Assembly: GCA_963739685.1 (NCBI GenBank)
Contig: CAVUAX010000002.1
Coordinates: forward strand, 712,323 to 776,322
Direction: 5' to 3'
Length of the DNA: 64,000 nt
Source: an uncultured Bacteroidales bacterium
GTDB taxonomy: Bacteria > Bacteroidota > Bacteroidia > Bacteroidales > VadinHA17
Below are positions 1 to 64,000 of this stretch, in pieces. Every line of letters starts with the position of its first letter. Position 1 is the stretch's first letter. The position numbers and the translations under genes were made by a program. The notes below the pieces were generated by a model. It was not told the DNA's origin and ran no database searches. It saw only the letters and a list, made by a program, of their open reading frames with translations.

Positions 1-227
1 CACTTGAGGCTAAAGTGAAAGCAGGAGAAATAAAAGAATTGATACTGGCGTTAAGTACAACAATGGAAGGCGACACTACAAATTACTATCTCTTTAAAAA
101 GCTGGGTAAATATGACGTCCTCGTTACAACTCTCGCAAGGGGAGTTGCAGTTGGCGATGAACTTGAATATACAGATGAGATAACTCTAGGACGGGCAATA
201 AATAACAGAAATACATATCATTTATGA
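1..227 (+). CDS. recR: Recombination protein RecR, C-terminal part (5' end lies upstream of the window)
   Basis: The frame is open from base 3 to TGA at 225-227. The translation ...[34 protein letters not shown]...[26 protein letters not shown] fits the RecR Toprim/C-terminal region. Confidence 0.85.
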
Positions 228-364
228 CAGATATGAGCCTGATTTTTCCTGACCGTGTAACCGGCAAACATCTGCCGGATGAATCTGAAACATTTCTTCT
301 TTGTGATTGTTAATGAAATAGAATTAAATAGATTTTTGTAAATTATACTTTTAACAAAAAATAT

Positions 365-1690
365 ATGGCCAGTATCAATATTATTCTTCCTGCGATGGGA
401 GAAGGGGTAATTGAAGCAATAATAAATAAATGGCTCGTAACAGAAGGCGCTGTGGTTAAGGAAGATGATCTGCTTGTCGAAGTTGCTACTGACAAAGTGG
501 ACTCTGAAATTCCTGCACCTGCAGGAGGGACAGTTACCTCTATCATTGCAAAGGAAGGTTCGGTTGTTAAAGTAGGTGATGTCATCGCAACTATTGAAAA
601 TAATGAAACTCCCCACCCCGCAGATATTAGTAAAGTTGAAAAAGAGGTATCCAGGATAAGGGAGACAATTGATGTTGTCAAACAGGAAAATAAGGAGATT
701 GCATCTGCAACGCGAAATTTAAAAAGCCGGACCCCTAAGGGAAAATTTATTTCCCCCCTTGTAAGAAGTATTGCCGCAAGTGAAGAAATAAGCTATTCTG
801 ACCTGGATGGTATAAATGGCACCGGAATGGATGGCAGGATCACAAAAGATGATATTATCAGATTTATTGATGCGAAGAATAAGGTTTCAGGGCATTCAGA
901 TGCTGTAATAAGTGAAGATACTTCAAAAGCTGAAGATGTGTCAATGGGTATAAAGAAAGAAACTTCGCCGGTTAATGTATCAAAAGGTGATGAAATAATC
1001 GAAATGGACCGGGTTCGAAGGATTATTGCTGAACATATGGTAATGTCAAAAAGAACTTCAGCCCATGTGACTTCTTTTATCGATGCGGATGTTACCCGTC
1101 TTATGAACTGGCGAAATACCGTTAAGGAAAAATTTCTTGCCACAGAAGGATTAAAGCTTACACTCACACCTATTTTCATTGATGCTGTTGCAAAATCGTT
1201 ATATGAATTTCCAATGTTAAATATTTCAGTCGATGGAAATAATATAATCAAAAGGAAGAGTATCAATATAGGAATGGCCACTGCTCTTCCCAATGGAAAT
1301 CTCATTGTTCCGGTTATAAAAAACGCAAATGAAAAGAGCCTTACCGGTATCGCAAGAACAGTAAATGATCTTGCCGACAGAGCCAGAAAAAACAAACTAA
1401 AACCCGAGGAGATCACTGGTGGTACATTCACAGTGACCAACTTCGGAAGTTACAATAATCTTTCCGGTACTCCAATAATCAACCAGCCTCAGGTTGCAAT
1501 ACTTGGAACAGGGGCAGTCAGAAAGATGCCGGCAGTTTTAGAAAGTCCCGACGGAGATGTCATAGCCATCCGCCAGATCATGATACTTTCATTAAGTTAT
1601 GACCACAGGGTAATTGATGGTGCCCTTGCAGGTAAATTTCTTCATAAGATCAAAGAGATTCTTGAAAACTATTCACCCGACACTTTCTGA
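365..1690 (+). CDS. Dihydrolipoamide acyltransferase (E2 component of a 2-oxoacid dehydrogenase complex)
   Basis: 441 aa. It has an N-terminal lipoyl domain with EVATDKVDSEIPAP (lipoyl-lysine), an E3-binding segment SPLVRSIAASEEISYSDLDGINGTGMDGRITKDDI, and a catalytic domain with SYDHRVIDGA. Confidence 0.92.
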   Translation: MASINIILPAMGEGVIEAIINKWLVTEGAVVKEDDLLVEVATDKVDSEIPAPAGGTVTSIIAKEGSVVKVGDVIATIENNETPHPADISKVEKEVSRIRETIDVVKQENKEIASATRNLKSRTPKGKFISPLVRSIAASEEISYSDLDGINGTGMDGRITKDDIIRFIDAKNKVSGHSDAVISEDTSKAEDVSMGIKKETSPVNVSKGDEIIEMDRVRRIIAEHMVMSKRTSAHVTSFIDADVTRLMNWRNTVKEKFLATEGLKLTLTPIFIDAVAKSLYEFPMLNISVDGNNIIKRKSINIGMATALPNGNLIVPVIKNANEKSLTGIARTVNDLADRARKNKLKPEEITGGTFTVTNFGSYNNLSGTPIINQPQVAILGTGAVRKMPAVLESPDGDVIAIRQIMILSLSYDHRVIDGALAGKFLHKIKEILENYSPDTF

Positions 1691-1960
1691 GCTCCATGAA
1701 ATTATTGTGTAAGAATCCCAGCCCCCGGTCCTGTTGACTGCAGCGATCCTCAAGCGGCATTCTACAGCAGACAATTCAGGGGGATAAATCAATTTCTCTC
1801 CCTCTTTGAAGAGCATAGAGGGTATCTATAACTATCAGGGGACGAGTTCATGTAATTATATGATTGTTATTTAAGTACTTAAAATAGTTTATTATTGAAA
1901 GCCGATACTAATATTTAGTTAAATTATCTTTAAGAATTTAGGTTATTTAGTAATTTTTAA

Positions 1961-1968
1961 TAAATTTG
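1961..1968 (+). promoter_or_regulatory. Candidate Bacteroidetes -7 promoter box TAAATTTG
   Basis: Exact match to TAnnTTTG, 19 nt upstream of the ATG at 1987. Confidence 0.45.
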
Positions 1969-1986
1969 ACTTGTAAAAACACTGAA

Positions 1987-3261
1987 ATGATCCAAAAGAG
2001 CCTGGTTTTTATTGTCTTATCTCTTTTTTATATCTCCTTATCAGCCCAGGAGATTAATAATGTGCAGAAAACATTTCTCGAAGCGGAGTACTTTTTTCTG
2101 AATGAAGATTATGCTGACGCACTGCCTTTTTATCTGCACCTGTACGAAACCATACCCGACAATGCAAATTTAGCCTATCGGATTGGTGCATGTTACCTGA
2201 ATATTCCGGGAAAAAAGAATTTTTCAATCGATTATCTTGAAACAGCATCAAAAAATATGTCAGCCAAGCATAAAGAGGGAACCATAAAACAGACTGCAGC
2301 TCCCTATGACGCTTTATTTGACCTTGGAAATGCTTACCTGGTTAATTATAAATTCGATAAAGCAAAAGATGCATTCAGAAGATATTCGGAGTCGCTTCTT
2401 CCTGATGACCAGGAGAATCTTGATTTCATTAATCATGAAATACAAGTATGCGATAATGCCAAAGATCTTATTTCCAAACCGGTATCCTACACTGAAGAAA
2501 GTATCGGAGGTCTGTTCAACGACGAAAAATCAAACTTTAATCCTGTGATTTCTTCTGATGGAAAATCTTTTGCTTTCATGGTTTCGCTTAAATTCTATGA
2601 TGCAGTAATGTTTTCAAAGCTAATTAACGGCAAATGGACTTCGTCTGTTAACATTACACCTGAGGTTCAACTCGACGGTAAAATTTATATATCTTGTTTA
2701 TCGGCTGACGGAAAAGTACTGTTACTTTCAAAGAATGATAACTATAACAGTGATATTTATGAAAGCTTATTAAATGGCTCCAAATGGACACCGGCTGTTA
2801 AACTTGGGAAAAATATTAATACAAAATACTGGGAATCACATGGTTTTATATCTGAAGACGGTAACCAGATGATTTTCTCTTCAGACCGGCCTGGTGGTTT
2901 CGGTGGACTTGATCTATATATCTCCCAAAAAGTTAATGGAGAGTGGGGTCCGGCAGTGAATCTGGGCCCGGAGATAAATACCCAGTTCAATGAGGACCGG
3001 GCATTCCTTATTAACAATGGAGAAACACTCTTTTTCAGTTCCCAGGGGCATCAGACAATCGGAGGCTATGACATTTTCCGTTCTGACCTTCAGTCAAATG
3101 GTCTGTGGAGTAATCCGGAAAATATAGGTTATCCGCTTAATACTCCTGATGATAATATGTTTTTTATGCCTGTAGGAAATGGTAAATCGGGGTACTATTC
3201 TACTTATAAAGAATCATATGGTGCAGGTAAAGAAAATATTTATAAAATTACTCTCAAATAA
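1987..3261 (+). CDS. Secreted TPR plus PD40 (TolB-like beta-propeller repeat) protein
   Basis: The track ORF 1966-3261 starts at TTG. I prefer the ATG at 1987, which gives the signal peptide MIQKSLVFIVLSLFYISLSAQ. The N-terminus is TPR-like, and PD40 signatures such as FSSDRPGGFGGLDLYIS are present. It is a paralog of the next gene. Confidence 0.75.
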   Translation: MIQKSLVFIVLSLFYISLSAQEINNVQKTFLEAEYFFLNEDYADALPFYLHLYETIPDNANLAYRIGACYLNIPGKKNFSIDYLETASKNMSAKHKEGTIKQTAAPYDALFDLGNAYLVNYKFDKAKDAFRRYSESLLPDDQENLDFINHEIQVCDNAKDLISKPVSYTEESIGGLFNDEKSNFNPVISSDGKSFAFMVSLKFYDAVMFSKLINGKWTSSVNITPEVQLDGKIYISCLSADGKVLLLSKNDNYNSDIYESLLNGSKWTPAVKLGKNINTKYWESHGFISEDGNQMIFSSDRPGGFGGLDLYISQKVNGEWGPAVNLGPEINTQFNEDRAFLINNGETLFFSSQGHQTIGGYDIFRSDLQSNGLWSNPENIGYPLNTPDDNMFFMPVGNGKSGYYSTYKESYGAGKENIYKITLK

Positions 3262-3314
3262 AATTAGCCTGATCATCTGACTTTTCATATTTAAAAAGTA
3301 TTACATTTGTTTTG

Positions 3315-5270
3315 ATGAATAATTTCAAAGTGAAAAATATTCGCTTTATACTGCAGCTATTGATCATGCTTATGTTCTCTGTTATTACCTCATCTCAATC
3401 TCCAGGTGAGATGAAGAATATTTTTGCGCAGGCAGAGTCATATTATCTTTTTGGGGATTACGAACTGGCAAATCAACTATATATTTTGCTTGAGACCCCG
3501 TCAAATCTAAATATAAAATACAAAATTGGAAACTGCTATCTGAATATACCAGGAGAAAAGGGAAAAGCAATACCCTATCTTGAAGCTGCCGTTGCAGATG
3601 CAAGTTACGATGCAAAACCTGATATGTATAAAGAAAAAAGAGCGCCCCTTGATGCCTTTTTCTTTCTCGCAAAAGCATACATGGTTAATAATGAACTTGA
3701 TAAAGGTCTTAAGACTCTTCTAACCTTCAAAAAACTTGCCGGTGAAACTAAAAGTAAAGGAGGAATGAAAAACCTTGGGTATATTGACCAACAAATAGAA
3801 GCATGTAAGAACGCCATCAAGTTTGAGCAAAATCCTGTAAAATTCATTAAAGAGCCTGTTGGTCCTGAATTTAATCAGGGATCTGTAAACGAGAATCCTG
3901 CTGTCAGCTTTGACGGGAACTCGATTGTTTATACCGAATGCAGAGGAATGGTCAATGTTATATTTTATTCACGAAAAGAGAATGGTCACTGGCAGAAACC
4001 TGTTGAAATAACATCCCTGATAAATGCAGGTGAAGACTGTACATCAAGCGCCCTGAATAAAGATGGTACTCTTCTGTTCCTCTACAAAACAGATAATTAT
4101 GACGGAAATATATATACTTCGGAATTGGTTAACGACAGCTGGACACCAATTAAAAAACTGAATAGAAATATCAATACAAAATTTTATGAGTCTCACGCAG
4201 CAATATCATCCGATGATAAAAAATTATATTTCACAAGCAACAGGGATGGGGGCATAGGTGGTCTTGATATTTATGTCTCCGAAAAAGATGGTTCAGGAGA
4301 CTGGGGACAGGCAGTTAACCTGGGAACCACTATTAACACAAGTTACAATGAGGATACACCTTTCATTACTGCCGACGGTTCAGCCCTCTATTTCTGCTCT
4401 GAAGGTCACAACAGCATGGGAGGTTATGACAACTACAAAAGTCAGAAGCTCGGGACAAGCTGGGAAATACCACAAAACCTTGGATTCCCTATAAATACTA
4501 CAGATGATGATAAATTCTTTCAGCCACTTAATGATGGCCGGAATGCATTTTACTCTATTACAACCGGTTACAAAAAGAAAGAGATATTTTATCTCAGCCT
4601 TGGAAATTCCAACCTCAGCCATGCTTTCGAAATAAGAGGTAAATTAAATTTAAAGGATACCACAGTGGCATTTAATGAAAAATATTCAATTCATCTTTTA
4701 AACAGAGCAACAGGCGATACAATGGACATTGGTTATCCAAACAAATACACAGGGGACTACTCTTTTAATGTGGCACCGGGGTTATTCAGAATAGTTTATA
4801 CCGGCAACGGGTATTTTAAACAAACAATTGATACTTCAATTGTGAAGAATAGTCCTGAAAAGATAGTCACTCTTGATGTTACACTTGAAAAAGATCCTGG
4901 AGCAGCAAATCGTTCCAACCCTTTGCTTTTTAAAAGGATGGACTTTACCGATCTGCCTGTTGTTCAGGCAATAGATTCAAATATACTGATTAAAAATATG
5001 AATATCAACGATATTAATGATAAGAATATTAATGACAGAGACGTTCTTTATTATACTGTTCAGGTAATGGCTTTATATAATCCTGTAGACATCAGTTATT
5101 TTAAATACATTAACGATCTGAGGGTGATGTATAATGAGGTAGACAAATTTTACAGGTACATTACCGGGAAATTTGCTTCAAAAGAGGAAGCATATGCCTT
5201 AAGATTGAAGTTGATAAGATTAGGATATCCCCAGGATCTTTTCATTAAAAAAGTAACCAATGAGGAGTAA
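3315..5270 (+). CDS. Secreted TPR plus PD40 beta-propeller protein with a C-terminal SPOR-like domain
   Basis: ATG at 3315 gives a signal peptide. It shares the N-terminal motif IGNCYLNIPGEKGKAIPYLE with the upstream paralog. PD40 motif FTSNRDGGIGGLDIYVS is present. The C-terminus YYTVQVMALYNPVDISYF...GKFASKEEAYALRLKLIRLGYPQDLFIKKV looks SPOR-like. Confidence 0.75.
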   Translation: MNNFKVKNIRFILQLLIMLMFSVITSSQSPGEMKNIFAQAESYYLFGDYELANQLYILLETPSNLNIKYKIGNCYLNIPGEKGKAIPYLEAAVADASYDAKPDMYKEKRAPLDAFFFLAKAYMVNNELDKGLKTLLTFKKLAGETKSKGGMKNLGYIDQQIEACKNAIKFEQNPVKFIKEPVGPEFNQGSVNENPAVSFDGNSIVYTECRGMVNVIFYSRKENGHWQKPVEITSLINAGEDCTSSALNKDGTLLFLYKTDNYDGNIYTSELVNDSWTPIKKLNRNINTKFYESHAAISSDDKKLYFTSNRDGGIGGLDIYVSEKDGSGDWGQAVNLGTTINTSYNEDTPFITADGSALYFCSEGHNSMGGYDNYKSQKLGTSWEIPQNLGFPINTTDDDKFFQPLNDGRNAFYSITTGYKKKEIFYLSLGNSNLSHAFEIRGKLNLKDTTVAFNEKYSIHLLNRATGDTMDIGYPNKYTGDYSFNVAPGLFRIVYTGNGYFKQTIDTSIVKNSPEKIVTLDVTLEKDPGAANRSNPLLFKRMDFTDLPVVQAIDSNILIKNMNINDINDKNINDRDVLYYTVQVMALYNPVDISYFKYINDLRVMYNEVDKFYRYITGKFASKEEAYALRLKLIRLGYPQDLFIKKVTNEE

Positions 5271-5393
5271 TAACCAGCTTTATTTATTTTTATCAATATC
5301 TTAGACCATAGTGCCTCCAATTTTCACAAGTAACTAGAATGAACTTTTCCTTAAATCCCTGGTGCGGAGAACTGTTTATTTACTTTTAAGATT

Positions 5394-5924
5394 ATGAGAT
5401 TCCAGCAATTAAATCTGAGAGCCATGGAGCCGGAGGACCTGGAACTACTTTACGAATGGGAAAACAACGAATCCTATTGGCTGATTAGCAATACCATTGC
5501 TCCTTTCTCTAAATTTACACTTAAGCGATATCTTAAAAATTCTCATAAAAATATTTATGAGACTGGTCAGCTCAGATTTATGATTGACCATATTGAGGAT
5601 AAATTAACAATCGGGTCAATTGACATCTTCGACTTTGATCCCTACCATAAAAGAGCAGGTCTTGGTATACTGATAGCTGATGAAAAATACAGAAGGAAAG
5701 GGTATGGGGCGATGTCGCTTAAATGCCTGACAGATTATTGCTTCAGGACTCTTCATCTTCACCAGCTTTACTGTAATATTCTATCGAATAACAGTGAAAG
5801 CATGGATATGTTCCAAAAACAGGGATTTGTGCAATGCGGTATAAAGAAGGAGTGGATCAAGGTACCTGATGGATATATTAACGAACATATGTTTCAGCTT
5901 ATTAATGAATTACCTGGGTCCTGA
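5394..5924 (+). CDS. GNAT family N-acetyltransferase
   Basis: 176 aa. It carries the acetyl-CoA binding segment YRRKGYGAMSL and a typical GNAT length and layout. Confidence 0.75.
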   Translation: MRFQQLNLRAMEPEDLELLYEWENNESYWLISNTIAPFSKFTLKRYLKNSHKNIYETGQLRFMIDHIEDKLTIGSIDIFDFDPYHKRAGLGILIADEKYRRKGYGAMSLKCLTDYCFRTLHLHQLYCNILSNNSESMDMFQKQGFVQCGIKKEWIKVPDGYINEHMFQLINELPGS

Positions 5925-5975
5925 AGGCGGATATATCAGGAAGTGATAATGAAGTATGGTCCCCTGGCAGGCAGG

Positions 5976-7046
5976 TTAGTAACCTGAAGCCAGTAGTCCG
6001 CAAGCAGCAGAGATATCAGCACCTCTTGACCTCCTTATCGACGCTGAAACGCCTGAGATCACCAGATTCTGTTTAAAATAATGCATTATTTCGTCTGATG
6101 AAGAGGTGTTAATGTCATTTATGCCGGCATGATATGGCAAAAGGTTAACTCGGATTCCGGATCCCTGGAGTAACTGCTTTAGTCTTTCGAGGTGCCTATC
6201 CGAATCATTCACATTATTTATCATCAAATAAGCGATGCTAAGTCTTCTTTTTTTCTTAAGAGGATACTTCTTCATGATCTCTATAATCTCATGGACAGGA
6301 TGGTTCCTCTCAATCGGGATAATCTTTAATCTTTCCGTTTCAAATGGAGAATAAAGACTAACTGTAAGATTACATTGTGACTGTTCAAGAAAGGTTTTAA
6401 TTCCGGGTGTGATTCCGACCGTTGATACTGTTACGTTTCCCGGGCTGATTGAGAGGCCCCATTCAGCAGTAATAATATTACAGGCTTTCAGTACCTCCTG
6501 AAGGTTATCCATTGGTTCCCCCATCCCCATAAAAACGATATGCGTAATCTTTCCGGCATATGGCAAACTGAGTATCTGGTTCACAATTTCACCGGCTGAA
6601 AGATTTCCGTGATAGCCATATTTAGCAGTAACGCAGAAAGGGCAACCCATCCTGCACCCGGACTGGGTTGATAAACATAGTGTATGTCTTTTAATGTGAG
6701 GAATATAGACAGTTTCAAATTTTTTTCCTTCCTTTGTTCTGAAAAGATATTTTACAGTACTGTCAACCGATGTTTCGTAAGTCTCCGGAGCAAAAACCCC
6801 CGGGATGAACTCATTATCAAGAAGAATTTTAAGTTTTTTAGAAAGAGCAGGTAGTTCAAGCAGATTGCTTATACGCTTTCTGTATAAACCCAGTGCAACC
6901 GAAACCGCCTGAGGTAAAACATATCCATCAGACTTAATGAATTGAAAAATCTCATCTGGTGTCATTCCGCAAAGACTCCTTTTTAGCATAATGCTCAGGT
7001 AAATTGAAAATTTCACGAAGTTAATTTTTTTGAAAATCTTTTTCAT
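5976..7046 (-). CDS. rlmN: Radical SAM 23S rRNA/tRNA adenine C2 methyltransferase (RlmN/Cfr family)
   Basis: CRMGCPFCVTAKYG (CxxxCxxC), GMGEPMDN, and C-terminal GADISAACGLL. The start is uncertain; an internal ATG at 6989 is also possible. Confidence 0.85.
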   Translation of the reverse strand: MKKIFKKINFVKFSIYLSIMLKRSLCGMTPDEIFQFIKSDGYVLPQAVSVALGLYRKRISNLLELPALSKKLKILLDNEFIPGVFAPETYETSVDSTVKYLFRTKEGKKFETVYIPHIKRHTLCLSTQSGCRMGCPFCVTAKYGYHGNLSAGEIVNQILSLPYAGKITHIVFMGMGEPMDNLQEVLKACNIITAEWGLSISPGNVTVSTVGITPGIKTFLEQSQCNLTVSLYSPFETERLKIIPIERNHPVHEIIEIMKKYPLKKKRRLSIAYLMINNVNDSDRHLERLKQLLQGSGIRVNLLPYHAGINDINTSSSDEIMHYFKQNLVISGVSASIRRSRGADISAACGLLASGY

Positions 7047-7128
7047 TTACTTACTTGACTTTTCGACATATTATTCAGAAATTAGAGTGTGCTAAAAGGT
7101 GTAATTATTATTCTTAAAACTCTAATTC

Positions 7129-7908
7129 ATGAAAAAATCGCTGCAATTCTGCATTGGTTGTATAAGTCTGTTTTTATCAGGCTTTACACTAGTTATCGGA
7201 CAAACGGTAGTTTTGTCCGAAAATTTCTCCGGGTTTATCACCGGCACACATTCAACTCCTTCCACTTCAGATGCTTCAGCATCGTTAGATACAAAGACAC
7301 AAACACCCGGCTGGTCAGGTTCAAAGATTTATTCTGCCAAAGGGGAAATAAAAGCAGGTACTGAATCAATCCCAGGCTGGATTGAAACTCCTTTTATCGA
7401 TCTTTCGGGAAATGACGGACAGTTTATTGTAGAATTTGATATATGCAGATGGCCGGGTGATGCTACTACGGTTCAGGTAAGTATAAATGGAACAATATTA
7501 GGAAATTCACTGACTCCCTCAGATAACTTTGAGTCTGTAAAGATCTCCGGTAGTGGTGGTACAAGTAACTCTAAAATAAAAATACAGGCGTTGACCAAAA
7601 GGTTTTTCCTTGACAATTTTTCAGTTACAGCTGAGCTTATCACAACTGGTATTGAAGAAAATGAAGAGAATGAAGAGAATAATATTAGAATCTACCCGGT
7701 CCCTGTGAACCATAAACTGATTTTACATAACATAAACAATATTAATAAGATAGAGATATCTGATCTCAACGGCAAAAGATTATATCTGATTGATAATAAC
7801 TTCAGTAACGAAATAGAGGTTGATTTTGAAAGCATGGAGAAGGGAATTTACTTTGTCAGGCTTTTTTCAGGAAGCCGGTTAATAGTAAAAAAGGTCATTA
7901 AATTATAA
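7129..7908 (+). CDS. Secreted protein with a T9SS (Por) C-terminal sorting domain
   Basis: It has a signal peptide, an EENEENEEN linker, and a C-terminal roughly 75 aa IRIYPVPVNHKLILHNI...GIYFVRLFSGSRLIVKKVIKL typical of T9SS CTDs. Confidence 0.75.
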   Translation: MKKSLQFCIGCISLFLSGFTLVIGQTVVLSENFSGFITGTHSTPSTSDASASLDTKTQTPGWSGSKIYSAKGEIKAGTESIPGWIETPFIDLSGNDGQFIVEFDICRWPGDATTVQVSINGTILGNSLTPSDNFESVKISGSGGTSNSKIKIQALTKRFFLDNFSVTAELITTGIEENEENEENNIRIYPVPVNHKLILHNINNINKIEISDLNGKRLYLIDNNFSNEIEVDFESMEKGIYFVRLFSGSRLIVKKVIKL

Positions 7909-7971
7909 TATTAAACCCTTATCGGTCAAATTCTTCTTTTGTACTGATCTTCTCCTAGAGACAAAATTGTT

Positions 7972-7979
7972 TATATTTG
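7972..7979 (+). promoter_or_regulatory. Candidate -7 promoter box TATATTTG for tRNA-Ser(CGA)
   Basis: Exact TAnnTTTG match, 24 nt upstream of the mature tRNA 5' end. Confidence 0.5.
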
Positions 7980-8002
7980 CAACCCGGTCTGGAGATATAA
8001 AA

Positions 8003-8091
8003 GGAGAGATGGCAGAGTGGTCGAATGCGGCGGTCTCGAAAACCGTTGTTCGCCTTCCGGCGAACCGGGGGTTCGAATCCCCCTCTCTCCG
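8003..8091 (+). tRNA. tRNA-Ser (anticodon CGA), type II with long variable arm
   Basis: Hand-folded cloverleaf. Acceptor stem is GGAGAGA/TCTCTCC plus G73. Anticodon stem-loop is GCGGT-CTCGAAA-ACCGT. Variable arm is GTTCGCC-TTCC-GGCGAAC. T arm is GGGGG-TTCGAAT-CCCCC. No encoded CCA. Confidence 0.93.
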
Positions 8092-8104
8092 CAAAGGCAA
8101 ATCA

Positions 8105-8133
8105 AACCCCGCGCCAGCGGGGTTATTTATTTT
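8105..8133 (+). terminator. Rho-independent terminator of tRNA-Ser(CGA)
   Basis: AACCCCGC-GCCA-GCGGGGTT hairpin followed by ATTTATTTT. Confidence 0.75.
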
Positions 8134-8185
8134 ACCGGGGCTCCGAAGAAAGCTTGCTTTCTGAAGGAGTTTCGGTAAAATAAAT
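8125..8185. repeat. 61-nt imperfect palindrome in the tRNA trailer (left copy)
   Basis: The arms ATTTATTTTACCG (8125-8137) and CGGTAAAATAAAT (8173-8185) enclose CTCC..AGAAAGC-TT-GCTTTCT..GGAG. The same sequence occurs in inverted form at 15372-15432. Confidence 0.85.
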
Positions 8186-8190
8186 ATTAA

Positions 8191-8678
8191 CCCGTCAGGG
8201 TTTGATTTGCCTTTGCAGGACTCCCCACAGGGGATCACGAACGAACGAAGTGAGGTCGTAATCCCTGAAAACTGTCAGGGTTTAATTTGCCTTTGCAGGA
8301 CTCCCCACAGGGGATCACGAACGAACGAAGTGAGGTCGTAATCCCTGTAACCCGTCAGGGTTTGTTTTGCCTTTGCAGGACTCCCCACAGGGGATCACGA
8401 ACGAACGAAGTGAGGTCGTAATCCCTGTAACCCGTCAGGGTTTGATTTGCCTTTGCAGGACTCCCCACCGGGGATCACGAACGAACGAAGTGAGGTCGTA
8501 ATCCCTGTAACCCGTCAGGGTTTGATTTGCCTTTGCAGGACTCCCCACCGGGGATCACGAACGAACGAAGTGAGGTCGTAATCCCTGTAACCCGTCAGGG
8601 TTTGTTTTGCCTTTGCAGGACTCCCCACAGGGGATCACGAACGAACGAAGTGAGGTCGTAATCCCTGAAAACTGTCAG
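8191..8678. repeat. Tandem array of an 80-bp noncoding repeat, 6 full units plus 8 nt
   Basis: Units fall at 8191, 8271, 8351, 8431, 8511 and 8591. The consensus is CCCGTCAGGGTTTGATTTGCCTTTGCAGGACTCCCCACAGGGGATCACGAACGAACGAAGTGAGGTCGTAATCCCTGTAA. Only three variable spots are seen. Confidence 0.97.
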
Positions 8679-8960
8679 AAGCCATCTGTAGTTACAAGGA
8701 TCACTCCCCTCCTGTTTCTAACTGGCAAGAGTGAATGCCTGGCAGATGGGTTAATTCAAAATGATCATGAAAATATTAAGTATTAATTGAACTTTTCGGA
8801 ATAAACTATTGTTATTTATTTAACAGCTATATTACAAAACTGGTTAATAATTAACTTCAGGAATTAACCATTTCTAAATTTTATTAAAACAAATAAATGA
8901 TTTTATTATTAAGAAATAAAAAATTTGTCCAATAGTATTAATCCTATTAATAAAAACATT

Positions 8961-9608
8961 ATGCCTATTTATAACCTTCCAGGTAAAGTCTGTTTATTTA
9001 TTACTTTAATAGTTTTTACTACAGGGTGTCAAAATAAGACAACTGATAAAAATTCGTGGCCCACTTCTTTACTATTAATGCCCGACGGATTAAAACAGGA
9101 ACAGGTGCCTGATCCAAACTCAGAAGGGGCCAGGTTGACTGTCCTGTATTGTTCTCAATGCCATGGGACTCCATATCCGTCCGGACATAGTGCATCTGAC
9201 TGGGTCGTAATCATGAGGCGGATGATTTTACTAATGCAAAAATCAGAATATATGGGTTCAGGTGGAGGAATGATGGGGAGAAGAAATATGCCAATGGGAA
9301 TGATGAGAGCAAAAGTGCCCACTCGTGCTGAACAAAAAGAAATTCTTACATATTTACAGGCCCATAGCCTGAAATCTATCCAGGAAAATGAACTGCCGGA
9401 TATATCAAGCACTATTGCAGAAGAATATAAAAATAAATGTTCCATTTGTCATGCGCTTCCTTCTCCCTATCAACATACTGCAGAGGAATGGCCTGCAGTA
9501 GTGGAACGAATGCGTAAGCATATGAAAGACCAAAATATTGCAGCGCTGACAGACGATGAAGCAAACTCGCTTACAAAATATTTACAAAATGCTGTTCAAA
9601 ATAAATAA
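8961..9608 (+). CDS. Dihaem c-type cytochrome lipoprotein with a Met-rich linker
   Basis: The track ORF starts at TTG 8925; I prefer the ATG at 8961. A lipobox-like FTTGC is present. There are two CxxCH motifs (CSQCHG, CSICHA), each followed by the same W..V..RM pattern. MQKSEYMGSGGGMMGRRNMPMGMMRAK lies between them. Confidence 0.8.
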   Translation: MPIYNLPGKVCLFITLIVFTTGCQNKTTDKNSWPTSLLLMPDGLKQEQVPDPNSEGARLTVLYCSQCHGTPYPSGHSASDWVVIMRRMILLMQKSEYMGSGGGMMGRRNMPMGMMRAKVPTRAEQKEILTYLQAHSLKSIQENELPDISSTIAEEYKNKCSICHALPSPYQHTAEEWPAVVERMRKHMKDQNIAALTDDEANSLTKYLQNAVQNK

Positions 9609-9738
9609 TAATTGGAATGAAAGGTAAACAGTCATGCTACCCTAATTTTCTAAAATAACTCTGATCAGGCTTCAGATACAAGAATCATAAAAATTTAATT
9701 CAAAGTCATCAGGCAACAGTTTCTTCAGTTGTGATGTT

Positions 9739-11028
9739 TTATAACAGTATTCCTGCTAAGGATGCTGAAATATAGGATGCCATTGTTCCACAAAGCATTG
9801 CTTTTAATCCAAGTCGTGCAAGATCAGCTTTGCGGGTTGGTGCAATTGCACCAATTCCTCCAATCTGAATGGCTACCGAACTGAAATTTGCAAATCCGCA
9901 TAAAGCAAAACTGGCAATTACAACCGCCCTGGCACTTAATGCACTCTGACTTATCATAGGAGCCATGTCGGAATAAGCAACAAATTCGTTAATGACCATC
10001 TTTGTACCCAAAAGGGAACCAACTGAAAGCGATTCCGAAGGAGGCACTCCCATTACTATCGCAAACAGGCTGAAAATTAACCCAAAAACATCTTTAAGCC
10101 TAAGATGATCCAGATTCAGTCCGACCGCTTCAAGCGATAATCCTGTCCATGCAAGGAAATGCCCGAAATAACCAAGCAGTGCATCAATTAAAGCAATAAG
10201 AGCAATTACACCAATAAGCATTCCTATAACATTTATTGAAATTTTCATCCCGTCACTTGCTCCATGCGAAATTGCATCCATTATATTGGAGTATTGTGTT
10301 TTTACTTCAAGTTTCACTATGCCTTTGGTTTCTGACTCTTCCGTTTCAGGAAAAACAATTTTCGAGATAACCAGTGCACCCGGGGCAGCCATCAGACTGG
10401 CTGCCAAAAGGTATGATGCGGGGATTCCCATTGAAATATAAACAGCCATTACACCCCCTGCGATACACGCCATACTACCCGTCATGGAGGCAAGTAATTC
10501 CGATCTTGTCATACCTGCGAGGTAGGGACGTATCATTATCTGAGCTTCCACCTGACCAACAAAAGCGCTTGCCACATTCGAAAGGGCTTCACTTCCGCTT
10601 ACCCTCATCGCCCAGTGTACAAACCTTGCAATAACTGCAATAACTCTTTGCATTAATCCTATGTGATAAGCCATGGCAACAAGGACGCATACAAAAATAA
10701 TAGTCGGAAGTAATATGAAAAGAAAGACACCACTCCTTGCCACACCGGCAGGAAGGATCTCGGTGACTTTTGTGAGATCTCCAAAAACAAATAGCGCCCC
10801 TTCCTTTGAAAAATCGAGTAGTTTATTAACAGCTTTCCCCAACCAGAAGAAAATATCCTGACCAATAGGAACCTTAAGAATAAATATAGCGAGAGCTGTC
10901 TGTAAAATCAAACCTGTACCAACAAGCCGGTAATTAATTTTTCTGCGATTATTCGACCATAAGAATGCCAGTCCAAGGATAATGATTATTCCTGTAATAC
11001 CAGTAAATCGTCCCATGTATACTTCCAT
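9739..11028 (-). CDS. nupC: NupC/CNT family concentrative nucleoside transporter
   Basis: 429 aa polytopic membrane protein. The N-terminus GITGIIIILGLAFLWSNNRRKINYRLVGTGLILQTALAIFILK and the overall layout are typical of the CNT family. Confidence 0.8.
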   Translation of the reverse strand: MEVYMGRFTGITGIIIILGLAFLWSNNRRKINYRLVGTGLILQTALAIFILKVPIGQDIFFWLGKAVNKLLDFSKEGALFVFGDLTKVTEILPAGVARSGVFLFILLPTIIFVCVLVAMAYHIGLMQRVIAVIARFVHWAMRVSGSEALSNVASAFVGQVEAQIMIRPYLAGMTRSELLASMTGSMACIAGGVMAVYISMGIPASYLLAASLMAAPGALVISKIVFPETEESETKGIVKLEVKTQYSNIMDAISHGASDGMKISINVIGMLIGVIALIALIDALLGYFGHFLAWTGLSLEAVGLNLDHLRLKDVFGLIFSLFAIVMGVPPSESLSVGSLLGTKMVINEFVAYSDMAPMISQSALSARAVVIASFALCGFANFSSVAIQIGGIGAIAPTRKADLARLGLKAMLCGTMASYISASLAGILL

Positions 11029-11042
11029 AAATGAGTCATCCT

Positions 11043-11050
11043 CAAACCTA
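11043..11050 (-). promoter_or_regulatory. Candidate -7 box TAGGTTTG for nupC
   Basis: The reverse complement of CAAACCTA matches TAnnTTTG, 15 nt upstream of the ATG at 11028. Confidence 0.35.
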
Positions 11051-11151
11051 CATCTTTTTTAATATTTTGCCAAAGTTTAATTAAAAAGGTTCTGAATACA
11101 GCAGGAATTATACCCGAACAATGAAAAGATTACACCAAAAAGTGCATGGGT

Positions 11152-11412
11152 TTAACCTGTACATTCTGAATTTCTGTACAGGACTTCAAAGAATCTGCCC
11201 ATTTTTTTAATATTAATCTGTTCCCCGGTAGGCACAAGTTCGGGATGGTTTTTTTTGAAAAATCCTGGAAGAATGGCGTCTTTAATGCGTCCGGAATACA
11301 ACTTTGCGGTTTTTTCCTTTTGGATTTCCAGTGAATGGCGACTCCAATTTGTAAAACCCCGTTTAAACCCGTGAAGAAATCGACCTTCACTGGAATGGCA
11401 TGGTATGTACAA
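11152..11412 (-). CDS. Hypothetical small protein (weak call)
   Basis: 86-codon ORF starting at TTG. The frame stays open further upstream into the stop of the preceding gene. I recognise no motif. A competing overlapping ORF (11130-11435) looks less protein-like. Confidence 0.3.
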   Translation of the reverse strand: MYIPCHSSEGRFLHGFKRGFTNWSRHSLEIQKEKTAKLYSGRIKDAILPGFFKKNHPELVPTGEQINIKKMGRFFEVLYRNSECTG

Positions 11413-11456
11413 TGCTGTGACGATCCTGTTAACATTCCCGTGAATTGGCAGGGTTG

Positions 11457-12260
11457 TTACCTGTAAACACCTACCTGTCCATGTCTGGGAATAGCTCTGT
11501 AAATTATTTTTGCATCAGCCCGGTTGATCCATATCTTTATAAAAGGATGGTATTCCGGAATCTTAAGAACGATTGCCCTCTTAATTGAGCTGAGGGTATT
11601 TAGAAGCCTGTCATGCAGATCAAAGAAGAATATATGTATCCTGGTCCCTGCATTTAACTCATCATCCTGATAAAAATATATACGTATCCCGTTATTCATG
11701 TTAAGAATATAGCTAACAGGTTCATAATCTGCGGTATCTGGTATGACATCAGGTTGATATTCAGAGGTATCTTTCGGCGCCATTGAAATCATAAACGGTT
11801 CCTTCCTAATTGATGAAATATCATTTGCGGTAGTCAGTGGTGCAGAGAGCATTGACGAGATAATAAATTCATTGCCTTTCTCAAGTATCCTGCTCATTTT
11901 CAGATGTGCTATTTTTGCAGTATGGACCACCACCCCGCTTATTTCAAGATTTACTGTACTATCAGGAAGATTTATGGTAAGATAGATTGAATCTGTGGCC
12001 GCCATCAGATTTCTCGATTGGAGAAAAGCCTTTTCTTTTAGTAATTTCAGATATGTTGAATCAGAAAATATTCTTTCGTCAACTTTTGTTTTCCCTTTCT
12101 GTTTATTAGCAAACTCAGCGGTCAACTCTTTCATCTTTTCGCCGGGGCTCAGTAATGACATTACGGTATAGTAAACAACAATAACTAGCAGCAGAATTAT
12201 TATTATAAACATTCCTCTCTTTTTCCGGTATGGGTTTGTAAATCTTTCTTCTGTTTCCAT
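11457..12260 (-). CDS. Membrane-anchored hypothetical protein, last long gene of the L,D-transpeptidase cluster
   Basis: 267 aa with an N-terminal TM helix (MFIIIILLLVIVVYYTVMSLL). No catalytic motif is recognised. It lies 10 nt downstream of the preceding gene, consistent with co-transcription. Confidence 0.6.
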   Translation of the reverse strand: METEERFTNPYRKKRGMFIIIILLLVIVVYYTVMSLLSPGEKMKELTAEFANKQKGKTKVDERIFSDSTYLKLLKEKAFLQSRNLMAATDSIYLTINLPDSTVNLEISGVVVHTAKIAHLKMSRILEKGNEFIISSMLSAPLTTANDISSIRKEPFMISMAPKDTSEYQPDVIPDTADYEPVSYILNMNNGIRIYFYQDDELNAGTRIHIFFFDLHDRLLNTLSSIKRAIVLKIPEYHPFIKIWINRADAKIIYRAIPRHGQVGVYR

Positions 12261-12270
12261 AATATTCAGG

Positions 12271-13083
12271 TCAGAAAATATATACTTTGGAACCGATGCT
12301 CAAAGTATTGAATATCAATTTAAGATCTTCATCATTCAACCTGACGCACCCGTGTGTGACAGGCATCCCAAGAAAGCGTTTATAAATTGTCCCATGGATA
12401 AGGTAACCATCACCCAGGGCCATGGCATAATCACCCAGGACACCATATTCATATCTTGACGGGTCGTTTTGCGAAGGTATAGGTGCTCCTTCTTCAACAA
12501 ATGACCAGTCAGGCCTCCTCCACGTAGGATGGATAGTCTTTCCCTGAATATGAAATTTTCCTTTTGGCGTCTTGAATATCCAGCTTTTTCCCCATTGCGT
12601 TTGTAACAATTTATAGCTCCCCGAACTACAGAATCCTTCCCTGATAAGCTTTTTATTCCTGTAAAGGAGAAACCTGTTATCAGTTGTGTTTATTACAATA
12701 TAGGATTGTCCGGATGAAAATGCATTATATTTTCTTGACAATCTCTGAATATCCCTGGTCATCAATCCTATCTGTTTTTTATATGAAGCATCCTTTTTAA
12801 GTCCGGTTGAGCCGACAGCATAAATCTTTCTGCCACCGGCGAGTTCCTGTAAGGAGGGTACAATATATATAATGAATATAAAAAGAAAAATAATTGTAAC
12901 AATTGTTACAAAAATGGTGAGAGTATTCCGAAAGATTTGCATAAACCGCGTGTTTTCCAAGAGCTTCCTCCGGAAGGAATTTAAAATATTAATTATTCCA
13001 TAATTTTCCCGAACAGCAGACTCGTTCCTGCTTTGGCTTGCACCGGATTGCTCAGTAATATTATGCATCTCGTCATTTACCAT
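12271..13083 (-). CDS. L,D-transpeptidase (YkuD family), membrane anchored
   Basis: TM helix near the N-terminus. The C-terminal catalytic signature is YLIHGTIYKRFLGMPVTHGCVRLNDEDL (H...HGC-V-R). Confidence 0.85.
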   Translation of the reverse strand: MVNDEMHNITEQSGASQSRNESAVRENYGIINILNSFRRKLLENTRFMQIFRNTLTIFVTIVTIIFLFIFIIYIVPSLQELAGGRKIYAVGSTGLKKDASYKKQIGLMTRDIQRLSRKYNAFSSGQSYIVINTTDNRFLLYRNKKLIREGFCSSGSYKLLQTQWGKSWIFKTPKGKFHIQGKTIHPTWRRPDWSFVEEGAPIPSQNDPSRYEYGVLGDYAMALGDGYLIHGTIYKRFLGMPVTHGCVRLNDEDLKLIFNTLSIGSKVYIF

Positions 13084-13094
13084 TTCATAATTTT

Positions 13095-14207
13095 TTATCT
13101 TTTCAGAATATTCAGAAGATCAACCGAGGAGCCGACAATTGTAACCGGTGTTCCCACTTTAGCAATTACATAAATTATATCCATCTCTCTGTCGGTAAGT
13201 GCAACACAGCCTTCCGTCCAATCAATACCCTTCCCCCCGTTACCATGTATTTCAATCAGCTCTCCGATTTTGGATGAAGCAGGCATGGTTCCATTGGCCA
13301 CCTCCTGTCTGAAGTTTTTCAGATCTTCTTCATTGGGATAATCAAGCAATAAAGCTTTATAATATCTTGTTTTGTTTGATTCAAATTTTCTGGTTATTTT
13401 ATACATCCCCTCTGGTGTTGCTTGATCACCCCTCATTCTTTTGTCCCCAACCCAGTTCCTGCCAAGTTCAGCATCAAATTCATACTTTCTGATGCCATTC
13501 TGATAAACATAAAATTTTCTTGATACTTTGTCAATAATAATTGAATAACTGTGGTTCTTCTTAGACTCTTTAATGGTGGCATCGATCCATTTTCTCCAGA
13601 GTGGGTATGAGTGGAAATAGTTTTTAAGGTTTGTGAGTGAATTCTCATAAGATCCTGTAAGCAGGTATTCAGAATCGGTGATTTTCCGGTTTGCAGGCAG
13701 ATATTGACCTCTGTCAAAATCAGATTCAGCCTCTTCCAGCAGAAGTTTTCCCTGTGAGATCCGGTTCCTCAGTTCAGAAGTAAGCGGGTATGTATTGAAT
13801 AAATAATTAATATCTTTTACGAGGTTATTAAGAGAATCTAATTTCAGTTTTACTTTAATTTTGAGATATGAAATACTGTTTTTTGAGTTTTCAGAGGCCT
13901 GACCTGCCTTTTCTAAAGATAATTCTGCATCCTTAGCCACTCTATCATAATCTCTGAAATAAATGAATTTTTTATTCTCCATGCTCCAGTTAGCCATGGC
14001 AGAATCATAAAAGTTTTTTGCTTCAGCATAGAGCTTTCTGGAGTATGTTGGAGCATTGTCCCTTCCTGCTTTTGATAAAATCTCCTGTGCAGCTTTCATC
14101 TTGTCAACAGGAGGTTCCGGAACAATTTTTATTAAAATCAATACCAGAAACGATAAAAACGTCGTAATGACAACAGTTATCAGTCCAATTTTCCCGATGT
14201 TTCTCAT
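13095..14207 (-). CDS. L,D-transpeptidase family protein with a long N-terminal helical region
   Basis: N-terminal TM helix followed by a helical region of about 200 aa. The YkuD-like C-terminus reads FYVYQNG...ATPEGMYKI...IEIHGNGGKGIDWTEGCVALTDREMD. Confidence 0.8.
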   Translation of the reverse strand: MRNIGKIGLITVVITTFLSFLVLILIKIVPEPPVDKMKAAQEILSKAGRDNAPTYSRKLYAEAKNFYDSAMANWSMENKKFIYFRDYDRVAKDAELSLEKAGQASENSKNSISYLKIKVKLKLDSLNNLVKDINYLFNTYPLTSELRNRISQGKLLLEEAESDFDRGQYLPANRKITDSEYLLTGSYENSLTNLKNYFHSYPLWRKWIDATIKESKKNHSYSIIIDKVSRKFYVYQNGIRKYEFDAELGRNWVGDKRMRGDQATPEGMYKITRKFESNKTRYYKALLLDYPNEEDLKNFRQEVANGTMPASSKIGELIEIHGNGGKGIDWTEGCVALTDREMDIIYVIAKVGTPVTIVGSSVDLLNILKR

Positions 14208-14225
14208 TTAACCATTTTCACATTT

Positions 14226-14257
14226 AAAAAACCCCCGGGAAATACCCGGGGGTTTTT
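14226..14257 (-). terminator. Rho-independent (bidirectional-looking) terminator after the lipoprotein gene
   Basis: AAAAAA-CCCCCGGG-AAATA-CCCGGGGG-TTTTT: an 8-bp GC stem flanked by A and T runs. Confidence 0.8.
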
Positions 14258-14283
14258 CAGATATTGAACTTACCCCTTGATTT

Positions 14284-14874
14284 TTATCTTCTGACTTTTG
14301 CAATAGCGTCTTTAAGTTCAGTGTTGATACCGGCTGCTCTGTCTTTTGCAGCTTTTACTTTGTTCAGTGCATCCATATATGCACCTTTATCATACAAGTC
14401 CTGAGCATCTGCTACGGATGTATCGATTGTTGCAATTTCTGATTTAATCTGCTCCAGAACCGCGGCGCCTTCTTTTCCTCTTGGAGCCTTTTTAATGAGC
14501 TGAGCGTTTTCATTAATAACAGCTTTGATATCTGTCAATAACGTTTCGGCTTCTTTCTTAACCTCTTCTTTCTTAGAAACGGCATCAGCCGCAACCTTAT
14601 TTGCAAGAGTTAAAGTCTTGTCAAGATCAACTTTAACAGTACCAAAATTCTTAAATAACTTTGATTTTTGTACTTCAACTTTTGCCATTACAACATTCAT
14701 TGAATCCTGTAATGCACTGAACTGCGCGGGCAGGTAAACAGGAGCTTCCGCAGTTTTTGCAGCCTCTATAGCTGCCTTAGTAGCATCAATCTGAGCTTGT
14801 GGGGCTTTCCCGCAACTTGATAGAAAAGCAACCATTACTATAGCTGCCATTCCCATTAAAACATTTTTCTTCAT
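14284..14874 (-). CDS. Ala/Lys-rich helical lipoprotein
   Basis: Signal peptide with lipobox LSSCGK. The 196-aa sequence has an alpha-helical, coiled-coil-like composition. Confidence 0.7.
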   Translation of the reverse strand: MKKNVLMGMAAIVMVAFLSSCGKAPQAQIDATKAAIEAAKTAEAPVYLPAQFSALQDSMNVVMAKVEVQKSKLFKNFGTVKVDLDKTLTLANKVAADAVSKKEEVKKEAETLLTDIKAVINENAQLIKKAPRGKEGAAVLEQIKSEIATIDTSVADAQDLYDKGAYMDALNKVKAAKDRAAGINTELKDAIAKVRR

Positions 14875-14956
14875 TTTTTAACCTTTTAAATACTTTGTTT
14901 CTTTTTAAACTTTCGATTTACATATGTTAACCGGTTAAGTCTTAAAAATTACGGTG

Positions 14957-14964
14957 CAAAGGTA
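14957..14964 (-). promoter_or_regulatory. Candidate -7 box TACCTTTG for the lipoprotein gene
   Basis: The reverse complement of CAAAGGTA matches TAnnTTTG, about 83 nt upstream of the ATG at 14874. Confidence 0.35.
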
Positions 14965-15046
14965 CTTGTTTTTAGGAAGATAACAAGAAGAATCAGTTTA
15001 ATCTTAAATGATTGGAGTGATCCCAATTTTTTACCGCTCCCGGATT

Positions 15047-15366
15047 TTCTTCACTCGTTGGTAAAACTCCGGTCGGTCATGATCCCCGGTGGGGAGTCCT
15101 GCAAAGGCAAATCAAACCCTGACGGGTTACAGGGATTACGACCTCACTTCGTTCGTTCGTGATCCCCGGTGGGGAGTCCTGCAAAGGCAAATCAAACCCT
15201 GACGGGTTACAGGGATTACGACCTCACTTCGTTCGTTCGTGATCCCCGGTGGGGAGTCCTGCAAAGGCAAATCAAACCCTGACAGTTTTCAGGGATTACG
15301 ACCTCACTTCGTTCGTTCGTGATCCCCGGTGGGGAGTCCTGCAAAGGCAAATCAAACCCTGACGGG
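15047..15366. repeat. Second array of the same 80-bp repeat in inverted orientation, 3 intact units plus 1 decayed unit
   Basis: Intact units lie at 15287-15366, 15207-15286 and 15127-15206. In unit 15047-15126 only about 15077-15126 still matches. All units carry the CCCCACCGGGG variant. Confidence 0.95.
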
Positions 15367-15371
15367 TTAAT

Positions 15372-15432
15372 ATTTATTTTACCGAAACTCCTTCAGAAAG
15401 CAAGCTTTCTTCGGAGCCCCGGTAAAATAAAT
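15372..15432. repeat. 61-nt imperfect palindrome in the tRNA trailer (right copy)
   Basis: Reverse complement of 8125-8185. Confidence 0.85.
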
Positions 15433-15452
15433 AACCCCGCTGGCGCGGGGTT
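15424..15452 (-). terminator. Rho-independent terminator of tRNA-Ser(GCU)
   Basis: Same AACCCCGC-GCCA-GCGGGGTT plus ATTTATTTT sequence as at 8105-8133, here on the minus strand. Confidence 0.75.
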
Positions 15453-15464
15453 TGATTTGCCTGT

Positions 15465-15552
<88 letters not shown>

Positions 15553-15622
15553 AGTCTAATCCTGACTATCTACACCTTTAACCTCCGAAGGAGGGTCAGC
15601 CATCTTGTCTGACTGAGCGCGA

Positions 15623-15630
15623 CAAAAATA
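15623..15630 (-). promoter_or_regulatory. Candidate -7 box TATTTTTG for tRNA-Ser(GCU)
   Basis: The reverse complement of CAAAAATA matches TAnnTTTG. It would imply a 5' leader of about 65 nt. Confidence 0.4.
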
Positions 15631-15670
15631 GGCAAACAAGTATAAAGTGCAAAATAAATCAATTATTTAT

Positions 15671-17059
15671 TTAAACCCTTTTTAAAAGTACAACATTTTC
15701 AACGTGATGAGTATGGGGGAACATATCAACAGGCTGTACATTTGTAACCTGATAATTTTGTGAAAGCAATAAGATATCACGTGCCTGTGTTGAGGGATTG
15801 CAGCTTATATAGACTATTTTCTCCGGAGCCGCATACAATATCGCTTTTAAAACATCTTCATGCATCCCTGCCCTTGGAGGATCGGTAATAATTACGTCGG
15901 GCTTTCCGTTTAACATTATAAATTGCTCATTAAGGATATCTTTCATATCACCTGAAAAGAAAGACGTATTGCTTATATTATTAATTCTGGAATTTATTAT
16001 TGCATCCTTTACGGCTTCATCAATATATTCAATACCGGTAACTCTGCCGGCATAAGGTGCAATAAAGTTGGCAATCGTTCCGGTACCTGAATAAAGATCA
16101 TAAACATTCTCTTTTCCCGACAAACCTGCAAATGTCAAGGCAATCCGGTACAATGCCAATGCCTGAACAGTGTTTGTCTGATAAAACGATTTGGGACCTA
16201 TCCTGAATTTCAAACCATCCATCTCTTCAACCAGATGATCTTCACCCTTATACAGGACCGGATACTGATCAGCAAGAGAATCATTTCTCTTGGAATTGAT
16301 AACATAAAACAGCGAAGTTACCTGCGGAAATTCCGATGCAATATGATCAAGAAGACCATTTCTCCTCTCCTCTTCATCATGAAAGAAAACAACTATCACC
16401 ATTACTTTTCCTTCAAGGGAGTTTCGTATAACCAGGTTCCTTAAAAATCCGGTTTGTTCTCTCAGATTAAAAAAAGAAAGTCCTTTTCTGTGAGCATATC
16501 TCCTTACACTGTTTCTGATAGAATTGGAGGGTTCCGGCTGGAGGTGACATTCACTAATGTCCAGCACTTTATCAAAAAATCCCGGAATATGAAATCCAAG
16601 CGCATCCTCTTTACCAAAATCATTATCAGATCTGATCTCATCTGGTGTTAACCATCTCCTGTCTGAAAATGTGTATTCAAGTTTATTCCTGTAAAGGAAT
16701 TCCAATGAGGATCCAAGTATAGGCTCATGTACAGGCAGATCAGCCTTTCCTATTCTTGTCAGAGTATCAATTACCTGCTTTTCCTTATATTTAAGCTGCA
16801 ACCTGTAAGGAAGATGCTGCCACCTGCAGCCTCCGCAAATACCAAAATGGATGCATCGTGGTGCAACCCTGTCAGGTGAGTATTCATGAAATTTAACCAC
16901 CATTCCTTCAAGGTACTTTTTCCTTTTTTTTAATACCCTGAGGTCAACAATATCCCCCGGAATAACCATCGGAACGAATACCACCAGATTCTCTACCCGT
17001 GCAAGAGCATTCCCTTCTGCCCCGATGTCAGTTATTTTCACTTTTTCAAGCAGTGGCAT
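15671..17059 (-). CDS. rlmD: 23S rRNA (uracil-C5)-methyltransferase RlmD/RumA
   Basis: TRAM-like N-terminus, Fe-S cysteines CIHFGICGGCRWQH, SAM motif DLYSGTGTI, DPPRAG, and catalytic ISCNPST. I prefer the ATG at 17059; the track start at 17077 is GTG. Confidence 0.88.
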   Translation of the reverse strand: MPLLEKVKITDIGAEGNALARVENLVVFVPMVIPGDIVDLRVLKKRKKYLEGMVVKFHEYSPDRVAPRCIHFGICGGCRWQHLPYRLQLKYKEKQVIDTLTRIGKADLPVHEPILGSSLEFLYRNKLEYTFSDRRWLTPDEIRSDNDFGKEDALGFHIPGFFDKVLDISECHLQPEPSNSIRNSVRRYAHRKGLSFFNLREQTGFLRNLVIRNSLEGKVMVIVVFFHDEEERRNGLLDHIASEFPQVTSLFYVINSKRNDSLADQYPVLYKGEDHLVEEMDGLKFRIGPKSFYQTNTVQALALYRIALTFAGLSGKENVYDLYSGTGTIANFIAPYAGRVTGIEYIDEAVKDAIINSRINNISNTSFFSGDMKDILNEQFIMLNGKPDVIITDPPRAGMHEDVLKAILYAAPEKIVYISCNPSTQARDILLLSQNYQVTNVQPVDMFPHTHHVENVVLLKRV

Positions 17060-17082
17060 TTCTGTTTTTCGACCCACTTTCT

Positions 17083-18342
17083 TTATTTAAAATGTTTTGA
17101 AACCTCGAGGTTCTTCAAAAACAATAACCCTTTTATCATACATGGAACAACACCATCTCCATGATCAAGACCTGGAATAATTTCCTTTACACATAACAAA
17201 GAAGAAGTACCTGCATTGATCATTTCGTCATATATGTTTTGAGTAGCAACAGGGCTCACCTGAGTATCGTTGCCTCCATGTACAAGGAATAAATATTTAT
17301 TTGTATTCCAGGCTGTTATACTGTTTCTATTCAGGGCTTCACGAATTGGTGAATATTCAGGGGCAGAAACAAATCCCGAGATAAAATCTGCTTTTAGCAA
17401 ACCCGGAATTGAAGTGGTCAGTTGACTATTGATCTGATCAAACGATAAATTTCCGTTATAGAGAGTCCCCAGCCTCTCAGCGTAAGGCTCATTGAGAATC
17501 TCCGAAACAGGGTTGGTAAACTGGTTATAGGATTCATAAGCATGTACAATATAACCAATATATACTGGCATTGGATATGTTGTGGCATTTGCCATACTCT
17601 GAAACAGAGAATATATGTTGTATGGCCCTGCCCCACATGCTGATCCGGCAAGGTTAAACTCATCAGTATAATCAAGCTCCAATGTTTTATGCAAGGCAAG
17701 GGTTGCCCAGCCACCCTGAGAGTACCCAAGCAGATAGTACTCATTCTTCAGAACTATTCCCTGAAACTCAGTACTGACAATTTCATTCACGGTGAAAAGT
17801 AAGTCAACCAGGGATTGTACCGTAGGTTCTTTAACCAGGTAAGGGTGCGGTATCTGTACTGCTTCTCCAAATCCCGGATAATCAGCCATTACAACAATAA
17901 ATCCCATCGATGCTATTATCTCAACCATCTGGTATGCAGGGTCCAGAACATAATTACTTGGAGCCAGTGCATCAAGAGTATTGGTACCATTCTGAAAAGA
18001 GAGAACAGGATATTCACCTGGTACCGCAGGAACACAAATTAACCCGGAAGCATTTATCTTTTCCCCGTTTATGGTTGTTTTATAAATAATCTTAAAAATA
18101 TTGACATCACTTGCAACATATTGCTTCATGGAATTAATTTCCGGATAGTATCCCGAAGCATTACTGATAAAATTATTAATATAGGTCACCGAAAGATTCA
18201 ATTTCTGCTCTTTCGAAACAAAATATGCATATGAGGAGACGGGGTTCTCTTTTTTGCATGATGAAACCAGGAAGAGTGTTAAAACAGCCAATGGCAGAAT
18301 CCTGGTTAAAAACTGTTTAAAACGATTTTTAAGGATCATCAT
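17083..18342 (-). CDS. Alpha/beta hydrolase lipoprotein (lipase/esterase-like)
   Basis: Lipobox LVSSCKK, nucleophile elbow LLGYSQGGWA, and a C-terminal GLDHGD region consistent with a Ser-Asp-His triad. Confidence 0.7.
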   Translation of the reverse strand: MMILKNRFKQFLTRILPLAVLTLFLVSSCKKENPVSSYAYFVSKEQKLNLSVTYINNFISNASGYYPEINSMKQYVASDVNIFKIIYKTTINGEKINASGLICVPAVPGEYPVLSFQNGTNTLDALAPSNYVLDPAYQMVEIIASMGFIVVMADYPGFGEAVQIPHPYLVKEPTVQSLVDLLFTVNEIVSTEFQGIVLKNEYYLLGYSQGGWATLALHKTLELDYTDEFNLAGSACGAGPYNIYSLFQSMANATTYPMPVYIGYIVHAYESYNQFTNPVSEILNEPYAERLGTLYNGNLSFDQINSQLTTSIPGLLKADFISGFVSAPEYSPIREALNRNSITAWNTNKYLFLVHGGNDTQVSPVATQNIYDEMINAGTSSLLCVKEIIPGLDHGDGVVPCMIKGLLFLKNLEVSKHFK

Positions 18343-18431
18343 TAATTAGATAAGTTGTTTAAAGTATATAACCACACAAATATAATTCTTTCCTGAGATA
18401 ACCTTACCTTAGTCATCTCCTTTACTTTTTT

Positions 18432-18439
18432 TATATTTG
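18432..18439 (+). promoter_or_regulatory. Candidate -7 box TATATTTG
   Basis: Exact TAnnTTTG match, 18 nt upstream of the ATG at 18457. Confidence 0.5.
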
Positions 18440-18456
18440 CACTCGATTTAATTTAG

Positions 18457-20400
18457 ATGGTCTCTATACAAAATATATCAGTCTCATTTGGCAGCTTTGA
18501 TCTGCTGAATAATATTTCATTTCTTATAAATGAACAGGACAGGATTGGTCTGGCAGGCAAGAATGGGGCAGGTAAATCGACTCTTCTTAAAGTCATAGCC
18601 GGTATTCAGAATCCTTCTTCTGGGATTATCGACATACCAAAATATGTTACAATCGGATATCTTCCCCAACAAATGAAAGTTGATGATTCAACAACTGTAA
18701 TGAATGAAGTAGTTACAGCTTTTTCGGAACTGATATCCCTGACTGAAGAGATCGAGCACTGTAATGCTGAGATTGCCAGGAGAGAAGATTATGAATCGCC
18801 TGATTATCTTAAGCTATGCGATTATCTGACAATTGCGGAGGAGAGATACCGGCTGCTTGGTGGCACCAATTATATGGCTGAAGCCGAGCGTACTCTTCTT
18901 GGCCTCGGGTTTGAACGTAAAGATTTTGACAGACCTACAAAAGAGTTAAGCGGTGGATGGCGTATGAGAGTCGAACTTGCCAAGATACTTCTTAAAAAGC
19001 CTTCACTGTTCCTGCTTGACGAACCTACCAATCATCTTGATATAGAATCTATTCAATGGCTTGAAACATTTCTTGCAGGTTACCCGGGATCTGTTGTACT
19101 TGTATCACACGACAGGGCATTCCTGGATAATATTACAACCAGAACAATAGAGATATCCCTGGGAAGAATTTATGATTACAAGGCTTCCTGGTCAAAATAT
19201 ATAGAACTAAGAGCTGAGAGAAGGGAGCAGCAGATAGCTTCCTTCAGAAACCAGCAGAAAATGATAGAAAATACCGAGAAATTTATTGAGAGGTTCCGGT
19301 ATAAAGCAACAAAAGCCGTGCAGGTTCAGTCAAAGATTAAACAACTTGACAAGGTTGAACGACTTGAAGTCGACGAAGAGGATACCAGTGCAATACACTT
19401 AAGGTTTCCTGCAGCTCCACGTTCAGGGACTGTAGTTCTTGAGGCACTAAATCTTACTAAAAATTATGACTCTCTAATTGTTCTTAATAATATTGACATA
19501 AAAATTTCAAGGGGAGAAAAGGTTGCTTTCGTCGGACGTAACGGAGAAGGAAAAACCACATTTTCAAGGATCATTACCGGCGAGCTGGAATATAAAGGCA
19601 CCCTGAAGATGGGGCATAATGTGAAAATCGGGTATTTTGCCCAGAATCAGGATGAATTGCTTGATGAAAACCGCACAGTTCTTCAGACTATTGATGACGT
19701 GGCAAAGGGAGATGTCAGAACAAAGATCCGCGACATGCTCGGGGCATTTCTTTTCAGGGGCGATGATGTTGACAAGAAGGTAAAAGTACTTTCAGGAGGG
19801 GAACGTTCACGGCTTGCACTGGTAAAACTTCTGCTGGAACCCTATAACCTGCTGGTACTCGATGAACCTACAAATCATCTGGACATGCGTTCAAAAGATA
19901 TCCTCAAACAGGCACTTATCAAATTTGATGGCACACTAATTGTGGTGTCCCATGACAGGGATTTCCTGGACGGGATTGTTGAAAAAGTATTTGAGTTCAG
20001 ACATAACAGGATTAAAGAAAATATTGGAGGGATTTATGATTTCCTGCGTAAGAAAAAGATTGAAAACCTGAAAGATATTGAGAAAAAAGAGAAATTAAAG
20101 TACGATAACCGCAAGGATGATATTTCTGTCAATAAGCAAAAGTACCTTGAAAAGAAGGAGTATGAAAAAAACCTGAGAAAACTTCGGAAACGACTTGAAG
20201 AATCTGAACGTTTTATTGAAAAGCTCGAAGCTGAATTAGGGACAGTGGACAGGTCATTAATCGATCCACTTAGTTCATCAGCTGAAGATGAAGGAATATA
20301 CACCAAATATCAGGACCTGAAGTCGCAGTTAAACAGGGAAATTAATAAATGGGCAGAATATTCTCAGGAAATTGAAGAGTATTTACGAAATACCAACTGA
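18457..20400 (+). CDS. ABC-F family ATPase (two ABC domains, no transmembrane domain)
   Basis: Walker A motifs GKNGAGKST and GRNGEGKTT. Signature motifs LSGGWRMR and LSGGERSR. Lys/Glu-rich C-terminal coiled coil. Confidence 0.9.
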   Translation: MVSIQNISVSFGSFDLLNNISFLINEQDRIGLAGKNGAGKSTLLKVIAGIQNPSSGIIDIPKYVTIGYLPQQMKVDDSTTVMNEVVTAFSELISLTEEIEHCNAEIARREDYESPDYLKLCDYLTIAEERYRLLGGTNYMAEAERTLLGLGFERKDFDRPTKELSGGWRMRVELAKILLKKPSLFLLDEPTNHLDIESIQWLETFLAGYPGSVVLVSHDRAFLDNITTRTIEISLGRIYDYKASWSKYIELRAERREQQIASFRNQQKMIENTEKFIERFRYKATKAVQVQSKIKQLDKVERLEVDEEDTSAIHLRFPAAPRSGTVVLEALNLTKNYDSLIVLNNIDIKISRGEKVAFVGRNGEGKTTFSRIITGELEYKGTLKMGHNVKIGYFAQNQDELLDENRTVLQTIDDVAKGDVRTKIRDMLGAFLFRGDDVDKKVKVLSGGERSRLALVKLLLEPYNLLVLDEPTNHLDMRSKDILKQALIKFDGTLIVVSHDRDFLDGIVEKVFEFRHNRIKENIGGIYDFLRKKKIENLKDIEKKEKLKYDNRKDDISVNKQKYLEKKEYEKNLRKLRKRLEESERFIEKLEAELGTVDRSLIDPLSSSAEDEGIYTKYQDLKSQLNREINKWAEYSQEIEEYLRNTN

Positions 20401-20402
20401 AA

Positions 20403-21173
20403 ATGGAATTGAACCATTTTGAAAAAGAATACAAGATCCATGTTTATGAAACAGGTCCGGCTGGCAGAATAAATCTTTATTCACTTTTTGATTTTCTTCA
20501 GGATATGGCTTCAGAACATGCTGTCAGATTGGGTTTTGGAAGAGATGACCTGATGAAAGAAAATCATTTATGGGTCCTCTCCAGAATGTATGCTGTAATT
20601 TCTGAATGGCCTGTATGGGAAGAAACAATAGTTATACGGACATGGCACAAAGGAACAGATAAACTATTTGGAATGAGAGACTTTGACGTGTTTTTCACCG
20701 ATGGCAGACATATAGCTTCAGCAGCATCCTCATGGCTTATTATTGATCGTGAAACAAAGAAAATTCAAAGGCCGGATAAAGTCCTCGCCAATCCAACTGA
20801 TATAAAGCAGATGAATGCACTTCCCCGAAATGCAGCAAAACTGGAAAAGGTTGCTGACGATAGTATGGTTTCACAAACCTTCAGTGTGAAGGTAAGTGAT
20901 CTTGACTTAAATCTGCATACTAATAATGTAAGGTATGTCAAATGGGTAACCGATACTTATGACCTCGATTTCTCATTGAAGAATGTTCCCTGTTCAGCAG
21001 AAATAAACTATCTTGCGGAATCTGTTTATAATGATGAGATATCAGTTCATACAGTGACAGGAAAGAATGACCATGGCATTTATGACCATTCAATATTCAG
21101 GAAAAATGATGACAGGGAGCTTTGCAGAATAAGATTAATCTGGAAAGAGGGGAACAAACCAAAAGTTAATTAA
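20403..21173 (+). CDS. Acyl-ACP thioesterase
   Basis: 256 aa. The N-terminus YKIHVYETGPAGRINLYSLFDFLQDMASEHA...WVLSRMYAV and the double hotdog layout are typical of the FatA/B-like family. Confidence 0.8.
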   Translation: MELNHFEKEYKIHVYETGPAGRINLYSLFDFLQDMASEHAVRLGFGRDDLMKENHLWVLSRMYAVISEWPVWEETIVIRTWHKGTDKLFGMRDFDVFFTDGRHIASAASSWLIIDRETKKIQRPDKVLANPTDIKQMNALPRNAAKLEKVADDSMVSQTFSVKVSDLDLNLHTNNVRYVKWVTDTYDLDFSLKNVPCSAEINYLAESVYNDEISVHTVTGKNDHGIYDHSIFRKNDDRELCRIRLIWKEGNKPKVN

Positions 21174-21181
21174 TTTTGAAT

Positions 21182-22519
21182 ATGAAGAATTTAAAAGCCT
21201 TTAGGATACTACTGAGTTTGCCAGCAATAATCCTTATGAGTGTGCTTTTGATCTCCTGCAAAACCACCCAGACTGCAATTGATTCCAAGGATCTTTCCTA
21301 TATCTACAATCCTACAAAAAATCCTTTCAGCCCACGTTACAATGTTACAAATCAATCTGATGAAACATCCGTTCTCGAAGTAAAATTTTTCACATCCGAT
21401 TTATTTTTCTCGGAAGCCAACCCCCAGGGAGTTCCCACATCCTTAATGCAATTGAATGTAAAGCTTTTTAATATCAGTCAGGGCAAAATTCTTGCCGACA
21501 CTGCGTTTTATAACCTTAACATTGTCAAGGAAGAGGGAAGGCAGGAATACCTTTACAAGGTTCCTCTTAAGGTACAAAAAGGCCTTGAATACAATATTGA
21601 AATTAAAATACTTGACAGGTTACGGTTGAAAGTTGTTCAGGCCTTTGTATCATTCAATACATTCTCAGATAACAACAGATACAATTTTCTTGCAAGGGGG
21701 CACTTTCAGAAAAATGAATTATTTAATCCTGTTATAAGAGCAAATGAATTTGTTAACCTTCTCTACCTTAGAAAACCTGTTGACTCAATTTATGTATCGT
21801 ACTACAAACCATTCAGGGAAGTTCCATATCCACCCTCAATGATACTCCCCGAAAAGAGCATTGACTACGGACCTGATACGACTATTGCTCTGCATTACTC
21901 CGATACATTGCCAATGATGTTTCCGAAAGAGGGTATATATCTGGTCAGTATTGCAAGGGATATTAAAGAAGGATATACATTCATGAATTTCGGAGCATCT
22001 TTTCCATCCATGACAACACCGGGGGTAATGATCGGACCCCTTGCCTACCTTGCTTCTCCGGATGAAGTAAATTCATTACTTTCATCAGTAAAACCCAAAA
22101 AAGCCCTTGACGATTTCTGGATTAAATGTGGTGGAAATATTGAGAAAGCCCGTGAACTCATCAGAATATATTACACAAGGGTACTCTATTCAAACTATTA
22201 TTTTACATCTTACAAAGAGGGATGGAGAAGTGACAGGGGAATGATATATATAATTTACGGCCCTCCTGATAAAATCTACAAGACACCTGATGAAGAGAGC
22301 TGGGGTTACAGTAAAAAAGTTGTTAAATCGACATGGGGAGGCAGGGTCCATTTAAAGGAAGAGTATCTTTTCTTCAATTTTAAAAAGAAGGATAACATAT
22401 TTTCTGATAATGATTACTTTCTAAGCAGGAGCGAATCACCTGTAACTTACTGGGATCAGGCAGTTTTATCATGGAGAAAAGGCATAGTTTACCGCCTCGA
22501 TAATCCGGAAGATATTTAA
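21182..22519 (+). CDS. GWxTD domain-containing lipoprotein
   Basis: Signal peptide with lipobox LLISCK. The C-terminal motif is EGWRSDRGMIYIIYGPPDKIY. The track start at 21176 is TTG; an ATG lies at 21182. Confidence 0.8.
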   Translation: MKNLKAFRILLSLPAIILMSVLLISCKTTQTAIDSKDLSYIYNPTKNPFSPRYNVTNQSDETSVLEVKFFTSDLFFSEANPQGVPTSLMQLNVKLFNISQGKILADTAFYNLNIVKEEGRQEYLYKVPLKVQKGLEYNIEIKILDRLRLKVVQAFVSFNTFSDNNRYNFLARGHFQKNELFNPVIRANEFVNLLYLRKPVDSIYVSYYKPFREVPYPPSMILPEKSIDYGPDTTIALHYSDTLPMMFPKEGIYLVSIARDIKEGYTFMNFGASFPSMTTPGVMIGPLAYLASPDEVNSLLSSVKPKKALDDFWIKCGGNIEKARELIRIYYTRVLYSNYYFTSYKEGWRSDRGMIYIIYGPPDKIYKTPDEESWGYSKKVVKSTWGGRVHLKEEYLFFNFKKKDNIFSDNDYFLSRSESPVTYWDQAVLSWRKGIVYRLDNPEDI

Positions 22520-22524
22520 ATAAA

Positions 22525-23277
22525 ATGCAGAAAGAGACAGATTCTATATTTGGGTTAAGAGCTGTTATCGAAGCTATAAGGGCAGGAAAACAAATAGACC
22601 GCCTCCTGATAAAGCAGGGCCTTCAGGGTTCTTTGTATCATGAGCTCATGTCGGAGGTAAAAACGCATAACATAGTTTATCAGATAGTACCTGTTGAGAG
22701 AATTGAGCTGGTGACAAGAAAAAATCACCAGGGAGTGCTGGCATGGCTGTCACTCATTGAATACCAGGACATCTCAAGTCTTCTCCCAATGATCTTTGAA
22801 AAAGGTGAAGATCCACTTATTGTTGCACTCGATGGAGTTTCAGATGTAAGAAACTTCGGAGCTATTGTCCGTACTGCAGATTGCCTTGGGGCCCATGCAA
22901 TTATAATATCTGAAAAGGGATCCGCAAGGATTACAGCTGATGCAATAAAAACATCTGCAGGTGCGCTACATACATTTCCCGTCTGCAGGGAGAAGAGCAT
23001 CGTCCGGTCAATAGAATATATGAAAAGTTCCGGCTTAAAAGTAATATGCGCAACTGAAAATTCGGGAGAGGAAGCTTCGTCTTCTGCCCTTACAGGTCCA
23101 TCAGTATTAGTACTGGGTTCTGAAGAAAAAGGGATCAGCCGGGAACTGATATCGCTTTCTGACCATCAGGTAAAGATACCTATGCAAGGAAATATCGCAT
23201 CTCTGAATGTGTCCGTTGCAGCTGGAATCTTTCTCTACGAAATGCAGAGACAGAGATCTGACCGGATTAAGAAATAA
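22525..23277 (+). CDS. rlmB: 23S rRNA 2'-O-ribose methyltransferase, SpoU/TrmH family (RlmB-like)
   Basis: N-terminal substrate-binding domain (FGLRAVIEAIRAG). SpoU motifs LVLGSEEKGIS and IPMQGNIASLNVSVAAGIFLYE. Confidence 0.88.
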   Translation: MQKETDSIFGLRAVIEAIRAGKQIDRLLIKQGLQGSLYHELMSEVKTHNIVYQIVPVERIELVTRKNHQGVLAWLSLIEYQDISSLLPMIFEKGEDPLIVALDGVSDVRNFGAIVRTADCLGAHAIIISEKGSARITADAIKTSAGALHTFPVCREKSIVRSIEYMKSSGLKVICATENSGEEASSSALTGPSVLVLGSEEKGISRELISLSDHQVKIPMQGNIASLNVSVAAGIFLYEMQRQRSDRIKK

Positions 23278-24484
23278 TACCCAATATCCTTTGATCAAGA
23301 GCTTCCTGGTCTGCTGCAAACGAAGCCAGACCTGCAAGTGTAAGCAATGTATCAGGTGCAATTTTACCTTCACTGATCTTTTGTGCCCATCTTGAATGGA
23401 CGGGTATCTTTCCATCTGATACAATTAATGCTTTCTCCTCCTTTGTAAGGAAAGGGAACATATCCCCGCAACCCTCTTCGTGCGCGATGGTAATCAGCTC
23501 ATTTCCTGTTTCCGGCAGTTTTGAGGCGAGTCTCTCGGCCAGCTTGATCTCCTTATCTCCGACTTCCCAGAATTTTTCAAGGTGGGCCTCTTTAGCATTT
23601 TCAAAAATGCTTACGTCAAAGTTTTCATGAAGCCGCGATATAAAATTGCCACTTAATGATTTACGGCCCTCCGCTGCAACGCCGGGAGGCATGGTGAATA
23701 CATCAGTTCCGGCAAGTAATTCAAGCTGATTGTAACTTCTCAGACTTGCTGCTATAAGCTTTGATTGCCATGGATTTTTTGCCGAAAGACCAGTTACCCA
23801 GTTTTGCGTAGAAATAACAGTCCTCTCACCTGCACCTGTCCCGTCACCAAGCTTATTATTAATCATATAAGCACCTATCCGGCCAAGAAATACATTCTGG
23901 TAATCGGGGCGTGCAACTCTTGTCACAATTACATTTTCCCTCGCACTGAACTCAAGCGTGAAGTTGACCTTGACACCGGAATCACGAAGGTGCCGTGCCC
24001 CGATTAATCCTTCAGCAGTATAGGGAACTTTTACTATAAAATTATCCGGGCAAATCTCATGGAGCCTTTTGCCATAATATTCAATTCCTTTAATATCATG
24101 TGAGAGATCTGTGTGAAGCTCAACACTGACGTATCCTCCGAATTTTGTAGCTAATCTTAAGCCATGACGTGCATTCAGAATGAAGGCAATCTCTTTTACC
24201 TTTTCTTCAATCGGAAGCTCCCTGACGATGCTTTTAGCTTCTGAAATAAAAACATCGTAAATACCCTTCTGAATTTCTTTGTTGAGTAATGTGTTATTCG
24301 TTGTCAGGGCGCTCATTTCGGATGACCAGTTAGATTCAGCCTCCTCTATATCACCAGTATCCAGCCATAGTTCTGTCCCAATATTTCGTAATGACTCCCA
24401 AAAAGGATCCGATTTTGCAACGAAACGCCTTTCATCCAGGTTTTTCCAGATATAATCGCTAATTCTGGTATTAAGGTCAGCCAT
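23267..24484 (-). CDS. Transaldolase family protein
   Basis: WLDTGD, TTNNTLL, VSVELHTDLSHD, Schiff-base lysine context FIVKVPYTAEGLIGA, and NFTLEFS. Confidence 0.7.
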   Translation of the reverse strand: MADLNTRISDYIWKNLDERRFVAKSDPFWESLRNIGTELWLDTGDIEEAESNWSSEMSALTTNNTLLNKEIQKGIYDVFISEAKSIVRELPIEEKVKEIAFILNARHGLRLATKFGGYVSVELHTDLSHDIKGIEYYGKRLHEICPDNFIVKVPYTAEGLIGARHLRDSGVKVNFTLEFSARENVIVTRVARPDYQNVFLGRIGAYMINNKLGDGTGAGERTVISTQNWVTGLSAKNPWQSKLIAASLRSYNQLELLAGTDVFTMPPGVAAEGRKSLSGNFISRLHENFDVSIFENAKEAHLEKFWEVGDKEIKLAERLASKLPETGNELITIAHEEGCGDMFPFLTKEEKALIVSDGKIPVHSRWAQKISEGKIAPDTLLTLAGLASFAADQEALDQRILGIIS

Positions 24485-24583
24485 GATTTTAGTTATTATA
24501 AGATTTTAAAATTCTAAAGCTTTGCGTTCTTTTTACTCTCTGCAAAAATAACTAAAATATTGCACTGATTCACCGATTATTTT

Positions 24584-24591
24584 TAGCTTTG
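24584..24591 (+). promoter_or_regulatory. Candidate -7 box TAGCTTTG
   Basis: Exact TAnnTTTG match, 28 nt upstream of the ATG at 24619. Confidence 0.45.
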
Positions 24592-24618
24592 AGTGATTTT
24601 GGCTAAAACCATCACGAT

Positions 24619-25893
24619 ATGAGAAACTTAACCATACTTATTTTGTTTGTTTGGACTCTTTCAGCTAACGCACAAATTAATTTTGATAAATACTTTACTA
24701 AAAAGGTTTTACGATTTGATTTTATACTTGCGGGTAATAGCAGGGAGACAGAGGTATTTCCTGCTGGCATGAAGGAGGAGCCTTACTGGAGTGGCTCGGA
24801 AAAAAATCTAATCGATCCTTTCAAATTCGGAAACCTGAAATATGAAGTATTTGATGAAGATGCTAATACCCTGATATATTCAAGAGGCTTCTGCACTCTT
24901 TATCAGGAATGGCAAACCACAGCGGAGGCTAAGGTAATGAAGAGAAGATTTTATGAGGTTGCTACAATGCCATATCCAAAAAACAAGATCAGGTTTGTTC
25001 TCAGCATCAGGGAGAGAGACGGTTCATTCTCCAAACTTTATGAAACCAGAATTGATCCTGATGATTATTTTATCAGAAAAGAGTCTCCCGTAAAAGTTAA
25101 TGTAAGTAAGATCAGGGATGCGGGAGACCCTCAAAAATGTGTTGACCTTGCATTTATTGCAGAAGGCTACACAACTGAAGAGATAGGAAAATTCAGAGAG
25201 GATGTAAAGAATATGACCGAGGTACTCTTCGGAGAACCTCCATTTACTGACTTTAAAGACAAAATAAATGTCTGGGCGGTTGAAGCAGTTTCAGAAGAAT
25301 CAGGAACAGATATTCCCGGCGAAAGGATTTATGTAAATACAGCCCTTAATTCGACATTTTATACTTTCGGTCTTGACCGCTATCTGACCACAACGGATAT
25401 CAAAGCAGTAAACGATTTTGCAGCGGCAGTACCACACGACAATATTATAGTCCTCATAAACACAAACAGGTACGGAGGCGGAGGGGTTTACAACTATTAC
25501 AGCGGAACTTCCTCCGGAAATCCTCTATCACCAATTGTATTTATCCATGAATTCGGACATGGATTTGCCGGCCTGGCCGATGAATATTATTCATCATCAG
25601 TGGCTTATGAAGATTTCTACCCTCTTGATGTCGAACCATGGGAACCAAATATTACAACTTTGGTTAATTTTGATTCAAAATGGAAGAAATTTATAGGAAA
25701 AGATATTCCGATACCTACTCCTGCCACGGAAAAATACAAAAATGTTACAGGGTTATTTGAAGGTGCAGGATATTCTGCCAAAGGGATATACCGTTCTGAA
25801 ATGGATTGCAGGATGAAGAGTAACGGACCGAAGGGATTTTGTACGGTATGCAGGAATGCTATTAAAAAAATGCTTGACTTCTATACAGAATGA
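24619..25893 (+). CDS. M64 family (IgA peptidase-like) zinc metallopeptidase
   Basis: Signal peptide. Zinc motif HEFGHGFAGLADEY within a length typical of the M64 family. Confidence 0.8.
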   Translation: MRNLTILILFVWTLSANAQINFDKYFTKKVLRFDFILAGNSRETEVFPAGMKEEPYWSGSEKNLIDPFKFGNLKYEVFDEDANTLIYSRGFCTLYQEWQTTAEAKVMKRRFYEVATMPYPKNKIRFVLSIRERDGSFSKLYETRIDPDDYFIRKESPVKVNVSKIRDAGDPQKCVDLAFIAEGYTTEEIGKFREDVKNMTEVLFGEPPFTDFKDKINVWAVEAVSEESGTDIPGERIYVNTALNSTFYTFGLDRYLTTTDIKAVNDFAAAVPHDNIIVLINTNRYGGGGVYNYYSGTSSGNPLSPIVFIHEFGHGFAGLADEYYSSSVAYEDFYPLDVEPWEPNITTLVNFDSKWKKFIGKDIPIPTPATEKYKNVTGLFEGAGYSAKGIYRSEMDCRMKSNGPKGFCTVCRNAIKKMLDFYTE

Positions 25894-25991
25894 ATAATGG
25901 TGCCTGAATAAACAATAAAATAACCCCAAAGCCAGTAAGGGAATTATACTATAACCCATTTTATAAAAGTGGATATTCAGATTAATGACCA

Positions 25992-27206
25992 TCAGATCAA
26001 AAAATCCATCGGGACATCTTTTAGTCTTGAAATATCTTCAATTCTTTCTTTTACATCAAATCCTGAATGGCATTTTACAATGCAGCTTTCACAATCTTTA
26101 CATGAATTGTCAGGCAGACCAGCTTCATTGAGGGTATGCCGTGCCTGTTTAAGATTCCTGTAACCGTAAGCATACATATAACTTCTCATTGCAGTGGGTA
26201 TTTCCAGATTATACCTGCATTGTGGCACACATTGACGGCACTGTTGACAATAAAGCCCCGGCATCGGATCAAGCTCCGTTAAATTTATACTGTTTGTCTC
26301 CTGTTCCGACATTTTCAGATCCTGAATCATAGCTAAATTTTTCTCCAGCTCTTCCAGTGAGGACATGCCAGAGACAATTGACGATATTTGCTCATTTTGC
26401 AACACCCATTTAAGTGCAGCATTTGTGTCAAGAGGTTTTGTTCCTGACTTGTCATTGAATGCTCCGGCAGTGGTTTTCATAGCCATTACACCCATCCCTG
26501 CATTAATTGCATAAGCAATTGCTTCATTCATAGACTCCCTGCTATCAGTTTTGAAGTTATAAGCAGTCATGGCTACATCATATATCCCGGCATCAGCAGC
26601 AGCTTTGAGTGCCTCCTCGCAGTAGCTGTGTGTGGAAATCCCGACATATCGTGTTTTTCCCTCTTTCTTAAGTTTCATCAATACTTTAATAAGGGCTTCG
26701 TTCATGATCATCTCTCTTTTCCCTGCATAAGGAAACAAAACAAAATCAACATATTCCAGACCAAATCTTTCCAGACTCCCTCCTACCTTTTTTAAAAAAT
26801 AATCATTTATATTCAGGGGATATGTAAGTACACCTTTATGTGTGTCGTATCCTTCAAGTGGTATTGCAGTGCCAACTAAATATGAATCTCTTGGAAGGCC
26901 CTTTAATCCCTCCCCGACCATTGTTTCATTACTACCCTCCCCATAATAGGTTGCAGAAAAAAAGAGTTTAATGCCGGAAAAATAGGCTGATTTTACTAAT
27001 CCCGGACTACTTGCAGAACTTGTTCCCATACTTATCAGGGGCGTTTTAATACCGGTTCTGCCGAGGACCCTGAACGGAAGTTCCGGAATACTCTTCTGCC
27101 GTGATTCTAATGATAGATTATTTTTTAATGCACCTGGTACCATGGCTGCACCCGATAACCCGAGAATGCTTTTTTTAAGAAACTCACGACGCTGGCTTTT
27201 CTCCAT
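25992..27206 (-). CDS. Tat-signal aldo/keto reductase with a C-terminal cysteine-cluster (Fe-S type) extension
   Basis: Twin-arginine leader QRREFLKKSILGLSGAAM, an AKR core, and C-terminal CQQCRQCVPQC and CKDCESCIVKC. Confidence 0.75.
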   Translation of the reverse strand: MEKSQRREFLKKSILGLSGAAMVPGALKNNLSLESRQKSIPELPFRVLGRTGIKTPLISMGTSSASSPGLVKSAYFSGIKLFFSATYYGEGSNETMVGEGLKGLPRDSYLVGTAIPLEGYDTHKGVLTYPLNINDYFLKKVGGSLERFGLEYVDFVLFPYAGKREMIMNEALIKVLMKLKKEGKTRYVGISTHSYCEEALKAAADAGIYDVAMTAYNFKTDSRESMNEAIAYAINAGMGVMAMKTTAGAFNDKSGTKPLDTNAALKWVLQNEQISSIVSGMSSLEELEKNLAMIQDLKMSEQETNSINLTELDPMPGLYCQQCRQCVPQCRYNLEIPTAMRSYMYAYGYRNLKQARHTLNEAGLPDNSCKDCESCIVKCHSGFDVKERIEDISRLKDVPMDFLI

Positions 27207-27409
27207 CTCAGTAATTGTAAAATAACAATTAATATCTGCCCTGAATGTCGAATTTACAATGAATTTTTTAATAATGCAATCTCTCTTTCTTACAGGGTAA
27301 AGACTGTGAATTTATCTTATCACGTTTAGATTTTGCATCATCTTCCTAATCCCGGAAGGAGGTAATAAAGGTCCTTCACTTTACCTGACTGGCAGGTGTT
27401 TTTATTTTT

Positions 27410-27694
27410 TTACAGTTTTGCTTTGTTGTCTACCTTTGAAATAAGTCCCTTTGCATTTAACGACCTGCTCATCGCATTTAAGATCTCTTTCTGACCGGAT
27501 TTTATTTCACAGCTGCCTTTAAAATGTACAATCATAGCACATTGTTCAGCCTGAACTGAATCGTGACCACAGATTTCAACCAGCGATTTAATGACATGAT
27601 CGAATGTATTGATATTGTCATTTAACAGTACCAGTGAACTGATTTCACTGCGTTGATTCTGACTATCATCTCTATGTAGGGTTCTCTCCCTCAT
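27410..27694 (-). CDS. clpS: ATP-dependent Clp protease adaptor ClpS
   Basis: 94 aa. LLNDNINTFDHVIKSLVEICGHDSVQAEQCAMIVHFKGSCEI is typical of ClpS. Confidence 0.88.
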   Translation of the reverse strand: MRERTLHRDDSQNQRSEISSLVLLNDNINTFDHVIKSLVEICGHDSVQAEQCAMIVHFKGSCEIKSGQKEILNAMSRSLNAKGLISKVDNKAKL

Positions 27695-29355
27695 TTTAAC
27701 TTTTCAAATAATTGTCTTGCAGTCTCAACAGGGATTTCATTTCTCCCCAGCCATGCTACGACCTTTGCTTCGCGATAACCATTTCTGATAAGAAGGTCAT
27801 TATACTCGGCCGCGCTCTCAAATGTAATAAATTTCCCGATCAAATATACAAATTTACCATCATCAGTTGTAATAATTTCCATCCCGCGGTTACCAGCTAT
27901 CGTTTTTAATCCTTCTGTTACATCATCCTTAAGTGGCTTTGCTGATCTGGTAACCTCAATTCTGAAAACGAGAGCAGGAGCAAGAGTATCTTTCATAGTC
28001 TCCCGCGTAGTTTTTATTTCTGCTGTTAATGGTCTCTTACCCCACTCTTTCTCAAGAACAGCGGCCCTCTCCGCAGAAACTGGCTTTTTCCCAAAAAATG
28101 CAACTGTAAAAGCATCCTTAAACCCTTTGGCTTTTACGGCAATAAGTGCTTTTGCAGCGTCAGATGATCTCCTGAATATCCCGGCATAATAGTTAGTAAG
28201 ACCATTTCCGGACAACCTTAACCCATAAACAGGAGTGATTCCTTTAAAATACGAAGGTTCAACTGGATTACGGAAAACAGCTACCTGGATTCTGTAAACC
28301 AGTCCTTCCGGGACTTCCGGATCAATTATTATCTTATCTTTAACACCTGAAGCAGGCTTATCTAATACCTTAAAATCCGAGAAGACAAGATTTGGGGAAG
28401 CAGGTTTATATTTCTCCTTTATGAGAGTATCCGCGACTTTTGCTTCCTCCTTCTTTTCTGTATTTTGCATTTCAACCGGGTCAATTTTACTCTTTACCTG
28501 ACTCCCTGGTTTCAAACCTTCAGCCATATTGAATTTTTCATCAGCCTGTTTCTGATAAGAGGCTGCCAGTAATTCTGTTTCCGAGATTCTCTTTTTTGCA
28601 GATTCCTTCTGAATATCCGGTACTCCTCCCAACGCTTGCTTCTGTTTTGCAGCATCCTCACTGAGTGAATCGGCTTTAACCTGAAGATCTAAAGCCTCAT
28701 CAAGAAGTTTTTCAAAGTCGGGGGGAAGTGCAGGTTTTGAAATTATACCTTTATCAACTGGTTGTTGATTAATAATTTTAGCGGCTTGCTCTGGTTTTGC
28801 AGATGTGGATATTTGTTTCTCCCGTTCAACATTTTCTTTAATATCCGCTTCTTTTGGAACCACTTCTCCCTGCTTATTTATGCATTGTTGAATGAGTTCA
28901 GGAATTCCTGACTCCTTTGCTGCTTTTCTTCCGGACTGGTTCTCGTATTTTTTGTATGAATCAATCGCTTCATTAAATTTTCCAGACATCTGTTGTGCGC
29001 GGCCAAGATAAAAGAGAGCATCGGAAGGCAGGGTCCTTAAGACAGCAGCACCCTGCAGTGCCTCAGATAAAAGGGTTGAAGCTTTATCAGGTTCCCTGTT
29101 GAGTTTTACAAGACACACTCCTGAATAATATTTGTATAAGGGGTCTTTCGGATATAAGAGTAAAAGTTCGCTGAACTGATCATACGCCAGTTCATACTTG
29201 CCATCCGAGAAAGCCTCAATTGAAGATTGCCGTGAGGGTTTAGTCTTAACATTCTGGGAAAAAAGGTTACAGTTATAGGAACCGGTGATAACTAACACCA
29301 ATAAAAGGGAAACCTGTCTGCTTAAATTTAAAACCGATATAAAATTTGATCTCAC
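27691..29355 (-). CDS. Secreted TPR protein with two C-terminal SPOR-like domains
   Basis: Signal peptide and an N-terminal TPR region. Two SPOR-like blocks are present (VYRIQVAVFRNPVEPSYF...KAKGFKDAFTVAFF and VFRIEVTRS...GKFITFESAAEYNDLLIRNGYREAKVVAWL). The stop overlaps the clpS start (ATGA). Confidence 0.7.
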   Translation of the reverse strand: MRSNFISVLNLSRQVSLLLVLVITGSYNCNLFSQNVKTKPSRQSSIEAFSDGKYELAYDQFSELLLLYPKDPLYKYYSGVCLVKLNREPDKASTLLSEALQGAAVLRTLPSDALFYLGRAQQMSGKFNEAIDSYKKYENQSGRKAAKESGIPELIQQCINKQGEVVPKEADIKENVEREKQISTSAKPEQAAKIINQQPVDKGIISKPALPPDFEKLLDEALDLQVKADSLSEDAAKQKQALGGVPDIQKESAKKRISETELLAASYQKQADEKFNMAEGLKPGSQVKSKIDPVEMQNTEKKEEAKVADTLIKEKYKPASPNLVFSDFKVLDKPASGVKDKIIIDPEVPEGLVYRIQVAVFRNPVEPSYFKGITPVYGLRLSGNGLTNYYAGIFRRSSDAAKALIAVKAKGFKDAFTVAFFGKKPVSAERAAVLEKEWGKRPLTAEIKTTRETMKDTLAPALVFRIEVTRSAKPLKDDVTEGLKTIAGNRGMEIITTDDGKFVYLIGKFITFESAAEYNDLLIRNGYREAKVVAWLGRNEIPVETARQLFEKLK

Positions 29356-29494
29356 AAATAACTAATTTTCAAATTATTAGAATAGTCTGCAAAATTAACA
29401 TTAAAAGATGATTTGTTGATAACAAATAATCATTTTTTTTCTCAATACAATCCAAATTCGTAAATTTACCGGTAACATCCAAAAGAGAATCCTT

Positions 29495-29956
29495 ATGACT
29501 AAACTTAAAGAAGGCATGAAAGCACCATGGTTTGAAGGCATTGACCAAAATGGCAAAGTTGTCAAACTGAGTGATTTTTCCAACCGATTTCTAATTCTGT
29601 ATTTTTATCCCAGGGACAATACACCAGGCTGTATTTCAGAAGCCTGTAATCTGCGTGACCACTACGATGAGCTACTCTATGAGGGATTTGTTGTGGTTGG
29701 GGTTAGCAGGGATACCCAGGAATCACATAAAAACTTTGCCCACAAATTTTCACTGCCGTTTCCAATTATTGCAGATACATCAAGTAAAATTGTTAAAGAT
29801 TATGGGGTGTGGAAAGAAAAGAAACTTTACGGGAAGAAGTTTTTCGGTATTGTCAGGACTACTTTTCTGATTAATGAAGAGGGTATTATAGAAAAAATTA
29901 TTACCAAAGTTGAAACGAATGCCCATGCTTCGCAAATCTTCGAATTATATATTTAA
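29495..29956 (+). CDS. bcp: Thioredoxin-dependent peroxiredoxin Bcp
   Basis: [19 protein letters not shown] with the peroxidatic Cys context; 153 aa. Confidence 0.88.
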
Positions 29957-29969
29957 TTATAATATTAAA

Positions 29970-30977
29970 ATGAGTAAAGAAAGAAAAGAAATTAACAAAG
30001 AAAAATTAAAAGCACTTGAGATAACACTCGGCAAAATAGAGAAGGATTTTGGGAAGGGAACCATCATGAAGCTGGGTGATCATGCAATCGACAATGTTCA
30101 GATTATCCCTACTGGTTCCATCGGACTTGATGCAGCTCTTGGCATTGGAGGATTACCACGTGGACGGGTAATTGAAATTTATGGACCCGAGGCTTCAGGA
30201 AAAACCACCCTGGCTATTCATGCAATAGCCGAAGCACAAAAGAACGGAGGTATTGCCGCGATTATTGATGCTGAACATACCTTCGACCGTAATTATGCCG
30301 AAAAACTCGGTGTAGACGTTGAAAACCTGCTGATCTCCCAGCCCGATAACGGTGAACAGGCTCTTGAGATTACAGATAATCTTATTCGCTCAGGCGCCCT
30401 CGATATTATTGTTATCGATTCAGTTGCGGCCCTTACTCCTAAAGCGGAGATTGAAGGCGAAATGGGTGATTCAAAAATGGGCCTTCAGGCAAGGCTGATG
30501 TCACAGGCCCTCCGAAAACTTACTGCAAATATCAATAAAACAAACACTTCATGTGTATTTATAAATCAGTTAAGAGACAAGATAGGTGTTATGTTTGGAA
30601 ACCCCGAAACTACTACCGGTGGAAATGCTCTTAAATTTTATGCTTCCGTACGCCTTGATATACGCCGCACCAGTCAGCTTAAAGATGGTGAAGAGATTAT
30701 CGGGAGCAGAACCAGGGTTAAAATTGTTAAAAATAAACTGGCTCCTCCGTTCAGGAAAGCCGATTTTGATATTCTTTACGGAGAAGGAATATCGCAACTT
30801 GGAGAGCTGGTTGACCTGGGTGTTGACTTTGAAATTGTAAAAAAAAGCGGTTCATGGTTCAGTTATGGTGATACAAAATTAGGACAGGGTCGCGATGCTG
30901 TCAAACAGATACTGAAAGATAATCCGGAACTATATGACGAGTTGAAGGTTAAAGTCATGGATGCCCTTAAGAAATAA
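29970..30977 (+). CDS. recA: Recombinase RecA
   Basis: Walker [12 protein letters not shown], plus [52 protein letters not shown] prefer the ATG at 29970, because the track start at 29910 overlaps the bcp gene. Confidence 0.97.
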
Positions 30978-30986
30978 CATTATGGG

Positions 30987-33068
30987 ATGATAATAAAAAT
31001 ATCCTGCATGCACAGAACCTTTTTTACGTCATTATTACTTTTCATTCTTTTAACTGTTTCATGTAAACAGAAAGAAACAATAATCCGGCCTCAACTTCCT
31101 CAGTTTAATAATCAGTTATCCGAAGAAGAAAAAAGCAGCGGAATACTGACACCTGAAGTAATGTTAAAATTTGGAAGGCTTGGGTCCTTTGCACTTTCTC
31201 CGGATGGTTCAACTATATTGTATTCAGTTACTGAGATAGATCTACAGACAGAAGAGTACAGAACAAACATTTTCAGAATACCTTCAGCTGGCGGAGATCC
31301 TGAACTGGTTACAAGTGAAGGTGGGGGTTCGCCGCAATGGATCAATAATGGAAAATCAATAGCTTATATTAATAAAGGTAATCTGTACACTATTAATAAT
31401 GACGGCTCTAACCTCAAAAAGGTGAGCGGGTTAGAAAATTTTGAAATTTTCAGTATTTCACCCGATAGCAAAAAGATATACTTTACCAGAAGAGTAAAAC
31501 TTGATCAGACTGCTAATGAGAAATATAACCTGCCAAAAGCAAAAGTCAGGATTATTGATGATCTTATGTATCGCCACTGGAACTACTGGAGCGATTATTC
31601 TTACAGTCATATCTTCGTGGCTTCATTCAAAGATAACAAGGTTTCAGATCAGCAGGACATAATGAAGGATCAAAAATTTGAATCTCCCTCTTCCCCATAC
31701 TTTGATGAAAAGGAGGTCACATGGAGCCCTGATGGCAGGTATATCGCCTATACTTCAAAAAGACTCACAGGAAAGGAGGATGCTCTGAGCACAAACACCG
31801 ATATTTTTCTGCATAATATTAAAACAGGTAAAGAAATTAACATAACTGAAAGCAACAAAGGATATGACCGGTTTCCTGTATTTTCACCCGATGGTACAAA
31901 GATTGCATACCAGAGTATGGAAAGAAATGGTTATGAGTCCGATCTTGACAGATTATTCATTTATGACATTAAAAGCTCAAGCCGTAAATGGGTTTCAAAA
32001 GGATGGGATTTTGATGTGGAGAATATCAGTTGGGAAAACAACCGGACCATTTATTTTACATGTGCATACCTGGGTACTGCACAGATATTTAAAACAGACA
32101 TTGGCAGTGCCAGGATTGACAAAATAACCGAAGGGGTTCATGATATGGGACCTCTCGACCTTAAATCAGGAATTCTTGCTTCCGGAGTAATGTCTATGTC
32201 AATGGCACCGGAAGTCTCTTTGGTTGATATGAAGACCAGCACGATCAGACAGGTAAGCTTTATCAACAAACCTATTTATGAGTCAATAAAAATGGGTAAG
32301 GTCGAGGAGAGATATACAAAAACAAAAGATAATAAAGACCTCCAGATGTGGATAGTTTATCCCCCTGATTTCGACCCGGCTAAAAAATATCCTGCACTTC
32401 TTTACTGCAAGGGTGGTCCTCAGGGAGCACTGGGACAGAGCTGGTCTTATCGGTGGAATTACCAGCTTATGGCTGCAAACGGGTATATAATTATTGCGCC
32501 AAACCGCAGAGGAGACTCAGGTTTCGGACAGGCATGGAAAGAAGAGATCTCGGGTGATTATGGAGGGTTAAATATTCAGGATTATCTTGATGCTACAGAT
32601 GCAATGGCTAAAGAGACATTTGTTGATAAAGAAAGACTTGGGGCAGTGGGTGCCAGTTACGGAGGATACTCTGTTTTCTACCTTGCCGGTATGCACGGAG
32701 GAAGGTTCAAAGCTTTTATTTCACATTGTGGAATGTTCGATTTTACAAGCTGGTACGGTTCTACAGACGAGTTATGGTTTCCTGATAAAGATATTGAAGG
32801 ACCCTATTGGAACACCCCGAAGAGCTATAAATTTTCACCACACCTCATGGTTGATAAATGGGATACTCCTATTCTCATAATAACCGGAGCCAATGACTTC
32901 AGGATTCCTTATACGCAAAGCATGGAGGCATTCCAGGCTGCACAACTGCTTGGAATACCAAGCCGGATGTTATTCTTTGAAGATGAGTTTCACTTCGTAG
33001 TGAAACCACAGAATTCAATTATATGGAACAGGGAATTCTTTGGATGGCTTGAAACTTATCTGAAATAA
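30987..33068 (+). CDS. S9 family serine peptidase (prolyl oligopeptidase/dipeptidyl peptidase type) with an N-terminal beta-propeller
   Basis: Lipoprotein-like signal (TVSCKQ), PD40-like repeats, nucleophile GASYGGY, and a C-terminal GANDFRIP...EDEFHF region. An alternative start lies at 31008. Confidence 0.85.
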   Translation: MIIKISCMHRTFFTSLLLFILLTVSCKQKETIIRPQLPQFNNQLSEEEKSSGILTPEVMLKFGRLGSFALSPDGSTILYSVTEIDLQTEEYRTNIFRIPSAGGDPELVTSEGGGSPQWINNGKSIAYINKGNLYTINNDGSNLKKVSGLENFEIFSISPDSKKIYFTRRVKLDQTANEKYNLPKAKVRIIDDLMYRHWNYWSDYSYSHIFVASFKDNKVSDQQDIMKDQKFESPSSPYFDEKEVTWSPDGRYIAYTSKRLTGKEDALSTNTDIFLHNIKTGKEINITESNKGYDRFPVFSPDGTKIAYQSMERNGYESDLDRLFIYDIKSSSRKWVSKGWDFDVENISWENNRTIYFTCAYLGTAQIFKTDIGSARIDKITEGVHDMGPLDLKSGILASGVMSMSMAPEVSLVDMKTSTIRQVSFINKPIYESIKMGKVEERYTKTKDNKDLQMWIVYPPDFDPAKKYPALLYCKGGPQGALGQSWSYRWNYQLMAANGYIIIAPNRRGDSGFGQAWKEEISGDYGGLNIQDYLDATDAMAKETFVDKERLGAVGASYGGYSVFYLAGMHGGRFKAFISHCGMFDFTSWYGSTDELWFPDKDIEGPYWNTPKSYKFSPHLMVDKWDTPILIITGANDFRIPYTQSMEAFQAAQLLGIPSRMLFFEDEFHFVVKPQNSIIWNREFFGWLETYLK

Positions 33069-33140
33069 CAGAGTCTTTTACTTATTAAAAACACTAACCA
33101 ATCCACATTTTAATAGTTTGATTATCTTCTTCTCACTCCG

Positions 33141-34088
33141 TCATTTCACGAAAGGAGAGTAAGGGGCAGGAGGAAATAGTAAATTCATAACCCTTTCTAC
33201 TTTATCTTCAATAGGCAATTCCCCTTCTATCCAGTGGATTTTAACTCCCCTTCGTTCCATACTCCTGAACCAGGTCATTTGCCTTTTTGCAAACCTGTGT
33301 ATTGCAGTTTCAAGATCCTTGACCATTTTGTCATAATTAATTTCACCTGAAAGAAAATGAGTAATATACTTGTATTCAAGCCCATAGAAAATAAGGGTTT
33401 CTTTGGAAATACCTTTATCCAACAAATTCCTTACCTCCTCAACCATCCCTGACTCCAGGCGTCGGTGCAACCGATCCGTAATTCTTTTCCGTCTGGTTTC
33501 CCTGTCATTAATAATTCCGATTACAAGAGAGTTTAATACAGGGAAATCTGAATCATTTTCAGATTTTGTCTTAGTGAAATGCTCTATCTCAATTGCTCTT
33601 ACGATACGTTTCTTTGTATCAAGATCAGTGGTATTATGAAGATTTTTATATGACGAAAGAATTTCCGTAAGCTCTGCCATAGATTTCTTTTCAAGTTCTA
33701 CCCGCAGTCCGCTGTCAGGAGGAACTTCTAACATCCTGTAGCCCCTGATTATGCTGTCGGCGTACATTCCCGAACCTCCACAAACAACTGGATAAACATT
33801 TCGTTTTTTAAGGTCATCATACACTTTAATAAAATCGCGCTGATATTCGAAAACATTATATTTGTAACCCGGTTCAGCTATATCAATCAGATGGCAGGGA
33901 AAAGCTTGTCCATCAACATAATAATCTTTATAATCTTTCCCGGTTCCTATATCCATACCCTTGTAAACCTGTCGTGAGTCTGCACTTACAATTTCTCCTC
34001 CCAGCCTCGAAGCAATATGGACGGCTAAAGATGTTTTTCCTGAGGCAGTCGGACCAGTTATAACCAATAAATCATACTTTGGGATCAT
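33141..34088 (-). CDS. miaA: tRNA dimethylallyltransferase MiaA
   Basis: P-loop GPTASGKTSLAVHIA, plus SADSRQVYKGMDIGTGK and RFAKRQMTWFR. Confidence 0.92.
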   Translation of the reverse strand: MIPKYDLLVITGPTASGKTSLAVHIASRLGGEIVSADSRQVYKGMDIGTGKDYKDYYVDGQAFPCHLIDIAEPGYKYNVFEYQRDFIKVYDDLKKRNVYPVVCGGSGMYADSIIRGYRMLEVPPDSGLRVELEKKSMAELTEILSSYKNLHNTTDLDTKKRIVRAIEIEHFTKTKSENDSDFPVLNSLVIGIINDRETRRKRITDRLHRRLESGMVEEVRNLLDKGISKETLIFYGLEYKYITHFLSGEINYDKMVKDLETAIHRFAKRQMTWFRSMERRGVKIHWIEGELPIEDKVERVMNLLFPPAPYSPFVK

Positions 34089-34146
34089 TTCCCGGTTCTT
34101 TTTGTGACAGATTTTCTAAGTTCAAGCAATTTACCATAAAATTAAG

Positions 34147-34154
34147 TAATTTTG
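34147..34154 (+). promoter_or_regulatory. Candidate -7 box TAATTTTG
   Basis: Exact TAnnTTTG match, 24 nt upstream of the ATG at 34178. Confidence 0.45.
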
Positions 34155-34177
34155 CCAGTCATTTAATCTTAAATTAT

Positions 34178-34759
34178 ATGGATTTCAAGTTTTTGTATCA
34201 CAGGATAAAATATATTATCTTTAATCCGGATAAAGCCTGGGATGCAATATATTCGGAAAACAGACCCATCAGGTTTGTCAGGGGTAGTTTTTTCTTTCCT
34301 TTTATTGTAGTGGTTGCAATTGCCGCATTTATAGGATCACTAGTGTTTACTAATTCAAGTTTATCCTATTTATACTCGATCTTTGTCGGGATAAAATATT
34401 TTCTGCTGCTGTTTTTTTTAATCTATGCCACCTCACTTATTTTGAGGGAGATAACTTATGCACTTGATCTTGGACGGGATTTTACTTTATCATTTAAAAT
34501 GATAGTATATTCAATCACTCCCTTCCTTATCTGCCAGATTGCAAGCCGGTTATTCGAGTCATTCATTTTTGTTAATATCCTGTCATTCTACGGGCTTTAT
34601 ATATTCTGGATAGGAATGGAGAAGATGTTAAATCCGCCAGAACACAAAAAAATGCCTTTGCTTATAGCAGCAACCATTACTACGATTGGAACTTTTATTG
34701 CTGCAAACCTGCTCCTGACAATGATTATTGACAGGGTTTATTTTGCCTTCTTTGCCTGA
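34178..34759 (+). CDS. Yip1-like polytopic membrane protein
   Basis: 193 aa with about 5 hydrophobic helices. The N-terminus [22 protein letters not shown] is typical of the YIP1/DUF1282 type. I prefer the ATG at 34178, because the track start at 34079 overlaps miaA. Confidence 0.6.
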
Positions 34760-34767
34760 TAATAACT

Positions 34768-35226
34768 ATGAAAAGAGGTTCAGGAAATATTGTAATAAAA
34801 AATAAAAAGGCTTCCCACGATTATGAGTTCCTTGAGAAGTTTATTGCCGGCATAAAGCTCACGGGGACTGAAATAAAATCGATCAGGCTTGGAAAGGCTG
34901 CACTTTCAGACTCCTACTGCCTGTTCAGCGGCGGAGAACTATTTATAAAAGGGATGCACATTTCGGAATACTGGTGGGGAAATCTGAATAACCATGATCC
35001 CTTACGCTTAAGAAAACTCCTTCTTACTTCCAGAGAACTTAACAAAATAGAAAGAAAAGTTAAAGAGACAGGCCATACTATCGTTGTCATAAAAGTTTTT
35101 ATTAACGACAGAGGACTGGCGAAAGCTGAAATAGCTATCGCTAAGGGTAAAAAAGAATATGATAAACGAGAAACCCTGAAACGCAAGGATGCCTCCAGGG
35201 AAATGGAAAGGTTAAGAAAATTCTGA
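34768..35226 (+). CDS. smpB: SsrA-binding protein SmpB
   Basis: [29 protein letters not shown] and a basic C-terminal tail; 152 aa. Confidence 0.92.
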
Positions 35227-35937
35227 TCAGAAATTAGGGCTGAGAAGATATCTTGAATAGAATTTCTTAATATAATCCACGGCTTCATCCGATGTATCTA
35301 CCAGAACAAAGAGTTCAAGATCGCCCGAGGATATATTATTTTCTTCTTCCAGCATTTCCTCTTTTATCCATTTGACAAGTCCGTTCCAGTATTTTTTCCC
35401 CACAAGAATGATAGGAAATTTCCCGATCTTACGCGTCTGTATAAGAGTTATCGCTTCAAAGAGCTCATCAAAGGTTCCGAATCCCCCAGGGAGTACTATA
35501 AATCCCTGTGCATATTTCATAAACATAAGCTTTCTTACAAAGAAGTGGTCGAAGGTGATCAGTTTATCTGGATCAATATATGAATTTGGCCTCTGTTCAA
35601 ATGGCAGATCGATATTAATACCTACTGATTTTCCCATTCCCCGGGCTGCACCCTTATTGGCAGCTTCCATAATACCCGGGCCACCTCCTGTTATAACTCC
35701 ATAACCATTCTGTGTGAGTTTAAAGCCAATATCTTCAGCAAGTTTATAATACTTATCATTATGATGGGTTCTTGCCGAACCAAAAATTGAAACACATGGA
35801 CCAATGCGTGAAAGTTTCTCAAAACCCTCAACTAATTCTGAGAGTATTTTAAATACTCTCCATGAATCCGTAATGTGTATCTCATTCCATGTCTTCTGCT
35901 CAAATGCATCTTTTATCAGGTCAGCTGGTTTCTCCAT
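35227..35937 (-). CDS. LOG family (TIGR00730) nucleotide 5'-monophosphate nucleosidase-like protein
   Basis: GGGPGIMEA and PGGFGTFDELFE motifs. I prefer the ATG at 35937; the track start at 35967 is TTG. Confidence 0.85.
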   Translation of the reverse strand: MEKPADLIKDAFEQKTWNEIHITDSWRVFKILSELVEGFEKLSRIGPCVSIFGSARTHHNDKYYKLAEDIGFKLTQNGYGVITGGGPGIMEAANKGAARGMGKSVGINIDLPFEQRPNSYIDPDKLITFDHFFVRKLMFMKYAQGFIVLPGGFGTFDELFEAITLIQTRKIGKFPIILVGKKYWNGLVKWIKEEMLEEENNISSGDLELFVLVDTSDEAVDYIKKFYSRYLLSPNF

Positions 35938-35978
35938 TTTGGTTTTCGTAATAGTTAGAACCCTCAAATATAATTAAT

Positions 35979-38798
35979 TTATGACTTAAGTTCAGCCTGA
36001 AGGAATTTTCCGGTATAGCTCTCACTGCATACAGCAAGTTGTTCCGGTAATCCTGAAAAGATAATATCTCCTCCTTCCCTGCCTCCCTCCTTTCCAAGGT
36101 CCACAATATAATCAGCTAATTTAATTACATCCATGTTATGCTCGATGATTATGACCGTATTACCCCTGTCAACAAGCTTGTTAAGCACACCCATCAATAC
36201 CTTCACATCTTCAAAATGTAAACCAGTGGTCGGTTCATCAAGAACATAAAGGGTTTTTCCGGTATCCCGCCGTGCAAGTTCCGTGGCCAGTTTAACACGC
36301 TGGGCTTCACCTCCTGACAGGGTAGTTGATTGTTGTCCAAGCTTTATGTAACCCAATCCCACATCCTGCAGGGTTTTGACTTTATGATAAATAGACGGAA
36401 TGTTTTCAAAGCATTCTACCGCCATATTTACAGTCATTTCCAGAACATCGCTGATCGATTTTCCCTTATATTTTACTTCAAGAGTTTCACGGTTATATCG
36501 TTTCCCGTTACATTCGGGACAATGAACATAAACATCGGGAAGAAAATTCATTTCAATGGTTTTCATCCCTGCTCCTTCGCAACCCTCGCAACGGCCTCCC
36601 TTTACATTAAAGGAGAACCGTCCTGCACTGAATCCTCGTATCCTGGCTTCAGTGGTCTGTTCAAAAAGCTTTCGTATGTCGGTAAAAACTCCGGTATAGG
36701 TGGCCGGATTTGAACGCGGGGTCTTTCCGATAGGAGACTGGTTAACCTCTATTACCTTATCAAGGAATTCCAATCCTGTTATTTCCCGGTATGGCAACGG
36801 TGACTTACCGGAGTTATGAAATTTTTTCGCCAGGGCGGGATGTAATGTCTGATTGATGAGTGACGACTTACCGCTGCCTGAAACACCTGTGATACATATC
36901 AAAGTCCCAAGCGGAAATGCGGCATCGACATTATTCAGATTATGTCCGGAGGCTCCCTTGAGCATAAGGAATTTTCCATTACCTTTTCTTCGTTCTTCAG
37001 GAATTAAAAATCTATTTTTTTCATTCAGATAGCCTGCAGTAAGCGTATTACATGTTTTTATATCGTCGGGAGTCCCGTGCGCAACTACCTTACCTCCGTG
37101 AAGACCTGCACCCGGTCCCATATCAATAACATAATCGGCTGATAAGATCATCTCCCTGTCATGTTCAACCACAATAACAGAGTTACCCAGATCCCTCAGT
37201 TCTTTTAAAGCTGCTATAAGCCGCCGGTTATCTCTCTGATGAAGTCCTATACTTGGTTCATCAAGAATATATAACACATTTACCAGCCGTGAGCCAATCT
37301 GAGTTGCTAACCTTATCCTCTGGCTTTCACCCCCCGACAAGGTTCTTGCGCCCCTGTTAAGTGACAGGTATTCCAGTCCCACCTCAAGAAGAAAACCGAG
37401 TCTGGCCCTTATCTCTTTAAGTATTTCTGATGCAATAAGCTTCTGGTTTTTGCTCATTTTGTTTTCGACATCTGAAAGAAAATGAGATAACTCCCTGATA
37501 TCCATTGATGACAACTCACCTATATTCTTGTCAGCTATCCTGAAAAAGAGTGATTCTTTTTTGAGGCGGGTGCCATTACATTCAGGACATGTATCATACT
37601 GAACATACTGGTCACGAATACGTGTGCCATTCTTCTTCCCATTAATAACTTCAACATTCCCAACGAAATTAACTACACCCTCAAAAGTCAGGAAGTAATT
37701 TGAAGTCATTCCCAGGGGAGTATTTGATAATTTAAGAACTTCATCAGAACCATACAGAACCTTATTCAAAGATTCTTCAGGTATATCCTTAATAGGTGTG
37801 TCGATAGTAAATCCGTTCTTCTCAGCAATTGCTTCAATTTGCCAGAAAATCCATACGTTCCTGTATTTTCCCAAAGGTTCTATTCCGCCATTTCTAATAC
37901 TGAGATTGGCATCAGGGATCAACTTCTTCACATCTATGCTCGATATTTCACCCAGACCATTACAATGCGGGCAGGCTCCCTGCGGAGAGTTAAAAGAAAA
38001 TGTATGCGGAGCAGGTTCATTATATGATATCCCCGTAACCGGGCACATCAGGTGACGACTAAAATAACGCGGATCATTGCTCTCTCTATCCAGCACCATC
38101 ATCACCCCATCACCCTGGTCGAGAGATAAGAGAACCGAATCGTGCAGTCTTTTATCGGTTACTTCACCCACCCTGAACTTATCTATAACAAGTTCAATAT
38201 AGTGGGTTTTATAACGATCGAGTTTCAGACCCGGAGCGATTTCCTTTATAACACCATTTATTCTTACACTAAGAAAACCTTTGCGTCTTAACTGTTCGAA
38301 TAATTCCTTATAATGACCCTTTCGTCCCTTTATCAGAGGTGAAAGAAAATATACCTTTTTCCCGGCAAACCGGTTCTTAACCAGATCAAGTATCTGCTCA
38401 TCGGTATATTTGACCATCTTTTCTCCTGAAGCATAAGAATATGCATCAGATGCTCTGGCAAAAAGCAGTCTCAGGAAATCATAAATTTCAGTTATTGTTC
38501 CAACTGTTGACCGCGGGTTTTTATTTGTTGTTTTTTGTTCAATTGATATTACCGGGCTCAGACCACTTATTTTATCCACATCAGGTCGTTCCATTCCACC
38601 CAGGAACTGCCGTGCATATGATGAAAGGGTCTCCATATATCTTCTCTGACCCTCTGCATATATAGTATCAAAGGCAAGTGATGATTTACCACTGCCACTT
38701 AAACCTGTAATTACAACCAGCTTATTCCTCGGAATTGTAACATCAATATTCTGTAAATTATGGACCCTGGCTCCAAAAACTTTTATTTCATCATTCAT
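35979..38798 (-). CDS. uvrA: Excinuclease ABC subunit A (UvrA)
   Basis: [10 protein letters not shown], Walker A motifs [14 protein letters not shown] and [10 protein letters not shown], zinc-finger cysteines, and two LSGGE signatures. I prefer the ATG at 38798; the track start at 38846 is TTG. Confidence 0.97.
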
Positions 38799-38838
38799 TT
38801 TTACGCTCCCTGGTAAAACTCCAGTTTCCGGGATCTCT

Positions 38839-39783
38839 TTATTCAATAAATCTCATCCCAGCTTCTGGTATTTTGATAGTGTATACTTTGCCAGGTTTTC
38901 TGGTAAGATAAGGTTTCCGAAGCCAGGGGTTCAGGAATTTCAATAATTTATAATTTGTCCCGAATCTTCCAGCAAAAGCCGAAAAGTCAGTTATTGCACT
39001 ATCAACTTTTACTTCATAATAATTCAACTCAGGATATAAATCAGTTTTATTGATGTCAAAACCATATTTTTGAGGATCTGATATAACTAATTTATAAGCA
39101 ACTGCTCTGAAAATAAATCTGGCTGTTTCTTCTGCCAGAAGAAGATCATAATAATTTGTTTTATTTTGAATGTTTATTTGTTCCAGGAGAGCCCACCTTC
39201 CTCCATTATATGAAGCTGCAGCCATGGTCCAGCTCCCAAATTTCTCATACGATTTTTGAAAATAGTCACATGCAAACTGAGTTGATCTTTCAAGATTATA
39301 ACGTTCGTCCACAACAGAATTGATCTCCATTCCTTCCTCCCTGCCTGTAGCCTGCATGATTTGCCAAAACCCGGTTGCTCCTACCGGGGAGACCATGTTA
39401 CTGTATTCACTTTCAGCTGCTGCCAGATATTTAAAATCATCAGGTATATTATTTTCTTTTAGTATTTTCTCGATAACCGGCAGATATCTGTTTGCTCTTT
39501 TTATGATCAGGATTGTTGACGAGTGCCGGTATGCACTTGTAAGAATTTCACGATCAAGACTTTCGTGTGTATCAAAGTTCTCAAGGGGCATTCTTTCGCC
39601 AGCAAATGAAACACTATCCGGTAAACTGTATGACTGAATTGGATAAATAGTATCCAAAGCTCTCCTGCTGACTTCTGATCCATTACCTGATCCCTTATAA
39701 CCTGATGTTCCTGATGTTATTATCAGGCCAATACATAAAATGATAAACGCAATGAGGACATTATTATTTTTAGTACTGATCAT
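38839..39783 (-). CDS. Lytic transglycosylase (SLT domain) protein
   Basis: N-terminal membrane anchor. SLT core is [24 protein letters not shown]...AASYNGG. Confidence 0.8.
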
Positions 39784-39962
39784 AGTTGAATGTGGATTTA
39801 AAAATAAAATGCAAAGTTAACATTTTTATACCTTTAAAAAAGAAACATTACAGGGAAACAGGAAAAACACAAATCACACCGGATGGCCAGGGTTAGGCTT
39901 TGAAGCAGGCAGTGCAGAGCATGGAAGTTTCAGGAATATCAGGAGCAGTTAGAGATAAGTAT

Positions 39963-41282
39963 TCAGAATCTGTAAGATATACCCGAAAATATCCCAAATG
40001 AATAGGGATGTATATATGTCCTCGTCATGTCATTAAAGGGATTCAGATAATACCTGAAGGTTGGTTCAAGGTTTAGTGAAATATTTTTTGTGAAGTTATA
40101 TTCCATACCCATACCCATTGAACTGCTAAAAGTCATAACACTTAGCCCCTCGGTTTTGCCAATTGGATACCTGGTGCCATCATTAATTGTATATACTGAA
40201 TTATTTACCAGAAAGTTATATGACAATCCACCGATAAGGTTAATATCCAGTGTACGGTCAACTAATTTGTATCTCAAAACAACAGGGAACTCCAGATAGC
40301 TGAAGTTTTGCTTCAGTGAATTATTAATATATTGAAGACTTGCTTTTCCAGGATCGAATACATCACTGGTATACTGTGTCATAACCCTGTCTCCTGCTCT
40401 GTCAGAAAGAAAGACATCTGCATTATTTGTATAGATCATACCGTTTGATGTCAGTACCTCAAAGTTTCTGGCACCTTTGGTGTTGTCATACTGCCGGAAT
40501 CCGCCAAAGGATGATATACCTCCCACTTCCTGTCCAACAGACGAATAATAAAGACCTGATTGAATACTGATTCTCTTACTGATTTTGTAAGAGACCGCCA
40601 GACCTCCGGAATATGACACTAGTGGTTGCTCGGAGGCCATCAATTGTCTTGAGAGCTCATCCTTGCCCGAATTCAACTGTGAAAAATATGTAGGTGAGGC
40701 CATTGCAGCTATTGACCACCTGTCAGCTGCTTTTAGTGGTTCCGGAACAGGCAGGGTGTTTAAATTAAAGTTCTCCTTAAAGTAAATTGCTTTAGCAGGA
40801 ATTTTTACAACCCCGGCTAATTGGCCTGCCAGGGGATAATTATCTTTCTCTGCCCATAATTCCGCCTCAGGAGACAATTTAGGAACCGCAGTAATTATGG
40901 GTTCATTTTCCGGACTAATTGTTACGGCCGGCCCCTCTTTAATTTCAATACTCTTACGGGAATTTGCGTTAGTCCTTAACTTTTCTGCCATTTTACTATT
41001 ATCCTGTGCAGAAGGGTTTTTCAATAAAGGAACAGATTTGTTAATAACTGGCAGGTTCTGATTTTCAGAAACGGTTGGTATTTCACGGCTCAATCTGTAT
41101 GCCAAAAAACTGATAGAAATTATTGCTGCAATCATGGCAGCGCTTCTGAGCAAAATAACCGATTTTCTTTTTCTTCCTATTACAGGTTGAATTTTGTCCC
41201 ATATCTCAGGCGGAGGAAGCACTTCATAATCCTTAAATCCGTTTCTAAAAACGATATCTATATTTGCCTCTCTCTCATTCAT
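39963..41282 (-). CDS. Putative anti-sigma factor fused to a C-terminal beta-barrel-like domain
   Basis: It overlaps the ECF sigma gene by 8 nt. It has a short N-terminal cytoplasmic part, one TM helix (AAMIAAIISISFLAY), and a Pro-rich linker. The C-terminus has alternating beta-strand patterning and ends ...GIFSGISYRF. Confidence 0.6.
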   Translation of the reverse strand: MNEREANIDIVFRNGFKDYEVLPPPEIWDKIQPVIGRKRKSVILLRSAAMIAAIISISFLAYRLSREIPTVSENQNLPVINKSVPLLKNPSAQDNSKMAEKLRTNANSRKSIEIKEGPAVTISPENEPIITAVPKLSPEAELWAEKDNYPLAGQLAGVVKIPAKAIYFKENFNLNTLPVPEPLKAADRWSIAAMASPTYFSQLNSGKDELSRQLMASEQPLVSYSGGLAVSYKISKRISIQSGLYYSSVGQEVGGISSFGGFRQYDNTKGARNFEVLTSNGMIYTNNADVFLSDRAGDRVMTQYTSDVFDPGKASLQYINNSLKQNFSYLEFPVVLRYKLVDRTLDINLIGGLSYNFLVNNSVYTINDGTRYPIGKTEGLSVMTFSSSMGMGMEYNFTKNISLNLEPTFRYYLNPFNDMTRTYIHPYSFGIFSGISYRF

Positions 41283-41835
41283 TTACAACCTTATTCTTAA
41301 TTCCGGTATATGAGCACACTCTTCTCTGAAGGATAACTCTTGCCCGCGACAGATTTGATTTAGAGGTTCCCTCTGAAATATTTACCATTCTGCTGATTTC
41401 CTTGTGCGAATACCCTTCAATTGCATAAAGGTTAAATACCATCCTGTATTTCGGAGGCAACTCCTTTATAATAGCAAGCAGGTCTCTCGCCTCTAGTCCC
41501 GAATAATCCATATTATCCGGTTCAGCATCCTGCTCGGGTATGGTATCAATATCAACCACCCTGTACAGATTGTGTTTGTTACGATACTTCTCCAGCGCTG
41601 TATTGACCATTATCCGCCGCATCCAACCTTCAAAAGAACCCTCATGTTTATAATAAACAAGATTTTCAAAAATCTTAATAAATCCTTCCTGCAAAATATC
41701 CCTTGCTTCTTCATCATTACCTGAATACTGCAGACAGACAGCATACAATTTTGCTGAATGTCTTCGGTAAAGTAGTTCCTGATCCCTTCTGTTACCGTCC
41801 AGACAACCTTTTATTATATTTTTTATCTCTGACAA
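41275..41835 (-). CDS. ECF-type RNA polymerase sigma-70 factor
   Basis: Region 2 is ARDILQEGFIKIF and region 4 is the HTH EGYSHKEISRMVNISEGTSKSNLSRAR; 186 aa. Confidence 0.9.
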   Translation of the reverse strand: MSEIKNIIKGCLDGNRRDQELLYRRHSAKLYAVCLQYSGNDEEARDILQEGFIKIFENLVYYKHEGSFEGWMRRIMVNTALEKYRNKHNLYRVVDIDTIPEQDAEPDNMDYSGLEARDLLAIIKELPPKYRMVFNLYAIEGYSHKEISRMVNISEGTSKSNLSRARVILQRRVCSYTGIKNKVVNE

Positions 41836-42019
41836 GGTTTTTGAACCTGAATGAGAATATAAAAATATAAAATAATTGTCTTAAAAACCAACAATAATGT
41901 ATAAGGTTGATGAAAAAAATTACAAAAAGGTTGCTTTTCGTCTGCAAAAGATTGATCCTGATGACTGAAAACCTGAGCCGGGTACCGGGCATATCCTGTA
42001 GCCTGACACCCGTCACCTT

Positions 42020-43411
42020 TTACAGATGGATAACCTCTCCATATGCTGCAGCAGCAGCTTCCATTATCGCTTCCGACATAGTTGGGTGCGGGTGTACACT
42101 TTTTATAATCTCATGCCCTGTTGTTTCAAGCTTCCTTGCCACAACAATTTCCGCGATCATTTCCGTCACATTTTCTCCTATTAAATGTGCACCCAGCAAT
42201 TCTCCGTAAGCTGAATCAAAAATAAGCTTTACGAATCCATCCTTTGCACCAGAAGCGTTTGCTTTACCGGAGGCTGAAAAAGGAAACTTACCAACTTTTA
42301 TTTCATATCCGGCTTCTTTTGCTGCCAGTTCAGTAAGTCCGCAGGATGCTATTTCAGGACTGGTATAAGTACAGGAAGGTAAATTATTATAATCAAGCGG
42401 TTCAACATCCATGCCTGCCATCTTTTCAACACAAATAATACCTTCAGCAGATGCCACATGTGCAAGAGCCGGCCCATGGACAATATCACCAATAGCAAAT
42501 ATTCCCCGAACCGATGTATTATAATAATTGTCGACAACCACTTTCCCTTTTTCTGTTTTCACCCCGGCTTTTTCAAGACCGATACCCTCCAGATTAGGAG
42601 TTACTCCGACTGCTGACAGAACAATATCTGTTTCAACTGTTTCAGTACCTTTAGGCGTTTTGATTTTAACAAGGCATTTCCCCCCTGCTTTATCCACCGA
42701 TTCAACCGATGAATCAGTCATTACCTTTATTTTAAGCTTTTTGAAGGAACGTTCAAGTTGTTTTGAAACCTCTTCATCCTCATTAGGTACAATACGTGGC
42801 AGGAATTCTACCAGGGTAACCTGTGTTCCTATCAACTGATAAAAATTAGCAAACTCGCTGCCAATCGCTCCTGAACCCACAACAACCATTGACCCGGGTT
42901 GTTTTTCAAGATTCATCGCTTGCCTGTACCCTATAATCATTTCCCCATCCTGCTTCAGATTTTCCAGCTCCTTAGACCGGGCACCCGTTGCGAGAATAAT
43001 GTTCTTTGCAGTCAGATATTTTTTATTACCCTCCTCGTCCTCCACCTCAACTTTACCTGGCCCTTCAATGCGTCCAATACCTTTGATATTTATTATCCCG
43101 TTCTTTTTGAAAAGGAACTGGATACCTTTACTTCTTCCTTCTGCAATACCCCTGCTTCGTCTGATAATTGCCCCAAAGTCAGGTTTTATATCACCGGTAA
43201 GGGTTATGCCGTAATCTGCTGCATGGTTAAAGTATTCAATCACCTGTGCGCTTTTAAGGAGTGATTTTGTTGGTATACATCCCCAGTTTAAGCATATGCC
43301 TCCCAGTTCAGCTCTCTCAATAACAGCTACTTTCATTTTTAATTGTGATGCCCGTATCGCTGCAACATATCCGCCAGGCCCACTGCCGATAATTATAAGA
43401 TCGTAATCCAT
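42020..43411 (-). CDS. lpd: Dihydrolipoyl dehydrogenase (E3)
   Basis: FAD motif GSGPGGY, redox-active disulfide CLNWGCIPTK, NAD motif GSGAIGSE, and C-terminal HPHPTMSE. Confidence 0.95.
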   Translation of the reverse strand: MDYDLIIIGSGPGGYVAAIRASQLKMKVAVIERAELGGICLNWGCIPTKSLLKSAQVIEYFNHAADYGITLTGDIKPDFGAIIRRSRGIAEGRSKGIQFLFKKNGIINIKGIGRIEGPGKVEVEDEEGNKKYLTAKNIILATGARSKELENLKQDGEMIIGYRQAMNLEKQPGSMVVVGSGAIGSEFANFYQLIGTQVTLVEFLPRIVPNEDEEVSKQLERSFKKLKIKVMTDSSVESVDKAGGKCLVKIKTPKGTETVETDIVLSAVGVTPNLEGIGLEKAGVKTEKGKVVVDNYYNTSVRGIFAIGDIVHGPALAHVASAEGIICVEKMAGMDVEPLDYNNLPSCTYTSPEIASCGLTELAAKEAGYEIKVGKFPFSASGKANASGAKDGFVKLIFDSAYGELLGAHLIGENVTEMIAEIVVARKLETTGHEIIKSVHPHPTMSEAIMEAAAAAYGEVIHL

Positions 43412-43451
43412 TGTATTTGTAGTTAATATGAATAAATAATTAGTTTCTGTG

Positions 43452-44279
43452 TTAATTGCTGTTATTCCTTATCATTTTTATCAGGGTAAGAATACCCTTT
43501 ACCATAATCCATAAAATAACCAGGATAAATATTATACTAGCCCCAACAGGGATCCCTGTGGAGAAAGAGATAGCATAACCTCCTGAGGTACCAATAAAAC
43601 CTGCCAGTACAGACCAGACTACTATTTTAGAATAAACTTTTGTAAACAGCATTGCAATGTTGGGCGGGATTGTCAGGAGGGAAATAACCAGAACTACACC
43701 TGCCATCCTTATATTCAGGACTATGGTAAGAGCGATAAGTGCTGTGGTGAAATACTTGAATATATCAACGTGAGATGAATATGTTCTTGCAAATAATTCA
43801 TCAAAAGAAATGTAAAGAATTGTCCGGTAAAAAAAACCAAAGTAAAATATAAGAATTGCCGACATTATTCCAAGCGCCAGAATATCTGCTTTTGTCACAG
43901 TCAATATGCTCCCGAAGAGATAACCCATCAGGTTAGGAGTATATCCGGGTGTCAGATAAATGAAAATTAATCCTGTTGCCATACCAAAGGCCCATAATAT
44001 TCCAATAGCCGAATCTTCCCTGATCTTTTGTTTTACTGAAAGGTATTCGACTCCAAGTGCTGACAATATGCCAAAAACAGCCGCTCCTACAACGGGATTG
44101 ATCCCGACAAAATAACCAATTCCAATGCCCCCGAAAGAGGCATGTGTAATACCTCCGCTGAGAAATACAATCCTCCTCGACACAATGTAAGTACCTGCCA
44201 ATCCGGCTGTAATACTCGCAAACAATGCTCCGAGAACACTTTTTATAAAAAAATCATATTGCAGAATACTTCCCCCCAT
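43452..44279 (-). CDS. Metal (Zn/Mn type) ABC transporter permease
   Basis: 275 aa polytopic protein of the ZnuB/TroCD-like family, in an operon with the ATPase and binding-protein genes. Confidence 0.85.
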   Translation of the reverse strand: MGGSILQYDFFIKSVLGALFASITAGLAGTYIVSRRIVFLSGGITHASFGGIGIGYFVGINPVVGAAVFGILSALGVEYLSVKQKIREDSAIGILWAFGMATGLIFIYLTPGYTPNLMGYLFGSILTVTKADILALGIMSAILIFYFGFFYRTILYISFDELFARTYSSHVDIFKYFTTALIALTIVLNIRMAGVVLVISLLTIPPNIAMLFTKVYSKIVVWSVLAGFIGTSGGYAISFSTGIPVGASIIFILVILWIMVKGILTLIKMIRNNSN

Positions 44280-45025
44280 TAATAATGCGTTTTAAGAACT
44301 GTATGAGGTACATCACCATGTGTTATAAGCTGAATTGGACAACCATATGCCATAAGTTGTTCATTGGATATTTCCGATGAAGGATGATAATGTAATCCTT
44401 TATTCACACAGGCAAATGATTTTACATGAGAAGAGATCATACCCACGTCATGAGAAACCATCAGTATTGCCATATGACTGTTAAGTTCGCGCAACTTCCC
44501 GTAAAAATCATGTTCAAAGGTTGAATCTACAAAATTCCCAGGTTCATCAAGCAACAACAGTCTGGGATTACCGATTATTGCCCGGCCTAAGAATACCTTT
44601 TGCAATTGCCCGCCCGATAGTTCATTTAATGAAGCTGCTGACAGATCTGACAATCCCAGCTCATCAAGAACAGAAACAGCTCTCTTTTTGTCAGATGATG
44701 ACATCCTTGTAACTATATTTTTACTTATCATTAGTCCTGAAAGAACAACATCAGTCACCGTCAAAGGATAGTTTAAATCCCCGGTGGAAAGCTGAGGGAG
44801 ATAACCAATACCGGTATTTCCGGGAAGAGCATTATTGAAGATTATCTCCCCATTTTCAGGTTTTATCAATCCCAGGATTAATTTCAACAGTGTTGTCTTT
44901 CCTCCTCCGTTTGGTCCTATAACACCAATAAAATCATTCTCATTCACAATCATATTGACATCATAAAGTACAATATTTGAACCATAGGAAGCTGACACAG
45001 AATGCATTTCAAGTAAAACACCCAT
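44279..45025 (-). CDS. Metal ABC transporter ATP-binding protein
   Basis: Walker A GPNGGGKTT, signature LSGGQLQ, and Walker B LLLLDEP. Confidence 0.9.
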   Translation of the reverse strand: MGVLLEMHSVSASYGSNIVLYDVNMIVNENDFIGVIGPNGGGKTTLLKLILGLIKPENGEIIFNNALPGNTGIGYLPQLSTGDLNYPLTVTDVVLSGLMISKNIVTRMSSSDKKRAVSVLDELGLSDLSAASLNELSGGQLQKVFLGRAIIGNPRLLLLDEPGNFVDSTFEHDFYGKLRELNSHMAILMVSHDVGMISSHVKSFACVNKGLHYHPSSEISNEQLMAYGCPIQLITHGDVPHTVLKTHY

Positions 45026-45034
45026 ATTTTATGT

Positions 45035-45913
45035 CTAGTTTGAACTTTCAATCATACTTGTATGAAGAGCATTAATTATATCGGTTGTTGTCTTTAACCA
45101 GTTTACCGACAAAGGATCGATTATCTTCACTTTTGCACTGATTTCATCTGCAATAGCTTTCGCATTTTTAGTATCAAATTCCTTCTGCACAAAAATGGTT
45201 TTAATATCATCTTTCCTTGCAATGTCAATAAGATCCATCATTCTTGATGGCGAGGGTTCTTTTCCCTCAATTTCAACGGAAATCTCATGCAGCCCATAAT
45301 CTCTTGCAAGATATCCCAAATTCGGATGAAATATCATAAAAGATCTGTTCTTAATTCCACCGAAGAGTTTTTGAGCCAGAGAGTCAACCTCCTTTATTTT
45401 GGCATTCAGGATCATATAGTTAGCCTCATATTTCTGTCTCCCCTGCGGATTAAGATCGCTAAGCAGAACTCTCACAGATGAAGCAATATTCAGTGCACAT
45501 TTAGGAGATACCCAGTAATGCGGATCTGCTACTTCAACATTGTCTCCAGAATGGTCGTGACTTGTATCAAGGAGATCAATTTTGTCACCTAATGATATTT
45601 TCATCATTCCCGGATTGGTCTCATAGAACCTTTTAAGCCAGATCATCTCAAATCCAAGGTACCCATTACTTATATAGGCTACAGATCTTCTGAGTTTACT
45701 GATCTGGTCCGGATATGGTTCATAAATATGCGGATCGGCACCCGCAGGGACCATGACGTTCACCTTAAAATCGCCGCCTGAAATCTCATCAACAAAATAT
45801 TTAAAAGGAGCTATGCTTACCGTTATTATTTTATCTCCTTCACTTTTATCTGACTGGCTGCATGATAACAACAAAAATATTAACAAAAGAGCCGGATAAA
45901 TTTTATTCATCAA
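45035..45913 (-). CDS. Metal ABC transporter substrate-binding lipoprotein (ZnuA/TroA type)
   Basis: Lipobox LLSCSQ. The metal-ligand contexts DPHIYEP and HDHSGDNVEVADPHYW suggest zinc. Confidence 0.85.
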   Translation of the reverse strand: MMNKIYPALLLIFLLLSCSQSDKSEGDKIITVSIAPFKYFVDEISGGDFKVNVMVPAGADPHIYEPYPDQISKLRRSVAYISNGYLGFEMIWLKRFYETNPGMMKISLGDKIDLLDTSHDHSGDNVEVADPHYWVSPKCALNIASSVRVLLSDLNPQGRQKYEANYMILNAKIKEVDSLAQKLFGGIKNRSFMIFHPNLGYLARDYGLHEISVEIEGKEPSPSRMMDLIDIARKDDIKTIFVQKEFDTKNAKAIADEISAKVKIIDPLSVNWLKTTTDIINALHTSMIESSN

Positions 45914-46340
45914 ACAGATAATTCAATGTTTGTTACAAATTTAACATATAACATAACAAAAGGTTTAAGACTTGAAAATAAAATAATTTAAGTTACGGTT
46001 GAGATCAGATTATCAAGGCTGTCCCTAAACCCGAATTTGATATCAATTCATGTATTTCAGATAAAAGTGATATCGTAATTTAAGATCTTTTGACAAGAAC
46101 AGAACCAAATGTTAATAATAATGTTGAGATCATCTGTAAACTCTCTCCAAAATATGTACGGGGTTATTTTAATATATAAACATCCCAGTTCATCCAATAC
46201 AGAAACCGGGATCCGTCTTTTAATAATTATTTCCGGTCACCAGGAAAATAAACCATATAAACCGGATATATTATAAAATACTTATTTTTTGCCGTTGAAA
46301 GCGCCAGAGAAGGAGACACAACATCTCAATCAGAATGAAT

Positions 46341-47048
46341 TTAAAATGTCTGAAATGAAATTTTGAAATATCCGGTGGCATCTGATGCATTGATTTTATA
46401 CTTCCACTCTCCGGTTTTATCTTTATTTTCCTCATCGGAAATATTAAACGATTTTCTCCAGTTAAGATTGCCGGATTCGTCAATTACGATATCAGAATAG
46501 GTCTTTCCATCGGGCATTATAATTAAGATCCGGACCATCCCTGCTGTGCACTCTCCCGTGACGGACATAACAACTGTTTTGGCTATCCTCTCGACATCAA
46601 ATGTATACTCCCTTGAAAAGTTTGATTCCTTAACCGATTTCGAGAAATCCCATGTGCTTCGCCCTCCATCACCGGACAACGGGTTTTTAATACCTAATCC
46701 TGGAGTAAGAAGGTAATAAGGGTCATCAAATGAATTAAACCTGGCCCCTCTCTGACTTGAAGAGACCCTGCCTTCGCTTCCATACCTTCCGGGATCAGTC
46801 GGAACAACTGACTTTACGTCCTTCCTGGAATTATCCAGTTCTTTATTGGCTGATTCCATAGCCTTTTGAATTACCTCCTGAACTCTTTGATGTTCAATCA
46901 TCGCTTTCTTCTGCTTATCAATTTCCTCCTGAATCTTTAATTCCTTTTCTTTCTCTTCAATTGTCTTTTCCTGGGCTCTTAAAGGCAGGAATGAGGAGGC
47001 AACCAAAAAAATGAGGAGTGCTGTTAATATGGACATGTTCTTCTTCAT
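46341..47048 (-). CDS. Secreted hypothetical protein
   Basis: Signal peptide (LLIFLVASSFLPLRAQE), a charged helical segment, then a beta-rich C-terminus. It is divergent from the two-component system. Confidence 0.6.
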   Translation of the reverse strand: MKKNMSILTALLIFLVASSFLPLRAQEKTIEEKEKELKIQEEIDKQKKAMIEHQRVQEVIQKAMESANKELDNSRKDVKSVVPTDPGRYGSEGRVSSSQRGARFNSFDDPYYLLTPGLGIKNPLSGDGGRSTWDFSKSVKESNFSREYTFDVERIAKTVVMSVTGECTAGMVRILIIMPDGKTYSDIVIDESGNLNWRKSFNISDEENKDKTGEWKYKINASDATGYFKISFQTF

Positions 47049-47103
47049 AACTCTCTTTTGTCGTTTCTTACTGTAAAGATAGAACCTGGATAGCCAATTC
47101 TTT

Positions 47104-47131
47104 GTTAACGCAGGGTTAATGCAGGGTTAAT
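47104..47131. promoter_or_regulatory. Candidate response-regulator operator: three GTTAA repeats at 11-bp phasing, including a perfect GCAGGGTTAAT tandem duplication
   Basis: GTTAA occurs at 47104, 47115 and 47126. GCAGGGTTAAT occurs at 47110-47120 and again at 47121-47131. The region is flanked by the inverted pair GGATAGCC / GGCTATCC. Confidence 0.4.
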
Positions 47132-47166
47132 GTTCATCCGGCTATCCCATATGTTAATAAAATGAA

Positions 47167-47174
47167 TACTTTTG
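47167..47174 (+). promoter_or_regulatory. Candidate -7 box TACTTTTG for the histidine kinase operon
   Basis: Exact TAnnTTTG match, 20 nt upstream of the ATG at 47194. Confidence 0.5.
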
Positions 47175-47193
47175 ATACAGCAAATAAAGTGAA

Positions 47194-48600
47194 ATGAAGA
47201 AAAGGGATACTGTCTTACTGTTGGGTATTACTGCAATAATAGTCCTGATAGCCGTTCAGGTAATTATTGTTACAGGAGTATGGAAACAAAAAAATGAGAT
47301 GTTCAACCTTCGTTACAGTCTTCTTTCCAAAGAGGCACTTGCCCAGTTGGAAAGAAGAAGATCGACCGATAATGGATTTGATACCGCAAGTATGCTTATT
47401 AACCTTTATGCAGGAAAAGTTATCAGGGAGGGTTTGACTGATGTTAAGAATGATTCATTACTGGCTGCAAAAAGGAAAGAGATCCTGGAATATGTAAATA
47501 AAGTCCTGATACTCGAGCAGGATCTGTCTTCATATTTATCAACATATTTTGAAAGAAGAAATTATGAAAAAGATTTTCATTTTGATATTGTAATAAATTA
47601 TCTCGAACTGATAGACTTCGATACAAGGATCCCGATTTATGAAAGTGAAGATTTCAGAAACCGCAGGCCGGCTTCACCAACAGCAAAAACTGCTCCCCGA
47701 AAGCCAAAAACATCCAGAATCCTTGTTAATGGATACCGGCTTGAAGATAACAATTACCGGATCTTTTTTGAATACTACATTGACTTTTCGGATAAAAAGG
47801 CTGTAATTCTGAAAGATATATCCACATCACTTAAATTGAGCATATTCAGTATCATTTTCGTAGTTATTATTTTTATGATTACCTATAAGAATCTGTTTGA
47901 AGAAAAGCGCTTATCCAACCTTAAGACTGATTTTATCAATAACATGACCCATGAGCTAAAAACTCCCTTATCGACAATCACTGTTGCCGGAAAAACTCTG
48001 GAAATGATAAAGATCAGGGAAGATGATGCCAAGATACTTGAGACTGCAAAACTTATCGGGAAGCAGAGTGTTCATCTTAATCAGCTTATTAATATGATAC
48101 TTGAAATCAGTATGTGGGAAAGGACACAGTTTCAACTTGACAAGAAAAAAGTTGATATTGAAGAGGTTATGCACGACATTGTTGGAAGCTTTAAATCAGG
48201 TTGCAACGATTGCGCTGAACTGACCATAAAATTTAATTTTAACGGTGCAAAGGCTGAAATTGATCAGGTATATTTCAACACACTTATAAACAACCTTCTT
48301 TCCAATGCGGTCAAATACTCTGAAAAATCACCTGAAATCAGCATTGAAGGATTTACCGAAAACAACTATATTTTTATTAAAGTTTCTGATAATGGTATCG
48401 GCATTAGCAAATTTGATCAGAAGCATGTCTTTGATAAATTTTACAGAGCATCAACAGGAAATATACATAAATACAAAGGACTTGGGCTGGGACTATATTA
48501 CGTAAAAAGAATAGCTGTTGCCCATGGAGGTGATGTGACTGTAAGCAGCAAACCCGGAAAAGGTAGTATATTTATTGTAACTTTACCATGCTCTTTTTAA
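47194..48600 (+). CDS. Sensor histidine kinase
   Basis: Two TM segments, H box MTHELKTPLS, N box LLSNAVKYS, and G boxes DNGIGI and GLGLGLYYV. Confidence 0.9.
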   Translation: MKKRDTVLLLGITAIIVLIAVQVIIVTGVWKQKNEMFNLRYSLLSKEALAQLERRRSTDNGFDTASMLINLYAGKVIREGLTDVKNDSLLAAKRKEILEYVNKVLILEQDLSSYLSTYFERRNYEKDFHFDIVINYLELIDFDTRIPIYESEDFRNRRPASPTAKTAPRKPKTSRILVNGYRLEDNNYRIFFEYYIDFSDKKAVILKDISTSLKLSIFSIIFVVIIFMITYKNLFEEKRLSNLKTDFINNMTHELKTPLSTITVAGKTLEMIKIREDDAKILETAKLIGKQSVHLNQLINMILEISMWERTQFQLDKKKVDIEEVMHDIVGSFKSGCNDCAELTIKFNFNGAKAEIDQVYFNTLINNLLSNAVKYSEKSPEISIEGFTENNYIFIKVSDNGIGISKFDQKHVFDKFYRASTGNIHKYKGLGLGLYYVKRIAVAHGGDVTVSSKPGKGSIFIVTLPCSF

Positions 48601-48616
48601 TGTAATAACTCAGGTT

Positions 48617-49315
48617 ATGAAAGTTTTATTAGCTGAAGATGACAGGGATTTTGGCAACATCCTGTCACAATATGTAACTATAAGCGGTTTTGAAGTTACC
48701 CTTGCCCGGGATGGCAAAGAGGCCTGGGAGAAGTTTAACCTGGAAAAACCTGATATTTGTGTCCTCGATGTCATGATGCCTGAAATGGACGGTTTCACAC
48801 TGGGGGAAAAAATTAAACAGGCACAACCTGATGTACCCCTTATCTTTCTTACTGCCAAAAGCCTTAAAGAAGATATAGTGAGAGGGTTGAAAATAGGTGC
48901 GGACGACTACATAACCAAACCTTTTGATCCTGAGGTACTTATTTTAAGGATCAACAATATTTTAAAACGGGCTTATTCCTCAATGAATGATGAGTATAAA
49001 ATTTCCAATACTCTTCTGAAGTTCAATTCCCTCGAGCTTATTTGTGGTGATACAAAGGAGAAACTCACTCTTAAAGAAGCACAGTTGCTAAGGTATTTTA
49101 TTATTAACAAGAATAAGATACTTGCCAGGGAAGATATACTTACTGAGATATGGGGCGAAGATGATTATTTTCTTGGCAGAAGCATGGATGTATTTATAAG
49201 CAGGCTGCGAAAATTTATTAATGAGGATAAAAATATCGACATACGGACAGTTCGGGGAACCGGTTTTATACTAGAGGAGGTAAATAAAGAAGAAGAACTA
49301 CAGAAGGAAGGATAA
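48617..49315 (+). CDS. OmpR/PhoB family response regulator
   Basis: Receiver domain (LAEDD, ICVLDVMMPEMDG, LTAK) plus a winged-helix C-terminus (LTLKEAQLLRYF..., RTVRGTGF). Confidence 0.92.
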   Translation: MKVLLAEDDRDFGNILSQYVTISGFEVTLARDGKEAWEKFNLEKPDICVLDVMMPEMDGFTLGEKIKQAQPDVPLIFLTAKSLKEDIVRGLKIGADDYITKPFDPEVLILRINNILKRAYSSMNDEYKISNTLLKFNSLELICGDTKEKLTLKEAQLLRYFIINKNKILAREDILTEIWGEDDYFLGRSMDVFISRLRKFINEDKNIDIRTVRGTGFILEEVNKEEELQKEG

Positions 49316-49374
49316 GATAAATACTTCTGTCACCTCTTTCAGAACTCAGGTATAATTTGCTTTTAATTTTTAAA

Positions 49375-50481
49375 TTATTTCTTTTCGTTCAAAGTCTCGT
49401 TTACCTTTTCATAGAGAGCTTCTCCGCGAAGATTTTTTGCTATTATGGTACCCTTTTCGTCAACCAGGAAGTTGGCAGGAATGGAGTTTACCGCATATAA
49501 ACGTGCTGCAGTATTATTCCAGTACTGAAGATCTGAAACATTTGTCCAGGTTAATTTATCGTCAGCAATTGCCTTTACCCAGGCCTCTTTTGTCCGGTCG
49601 AGAGATACTCCAAGAACATCAAAACCTTTCTTATGAAATTGGTTATAAACCTTTACAAGATTGGGATTCTCCTGACGGCAGGGATTGCACCAAGCAGCCC
49701 AGAAGTCAATAAGAAGAAGCTTTGAACCTATAATGGATGAAAGAGTTATGGGGTTTCCATTTACATCATTCATTGTAAAATCGGGAGCCTTCTGCCCTAC
49801 TGCTACAACTTTCATTTCGGCTAACCGAGCTTTCAGGCTCTTGATAAGTGGCACTTTCGCTACATTAGTATCCATTGCGTTAATGTAAGACTCTATTTCA
49901 TCAGGTTCCATCTCAGGGCTGAGGCTGTAAAGTATTGATGGTGAGACATATGACTTCGGATTTTTCCTGACAAAATCTTTCTGCAGAGCTGTCATATCGT
50001 TCTGAATAGCCACCGCTTGCTTCTCCAGCTCGGCAATCCTGCTGGTATTTCCTAACTGGGAGGCATTTTGATATTCTGAATATAACTTTGCGAATTTGTC
50101 GCTTAAAGTCTTATTTGAATCTATAAAAGACTGGTACTCATTCTGTGTTTTTGACCCGGTTATCTTTGCATTATTAAGTGAATCGAGTTTTCCTGTTATG
50201 GTGATCTTTGAGTCTTCAATATAGAATGAGGTTCTCATTCTTTTAGTTTTTGCTACCAGTTGCACCATCTGAGGGTACTCTACTGAACCACCTTTCATCT
50301 TAAATTTTCCTTTCTTTGACATTGCTGAATCAATTGTTATGATTTGCCCGTCATCACGTTTCTGGAGAAGAAATTCAACGTTGTCAGAACCAGATATATC
50401 TCCAATAATAGTATAATGAGGTTCAGAAGAGCAGGCAGCCATTAAAAGCATAATCCCTGACAGGTAAAATATTTTTTTCAT
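49375..50481 (-). CDS. TlpA-like thiol:disulfide oxidoreductase lipoprotein
   Basis: Lipobox MAACSS, an N-terminal beta domain of DUF4369 type, and a thioredoxin fold with WAAWCNPC. Confidence 0.85.
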   Translation of the reverse strand: MKKIFYLSGIMLLMAACSSEPHYTIIGDISGSDNVEFLLQKRDDGQIITIDSAMSKKGKFKMKGGSVEYPQMVQLVAKTKRMRTSFYIEDSKITITGKLDSLNNAKITGSKTQNEYQSFIDSNKTLSDKFAKLYSEYQNASQLGNTSRIAELEKQAVAIQNDMTALQKDFVRKNPKSYVSPSILYSLSPEMEPDEIESYINAMDTNVAKVPLIKSLKARLAEMKVVAVGQKAPDFTMNDVNGNPITLSSIIGSKLLLIDFWAAWCNPCRQENPNLVKVYNQFHKKGFDVLGVSLDRTKEAWVKAIADDKLTWTNVSDLQYWNNTAARLYAVNSIPANFLVDEKGTIIAKNLRGEALYEKVNETLNEKK

Positions 50482-50578
50482 ACAAAATGATTTTAAATTT
50501 GTATCTCTTTTAAAATGATATGGTTTACAAAGATAACAATATTTTTTGACCCGCTTATTTTTAAAGGTGCTTAAATAT

Positions 50579-50616
50579 CAGGAAGGGTATCAGATCAGTC
50601 ACTGATACCCTTCCTG
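50579..50616 (-). terminator. 15-bp stem hairpin downstream of the DUF1573 gene
   Basis: CAGGAAGGGTATCAG-ATCAGTCA-CTGATACCCTTCCTG. The U tract after it on the minus strand is weak (ATATTT). Confidence 0.5.
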
Positions 50617-50645
50617 AAACTAATTATCAGAAGCTGTCTGAAGTA

Positions 50646-51737
50646 TTATTTTGCACCAACCGGTTCTCCAACCTCAGCATTAAGCATTAAGACAACCTCA
50701 GAATTTCTGGGGTCGTTGGTATAAACATAAATGATTTTTGTAACTTTACCTTTATAGGTTCCCGAATTAAAAACAGCTTTGATTGAGCTCGATTCACCGG
50801 GCTTGATACCAACTCCCTGGGGACCCTGCTGTATTGCAGTGCAACCGCAGGTTGACTTCACCTGCCTCAATATCAGATCTCTTTTGCCAAGGTTTGTGAA
50901 TTTGAACTCTGCTTCTTTTGCGGTGTTGCCGGGGATATTACCAAGATCAACAGTATTGGATACAACACCAAATACCGGAGCATTTGCCATATCTTCTTTT
51001 GAAAGATTCGAAAAATCTTCAACCAGATTTGCTGAAACATAGTAATAAACATTTTCCTGAACCACTCCATTAAGCTTTATTTTTACCATATCGCTGACAT
51101 TTCCCCAACCCTGATTTTTTGTAGCATCATAAGTTCCCTCCACAATACCTTTCTGTCCGGGCTTAAGAGTCGCAGGATTCGCCTTTATACTGAGGTGAGC
51201 AGGAAGCTGGTCGAACTCTACTTTAATCGGAACAGTGGAGGTATTTATCAGCTGCATTACCCTAATCTTCTTTTCGGTTTTTTTTACGTTAGTGAATGCA
51301 AGATGATTGGATTCAAACCTTATTCCACCTACGGGGAAAGTAAATAGCTCTTCCACAGTTTTTTCATGAGGAACAACTTCGCCCTTAATCACAAGTACAA
51401 CTACTTCAGGTTTGGAATTTGTATAAACAGAAAGTGTTTTATTAAACTGCCCCGGCCGGTTTACAGGATCATAAATTGCCGTAATTTTACCAGTACCTCC
51501 TGCCGGAATTGGGGTTCTTGTCCATTCCGGTGTTGTACACCCGCAAGAGGCAACAATATTCTGAATAACAAGGGGTGCATTTCCGGTATTTGTCACATTA
51601 AAGTCAAATGTCTGCCTCCCGGCTTCTTCCCTGAAAGTCCCAAAATCATGTTCACTTACTGATACTTTCATCAGGGGCTGTGAGAACACAGTAACCCCGA
51701 AAACAGATAGCAAAATAAGAAAAAAACATTTTTTCAT
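50646..51737 (-). CDS. DUF1573 domain-containing secreted protein
   Basis: Signal peptide. Two DUF1573-type modules are marked by ASCGCTTPEW and STCGCTAIQQG. Confidence 0.8.
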   Translation of the reverse strand: MKKCFFLILLSVFGVTVFSQPLMKVSVSEHDFGTFREEAGRQTFDFNVTNTGNAPLVIQNIVASCGCTTPEWTRTPIPAGGTGKITAIYDPVNRPGQFNKTLSVYTNSKPEVVVLVIKGEVVPHEKTVEELFTFPVGGIRFESNHLAFTNVKKTEKKIRVMQLINTSTVPIKVEFDQLPAHLSIKANPATLKPGQKGIVEGTYDATKNQGWGNVSDMVKIKLNGVVQENVYYYVSANLVEDFSNLSKEDMANAPVFGVVSNTVDLGNIPGNTAKEAEFKFTNLGKRDLILRQVKSTCGCTAIQQGPQGVGIKPGESSSIKAVFNSGTYKGKVTKIIYVYTNDPRNSEVVLMLNAEVGEPVGAK

Positions 51738-51944
51738 TTTAATCAGTATTAATTAAATATCTATAATACAACTAGTTATATTAAATCAAGTTTATTTGTC
51801 AACTCCGGTTTATACCATAACTATGCTTGTTAAGCAATAGTTGCATGAGACAATACAAAAAACGGACCGTAAAATTAATTATTATAAAACGCAACAAAAT
51901 TAATAAAGTTTACCCTTTTTAGGTATTTTAAAACAGAATATCAT

Positions 51945-51952
51945 TAGTTTTG
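51945..51952 (+). promoter_or_regulatory. Candidate -7 box TAGTTTTG
   Basis: Exact TAnnTTTG match, 73 nt upstream of the ATG at 52025. Confidence 0.35.
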
Positions 51953-52024
51953 TTACATAATCGTGAATAACTGGAATAAAATTTGCTGGAGCCAGTTACG
52001 TTTCATTATATGAAGATATTGAGA

Positions 52025-55000
52025 ATGTCAAAATTCAGAAGGCTTATAATTACCATTATAACGCTGATTATTTATCTTAATGCAAATGGTCAGTTTTATA
52101 ATGGCCTTCAGATGAATTTTGGTAAAAACAAAGTACAATACTTCGATTATTACTGGTCTTTCTACAGGTTTGATAATTTCGATTGTTATTTTAATGAATA
52201 CGGAAGTGATATTGCTCAGTTCACAGCAAATTATGCAACGAAGAAACTTGAAGAGATCCAGGATTATTTCGATTACACTCTCGATAAAAGGATAATTTTC
52301 ATCATTTTCAATAAAAACGCAGAATATAAACAATCTAACATAGGCCTTGTAACATTTGAGGAAGACAGTTACAATACCGGGGGGTTCAACAGGATAATAA
52401 AAAACAAGGTAATGCTTTATTATGAAGGCGACCACGTTGCTTTTCAGAAACAAATAGCGTCAGCCATTACTCAGGTGATAGTCAACGAAATGCTTTATAA
52501 CGCGGATGTTAAGGACCGCATTTCAAGTTCCTCAATGATCTATACACCAGACTGGTACCTCAAGGGTCTGACACATTATGTTGCATACGGGTGGGATTAT
52601 GAAGCTGAAAACAGAGTAAAAGATGGTCTTAAATCGGGTAAATTCAAAAACATAAACCACCTAGAGTATGATGATGCGATTGATGCAGGCCAGTCATTCT
52701 GGAGATTCATAGGTAAGAAATATGGAGATGCTGTGATTCCAAATATTATTTACCTGACAAAAATTTACAAAAACGTTAATGATGGTTTCCTGTATGTTCT
52801 GGGCAAGAAACTAAAGGATCTTCTGAAAGAGTGGAAAGAGTTCTACGATGAGGAATATTCGGGGGACAAGGGATTACCTGCATATGACGAAAATGTAATC
52901 AGAAAGTCAAAAAAAGAACAAATATTTCAGGAAGTAAGCGTCTCTCCCGATGGGAAATATATTGCCTATGTTACAAACGACTGGGGAAGAAAAAGGATAT
53001 GGCTATATGACCAGACTACCGGGAAACGGAAAATCATTTACAGGGCTGAACCAAGGTTTGAACAGGTTACAGATAATACCTATCCTGTACTTGCATGGCA
53101 CCCAAGCGGGAAAATACTTACATACATATCTGATGTAAAGGCAGCGCTGGTAATGTATTTCTACCGGACTAATGAAAAGACAACTGAAAAGCGAAACCTT
53201 TTATATTTTGATAAGGTGCTTGACTTTTCCTATTCTCCCGAGGGATCGCGGCTCGTCTTTTCTGCTGTAAAGGATGGGATTACTGACATATATATTCATA
53301 CAATTGCTTCAGGTACTAATGAACAGATCACAAGGGATGTTGCTGATGATCTGAATCCTTCATTCCTGAAAAATCCTCCTGAAAGGATTATTTTTTCTTC
53401 AAACAGGCTCTCGGATACTCTCACAAATACAGGTAGTCCATTTGAAAGAGTCTCTCTTACATTTGACCTGTTTACATATAATACATCTGGGAAAAGCAAG
53501 GTCCTCACAAAATTGGCTGAAGGGCAGTATAACGACAAATTTTCTCCTGCTGAAACCGGTACTAACAGGTTAGACTATCTTGGAGATGCAACTGGCGTAT
53601 TTAACAGATTCACTGCAACTTTTGACAGCTCAATAAGTTACATCGACACCGCAACTCATTATCGGTTTTTTATCAAATCCCAGCCACTAACCAATTATGA
53701 CCGAAATATACTAAGTCAGTCTGTTGTGAACGGATCCGATACCTATGGGGAAGTCATCTTTAATAAAAGAAGATATATGTTAAGGAAGGGGTTGCTCAGC
53801 AATTCCAAACCAATTCCTGAAAATGAGATTGTCCTCAGCACATTCCGGAAAGACAGGAACCGGTTTATTCATAAAGCCGACAGTATTGAGCAGCTGCGTC
53901 AATGGCTCCTGGCCGAGGACAGGAAAAGGAGAGATACCCTTACAAAACCTTTATATGAGTACTACATTAAGAATGAGCCTATAGATATAAACCATTACAT
54001 CTTTGAGAAAGAGAAAGAAAACTATTATGACCAGTTATGGAAGAAGGATTATATGAATATTGATCTTGATACGGGTGAATTAAGACTACCGTCTATAAGG
54101 ATCTACGAGACTTCATTTTATAATAATTATATTTCCAATCAGATTGATTTCAGCTTTCTGAATAATTCATACCAGGTGTACAGTGGCGGAGCTCCCTACT
54201 TTAATCCGGGGGTGAATATCATGACCAGAATTGGTGCTCTGGATCTGTTCGAAGATTATCGTATAACAGGAGGTTTCAGGTTCTCCGGCAACTTCGACAG
54301 CAATGAATACCTGTTAAGTGTTGAGAACCTTAAAGGTACCTTTGACAAGCAGTTTATATTTCACCGGCAAGTATTTTATGCGACTGATAATCAAAACCAG
54401 AATATTTTTAAAATATACACCCATAATCTTTATCTCTCATATTCAAAACCATTCACTCCCGTACTTGCACTTAAAACCACACTGTCATACAGGAACGACC
54501 ACCAGGTTGTCCTTGCCACTGACCTGGCTTCGCTCAATGCAGGGAGTCTTTCACGTCATTGGGCCAGCCTTAAGGAGGAATTAATTTATGATAATACCCG
54601 GAAGCGAAGTATTAATATATATTTTGGGACAAGATTTAAAATTTTTGGAGAATATTATAAAGAGCTTACACTCGAAAAGTCGGACATGGTTGTCCTCGGA
54701 ATTGATTTCAGAAAATATATCCGAATACACAGAGAACTGATCTGGGCAAACAGGTTTGCAGCAAGTACCTCCTTTGGTCCCACAAAACTGGTTTATTACC
54801 TGGGTGGTGTTGACAACTGGATGGGTTATCTCTTCAATAAATATCCTATGTTCAATACCTCCATCCCTGTCAGCCCTAACAATAACTATGGTTTTCAGGC
54901 TATTGCGACAAATTTGAGAGGTTTCACACAGAACATCAGGAATGGTAATAATTTTGCGCTCATCAACAGCGAAATTCGATGGCCGTTTATTAGATATTTT

Positions 55001-55306
55001 GCAGGACATCCGTTAAGATCCAACTTCCTGAACAGTTTACAGGTGGTGGGTTTCGGTGATATAGGAACAGCCTGGTCCGGGAAAAGTCCCTGGTCAGGAC
55101 AAAATGCTTATGATACTGAGATTATAAAAAACGGACCGGTTACAGTTACACTGGATTCAAACAGGGAACCTATTGTGGGAGGCTTCGGGGCAGGAGCCAG
55201 AGCCCAGATAATGGGATACTTCGTAAGAGCTGACTGGGCATGGGGAGTAGAAAATAATTATATTTTGCCAAGAATATTCTATTTGTCATTCAGTCTCGAC
55301 TTTTAA
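52025..55306 (+). CDS. Large outer-membrane protein: N-terminal domain, PD40 beta-propeller repeats and an Omp85/surface-antigen-like C-terminal barrel
   Basis: The ATG at 52025 gives the signal peptide MSKFRRLIITIITLIIYLNANGQ. PD40-like repeats are VSPDGKYIAYVTND, YSPEGSRLVFSAVKDGITDIYIH and IIFSSNR. The C-terminus GGVDNWM...LRGF...NSEIRWPF...GFGDIGTAW...ends with F. Confidence 0.7.
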   Translation: MSKFRRLIITIITLIIYLNANGQFYNGLQMNFGKNKVQYFDYYWSFYRFDNFDCYFNEYGSDIAQFTANYATKKLEEIQDYFDYTLDKRIIFIIFNKNAEYKQSNIGLVTFEEDSYNTGGFNRIIKNKVMLYYEGDHVAFQKQIASAITQVIVNEMLYNADVKDRISSSSMIYTPDWYLKGLTHYVAYGWDYEAENRVKDGLKSGKFKNINHLEYDDAIDAGQSFWRFIGKKYGDAVIPNIIYLTKIYKNVNDGFLYVLGKKLKDLLKEWKEFYDEEYSGDKGLPAYDENVIRKSKKEQIFQEVSVSPDGKYIAYVTNDWGRKRIWLYDQTTGKRKIIYRAEPRFEQVTDNTYPVLAWHPSGKILTYISDVKAALVMYFYRTNEKTTEKRNLLYFDKVLDFSYSPEGSRLVFSAVKDGITDIYIHTIASGTNEQITRDVADDLNPSFLKNPPERIIFSSNRLSDTLTNTGSPFERVSLTFDLFTYNTSGKSKVLTKLAEGQYNDKFSPAETGTNRLDYLGDATGVFNRFTATFDSSISYIDTATHYRFFIKSQPLTNYDRNILSQSVVNGSDTYGEVIFNKRRYMLRKGLLSNSKPIPENEIVLSTFRKDRNRFIHKADSIEQLRQWLLAEDRKRRDTLTKPLYEYYIKNEPIDINHYIFEKEKENYYDQLWKKDYMNIDLDTGELRLPSIRIYETSFYNNYISNQIDFSFLNNSYQVYSGGAPYFNPGVNIMTRIGALDLFEDYRITGGFRFSGNFDSNEYLLSVENLKGTFDKQFIFHRQVFYATDNQNQNIFKIYTHNLYLSYSKPFTPVLALKTTLSYRNDHQVVLATDLASLNAGSLSRHWASLKEELIYDNTRKRSINIYFGTRFKIFGEYYKELTLEKSDMVVLGIDFRKYIRIHRELIWANRFAASTSFGPTKLVYYLGGVDNWMGYLFNKYPMFNTSIPVSPNNNYGFQAIATNLRGFTQNIRNGNNFALINSEIRWPFIRYFAGHPLRSNFLNSLQVVGFGDIGTAWSGKSPWSGQNAYDTEIIKNGPVTVTLDSNREPIVGGFGAGARAQIMGYFVRADWAWGVENNYILPRIFYLSFSLDF

Positions 55307-55397
55307 ACACCTCATAAGCCGCGATCCGCACAAACTTATGAAGTAAACATAATCCCTATATATTTATCATGTTTCTTTTACATTTAAAAAATTTAGG

Positions 55398-55405
55398 TAC
55401 TTTTG
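55398..55405 (+). promoter_or_regulatory. Candidate -7 box TACTTTTG for the ferredoxin gene
   Basis: Exact TAnnTTTG match, 42 nt upstream of the ATG at 55447. Confidence 0.45.
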
Positions 55406-55446
55406 TGTGCAATTAATGTAATTTATTTAACTAAAAACACATAGAG

Positions 55447-55614
55447 ATGGCTTATAAAATTAATGATGATTGCACTGCATGCGGAACCTGTATAGATGAG
55501 TGTCCGGTTGAAGCTATATCTGAAGGCGATATCTATAAAATTGATCCGGATGTATGTACCGACTGTGGTGCCTGCGCAGACGTTTGTCCGGTTGAGGCAA
55601 TTCATCCTGAATAA
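55447..55614 (+). CDS. 2x[4Fe-4S] ferredoxin (55 aa; below the ORF-track length cutoff)
   Basis: My own translation is MAYKINDDCTACGTCIDECPVEAISEGDIYKIDPDVCTDCGACADVCPVEAIHPE with TAA at 55612-55614. It contains two CxxCxxCxxxCP motifs. Confidence 0.9.
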   Translation: MAYKINDDCTACGTCIDECPVEAISEGDIYKIDPDVCTDCGACADVCPVEAIHPE

Positions 55615-55637
55615 TTCCTGCAATCAAAATGAACATG

Positions 55638-55664
55638 GGCTGTACCTTTCGGTACAGCCTTTTT
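55638..55664 (+). terminator. Rho-independent terminator after the ferredoxin gene
   Basis: GGCTGTACC-TTTC-GGTACAGCC followed by TTTTT. It sits between the convergent ferredoxin and metY genes. Confidence 0.8.
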
Positions 55665-55670
55665 CATTTA

Positions 55671-57002
<1,332 letters not shown>

Positions 57003-57069
57003 TTAATTATAAATTTGTTTCTATCTCTTCGTGTTCTTATCTGATCCATTCATTGATCATGAATATTGT

Positions 57070-58017
57070 TCAGGTTGTTACAACGTCAGGGCTATAAAGT
57101 AAGGTAGTCAGGTAGCGTTCACCTGTATCCGGAAGTATAACAACAATAATTTTATCTTTATTCCCGGGTCTTAAAGCAACCTGAAGAGCGCCGAAAACAG
57201 CTGCCCCGGACGATATACCTACAATCAGACCTTCGGTGCCGGCAAGCTCCTGTCCGGTGTGAAAGGCCTGTTCATTTTTCACTGTAATAATTTCATCAAT
57301 AACAGACATGTTAAGAACATCCGGTATAAAACCGGCACCAATTCCCTGTATTTTATGAGACCCCGGATTCCCTCCTGACATAACCGGAGAATCAGATGGT
57401 TCCACAGCAATAACCTTTATCCCCGGATTCCTTTTTTTCAGTATTTCACCAACACCGGTTATGGTACCACCAGTTCCGACTCCGGCAACAAAAATATCAA
57501 CTTTTCCATCTGTATCCCTCCATATTTCCTCTGCTGTTGTCTTTCGATGAATATCAGGATTGGCAGGATTCTTAAACTGCTGCGGAATATAAGAATCCGG
57601 TATATTTGATGCCAGTTCCTCAGCTTTCCTGATAGCACCATTCATCCCTTCAGAAGCAGATGTAAGAACAATATCAGCACCAAGGGCTTTTAATAAACTG
57701 CGACGTTCAATGCTCATTGATTCAGGCATTGTCAAAACCAGTTTATAGCCTTTTGCAGCTGCCACAAGTGCTAGTGCAATCCCGGTATTACCACTGGTGG
57801 GTTCAATTATAACCGTATTTTCTTTTATTAGCCCCTTCTCTTCAGCAGCTTTTATCATAGAATATCCGATACGGTCTTTAACACTGCCTCCCGGATTGAA
57901 ACTTTCGAGTTTTGCCAGCAGAACAGATTGAAGATTTTTTGACCTGTTATAGTTGGTCAATTCCAACAATGGTGTGTTACCTATAAGGTCTGTCAGACTT
58001 TTTGCAATTTTACTCAT
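57070..58017 (-). CDS. cysK: Cysteine synthase A (O-acetylserine sulfhydrylase)
   Basis: [11 protein letters not shown] lysine [21 protein letters not shown] and [11 protein letters not shown] prefer the ATG at 58017. The 54-codon upstream extension in the track has no similarity to CysK. Confidence 0.93.
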
Positions 58018-58103
58018 ATCTTTTAATTTTTTATAATATGCAAAGATCAGCTTATTGGAATAGCGTTTGCAATACCACAAACAGGGTATTTTACCAAACT
58101 GTA

Positions 58104-58136
58104 ATAAGAATAAACAATTGCGGGATTTAAAAAATC
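58104..58136. repeat. 33-bp direct repeat, left copy
   Basis: ATAAGAATAAACAATTGCGGGATTTAAAAAATC versus 58901-58933 ATAAGAATAAACAATTGAGGGATTTAAAAAATC, with 1 mismatch. Confidence 0.9.
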
Positions 58137-58288
58137 CTGACTTCTGACGATTAGTGCGGTCATTGTAGAAGTGCTGCATTGAGGAAAACAGGAAAAGTGG
58201 TTCTGATGTGCAGCAGAATAAGGCATCCTTTTATAAACGATCAGGCAGGTAGTACTCTGTTACTTTATTTTTAATTGTGAGGCGATAA

Positions 58289-58386
58289 GCCACGAAGTGG
58301 CTAAATATGAATAACCCCCGGCGCAGCCTTGCAAGCCGGGGGTAAGATAACACTCTGTTTTATAGCCCTGAAAGGGCGCAATATAA
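58289..58386 (+). ncRNA. Three-hairpin structured module, copy A (candidate RNA or DNA structure)
   Basis: GCCAC-GAA-GTGGC, ATATGAATAA, CCCCCGGC-loop-GCCGGGGG, then GCCCT-GAA-AGGGC. Confidence 0.35.
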
Positions 58387-58440
58387 TTGGATCTCAACGT
58401 ACTTATTGAATATATTAAGAATCAAGTTGAACATCGATTA

Positions 58441-58556
58441 CTTATATCCCGCTCCTTCAGAGCTCATGTTATATGTGGCACCAACCCCCCGGCTTGCGAG
58501 GCTGTGTGCACAGCCTCTTGCGCCGGGGGTTATTCATATCTGGCTCTTTCAGAGCC
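58441..58556 (-). ncRNA. Three-hairpin structured module, copy B (inverted relative to copy A)
   Basis: The minus strand reads GGCTCT-GAA-AGAGCC, ATATGAATAA, CCCCCGGC...GCCGGGGG with an extra palindromic insert GAGGCTGTGCACACAGCCTC, then GCTCT-GAA-GGAGC. Confidence 0.35.
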
Positions 58557-58777
58557 TATACCCCATTCAATGACAGCACTTCTTGTTTTTGTTCATGAAA
58601 TATATTGGTCTGAAAAGTCATCTCTATGACCATGCGAGCTTTCTTTATGAGAAGATCTGATTCCATATTATCTTTGGCACTCCCAATATGTTTATCAATC
58701 TTTGCCAGATACCCAATATATAGAAACACCTGAATTGCATTTACCCTCCATTTAGTCCATACCTTTCTGACTAACCC
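58556..58777 (-). pseudogene. Start-less 73-codon ORF remnant, possibly the C-terminal half of a four-helix-bundle (23S rRNA IVS protein-like) gene
   Basis: My own translation is GLVRKVWTKWRVNAIQVFLYIGYLAKIDKHIGSAKDNMESDLLIKKARMVIEMTFQTNIFHEQKQEVLSLNGV. There is no ATG before codon 38. The family assignment rests only on a loose I-G-S-x4-M-E-x2-L-L-I resemblance. Confidence 0.2.
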
Positions 58778-58900
58778 TTATATATAAGGTAAAAATAGGC
58801 GTTAGTGCGGTAAAAATCTAAATTTAAAATTTTATATTATTAATTTTCAATTACTTGAAAATTACAACCGCACTAAAATCAGAAAGTGTCAGAAGTCAGG

Positions 58901-58933
58901 ATAAGAATAAACAATTGAGGGATTTAAAAAATC
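58901..58933. repeat. 33-bp direct repeat, right copy (overlaps the response-regulator stop codon by 2 nt)
   Basis: See 58104-58136. Confidence 0.9.
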
Positions 58934-59573
58934 AGATATAATACTCGGTAGTGTCAATAATGCCTTTTTTAACTGCATACATCAGTAATTCAGAACTATT
59001 ATTGATATTTAATTTTCTATAGATATTCTTCCGGTGTGTAACAATAGTATGTACGCTCAGAAATTTCTTTGAGGCAATCTCTTTTGTTGTAAATCCCTGG
59101 GCTATCAGTCTTACTATTGCTTTTTCAGCCTTTGAAAGGTCAATATTTCCATTGTTATCCTTACTTTTGCTGTTCATAATAATATCAGACACATTTTTAT
59201 CAAAATATTTATTTTTGTTGAGGGCAGCATGAATAGCTTTCTCAATAGTTTCCCTCTCACAGTCTTTAAATATTAAATCAATGATACCGGCATCCAGGAT
59301 TTTGCGAATATAACTGTATTGTTTATTAGAGGTAATTACCAGAATGGAGGTATCATAATTTCGTTTTCTGAAAACAGATAATTCAACTATGTCGTTAATT
59401 ATGGCGGTGTTGGGATCAATGATTAAAAGTTCTGTATTGTTTTCCGGAACAATCTGTAACAGCTCACCGGGTGTAAAAATTTCTTTTATTTCAGCATCCT
59501 GAAACAGTTCTTTCACCAGAGAAAATGTGCCACTTCTGGAGAGGTAATGATTATCGGCAATAATAATTTTCAT
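58932..59573 (-). CDS. LuxR/NarL family response regulator
   Basis: Receiver domain (MKIIIADNH, ELLIIDPN, VITS) plus a C-terminal HTH, LSKAEKAIVRLIAQGFTTKEIASKKFLSVHTIVTHRKNIYRKL. I prefer the ATG at 59573. Confidence 0.85.
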   Translation of the reverse strand: MKIIIADNHYLSRSGTFSLVKELFQDAEIKEIFTPGELLQIVPENNTELLIIDPNTAIINDIVELSVFRKRNYDTSILVITSNKQYSYIRKILDAGIIDLIFKDCERETIEKAIHAALNKNKYFDKNVSDIIMNSKSKDNNGNIDLSKAEKAIVRLIAQGFTTKEIASKKFLSVHTIVTHRKNIYRKLNINNSSELLMYAVKKGIIDTTEYYI

Positions 59574-59974
59574 CCTTAATATATTCTCCCCCAAAAGTAG
59601 TATTAAAAAGCCTTAATGAGAATATCCTGAACAGGAATGCATAAATAAAATGACTTTAAGATACCTGATGATATATCAGGTTTTTCCATTAATAAATGAT
59701 TTAATGATAACCTCAGGGAATTCCTTTTTTAGACGAAACTGGGCCAGTCTTCCATAACGAAAAGATATTCAAATCTTATGCCAGGTTAAATTACAGAAGA
59801 ATAAACAATGAGGGTGATAATAAAAGAGCTGACTCTATCAGAATTCTCAAACTTCAGTTATATGAATTAACTTATTTCCTGGTCCAATAGTTCAAATTTT
59901 CTGTTAATAAGAAAATATTTATTGCAACTTTTAGAAATTGTATTTATATTGCACCCGTTAAAACAAATTAAAGA

Positions 59975-60055
59975 ATGATCTATTTATCACAGTCTGAATC
60001 CTGGTGGTGGCACAGCAAAATTCGCTGTTGTGTTAAGCAATTATACCCGGAATGA
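59975..60055 (+). CDS. trpL: trp operon leader peptide (26 aa) with three consecutive Trp codons
   Basis: My own translation is MIYLSQSESWWWHSKIRCCVKQLYPE. TGG TGG TGG lies at 60002-60010. It is followed by a terminator hairpin and then trpE. Confidence 0.7.
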   Translation: MIYLSQSESWWWHSKIRCCVKQLYPE

Positions 60056-60086
60056 AATAAATTGATTTTCTGAATTCAAAATATAA

Positions 60087-60127
60087 TAAGGGAGCCCGCT
60101 TGACACAGCGGGCTCCCTTATTATATT
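60087..60127 (+). terminator. trp attenuator terminator
   Basis: TAAGGGAGCCCGC-TTGACACA-GCGGGCTCCCTTA (13-bp stem) followed by TTATATT, 58 nt upstream of the trpE ATG. Confidence 0.7.
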
Positions 60128-60184
60128 AATGCCATAATGAAAATACAGAAATATTGGAAATGACTTTTAAAACTAAGATTTAAT

Positions 60185-61606
60185 ATGCAAAACAGGTACA
60201 CTTTACAATTTAAAACGCAGGAATTACCTGCTGATACCCTTACACCGGTGGGTATTTACCTCAGGTTAAGGGATGTATACCCTGGTTCCCTTCTTCTTGA
60301 ATGTACCGACTATAGCTCACGGACTAATGCATTTTCTTATCTATGCTTTAGTCCTGTTCTTGGTATAGAGATTATGGAAGATAAGCTGAGGACTTATTTT
60401 CCCGGGGACAAAGTGAAAAACACTAATCTCCTGAATGTTATTGACCAGGTTAACAACTTTCTGGAAACCTTTGAAGTAAATGGTAAAACTGTAAAAAATG
60501 CGGGTTCGCATGGTTTGTTTGGATTTACTTCCTTCGATAGTGCACTGTTATTTGAAAAGTACGATGCACACATAGTTAATAAAGCCGTCAGGGAAAGAGA
60601 GGTACCTTTTCTTAAATATGATTTTTATAAAGTAGTACTTACTTTCAACCATTTTAACGAAACTCTAACTGTTACGGAGTACTACAACGATGATCTCCCG
60701 ATTGGTGAGGGTGATAAAATCCTTTCCCTTTTAGCTAATCATAATTTTACGAGTTATCCGTTTAAACTGGAAGATCAGGAGGAAAGTCTGATAAGTGATT
60801 CGGAATTCAAATCAATGGTGGCTGATGCTGTTAAACATTGCGCCCGGGGAGATGTTTTTCAAATGGTTGTTTCACGTCGCTATAAGCAACGATTCAGCGG
60901 CGATGAATTTAATGTTTACAGGGCACTGCGTTCGGTTAATCCATCACCCTACCTTTTTTACTTCGACTATATTGCATATAAGATTTTTGGTTCATCACCC
61001 GAAGCACAGCTAAAAGTTGAAAACGGTAAGGCAATTATTAATCCGATAGCAGGAACCATTCGTCGGACGGGTGATACCAGGGCCGATTTCAAATCAGCAC
61101 AGGAGTTACTTGAAAATCCCAAAGAAAATTCTGAACATGTAATGCTTGTTGATCTTGCCCGTAACGATCTCAGCCGCAGTTGCACCAACGTGAAAGTTGA
61201 AATTTACAAAGAAGTCCAGGCATTTTCCCATCTCTGGCATCTGGTGTCTACTGTAAGTGGTGAACTTAATAAAAATATGACACCATTTACTGTTTTTGCC
61301 AGGACCTTTCCTGCTGGTACCCTTTCCGGGGCTCCAAAGCATAAAGCAATAGAACTTATCAGCAGGTCAGAGGTATCATCACGTGGTTATTACGGAGGGG
61401 CAATCGGGTACATTGGGCTGAATGGCTCTCTTAACCAGGCAATTATAATTCGCTCTTTTTTCAGTAAAGGAGGAGCTCTCAGTTTTCAGGCAGGCGCAGG
61501 GATTGTAATTAATTCAACAGAAGAAGGGGAACTAAAGGAAGTGAGTAATAAATTGGACGCACTTCGCACCGCCTTAAAAAAAGCTTTAACATACATAAAA
61601 TTTTAA
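60185..61606 (+). CDS. trpE: Anthranilate synthase component I
   Basis: 473 aa. LLECTDYS (Trp feedback region), NPSPYLFYF, GSSPE, ELLENPKENSEHVMLVDLARNDL and FPAGTLSGAPK. Confidence 0.95.
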   Translation: MQNRYTLQFKTQELPADTLTPVGIYLRLRDVYPGSLLLECTDYSSRTNAFSYLCFSPVLGIEIMEDKLRTYFPGDKVKNTNLLNVIDQVNNFLETFEVNGKTVKNAGSHGLFGFTSFDSALLFEKYDAHIVNKAVREREVPFLKYDFYKVVLTFNHFNETLTVTEYYNDDLPIGEGDKILSLLANHNFTSYPFKLEDQEESLISDSEFKSMVADAVKHCARGDVFQMVVSRRYKQRFSGDEFNVYRALRSVNPSPYLFYFDYIAYKIFGSSPEAQLKVENGKAIINPIAGTIRRTGDTRADFKSAQELLENPKENSEHVMLVDLARNDLSRSCTNVKVEIYKEVQAFSHLWHLVSTVSGELNKNMTPFTVFARTFPAGTLSGAPKHKAIELISRSEVSSRGYYGGAIGYIGLNGSLNQAIIIRSFFSKGGALSFQAGAGIVINSTEEGELKEVSNKLDALRTALKKALTYIKF

Positions 61607-61611
61607 AAATT

Positions 61612-62190
61612 ATGGCAAGAATATTAGTTGTTGATAATTACGACTCTTTTACTTACAATCTTGTACAGTATGTGGAGAACATAGGAAACCATCAGGTAGA
61701 TGTTCTTCTGAACGACGAAATTCCTCTCGGAAAAGCAGCCTCCTATGATGGAATAATTCTTTCGCCCGGACCGGGAATACCCTCCGAAGCAGGATTACTT
61801 AAGCCGCTGATTGACAAGTATAAATCTACCAAACGGATTTTTGGTGTATGTCTTGGGCAACAAGCTATTGCAGAGGTGTTTGGCGGAACATTGCTAAATC
61901 TCACAACTGTTTATCATGGTGTTGCCACTCCGGTAACTTTTAGCCGGCCAAAACACTACCTGTTCGAAGACCTGCCCGATACTATAGAGGCAGGAAGATA
62001 CCACTCATGGGTAGTAGAGACCACGACACTACCTGACTGCCTGAAGATCGAGGCCTTTGACAATGAAGGACAAATTATGGCATTGAGCCATAAAGAATTC
62101 GATGTTTGCAGTGTTCAGTTTCATCCTGAATCAGTATTAACTCCATTTGGGGTTAACATCATATCAAATTGGTTGAGGATGTTTAAATAA
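61612..62190 (+). CDS. trpG: Anthranilate synthase component II (glutamine amidotransferase)
   Basis: ILVVDNYDSFTYNLVQY, catalytic GVCLGQQAI, and QFHPESV. Confidence 0.95.
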   Translation: MARILVVDNYDSFTYNLVQYVENIGNHQVDVLLNDEIPLGKAASYDGIILSPGPGIPSEAGLLKPLIDKYKSTKRIFGVCLGQQAIAEVFGGTLLNLTTVYHGVATPVTFSRPKHYLFEDLPDTIEAGRYHSWVVETTTLPDCLKIEAFDNEGQIMALSHKEFDVCSVQFHPESVLTPFGVNIISNWLRMFK

Positions 62191-62257
62191 TTATTCTCTT
62201 AATAGCTGATATGAGAACTTTGAATTTTATTACAGGAATTAAACTCATCAGAACTGA

Positions 62258-63250
62258 ATGAAACAACTACTTCTAAAACTTATCGAATGTCAGAAGCTGA
62301 CATTCGAAGAATCACATTCACTTATGAATGGTATTGCACATAATGAGGTTAACGATTCACAAATTTCTTCCATCCTGACTGCGTTTATTATCAGGACGAT
62401 TTCCATTGAAGAGCTTCGTGGTTTTCGTCAGGCACTGATTGACCTTGCTGTCCGCGTTAACCTGAATGATGGATATGGTATTGACCTCTGCGGAACAGGT
62501 GGCGATGGTAAAAATACTTTCAATATTTCCACGGTATCTTCCTTTGTGGTCGCTGCGGCAGGTTATCCTGTTATAAAACATGGAAATTATGGCGCCACAT
62601 CTGTAAGTGGTTCTTCGAATGTAATGGAATATCTGGGTTATCGCTTTTCAAAGGAAGAGGATAAACTTCAAAAGGAGCTTGCTGCAGCTGGTATCTGTTT
62701 TCTTCACGCACCCCTGTTTCATCCGGCATTAAAGGTGGTAGGACCTATCCGGAAACAGCTTGGAATAAAAACCTTCTTTAATATGCTGGGCCCTCTTGTA
62801 AATCCTGCAAATCCGGCATATCAGCTTTCCGGCGTTTACAACTCAGAAGTAGGAAGGATTTATTCCTACTTCCTGCAGGCTGAAAATAAAAAATTTACAG
62901 TCCTTCATTCACTAGATGGTTACGATGAGGTTTCCTTAACCTCCCCGGTGAAGCTTTTCACACATAATGGTGAAACCCTGGTAAACTTTGAAGAAAAAGG
63001 CCTGAAGAAACTGAAACCCAGTCATATTGAAGGAGGCGAAAACCTGAAAGAAGCTGCAAGAATATTTATATCGATATTGGAGAATCAGGCTACCACGGAA
63101 CAACATTCCGTGGTTTTGGCAAACTCTGCTTTGGCCATAAGTTGTATTGATGAGTCAAAAAGCCTGGAGGATTCACTGGCTTTGGCACACGAGACTATTA
63201 TCTCAGGGAAAGCTTACGGAATATTCAAAAATTTAATTAACATGCAATAA
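62258..63250 (+). CDS. trpD: Anthranilate phosphoribosyltransferase
   Basis: DLCGTGGDGKNTFNIST, KHGNYG, FFNMLGPLVNP. Confidence 0.95.
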   Translation: MKQLLLKLIECQKLTFEESHSLMNGIAHNEVNDSQISSILTAFIIRTISIEELRGFRQALIDLAVRVNLNDGYGIDLCGTGGDGKNTFNISTVSSFVVAAAGYPVIKHGNYGATSVSGSSNVMEYLGYRFSKEEDKLQKELAAAGICFLHAPLFHPALKVVGPIRKQLGIKTFFNMLGPLVNPANPAYQLSGVYNSEVGRIYSYFLQAENKKFTVLHSLDGYDEVSLTSPVKLFTHNGETLVNFEEKGLKKLKPSHIEGGENLKEAARIFISILENQATTEQHSVVLANSALAISCIDESKSLEDSLALAHETIISGKAYGIFKNLINMQ

Positions 63251-63320
63251 TATAAAGTTCCTGGAGTGACCTTAATTGTGGAGTGCTTATACTTTATACT
63301 AAAAAGAAACCTGATCACAA

Positions 63321-64000
63321 ATGACTATTCTGGATAAGATTGTTGCCAATAAGTACAGGGAGGTGGAAGAACGGAAATCTATTTACCCTGTCAGTATGCT
63401 GGAAAAAAGTGATTTTTTTCACAGGAATCCCTTTTCTCTGAGACAATCCCTGCTCAGGAAAGAGTTGCCTGGCATCATTGCCGAATTTAAACGTAAATCA
63501 CCCTCCAGGGGTATCATGAATGAATCTGCCTCATCAGGAAAAGTATGTCTGGAATATTTGAATGCCGGTACTTCCGCTGTGTCAATTCTTACAGATTCAG
63601 ATTTTTTCGGTGGCTCATCTTATGATTTAATAAGTGCACGGCAGTATATTGATTGTCCTGTTCTAAGAAAAGATTTTATCATTGACGAGTACCAGATAAT
63701 TGAAGCACGGTCAATAGGAGCCGACGCAATTTTGTTAATAACTGAATTGCACCAGGCTGAAAAGCTGGAGCAGCTTTACAGGTTTGCACGGTCACTGGAA
63801 CTTGAAGTACTGGTTGAAGTGCATGATGAGACAAACATCTCAAAGATTCCCTGCGATGCTCAACTGGTAGGCATTAACAGCCGAAATCTTGCATCTTTAA
63901 GTGTCAGCCTTGACCATCCTTTCCGGCTTATTCAACATCTCCCTAAGGATGTATTAAAAGTTGCTGAAAGTGGAATTAAATCAGTATCAGATTATATAGC
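63321..64000 (+). CDS. trpC: Indole-3-glycerol phosphate synthase, 5' part (runs off the window end; absent from the ORF track)
   Basis: ATG at 63321. My own translation is MTILDKIVANKYREVEERKS...IIAEFKRKSPSRG...LRKDFIIDEYQIIEARSIGADAILLI. The frame stays open to base 64000. Confidence 0.9.
   Translation, partial: MTILDKIVANKYREVEERKSIYPVSMLEKSDFFHRNPFSLRQSLLRKELPGIIAEFKRKSPSRGIMNESASSGKVCLEYLNAGTSAVSILTDSDFFGGSSYDLISARQYIDCPVLRKDFIIDEYQIIEARSIGADAILLITELHQAEKLEQLYRFARSLELEVLVEVHDETNISKIPCDAQLVGINSRNLASLSVSLDHPFRLIQHLPKDVLKVAESGIKSVSDYI

What the first reader, a model, noticed from the sequence alone, without database searches (positions are those of the whole stretch)
8191..8678. 80-bp noncoding tandem repeat whose invariant core folds into a hairpin
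Six head-to-tail units occur with strict 80-bp phasing. 80 is not a multiple of 3, and the only ORFs crossing the array are artefacts that also run antisense through the tRNA. The invariant core CAGGGGATCACGA-ACGAACGAAGTGAGG-TCGTAATCCCTG can form an imperfect stem of about 12 bp with a 15-nt loop. An overlapping CCCC-ACA-GGGG mini-hairpin is an alternative fold. Variation is confined to three spots: the unit junction (CTGTAACCCGT vs CTGAAAACTGT), TTTGATTTG vs TTTAATTTG vs TTTGTTTTG, and CACAG vs CACCG in the mini-hairpin loop. There are no unique spacers, so this is not CRISPR-like. Possible roles are a tandem small-RNA or processing array, a phased protein-binding platform, or a transcription and recombination insulator next to the tRNA. 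None of these can be decided from the sequence alone.
Basis: seen in the sequence. Interest (0 to 1): 0.7.

Follow-up and report, generated by a model that had tools for sequence, protein, structure and literature searches.

The report
tRNA-linked palindromic mini-element, hairpin module amplified
The 80-bp repeat is an amplified piece of a roughly 190-bp hairpin-rich element that sits directly behind tRNA genes (mostly tRNA-Ser) in many uncultured Bacteroidota, looks like a tiny mobile insertion into the tRNA's T-loop, and matched nothing in Rfam or in my literature searches.

Summary
There are 6.1 head-to-tail 80-bp units at 8188-8678, 96% identical with no indels.

A degenerate pattern for the hairpin found 112 stretches in Bacteroidota MAGs. 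In 98 tRNA-linked cases the hairpin lies on the tRNA strand, usually starting 134-158 nt past the tRNA 3' end (Ser 82, His 5, Met 5, Pro 5, Arg 1).

The conserved unit has these parts, in order:
- trailer arm
- terminator hairpin plus U-run
- long CUUG-capped hairpin
- small hairpin
- anti-trailer arm
- C-run
- a "core" hairpin that mimics the cognate T-arm

The fold covaries strongly. In many loci the core runs into an exact copy of the tRNA 3' end, followed by a different trailer, an old terminator or an older decayed copy. That is the signature of serial site-specific insertion at the T-loop.

Best reading (about 0.55): a non-autonomous tRNA-targeting insertion element whose right-end hairpin module was amplified here. 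The mobilising enzyme and any RNA role are unknown. Rfam holds no such family.

The parts
8003..8092 (+). tRNA-Ser(cga). The element abuts its last base. The T-arm is GGGGGTTCGAATCCCCC.
   Evidence: ARAGORN; Rfam tRNA 60.2 bits
8091..8109 (+). P1 5' arm, the 'trailer': GCAAAGGCAAATCAAACCC
   Evidence: Perfect 19-nt inverted repeat with 8198-8216 (I11). P1 is 96.5% paired across homologs, and all its pairs show changes on both sides.
8105..8134 (+). P2: a GC-rich hairpin (AACCCCGC-GCCA-GCGGGGTT) plus a U-run. This is the intrinsic terminator of the tRNA gene.
   Evidence: Terminator scan. The U-run columns are at least 90% conserved in 67 homologs.
8124..8186 (+). P3: a long hairpin. Its base pairs the U-run with an A-run, and its tip is GAAAG-CUUG-CUUUC (centre AAGCTT).
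   Evidence: 21-nt arms, I21; fold. The five tip pairs each have 7-21 sequences changed on both sides. GCTTGC is present in 46 of 83 homologs.
8189..8202 (+). P4: a short hairpin, AACCC-GTCA-GGGTT. On the - strand, followed by a T-run, it reads as a terminator-like site.
   Evidence: Helix 9 is 78.5% paired, and all 4 of its pairs show changes on both sides.
8198..8216 (+). P1 3' arm, the 'anti-trailer', first copy. Further copies lie every 80 nt: 8278, 8358, 8438, 8518, 8598.
8188..8678 (+). Array A: 6.1 units of 80 bp. Each unit is P4-like hairpin + anti-trailer arm + AGGACT + C-run + core hairpin.
   Evidence: TRF; sequence
8228..8267 (+). Core hairpin, first copy (a pseudo-T-arm: CAGGGGAT-C-ACGA..GAA..TCGT-A-ATCCCTG). 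Other copies are at 8308-8347, 8388-8427, 8468-8507, 8548-8587 and 8628-8667.
   Evidence: There are 134 distinct homologous cores with a covarying inner stem.
8698..8707 (+). GGATCACTCC: a possible remnant of a decayed core 20 nt past the array.
   Evidence: Sequence only. A similar remnant follows array B. Low confidence.
15465..15552 (-). tRNA-Ser(gct), followed by a second copy of the element
   Evidence: ARAGORN
15335..15466 (-). P1-P4 domain of the second copy. The trailer GCACAGGCAAATCAAACCC has one mismatch to its anti-trailer.
   Evidence: Covariance model R1, 127.6 bits; sequence
15066..15369 (-). Array B: 3.8 units of the same 80-bp repeat. Cores are at 15290-15329, 15210-15249 and 15130-15169. 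The last unit ends in a degenerate core (GGGGATCATGACCGACCGGAG...).
   Evidence: TRF
8064..8491 (.). Left arm of the 428-nt, 98% inverted repeat whose right arm is 15066-15493. The two arms flank 6.4 kb of housekeeping-type genes.
   Evidence: the repeat finder I1; Pfam of the enclosed ORFs

Best explanation
**What the array is.** The 80-bp array is a local amplification of the right-hand module of a roughly 190-bp, non-coding, largely palindromic element. The amplified module is a small hairpin, the anti-trailer arm, the C-run and the 'core' hairpin.

**What the element does (inferred).** It has inserted site-specifically into the T-loop of tRNA genes, between TTCG and AATCC.
- It brings its own copy of the tRNA 3' end (AAT + T-stem 3' strand + acceptor 3' strand + discriminator), so the tRNA stays intact.
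- It brings its own terminator for the tRNA (P2).
- It pushes the original 3' end and trailer downstream, where they decay.
- Its right end is the core hairpin. One strand resembles the bottom strand and the other the top strand of the cognate T-arm. A folded single strand would therefore imitate the duplex target.

**Shown:**
- the family, its anatomy and its strict link to tRNA 3' ends
- the covarying fold
- the duplicated tRNA 3' ends
- stacked copies of different age and subfamily

**Inferred:**
- The element moves, or moved, by a recombinase or transposase supplied in trans. The enzyme was not identified. It could be a tyrosine integrase tolerant of overlap heterology, or a hairpin-specific single-strand enzyme of the integron-IntI or IS200/IS605-TnpA type.
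- The core is its recombination site.
- The window's arrays grew by unequal exchange or slippage. The likely substrate is the similar short sequences before the anti-trailer (TTAACCCGTCAGGG) and after the core (GAAAACTGTCAG). The same process, or gene conversion, homogenised the two tRNA-Ser loci.
For: **1. Family and position.** The pattern GGATCA-N3-5-CGAACNNAGNGAG-N2-4-GTAATCC hit 112 stretches in species-representative genomes. 98 hits are tRNA-linked on the tRNA strand, and the first core mostly starts 134-158 nt after the tRNA end. The tRNAs are Ser 82, His 5, Met 5, Pro 5, Arg 1. Of 94 such tRNAs scored, 93 have a TTCGAATCC T-loop.

**2. Fold.** RNAfold gives the same four-way junction in diverse copies.
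- Cognate trailer/anti-trailer pairs form 17.4 bp on average, against 8.3 for non-cognate pairs. There are 59 distinct trailers among 65 elements.
- On the covariance-model alignment, 88.5% of cells pair against 59.5% when shuffled.
- The covariation score is 0.633, against 0.155 shuffled (0 of 500 shuffles reach it) and 0.055-0.118 when partners are slid.

**3. The core imitates the cognate T-arm.** The outer stem is GGGGAT/ATCCCC at Ser, CAGGAT/ATCCTG at Pro and GAGGAT/ATCCTC at Met.

**4. Insertion signature.**
- The core's 3' arm continues as an exact copy of the local tRNA 3' end. This is AATCCCCCTCTCTCCGC in L005, L015, L036, L060 and L084. It is AATCCCTCTTTCTCCGC in L047, L054 and L058, matching the tga-tRNA variant. 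A different trailer follows.
- In L060 that copy is followed by a plain trailer and a simple terminator, which looks like the pre-insertion state.
- In L054 it is followed by a complete older element of another subfamily with a decayed core.
- In L036 and L047 it is followed by older copies with internal deletions.
- L015 and L062 carry tandem whole copies, with a period of about 189 bp in L062.

**5. Sequence relationships.** Copies at different tRNA-Ser genes of one genome are near-identical (L022, L061, L070; window 98% over 428 nt). Copies between genomes differ with compensated changes.

**6. Transcription.** The U-run after P2 is at least 90% conserved. Most tRNA transcripts should therefore stop before the distal half, which argues for a DNA-level role of that half.

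**7. Arrays elsewhere.** Arrays with unit lengths from 39 to about 189 bp all contain a core. Two relatives at the same locus also have arrays: a 61-bp unit with the same make-up as the window's, and three cores at about 43 nt.

**8. Not catalogued.** Rfam has no family for it.
Against: - No recombinase or transposase is consistently nearby. Larger inserts between cores carried an AAA ATPase, an unrelated IS transposase or a 206-aa ORF.
- No truly empty orthologous site was found. All six relatives examined at the RlmD-linked tRNA-Ser(gct) carry the element. Long vertical residence is therefore also compatible.
- The fold has RNA-like motifs (CUUG tetraloop, tandem G.A). Mismatches in helices lean towards G.T over A.C on the tRNA-sense strand (38 vs 21, p = 0.036, sequences not independent). 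This fits either a sense RNA or a sense single-stranded DNA.
- In the window itself only AATCCC of the displaced tRNA end remains.
- The right end of array A does not coincide with the proposed crossover point. The array extends 11 nt past the core.
- The invariant core positions are partly imposed by the search pattern.
Confidence: 0.55

Rival explanations
1. **A structured RNA made by read-through of the tRNA terminator (a 3' external spacer RNA).** P1 clamps the tRNA trailer. The T-arm-like core hairpins, amplified here to six copies, bind, titrate or act as decoys for a factor that recognises T-arms, such as a processing nuclease, a modification enzyme or a tRNA-targeting toxin. Extra copies would raise the dose.
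For: - There is strong covariation in all helices.
- The motifs are RNA-typical: a G-CUUG-C tetraloop in 46 of 83 copies, and tandem G.A with GNA triloops.
- Mismatches show a sense-strand G.U excess.
- The core copies the T-stem of the cognate tRNA.
- Independent amplifications always include the core.
Against: - P2 plus its U-run is a conserved canonical terminator lying upstream of everything that is amplified.
- The exact tRNA 3'-end copies, followed by foreign trailers and stacked decayed copies, are DNA insertion events that an RNA role does not explain.
- GNA triloops closed by C-G, and GCGAAGC, are also hallmark stable DNA mini-hairpins (my own knowledge of the Hirao et al. work).
- There is no Rfam family.
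- Transcription could not be tested.
Confidence: 0.2
2. **A resident host cis-element, not mobile.** It would be a bidirectional terminator or insulator cassette inherited vertically behind isolated tRNA genes. P2 stops tRNA transcription, and P4 plus its T-run stops antisense transcription from downstream genes. Gene conversion keeps it uniform within a genome. Arrays and tRNA-end copies arise by replication slippage between the short AATCC(C) repeats in the T-loop and the core.
For: - Terminator-like sites lie on both strands.
- The element is present at the same locus in all six relatives spanning 77-86% RlmD identity.
- Tandem whole-unit duplications with an identical trailer (L015, L062) are what slippage between AATCC repeats would give.
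Against: - Slippage cannot place a different subfamily or a plain old terminator behind the displaced tRNA end (L054, L060, L036, L047).
- A terminator does not need a 19-bp trailer/anti-trailer helix or a sequence-conserved T-arm mimic.
- The same core occurs behind five tRNA identities with matching T-stem changes.
Confidence: 0.15
3. **Scars of large integrative elements.** The roughly 190-bp unit would be the conserved attachment-site end left behind after phages or integrative elements that target tRNA-Ser were deleted.
For: - Many phage records carry only the tRNA-Ser 3' end as a match to this region, as attP sites do.
- tRNA 3'-end duplication is the classical integrase signature.
Against: - The size is uniform. 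The first core lies 134-158 nt from the tRNA in most of the 98 loci.
- There was no match in 2.9 million viral contigs (only the core motif was scanned), nor to the 216-nt element in the phage or plasmid collections.
- No integrase remnants were seen in the loci whose ORFs were listed.
- The internal fold covaries, which would not be expected of a decaying scar.
Confidence: 0.07

Closest known systems
Integrative elements that target tRNA genes through tyrosine integrases (for example Bacteroides NBU2 at tRNA-Ser; T-loop sublocation class)
   Same: - Insertion is in the 3' part of a tRNA gene.
- The element supplies a replacement 3' end.
- The old 3' end remains as a direct repeat downstream.
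- Copies stack, with the newest next to the tRNA.
   Different: - The element is about 190 bp with no integrase and no cargo.
- The sequence next to the junction (TCGTAAT) is not identical to the T-loop (TTCGAAT).
- The body is a covarying four-way junction rather than arm-type binding sites.
- Comparison with NBU2 rests on my own knowledge. Its att sequence was not compared here.
Integron attC sites and the CTX-phage attP(+) hairpin (recombination sites that work as folded single strands)
   Same: - Structure is conserved and sequence mostly is not.
- A conserved mismatch lies in the stem.
- The hairpin's two strands rebuild a duplex that resembles the target site.
- Tandem arrays of site-bounded units occur.
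   Different: - No R''/R' boxes (RYYYAAC / GTTRRRY) are present in the unit (by inspection).
- No IntI or dif context is present.
- The target is a tRNA T-loop.
- The units carry no ORFs.
- Single-strand activity is only inferred.
MITEs, PATEs and REP/BIME elements (small non-autonomous palindromic repeats; PATE definition as in PMC3119063)
   Same: - Small and non-coding.
- Hairpin-rich, with terminal inverted-repeat-like arms (P1).
- Multiple copies per genome.
- Presumably mobilised in trans.
   Different: - These copies are not dispersed. Nearly every copy is at a tRNA 3' end in one orientation. The few without a detected tRNA are mostly at locus or contig ends, or are orphans such as L076.
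- No related transposase ends are known.
- There is no GTAG head as in REPs.
- The 17-nt repeat is a copy of the tRNA end, not a staggered-cut target duplication.
Tandem small-RNA or protein-sponge arrays (cyanobacterial NsiR1 repeats, CsrB/RsmZ-type multi-hairpin RNAs)
   Same: A conserved hairpin is repeated head to tail, and copy number varies between lineages.
   Different: - No promoter is evident per unit.
- The arrays lie behind a conserved terminator.
- The unit length is not conserved.
- Function as RNA is untested.

Membership tests
CRISPR array | Identical repeats separated by unique spacers of similar length | tested here: not met
   The units abut each other with no unique sequence between them.
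Any Rfam 15 RNA family | Match to a curated covariance model | tested here: not met
   Only tRNA reaches the gathering score in the window and in 16 diverse homologous loci. At E<=10 nothing falls inside the array. The closest match is a weak Chlorobi-1 hit on P2 and the 5' part of P3 (18.9 bits, threshold 50).
tRNA-targeting integrative element (tyrosine integrase type) | Direct repeat of the tRNA 3' segment flanking the inserted DNA | tested here: met
   Exact 17-nt copies of the cognate tRNA 3' end follow the core in at least 8 loci, with a foreign trailer behind them. In the window only AATCCC survives.
tRNA-targeting integrative element (tyrosine integrase type) | Element encodes its own integrase | tested here: not met
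   The unit is about 190 bp and has no ORF. No integrase was found among the ORFs next to the window's two copies that were scanned against Pfam, nor in the larger inserts examined.
tRNA-targeting integrative element (tyrosine integrase type) | Empty and occupied alleles of the same site exist | tested here: inconclusive
   L060 keeps what looks like the old trailer and terminator behind the displaced end. However, all six orthologous loci fetched are occupied.
Integron attC / CALIN | R'' RYYYAAC and R' GTTRRRY boxes at the hairpin foot; IntI integrase in the genome | tested here: not met
   The unit has no such boxes (inspection). IntI presence is not testable with the loci held.
MITE | Terminal inverted repeats, short target-site duplication, ends shared with an autonomous transposon | tested here: inconclusive
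   P1 gives 17-20-bp inverted arms, but these lie inside the proposed element rather than at its ends, which are AATCC... and ...GT. No autonomous relative was found.
REP/BIME or PATE (Y1 HUH transposase-dependent) | Many dispersed intergenic copies; conserved 5' tetranucleotide or subterminal hairpins shared with a RAYT or IS200/IS605 gene | tested here: inconclusive
   Dispersal was tested and not met: copies occur only behind tRNA genes. Shared ends with a RAYT or IS200/IS605 gene were not tested, because whole genomes of carriers could not be scanned.
Intrinsic (rho-independent) terminator | GC-rich hairpin followed by a U-run directly after the gene | tested here: met
   P2 at 8105-8134 matches, and the U-run is at least 90% conserved. 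This applies to P2 only, not to the array.
Tandem sRNA gene array | Each unit is transcribed, with its own promoter or processing sites | not testable with these tools
   The sigma-70 scan found no promoter-like site within the arrays, but Bacteroidota promoters are not covered by that scan. No expression data are available.

The most novel reading that the evidence does not exclude
The element is a new class of structure-specific mobile DNA. As a single strand of about 190 nt it folds into a four-way junction plus a hairpin that counterfeits the duplex T-arm. A hairpin-recognising recombinase or HUH transposase uses this mimic to invade the T-loop of tRNA genes. The short core-bounded units (39-120 bp, including the window's 80-bp unit) would then be cassette-like insertions at resident cores rather than slippage products.
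Probability: 0.2. Interest if true: 0.88.

Novelty: new variant of a known kind. Interest (0 to 1): 0.72.

Why it matters
If the reading holds, this is a compact, self-contained DNA (or DNA/RNA) module that finds the T-loop of specific tRNA genes. It repairs the gene it interrupts, brings a terminator, and has spread through many uncultured Bacteroidales, Rikenellaceae, Flavobacteriales and Marinilabiliales.

It would be a bacterial counterpart of eukaryotic transposons that home to tRNA genes. It could also be a further natural example of a recombination site defined by fold rather than by sequence, which is of interest for programmable insertion tools.

There are practical consequences as well:
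- These arrays break short-read assemblies at tRNA genes.
- They could be mistaken for CRISPR-like or sRNA arrays.
- The element changes what lies behind attB sites commonly used by Bacteroidota integrative vectors and phages.

Tried and rejected
- **First genome scan.** An exact-stem pattern (GGGGATCACGA-N12-18-TCGTAATCCCTG) found nothing in the genome collection and only 2 metagenome loci. A looser, loop-centred pattern was needed.
- **Viral contigs.** No match.
- **Phage and plasmid collections.** Only the tRNA-Ser 3' end matches.
- **Rfam.** No family.
- **Single-unit folding energy.** Not significant.
- **MAFFT plus RNAalifold on whole elements.** It recovered only the P3 tip and the outer core stem, because P1 and P2 were misaligned. 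A covariance model on a cleaner seed fixed this.
- **Copy-number comparison between strains.** This failed. The only other contigs returned with the window's exact neighbouring proteins are short-read contigs that end at the tRNA or array.
- **Three locus look-ups were wasted** on flanks too short to reach the tRNA.
- **Search for an autonomous version between distant cores.** I found an AAA ATPase (L042), an unrelated IS transposase (L081) and an unknown 206-aa ORF (L076), but no recombinase.
- **Ideas considered and dropped:**
  - A tRNA minihelix (the GGAGAGA in the core loop does not change with tRNA identity).
  - The CCCC/GGGG switch hairpin (not complementary in Pro-linked copies).
  - A K-turn (no 3-nt bulge).
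  - A hammerhead or other small ribozyme (no core motifs by eye and no Rfam hit).
- **Literature searches** found no description of such an element. The library is incomplete, so this is weak evidence of novelty.
Full report
**1. The observation**

Tandem Repeats Finder reports one array at 8188-8678 with period 80, 6.1 copies, 96% matches and no indels. The 31-nt centre of the unit occurs nine times in the window without a mismatch, where shuffles give none. No ORF of 60 aa or more lies in the array, apart from one that runs antisense through the tRNA and only touches the first unit.

**2.

- The same call lists a second array of the same unit at 15066-15369 on the other strand, with 3.8 copies.
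- Each array lies about 95 nt downstream of a tRNA-Ser gene on the tRNA's own strand: tRNA-Ser(cga) at 8003-8092 (+) and tRNA-Ser(gct) at 15465-15552 (-).
- The two regions form a 428-nt inverted repeat of 98% identity. It starts inside the T-arm and runs through the arrays.
- Every unit contains GGGTTTGATTTGCCTTTGC. This is the exact reverse complement of the tRNA's discriminator base plus its 17-18-nt trailer at 8091-8109.
- Between trailer and first unit lie a canonical terminator hairpin with a U-run and a 63-nt near-palindrome centred on AAGCTT.
- The whole stretch 8091-8220 folds into one branched hairpin of -77.9 kcal/mol (z = -12.2). A single 80-nt unit is no more stable than shuffles (z about -1.4).
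- The 6.4 kb between the arrays carries ordinary genes: a cytochrome c, a NupC-type transporter and two YkuD transpeptidases. The flanks include a T9SS-tail protein, which points to Bacteroidota.

**3. Relatives**

- An exact-stem pattern found nothing in the species-representative genomes and two metagenome loci.
- In one of these, L001, a tRNA-Ser(gga) has a different trailer (GCAACTCTAAATTATTCCC). About 110 nt downstream lies that trailer's own reverse complement, followed by the same core hairpin.
- Syntenic loci were found through the neighbouring RlmD protein. They show a single copy of the same arrangement behind tRNA-Ser(gct). Trailer and anti-trailer differ between genomes but always match each other.
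- A looser pattern built from these examples then hit 112 stretches in MAGs of Bacteroidales, Rikenellaceae, Flavobacteriales and Marinilabiliales, plus one bin labelled Chlorobiota.

**4. Position**

Combining the hits with ARAGORN gives 98 elements in which the core lies on the tRNA strand. The first core usually starts 134-158 nt past the tRNA end. 82 elements are behind tRNA-Ser (all four anticodons), 5 behind His, 5 behind Met, 5 behind Pro and 1 behind Arg. All but one of the carrier tRNAs scored have the T-loop TTCGAATCC (93 of 94). The few tRNAs in these loci that the pattern missed carry shortened versions of the core. The family is therefore wider than my pattern.

**5. Anatomy and fold**

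Individual folds give the same four-way junction:

| Part | Description |
|---|---|
| P1 | trailer paired with anti-trailer, 17-20 bp, starting at the tRNA's last base |
| P2 | GC hairpin plus U-run |
| P3 | long hairpin whose base pairs the U-run with an A-run, usually tipped by G-CUUG-C |
| P4 | short GC hairpin, often GCGAAGC-like |
| Linker | single-stranded, C-rich |
| Core | the T-arm-like hairpin |

- Cognate trailer/anti-trailer pairs make 17.4 bp on average, against 8.3 for non-cognate pairs (95th percentile 13). There are 59 different trailers among 65 non-redundant elements.
- I built a covariance model of P1-P4 from 31 seeds. It found 153 matches, counting both strands of the palindrome.
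- On the resulting alignment, 88.5% of cells pair, against 59.5% when shuffled.
- All 49 pairs show changes on both sides.
- The covariation score is 0.633, against 0.155 shuffled (0 of 500) and 0.055-0.118 when partners are slid.
- Caveat: that alignment is fitted to the model and contains both strands.
- For the core, 134 distinct versions show at least seven fully Watson-Crick variants of the inner stem, or its replacement by tandem G.A pairs. The tip is a C-NNA-G triloop.

**6. The core imitates the T-arm**

- The outer stem follows the T-stem of the tRNA in front: GGGGAT/ATCCCC at Ser, CAGGAT/ATCCTG at Pro, GAGGAT/ATCCTC at Met.
- By inspection, its 5' strand (GGGGATCACGAAC) resembles the bottom strand of the T-arm DNA (GGGGGATTCGAAC).
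- Its 3' strand (GGTCGTAATCCCC) resembles the top strand (GGTTCGAATCCCC).
- The conserved C.A mismatch sits where the T-loop's C56 and A58 would flank an inserted helix.

**7. Signs of insertion**

In many loci the core's 3' arm runs on as an exact copy of the local tRNA 3' end up to the discriminator, and then into a different trailer. What follows is telling:

| Locus | What follows the displaced tRNA end |
|---|---|
| L060 | a plain trailer and a simple terminator, as expected of the tRNA gene before insertion |
| L054 | a complete element of another subfamily whose core has lost its tip |
| L036, L047 | older copies with P2-P3 deleted |

L015 and L062 have tandem whole copies.

In these stacked loci the intact copy lies next to the tRNA. 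Copies behind different tRNA-Ser genes of one genome are nearly identical. This is the pattern left by integrative elements that recombine in the T-loop and carry a replacement 3' end. The difference is that the 'element' here is about 190 bp and has no gene.

**8. Arrays**

About a quarter of the elements have two or more cores. Periods range from 39 to about 189 bp and the content between cores differs. At the window's own locus, a 77%-identity relative has three 61-bp units made of the same parts as the window's unit, with a shortened core. An 82% relative has three cores about 43 nt apart. The 80-bp phase is thus not a conserved property, but amplification of the core module is recurrent.

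In the window, the sequence after the core (CCCTGAAAACTGTCAG) resembles the P4 region before the anti-trailer (TTAACCCGTCAGGG). Both arrays show the order TAACC-unit, AAAAC-unit, TAACC-units. I infer that an unequal exchange between these short similar stretches made the first duplication, and that later expansion and conversion between the two loci followed. This step is inference.

**9. RNA or DNA?**

For a sense RNA:
- the CUUG tetraloop
- the tandem G.A pairs
- an excess of G.T over A.C single mismatches in helices on the tRNA-sense strand (38 vs 21, p = 0.036, sequences not independent)

Against a sense RNA:
- P2 with its U-run is a well-conserved terminator (at least 90% conserved columns). 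The distal half, including everything amplified here, should be transcribed only by read-through.
- C-GNA-G and GCGAAGC are also classic stable DNA mini-hairpins (my own knowledge).
- The insertion events are DNA events.

A fold acting in single-stranded DNA, as for integron attC sites or the CTX-phage attP, would reconcile the strand bias with the terminator. It is not shown. No recombinase was found near any copy, and I could not scan whole carrier genomes.

**10. Comparison with known things**

Rfam 15 has no matching family, in the window or in 16 diverse loci. The element is absent from the viral, phage and plasmid collections searched. Literature searches found no description, though the library is incomplete.

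- It is not CRISPR.
- It lacks attC boxes.
- It is not dispersed like REP, MITE or PATE elements (definition of PATEs from PMC3119063).
- It lacks the integrase of classical tRNA-targeting elements, yet shares their insertion signature.

I therefore file it as a new variant of a known kind: a miniature, non-autonomous, tRNA-T-loop-targeting insertion element with a structure-defined end.

**11. Verdict**

| Claim | Confidence |
|---|---|
| The array belongs to this conserved tRNA-linked family | very high |
| The family is, or was, mobile DNA inserting at the T-loop | about 0.55 |
| RNA decoy or processing role | about 0.2 |
| Non-mobile terminator/insulator cassette | about 0.15 |

Interest is 0.72. 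The family is widespread, sharply defined and apparently undescribed, and it poses a clear, testable question about how a 190-bp DNA finds a tRNA T-loop.

Noticed in passing
window 8064-8491 and 15066-15493: A 428-nt, 98% inverted repeat brackets 6.4 kb of housekeeping-type genes between two convergent tRNA-Ser genes. Homologous recombination could invert the segment. L005 shows the same convergent pair of tRNA-Ser genes with the same gene set between them.
   Followed up: partly
L005 10980-11065; L019 (- strand, after the first core); L081 about 590-700 and 2130-2200: An extra conserved module of about 85 nt (CTTCGCTCGCCATAGCC...GCGAGCTACGGCGGAC.CAGTCCGC) sits directly after the displaced tRNA 3' end and ends in a tRNA-end-like TCCGC before the next trailer. 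It may be a second kind of small insertion at tRNA 3' ends.
   Followed up: partly
L003 11435-11983: A C-rich 102-bp tandem repeat of 4.5 copies (CCCCCATCTCCCCTTCAAG...) lies immediately downstream of RlmD in a relative. It is absent from the window.
   Followed up: no
L003 12120-15175; L005 7424-10536; L123 8483-11595; L124 8479-11607: A gene pair (SpoIIE/PP2C phosphatase plus an AAA_15/AAA_21 ATPase) lies between RlmD and tRNA-Ser(gct) in most relatives. It is missing in the window and in L004. It looks like a variable island, possibly a defence system.
   Followed up: no
L123 11955-12125: A relative with 77% RlmD identity has a 3-copy, 61-bp array at the same locus. Its units have the same make-up as the window's but carry a 22-nt mini-core (GGGGATCGCCGAAGGCAATCCC) that my search pattern cannot find.
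   Followed up: partly
L124 12050-12076: The last of three cores ends exactly at ...GAGGCGT, just before the expected AATCC. That is the proposed crossover point.
   Followed up: no
window 8698-8707 (+) and 15014-15024 (-): GGATCACTCC motifs lie shortly after both arrays. They look like collapsed or decayed cores, and their inner-stem start matches the second core of L004.
   Followed up: no
window 8101-8158: A weak Rfam Chlorobi-1 match (18.9 bits against a threshold of 50, E = 0.02) covers P2 and the 5' half of P3. It is probably only a resemblance between terminator-like hairpins.
   Followed up: no
L076 5057-6250 (- strand): Two cores 1.16 kb apart share the same 13-nt 3' flank (GGTATTTTTAACT) and enclose a 206-aa ORF of unknown function. 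No tRNA is detected, so this may be a cargo-carrying or orphan arrangement.
   Followed up: partly
L118 and L119 (short-read contigs carrying the window's exact neighbouring proteins): Both contigs stop at the tRNA or array. These elements therefore fragment short-read assemblies at tRNA-Ser genes.
   Followed up: yes

Follow-up and report, generated by a model that had tools for sequence, protein, structure and literature searches.

What are the two convergent hairpin modules that lie at 58289-58556 of the window, the whole 64,000-nucleotide stretch of Bacteroidales DNA analysed here? The first-pass annotation, made from this DNA alone, had taken them for a selected fold of RNA or single-stranded DNA and offered two identities, a 3' untranslated region or terminator of a former gene, and the structured terminal repeats of a MITE. 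The reading preferred here, to which we give a probability of roughly 80%, is that the modules are the ends of a gutted Y1/HUH transposon of the IS200 superfamily, nested in a 764-bp derivative of an IS1634-family insertion sequence. On this reading the 914-bp intergenic region upstream of cysK is explained as two nested transposon relics, and a candidate non-coding RNA is removed from the annotation of the window, being transposon anatomy and not a new RNA.

The modules and their parts are the following, R1 being the covariance model described below and P1, P2 and P3 the three hairpins of each module.

58285-58385, plus strand: module A, read as the upstream-type end of the Y1 element (R1 79.5 bits, E 1e-14; fold)
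58289-58301, 58315-58342 and 58365-58377, plus strand: P1, P2 and P3 of module A, with the linker ATATGAATAA
58443-58559, minus strand: module B, read as the downstream-type end of the Y1 element, inverted (R1 68.0 bits, E 4e-12)
58542-58556, 58486-58529 and 58451-58463, minus strand: P1, P2 and P3 of module B
58498-58517, minus strand: extra hairpin GAGGCTGTGCACACAGCCTC inserted in P2 of module B

Two convergent copies with perfect blocks and three hairpins each had been reported from the first inspection, and they are confirmed at these positions. The 21-mer ATATGAATAACCCCCGGCGCA has exactly two sites in the 64 kb, 58305-58325 on the plus strand and 58519-58539 on the minus strand, the chance expectation being 0.01 matches even with three mismatches allowed. 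The block GCAAGCCGGGGG likewise has two sites (58331-58342, plus; 58486-58497, minus) where 0.07 are expected. Pairwise alignment of A with B gives a common core and flanking hairpin stems that are unlike yet still pair; the differences between the stems preserve pairing, and the closing pair of P3 in B is a T.G wobble. Compared with shuffles, folding with RNA parameters gives -39.0 kcal/mol for A (z -3.6) and -52.6 for B (z -5.4), and folding with DNA parameters gives -25.8 (z -5.7) and -28.6 (z -5.6), respectively. Equally good module folds are obtained from both strands and from either set of parameters. As single-stranded DNA the whole doublet folds into one long hairpin of -71.3 kcal/mol (z -10.3). 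No third copy of the module was found in the 64 kb by pattern search, BLAST or the covariance model.

The wider family was collected by scanning one genome per species with the 16-mer ATGAATAACCCCCGGC, which gave at least 115 loci. About half of these were chance matches within genes of unrelated bacteria; the remaining listed loci come from MAGs of Bacteroidales, Rikenellaceae, Chitinophagaceae, Balneolaceae and Ignavibacteriota and have a common layout. A scan of viral contigs with the same 16-mer gave zero matches. The layout starts with the terminal hairpin P1, followed by the linker (A/T)AATATGAATAA and by the G+C-rich P2, formed by CCCCCGGC, a loop and GCCGGGGG; about 22 unconserved bases then lead to the hairpin P3, after which comes TGAATA, TTAATA or TGAACA. 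The stems of P1 and P3 are found in several variants, such as GCCAC/GTGGC, AACCCC/GGGGTT, GGCTCT/AGAGCC, AACCCG/CGGGTT and AACCGC/GCGGTT.

The covariance-model scan that had been suggested for the two copies was carried out with R1, a model built from 31 module copies with 93 model positions and three helices. It identified at least 102 modules in 516 kb of listed loci, including partners lacking the exact 16-mer, and only two in the window. In the model-fitted alignment standard pairs fill 95.7% of the pair cells (column shuffles: 83.3%), and 17 of the 20 pairs are changed on both sides (6/6 in P1 and 5/6 in P3); the aligned modules are related by descent, and the shuffle statistics are not to be taken as probabilities. 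With the 3' partners displaced by one, two or three columns no more than 58% of the cells pair, and a structure-blind MAFFT alignment retains the signal (pairing 94.5% against 85.7%; covariation score 0.30 against 0.14). The proposal that the stems are selected for structure is thus borne out by covariation across the family. The near-invariance of P2 is partly an artefact, the collecting 16-mer including half of this hairpin, and the strong conservation of the core ATGAATAACCCCCGG between phyla is likewise inflated by the search pattern.

The loops are overwhelmingly G-N-A triplets: GAA caps 32 of 60 P1 and 42 of 60 P3 hairpins, and GCA and GGA also occur. Triloops of the d(GNA) type with a closing C-G pair are of exceptional stability in DNA (PMC13037366, PMC3201870), so a DNA fold is favoured. 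Of the earlier alternative between RNA and single-stranded DNA, the selected fold stands and single-stranded DNA is the likelier substrate, RNA the less likely one. Within a module the arms of P1 and P3 resemble each other more than they do across modules (identical at 4.12 of 6 positions, against 3.45; 0 of 2000 shuffles came as high), and in most Ignavibacteriota copies they are identical. At the loop-closing pair of P3, T.G was counted in 43 cells on the module strand and A.C in one. This wobble-pair asymmetry was considered as a clue to the active strand and given little weight, being confined to one position of P3 which may be part of a 5-nt loop.

None of the 85 full-length copies falls within an ORF of at least 150 aa, these ORFs making up 72% of the loci, and the orientation of the modules relative to neighbouring genes is without bias (18/16/14/11). 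They are arranged as solo copies, as inverted doublets with various spacers and as clusters. Solo modules are found in Ignavibacteriota, with no Y1 gene inside the fetched 8 kb, and gene-less doublets in other MAGs are spaced by 158 bp between motif starts in one locus (L056) and by almost no spacer in two (L051 and L102).

Many loci carry an A-type module and an inverted B-type module about 650 bp apart with an ORF of 148 aa between them. The protein matches the Pfam family Y1_Tnp (PF01797, 'Transposase IS200 like') with E 1.6e-19 and 70.7 bits against a cut-off of 23. Its sole NCBIfam match is transpos_IS200, at 50.1 bits and thus under the cut-off of 55, and its only relative of solved structure in the PDB is the TnpA of ISHp608 (IS608). 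Among 16 members of the family H54, H56, Y114, Q118 and H122 are invariant and H121 is nearly so; the catalytic motif Y-x3-Q-x2-HH is accordingly conserved, with its first H nearly and its second H fully invariant. According to tblastn, a Y1 gene, whole or as a remnant, lies beside modules in 17 listed loci, and in L023, L104, L045, L061, L067 and L094 it is flanked by inverted modules. The association was also found in the reverse direction, with loci picked by protein search and without the DNA motif (three proteins of 75-91% identity): a plus-strand module upstream and a minus-strand module downstream were identified by R1 in 5/5 loci, at 82-87 bits. The protein search returned at least 1828 clusters at 90% identity, labelled 'putative transposase' or 'RayT', the latter JGI label being a generic COG name. 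In this way a defined and strongly covarying DNA module is linked to a group of IS200-like Y1/HUH proteins that is large and poorly characterised.

In the intact elements the plus-strand module ends about 66-70 nt before the start codon of the Y1 gene and the inverted module starts about 5 nt past its stop codon. On either side conservation ends at the foot of P1 or no more than a few bases from it, the exception being MAG MFD05674.bin.2.1 with about 12 extra conserved bases upstream of P1; therefore the intact element measures about 710 bp and has P1 at each tip. Its composition is P1-P2-P3, the 148-aa Y1/HUH gene, and P3-P2-P1 in inverted orientation. The bases 5' of P1 are variable and A/T-rich, and GTAG, GTGG and CGTC are absent from them. 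Inspection by eye of independent module tips revealed neither a target duplication nor a conserved flank.

Around the doublet the window holds a second, larger element, with the following features.

58104-58136: left copy of the target-site duplication, 33 bp, ATAAGAATAAACAATTGCGGGATTTAAAAAATC; 32/33 identical to 58901-58933, adjoining the element
58137-58160, plus strand: left terminal inverted repeat of the IS1634-family element, CTGACTTCTGACGATTAGTGCGGT; inverted repeat with 58867-58900
58161-58284: left arm of the IS derivative, conserved in the copies of MAG MFD02416.bin.2.232
58574-58771, minus strand: relic of the IS1634-family DDE transposase, residues 4-70, the 'ORF remnant' of the first-pass annotation
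58867-58900, minus strand: right terminal inverted repeat of the IS1634-family element, reverse complement CCTGACTTCTGACACTTTCTGATTTTAGTGCGGT, from the inverted-repeat search
58901-58933: right copy of the target-site duplication, 33 bp, overlapping the stop codon (58932-58934) of a LuxR-type response regulator

The interval 58137-58900 (764 bp) is bounded by the imperfect terminal inverted repeats CTGACTTCTGAC...TTAGTGCGGT. A scan of metagenomes for terminal repeats identified a parent IS of 1628 bp (L161 and L180) whose ends are those of the window element and whose 499-aa protein scores 316.8 bits with the NCBIfam model transpos_IS1634, against a cut-off of 100, and matches DDE_Tnp_1 of Pfam. 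The left terminal repeat of the window agrees at 22 of 24 positions with the end of the full-length IS in L180 and at all 24 with the ends of other derivatives, and window positions 58660-58899 match positions 1394-1628 of the parent at 72%. The left arm 58161-58284 has no significant match in the L180 parent. The ORF remnant on its own has no Pfam or NCBIfam match and was identified by way of this parent, found through the terminal repeats: over 67 residues it shares 48% identity with the 499-aa L180 transposase, with E 9e-16 in the pairwise comparison and 3.9e-11 against the whole window (BLASTP, tblastn). Module B does adjoin the stop codon of this ORF, and for that it had been proposed as the 3' untranslated region or terminator of a former gene. 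That proposal falls with the identification of the remnant as the N-terminal 67 residues of an IS1634-family DDE transposase; its stop codon is a junction artefact, because the transposase frame breaks off at the Y1 element and runs into module B.

The Bacteroidales MAG MFD02416.bin.2.232, the one MAG in which this element was found, contains, among the matches listed, eight further copies of the element at 92-97% identity, four of them full-length and four truncated on the right. The full-length copies are flanked by direct repeats that are specific to each locus and adjoin both ends: 33 bp with one mismatch in the window, 55-56 bp and perfect in L055, and about 60, 83 and 38 bp in L092, L010 and L057, respectively. 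Further derivatives in metagenomes have adjoining repeats of 24, 72, 75 and 120 bp, and the duplications at nine further copies, of the IS itself or of derivatives, measure 24-120 bp. All listed doublets of this MAG and that of the window lie at one position within the IS1634-derived element. The unit multiplied in this MAG is the enclosing element, 764 bp in the window copy, and the doublet has been multiplied passively by IS1634-type transposition, because every listed doublet of the MAG lies inside the element and the junctions are shared. A retroelement-type insertion had been considered as the source of the long variable duplications and was abandoned on finding the IS1634-family parent.

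What remains of the Y1 gene in the window is a single short feature.

58389-58435, 47 bp, plus strand: remnant of the Y1/HUH transposase gene; the catalytic-tyrosine motif, DLNVLIEYIKNQVEH, is encoded by 58390-58434 (45 nt)

No Y1 gene was matched in the window by tblastn, and no cognate-type Y1 gene was seen in the eight loci of MAG MFD02416.bin.2.232. The five-copy alignment of the 764-bp element places the relic in a deletion series. L092 is the least reduced copy and retains between A and B the 5' untranslated region, codons 1-17 (MSSYRQHLYHLVFRTKQ) and codons ~107-148 with the stop codon; the other four full-length copies (the window, L055, L057 and L010) have two further internal deletions with identical junctions. 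Because of this deletion series and the DLNVLIEYIKNQVEH relic, the convergent module pair is understood as the two ends of one gene-deleted transposon. The local copy is a relic inside another relic, and may be entirely inert. The first-pass reading of the pair as a MITE of about 270 bp holds insofar as these are the two ends of a miniature non-autonomous element; it is not a classical MITE with terminal inverted repeats but an internally deleted Y1/HUH (IS200-like) element.

The modules might instead be a structured RNA (an sRNA, a 3' UTR stabiliser or a terminator), with the transposase association reflecting regulation of that gene. The folds obtained with RNA parameters are as good as those with DNA parameters, the predominance of T.G over A.C at the closing pair of P3 makes the better hairpin on one strand, and the antisense P2 followed by TTATTCATAT (58515-58529, plus strand) scores as terminator-like and in intact elements would lie just past the Y1 stop codon, where it could serve the gene as a terminator. 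The T.G position, however, may be just part of a 5-nt loop, and the G-N-A triloop is a hallmark of DNA hairpins and not of RNA. Against an RNA also stand the exact coincidence of the modules with the outer boundaries of a transposase-bearing unit, the lack of orientation preference relative to flanking genes, and the inverted pairs, from which one transcript would contain one sense and one antisense copy. The comparison with Rfam that had been proposed gave nothing reaching a gathering score in permissive searches of the window region, where the best match was P15 (21.7 bits against a gathering score of 70), and of five other module loci, where nothing had an E value of 0.01 or better. An RNA function is on these grounds considered highly improbable.

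Two other readings are both judged improbable. According to one, the ~270-bp doublet is itself an active, REPIN-like miniature element moved by a Y1 enzyme encoded elsewhere, its position in the IS1634 derivative being incidental. Both of its outer P1 tips are intact, it folds as the single long hairpin typical of REPINs, and in other MAGs doublets lacking the gene have other spacings (L056, L051, L102); but all eight listed doublets of MAG MFD02416.bin.2.232 and that of the window occupy the same position in the same IS1634-derived element, no doublet in another context appears among the matches listed for this MAG, both deletion junctions are common to the window and three of the four full-length MAG copies, and the duplicated flanks belong to the outer element. 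According to the other, the modules have been co-opted by the host as protein-binding, supercoiling or termination signals, as proposed for REPs, and solo copies are kept for that purpose. The solo modules of Ignavibacteriota, without a Y1 gene in the fetched 8 kb, would fit such a role, as would the strictly extragenic location (85/85) and the conservation of the core across phyla, yet the search pattern exaggerates that conservation, any transposon becomes extragenic through purifying selection against insertions that disrupt genes, and the modules have no regularity of position or orientation relative to genes.

The interpretation as ends of a Y1/HUH transposon brings the modules close to three known systems. 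With REP/RAYT systems (REPtron, REPIN) the related loci, not the window, share a Y1/HUH gene bracketed by inverted extragenic repeats, and the repeat is also found without the gene, singly, in inverted doublets and in clusters. The doublet folds as one long hairpin as REPINs do, and the stems evolve by compensatory change. In contrast to REPs, the modules lack the GT[AG]G (or CGTC) tetranucleotide at the foot of the hairpin, and whereas a REP is a single palindrome of 20-40 nt, the module, of about 95 nt, contains three hairpins as well as a single-stranded linker that is conserved. TnpA_REP has a YxxxNP motif (PMC6006769), whereas the Y1 protein identified here has the class-1 (IS200-like) motif Y-x3-Q-x2-HH, in the form YIKNQQEHH; it matches no NCBIfam RayT model, and IS608 TnpA accounts for its only PDB relatives.

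With the IS200/IS605 family (IS608, ISDra2) the elements share hairpins at both ends, and their transposase, Y1_Tnp by Pfam, has a similar length of about 150 aa and the HUH and Tyr motifs. IS200/IS605 elements insert 3' of a short specific target sequence and without target duplication; at the module tips no short duplication was evident by eye. A single-strand 'peel and paste' mechanism would be expected by analogy. The differences are in the ends, since characterised IS200/IS605 elements have subterminal hairpins on the same strand and no terminal inverted repeats, whereas here inverted repeats of about 100 bp have a hairpin at the tip; the sub-threshold transpos_IS200 score of the protein is a further difference.

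Judged by motifs and length, the protein most resembles subclass 1.2 of TnpAY1 (Quentin et al. 2018, PMC6006769), which has the Y motif YIKNQKEHH (here YIKNQQEHH), a median length of 148 aa, a specific C-terminal domain and an occurrence in Bacteroidetes. The HUH motif of this subclass is DH[IV]H and its W motif WQ, whereas NH[LI]H and WA/WE are found here. Subclass 1.2 is listed with no REP and generally no IS200-type terminal structures (PMC6006769), in contrast to the Y1 genes described here, which are consistently flanked by structured modules; the survey of this closest subclass did not report such a module, and its REP table contains no CCCCCGG-type sequence. Literature searches on RAYT/REPIN in Bacteroidetes, REPtron/TnpAREP, Ignavibacteria IS200 and COG1943/PF01797 brought up no earlier account of the module, and the hairpin module family appears to be new to the literature and to Rfam. 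A three-hairpin design with G-N-A triloops is thereby added to the range of REP-like repeats.

The modules are most likely single-stranded-DNA recognition ends for the Y1 enzyme, by analogy with IS200/IS605 TnpA and TnpA_REP, for which the recognition and cutting of hairpins are known (PMC5027513, PMC3479197, PMC8266576). The analysis shows that the modules belong to one family with covarying stems, that they flank Y1 genes, that the copies form a deletion series and that the Y1 remnant is nested in an IS of identified family; formation of the fold in DNA, and binding and cleavage of the modules by the Y1 protein, are inferred. In single-stranded DNA, for example at a replication fork, P1 and P3 would form short hairpins, mostly with G-N-A triloops, and P2 a G+C-rich hairpin. 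The Y1 enzyme would recognise both the folded hairpins and the invariant single-stranded linker (A)TATGAATAA, and would cut beside P1, as IS200/IS605 TnpA and the REP-associated TnpA do at their hairpins. The stems would drift by compensatory changes because pairing alone is required of them. In the window the Y1 gene has been removed by the two internal deletions, leaving two modules of about 100 nt and 47 bp between them, and it is the IS1634-family derivative, not the doublet, that has been copied around the genome, each time with a long variable target duplication.

Since the arms of P1 and P3 are more alike within than between modules, two equivalent binding sites are suggested, and it is speculated that P1 and P3 are these sites, drawn together by P2. 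A further and tentative idea is that the modules may be the cognate single-stranded-DNA substrates of the IS200-like Y1 enzymes with the Y-x3-Q-x2-HH motif, the 'subclass 1.2' of the 2018 survey. These substrates would be composite, with P2 as a clamp on the two like hairpins P1 and P3, which covary within a module, so that one module could fill both DNA-binding sites of the Y1 dimer. If this is true, the system would be REPtron-like and built on a class-1 enzyme. It is not obvious how a strand-specific Y1 enzyme would process both ends of an element whose ends are inverted repeats. Biochemical work on the recognition of folded DNA by Y1 enzymes gains a concrete substrate in this module.

The enclosing element resembles IS1634 and IS1549 in the IS1634-type transposase of its parent IS, in its terminal inverted repeats and in its long variable duplications. 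IS1634 and IS1549 are reported with flanking direct repeats of 8-514 bp, for which a mechanistic model had not been proposed (PMC2266710), and the long variable duplications recorded here fit the IS1634 family; most members of the family are reported with duplications of 5-6 bp, unlike the enclosing element. The window copy differs from IS1634 and IS1549 in being non-autonomous, with only residues 4-70 of the transposase and a foreign Y1 cargo. Bacteroidales cases are thus added to the long, variable target duplications of the IS1634 family. Y1 elements were also encountered repeatedly inside non-autonomous derivatives of one IS1634-family IS, a recurrence that could reflect target preference or hitch-hiking.

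The 764-bp element that surrounds modules A and B is a deletion derivative of the IS1634 family, and in the window it comprises, together with its flanking duplications, the following stretch:
58104-58933, 764-bp element with target duplications on both sides

The duplication at this copy is 33 bp long. Among insertions of the element and its IS relatives (the window and the fetched loci L010, L055, L057, L092, L137, L138, L219 and L223) the target duplications ranged from 24 to 120 bp, being highly variable in length and specific in sequence to each locus. Long variable target duplications are already on record for IS1634 and IS1549 and are mechanistically unexplained (PMC2266710).

The nesting of a Y1 element in such a derivative is recurrent. 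Y1 genes (IS200-like Y1/HUH transposases) or their modules replace the DDE transposase in several distinct non-autonomous derivatives of one IS1634-family IS, identified in these metagenome contigs:
L189, 214-1637, Y1-carrying derivative
L137, 12058-13935, Y1-carrying derivative
L138, 208-1147, Y1-carrying derivative
L219, 4753-5818, Y1-carrying derivative
L121 and L169, further Y1-carrying derivatives

The junctions are unlike among them. In L219 the junction follows codon 41 of the IS transposase, in the window family it falls near codon 70, and the L189 derivative presents a C-terminal relic. The Y1 subfamilies are also unlike, with 35-68% identity. Repeated nesting of this kind could reflect a target preference or hitch-hiking.

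Module B carries an extra insert in the P2 loop:
58498-58517, minus strand, self-complementary insert

This insert is GAGGCTGTGCACACAGCCTC in the window copy and GAGGCTGCAGCCTC, 6 bp shorter, in L055 and L057, so the extension hairpin that P2 tolerates can differ in length. In an intact element of another locus (L107, 1141-1845) the outer hairpins have changed places compared with what is usual for types A and B, P1 being GCTCT-type upstream and TCCAC-type downstream, and the inner P3 hairpins are on their usual sides; the hairpins thus behave as exchangeable parts.

The nested relics lie between two genes of the window:
Within 55671-59594, minus strand, LuxR-type response-regulator gene, stop at 58932
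Within 55671-59594, minus strand, cysK, likely start at 58017 (MSKIAKSL...)

They fill the 914-bp gap from this stop to this start. The next gene after cysK is O-acetylhomoserine-sulfhydrylase-like, and all three are on the minus strand. The nested insertion sets cysK apart from transcription upstream of it. In the minus-strand reading, module A P2 in antisense immediately precedes cysK; the equivalent antisense of module B has a terminator-like score on the plus strand.

Two Bacteroidales-type Y1 element copies, one with a frameshift, were identified in a contig (L061, CAVVBV010000030.1) whose label assigns it to an uncultured Gammaproteobacteria MAG. Their proteins share 86-88% identity with the Bacteroidales copies, and their presence there may be a binning error or horizontal transfer. 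A second, distant Y1 gene (31% identity, motif YIENQEETH) was identified in MFD02416.bin.2.232, the Bacteroidales MAG with further copies of the 764-bp element, at L073 6668-7102 (minus strand), within a few kb of one truncated copy of that element; no R1-type module, as defined by the covariance model, was reported beside this gene. Some truncated copies are directly adjoined by a short hairpin repeat, GTCATTCC(T/G)(G/A)GCGTTAGCG(C/A)(A/G)GAATCTC, which is Bacteroidota-typical and a repeat family separate from the three-hairpin modules:
L036, about 5270-5330, hairpin repeat
L073, about 290-350, hairpin repeat
L025, about 4440-4480, hairpin repeat
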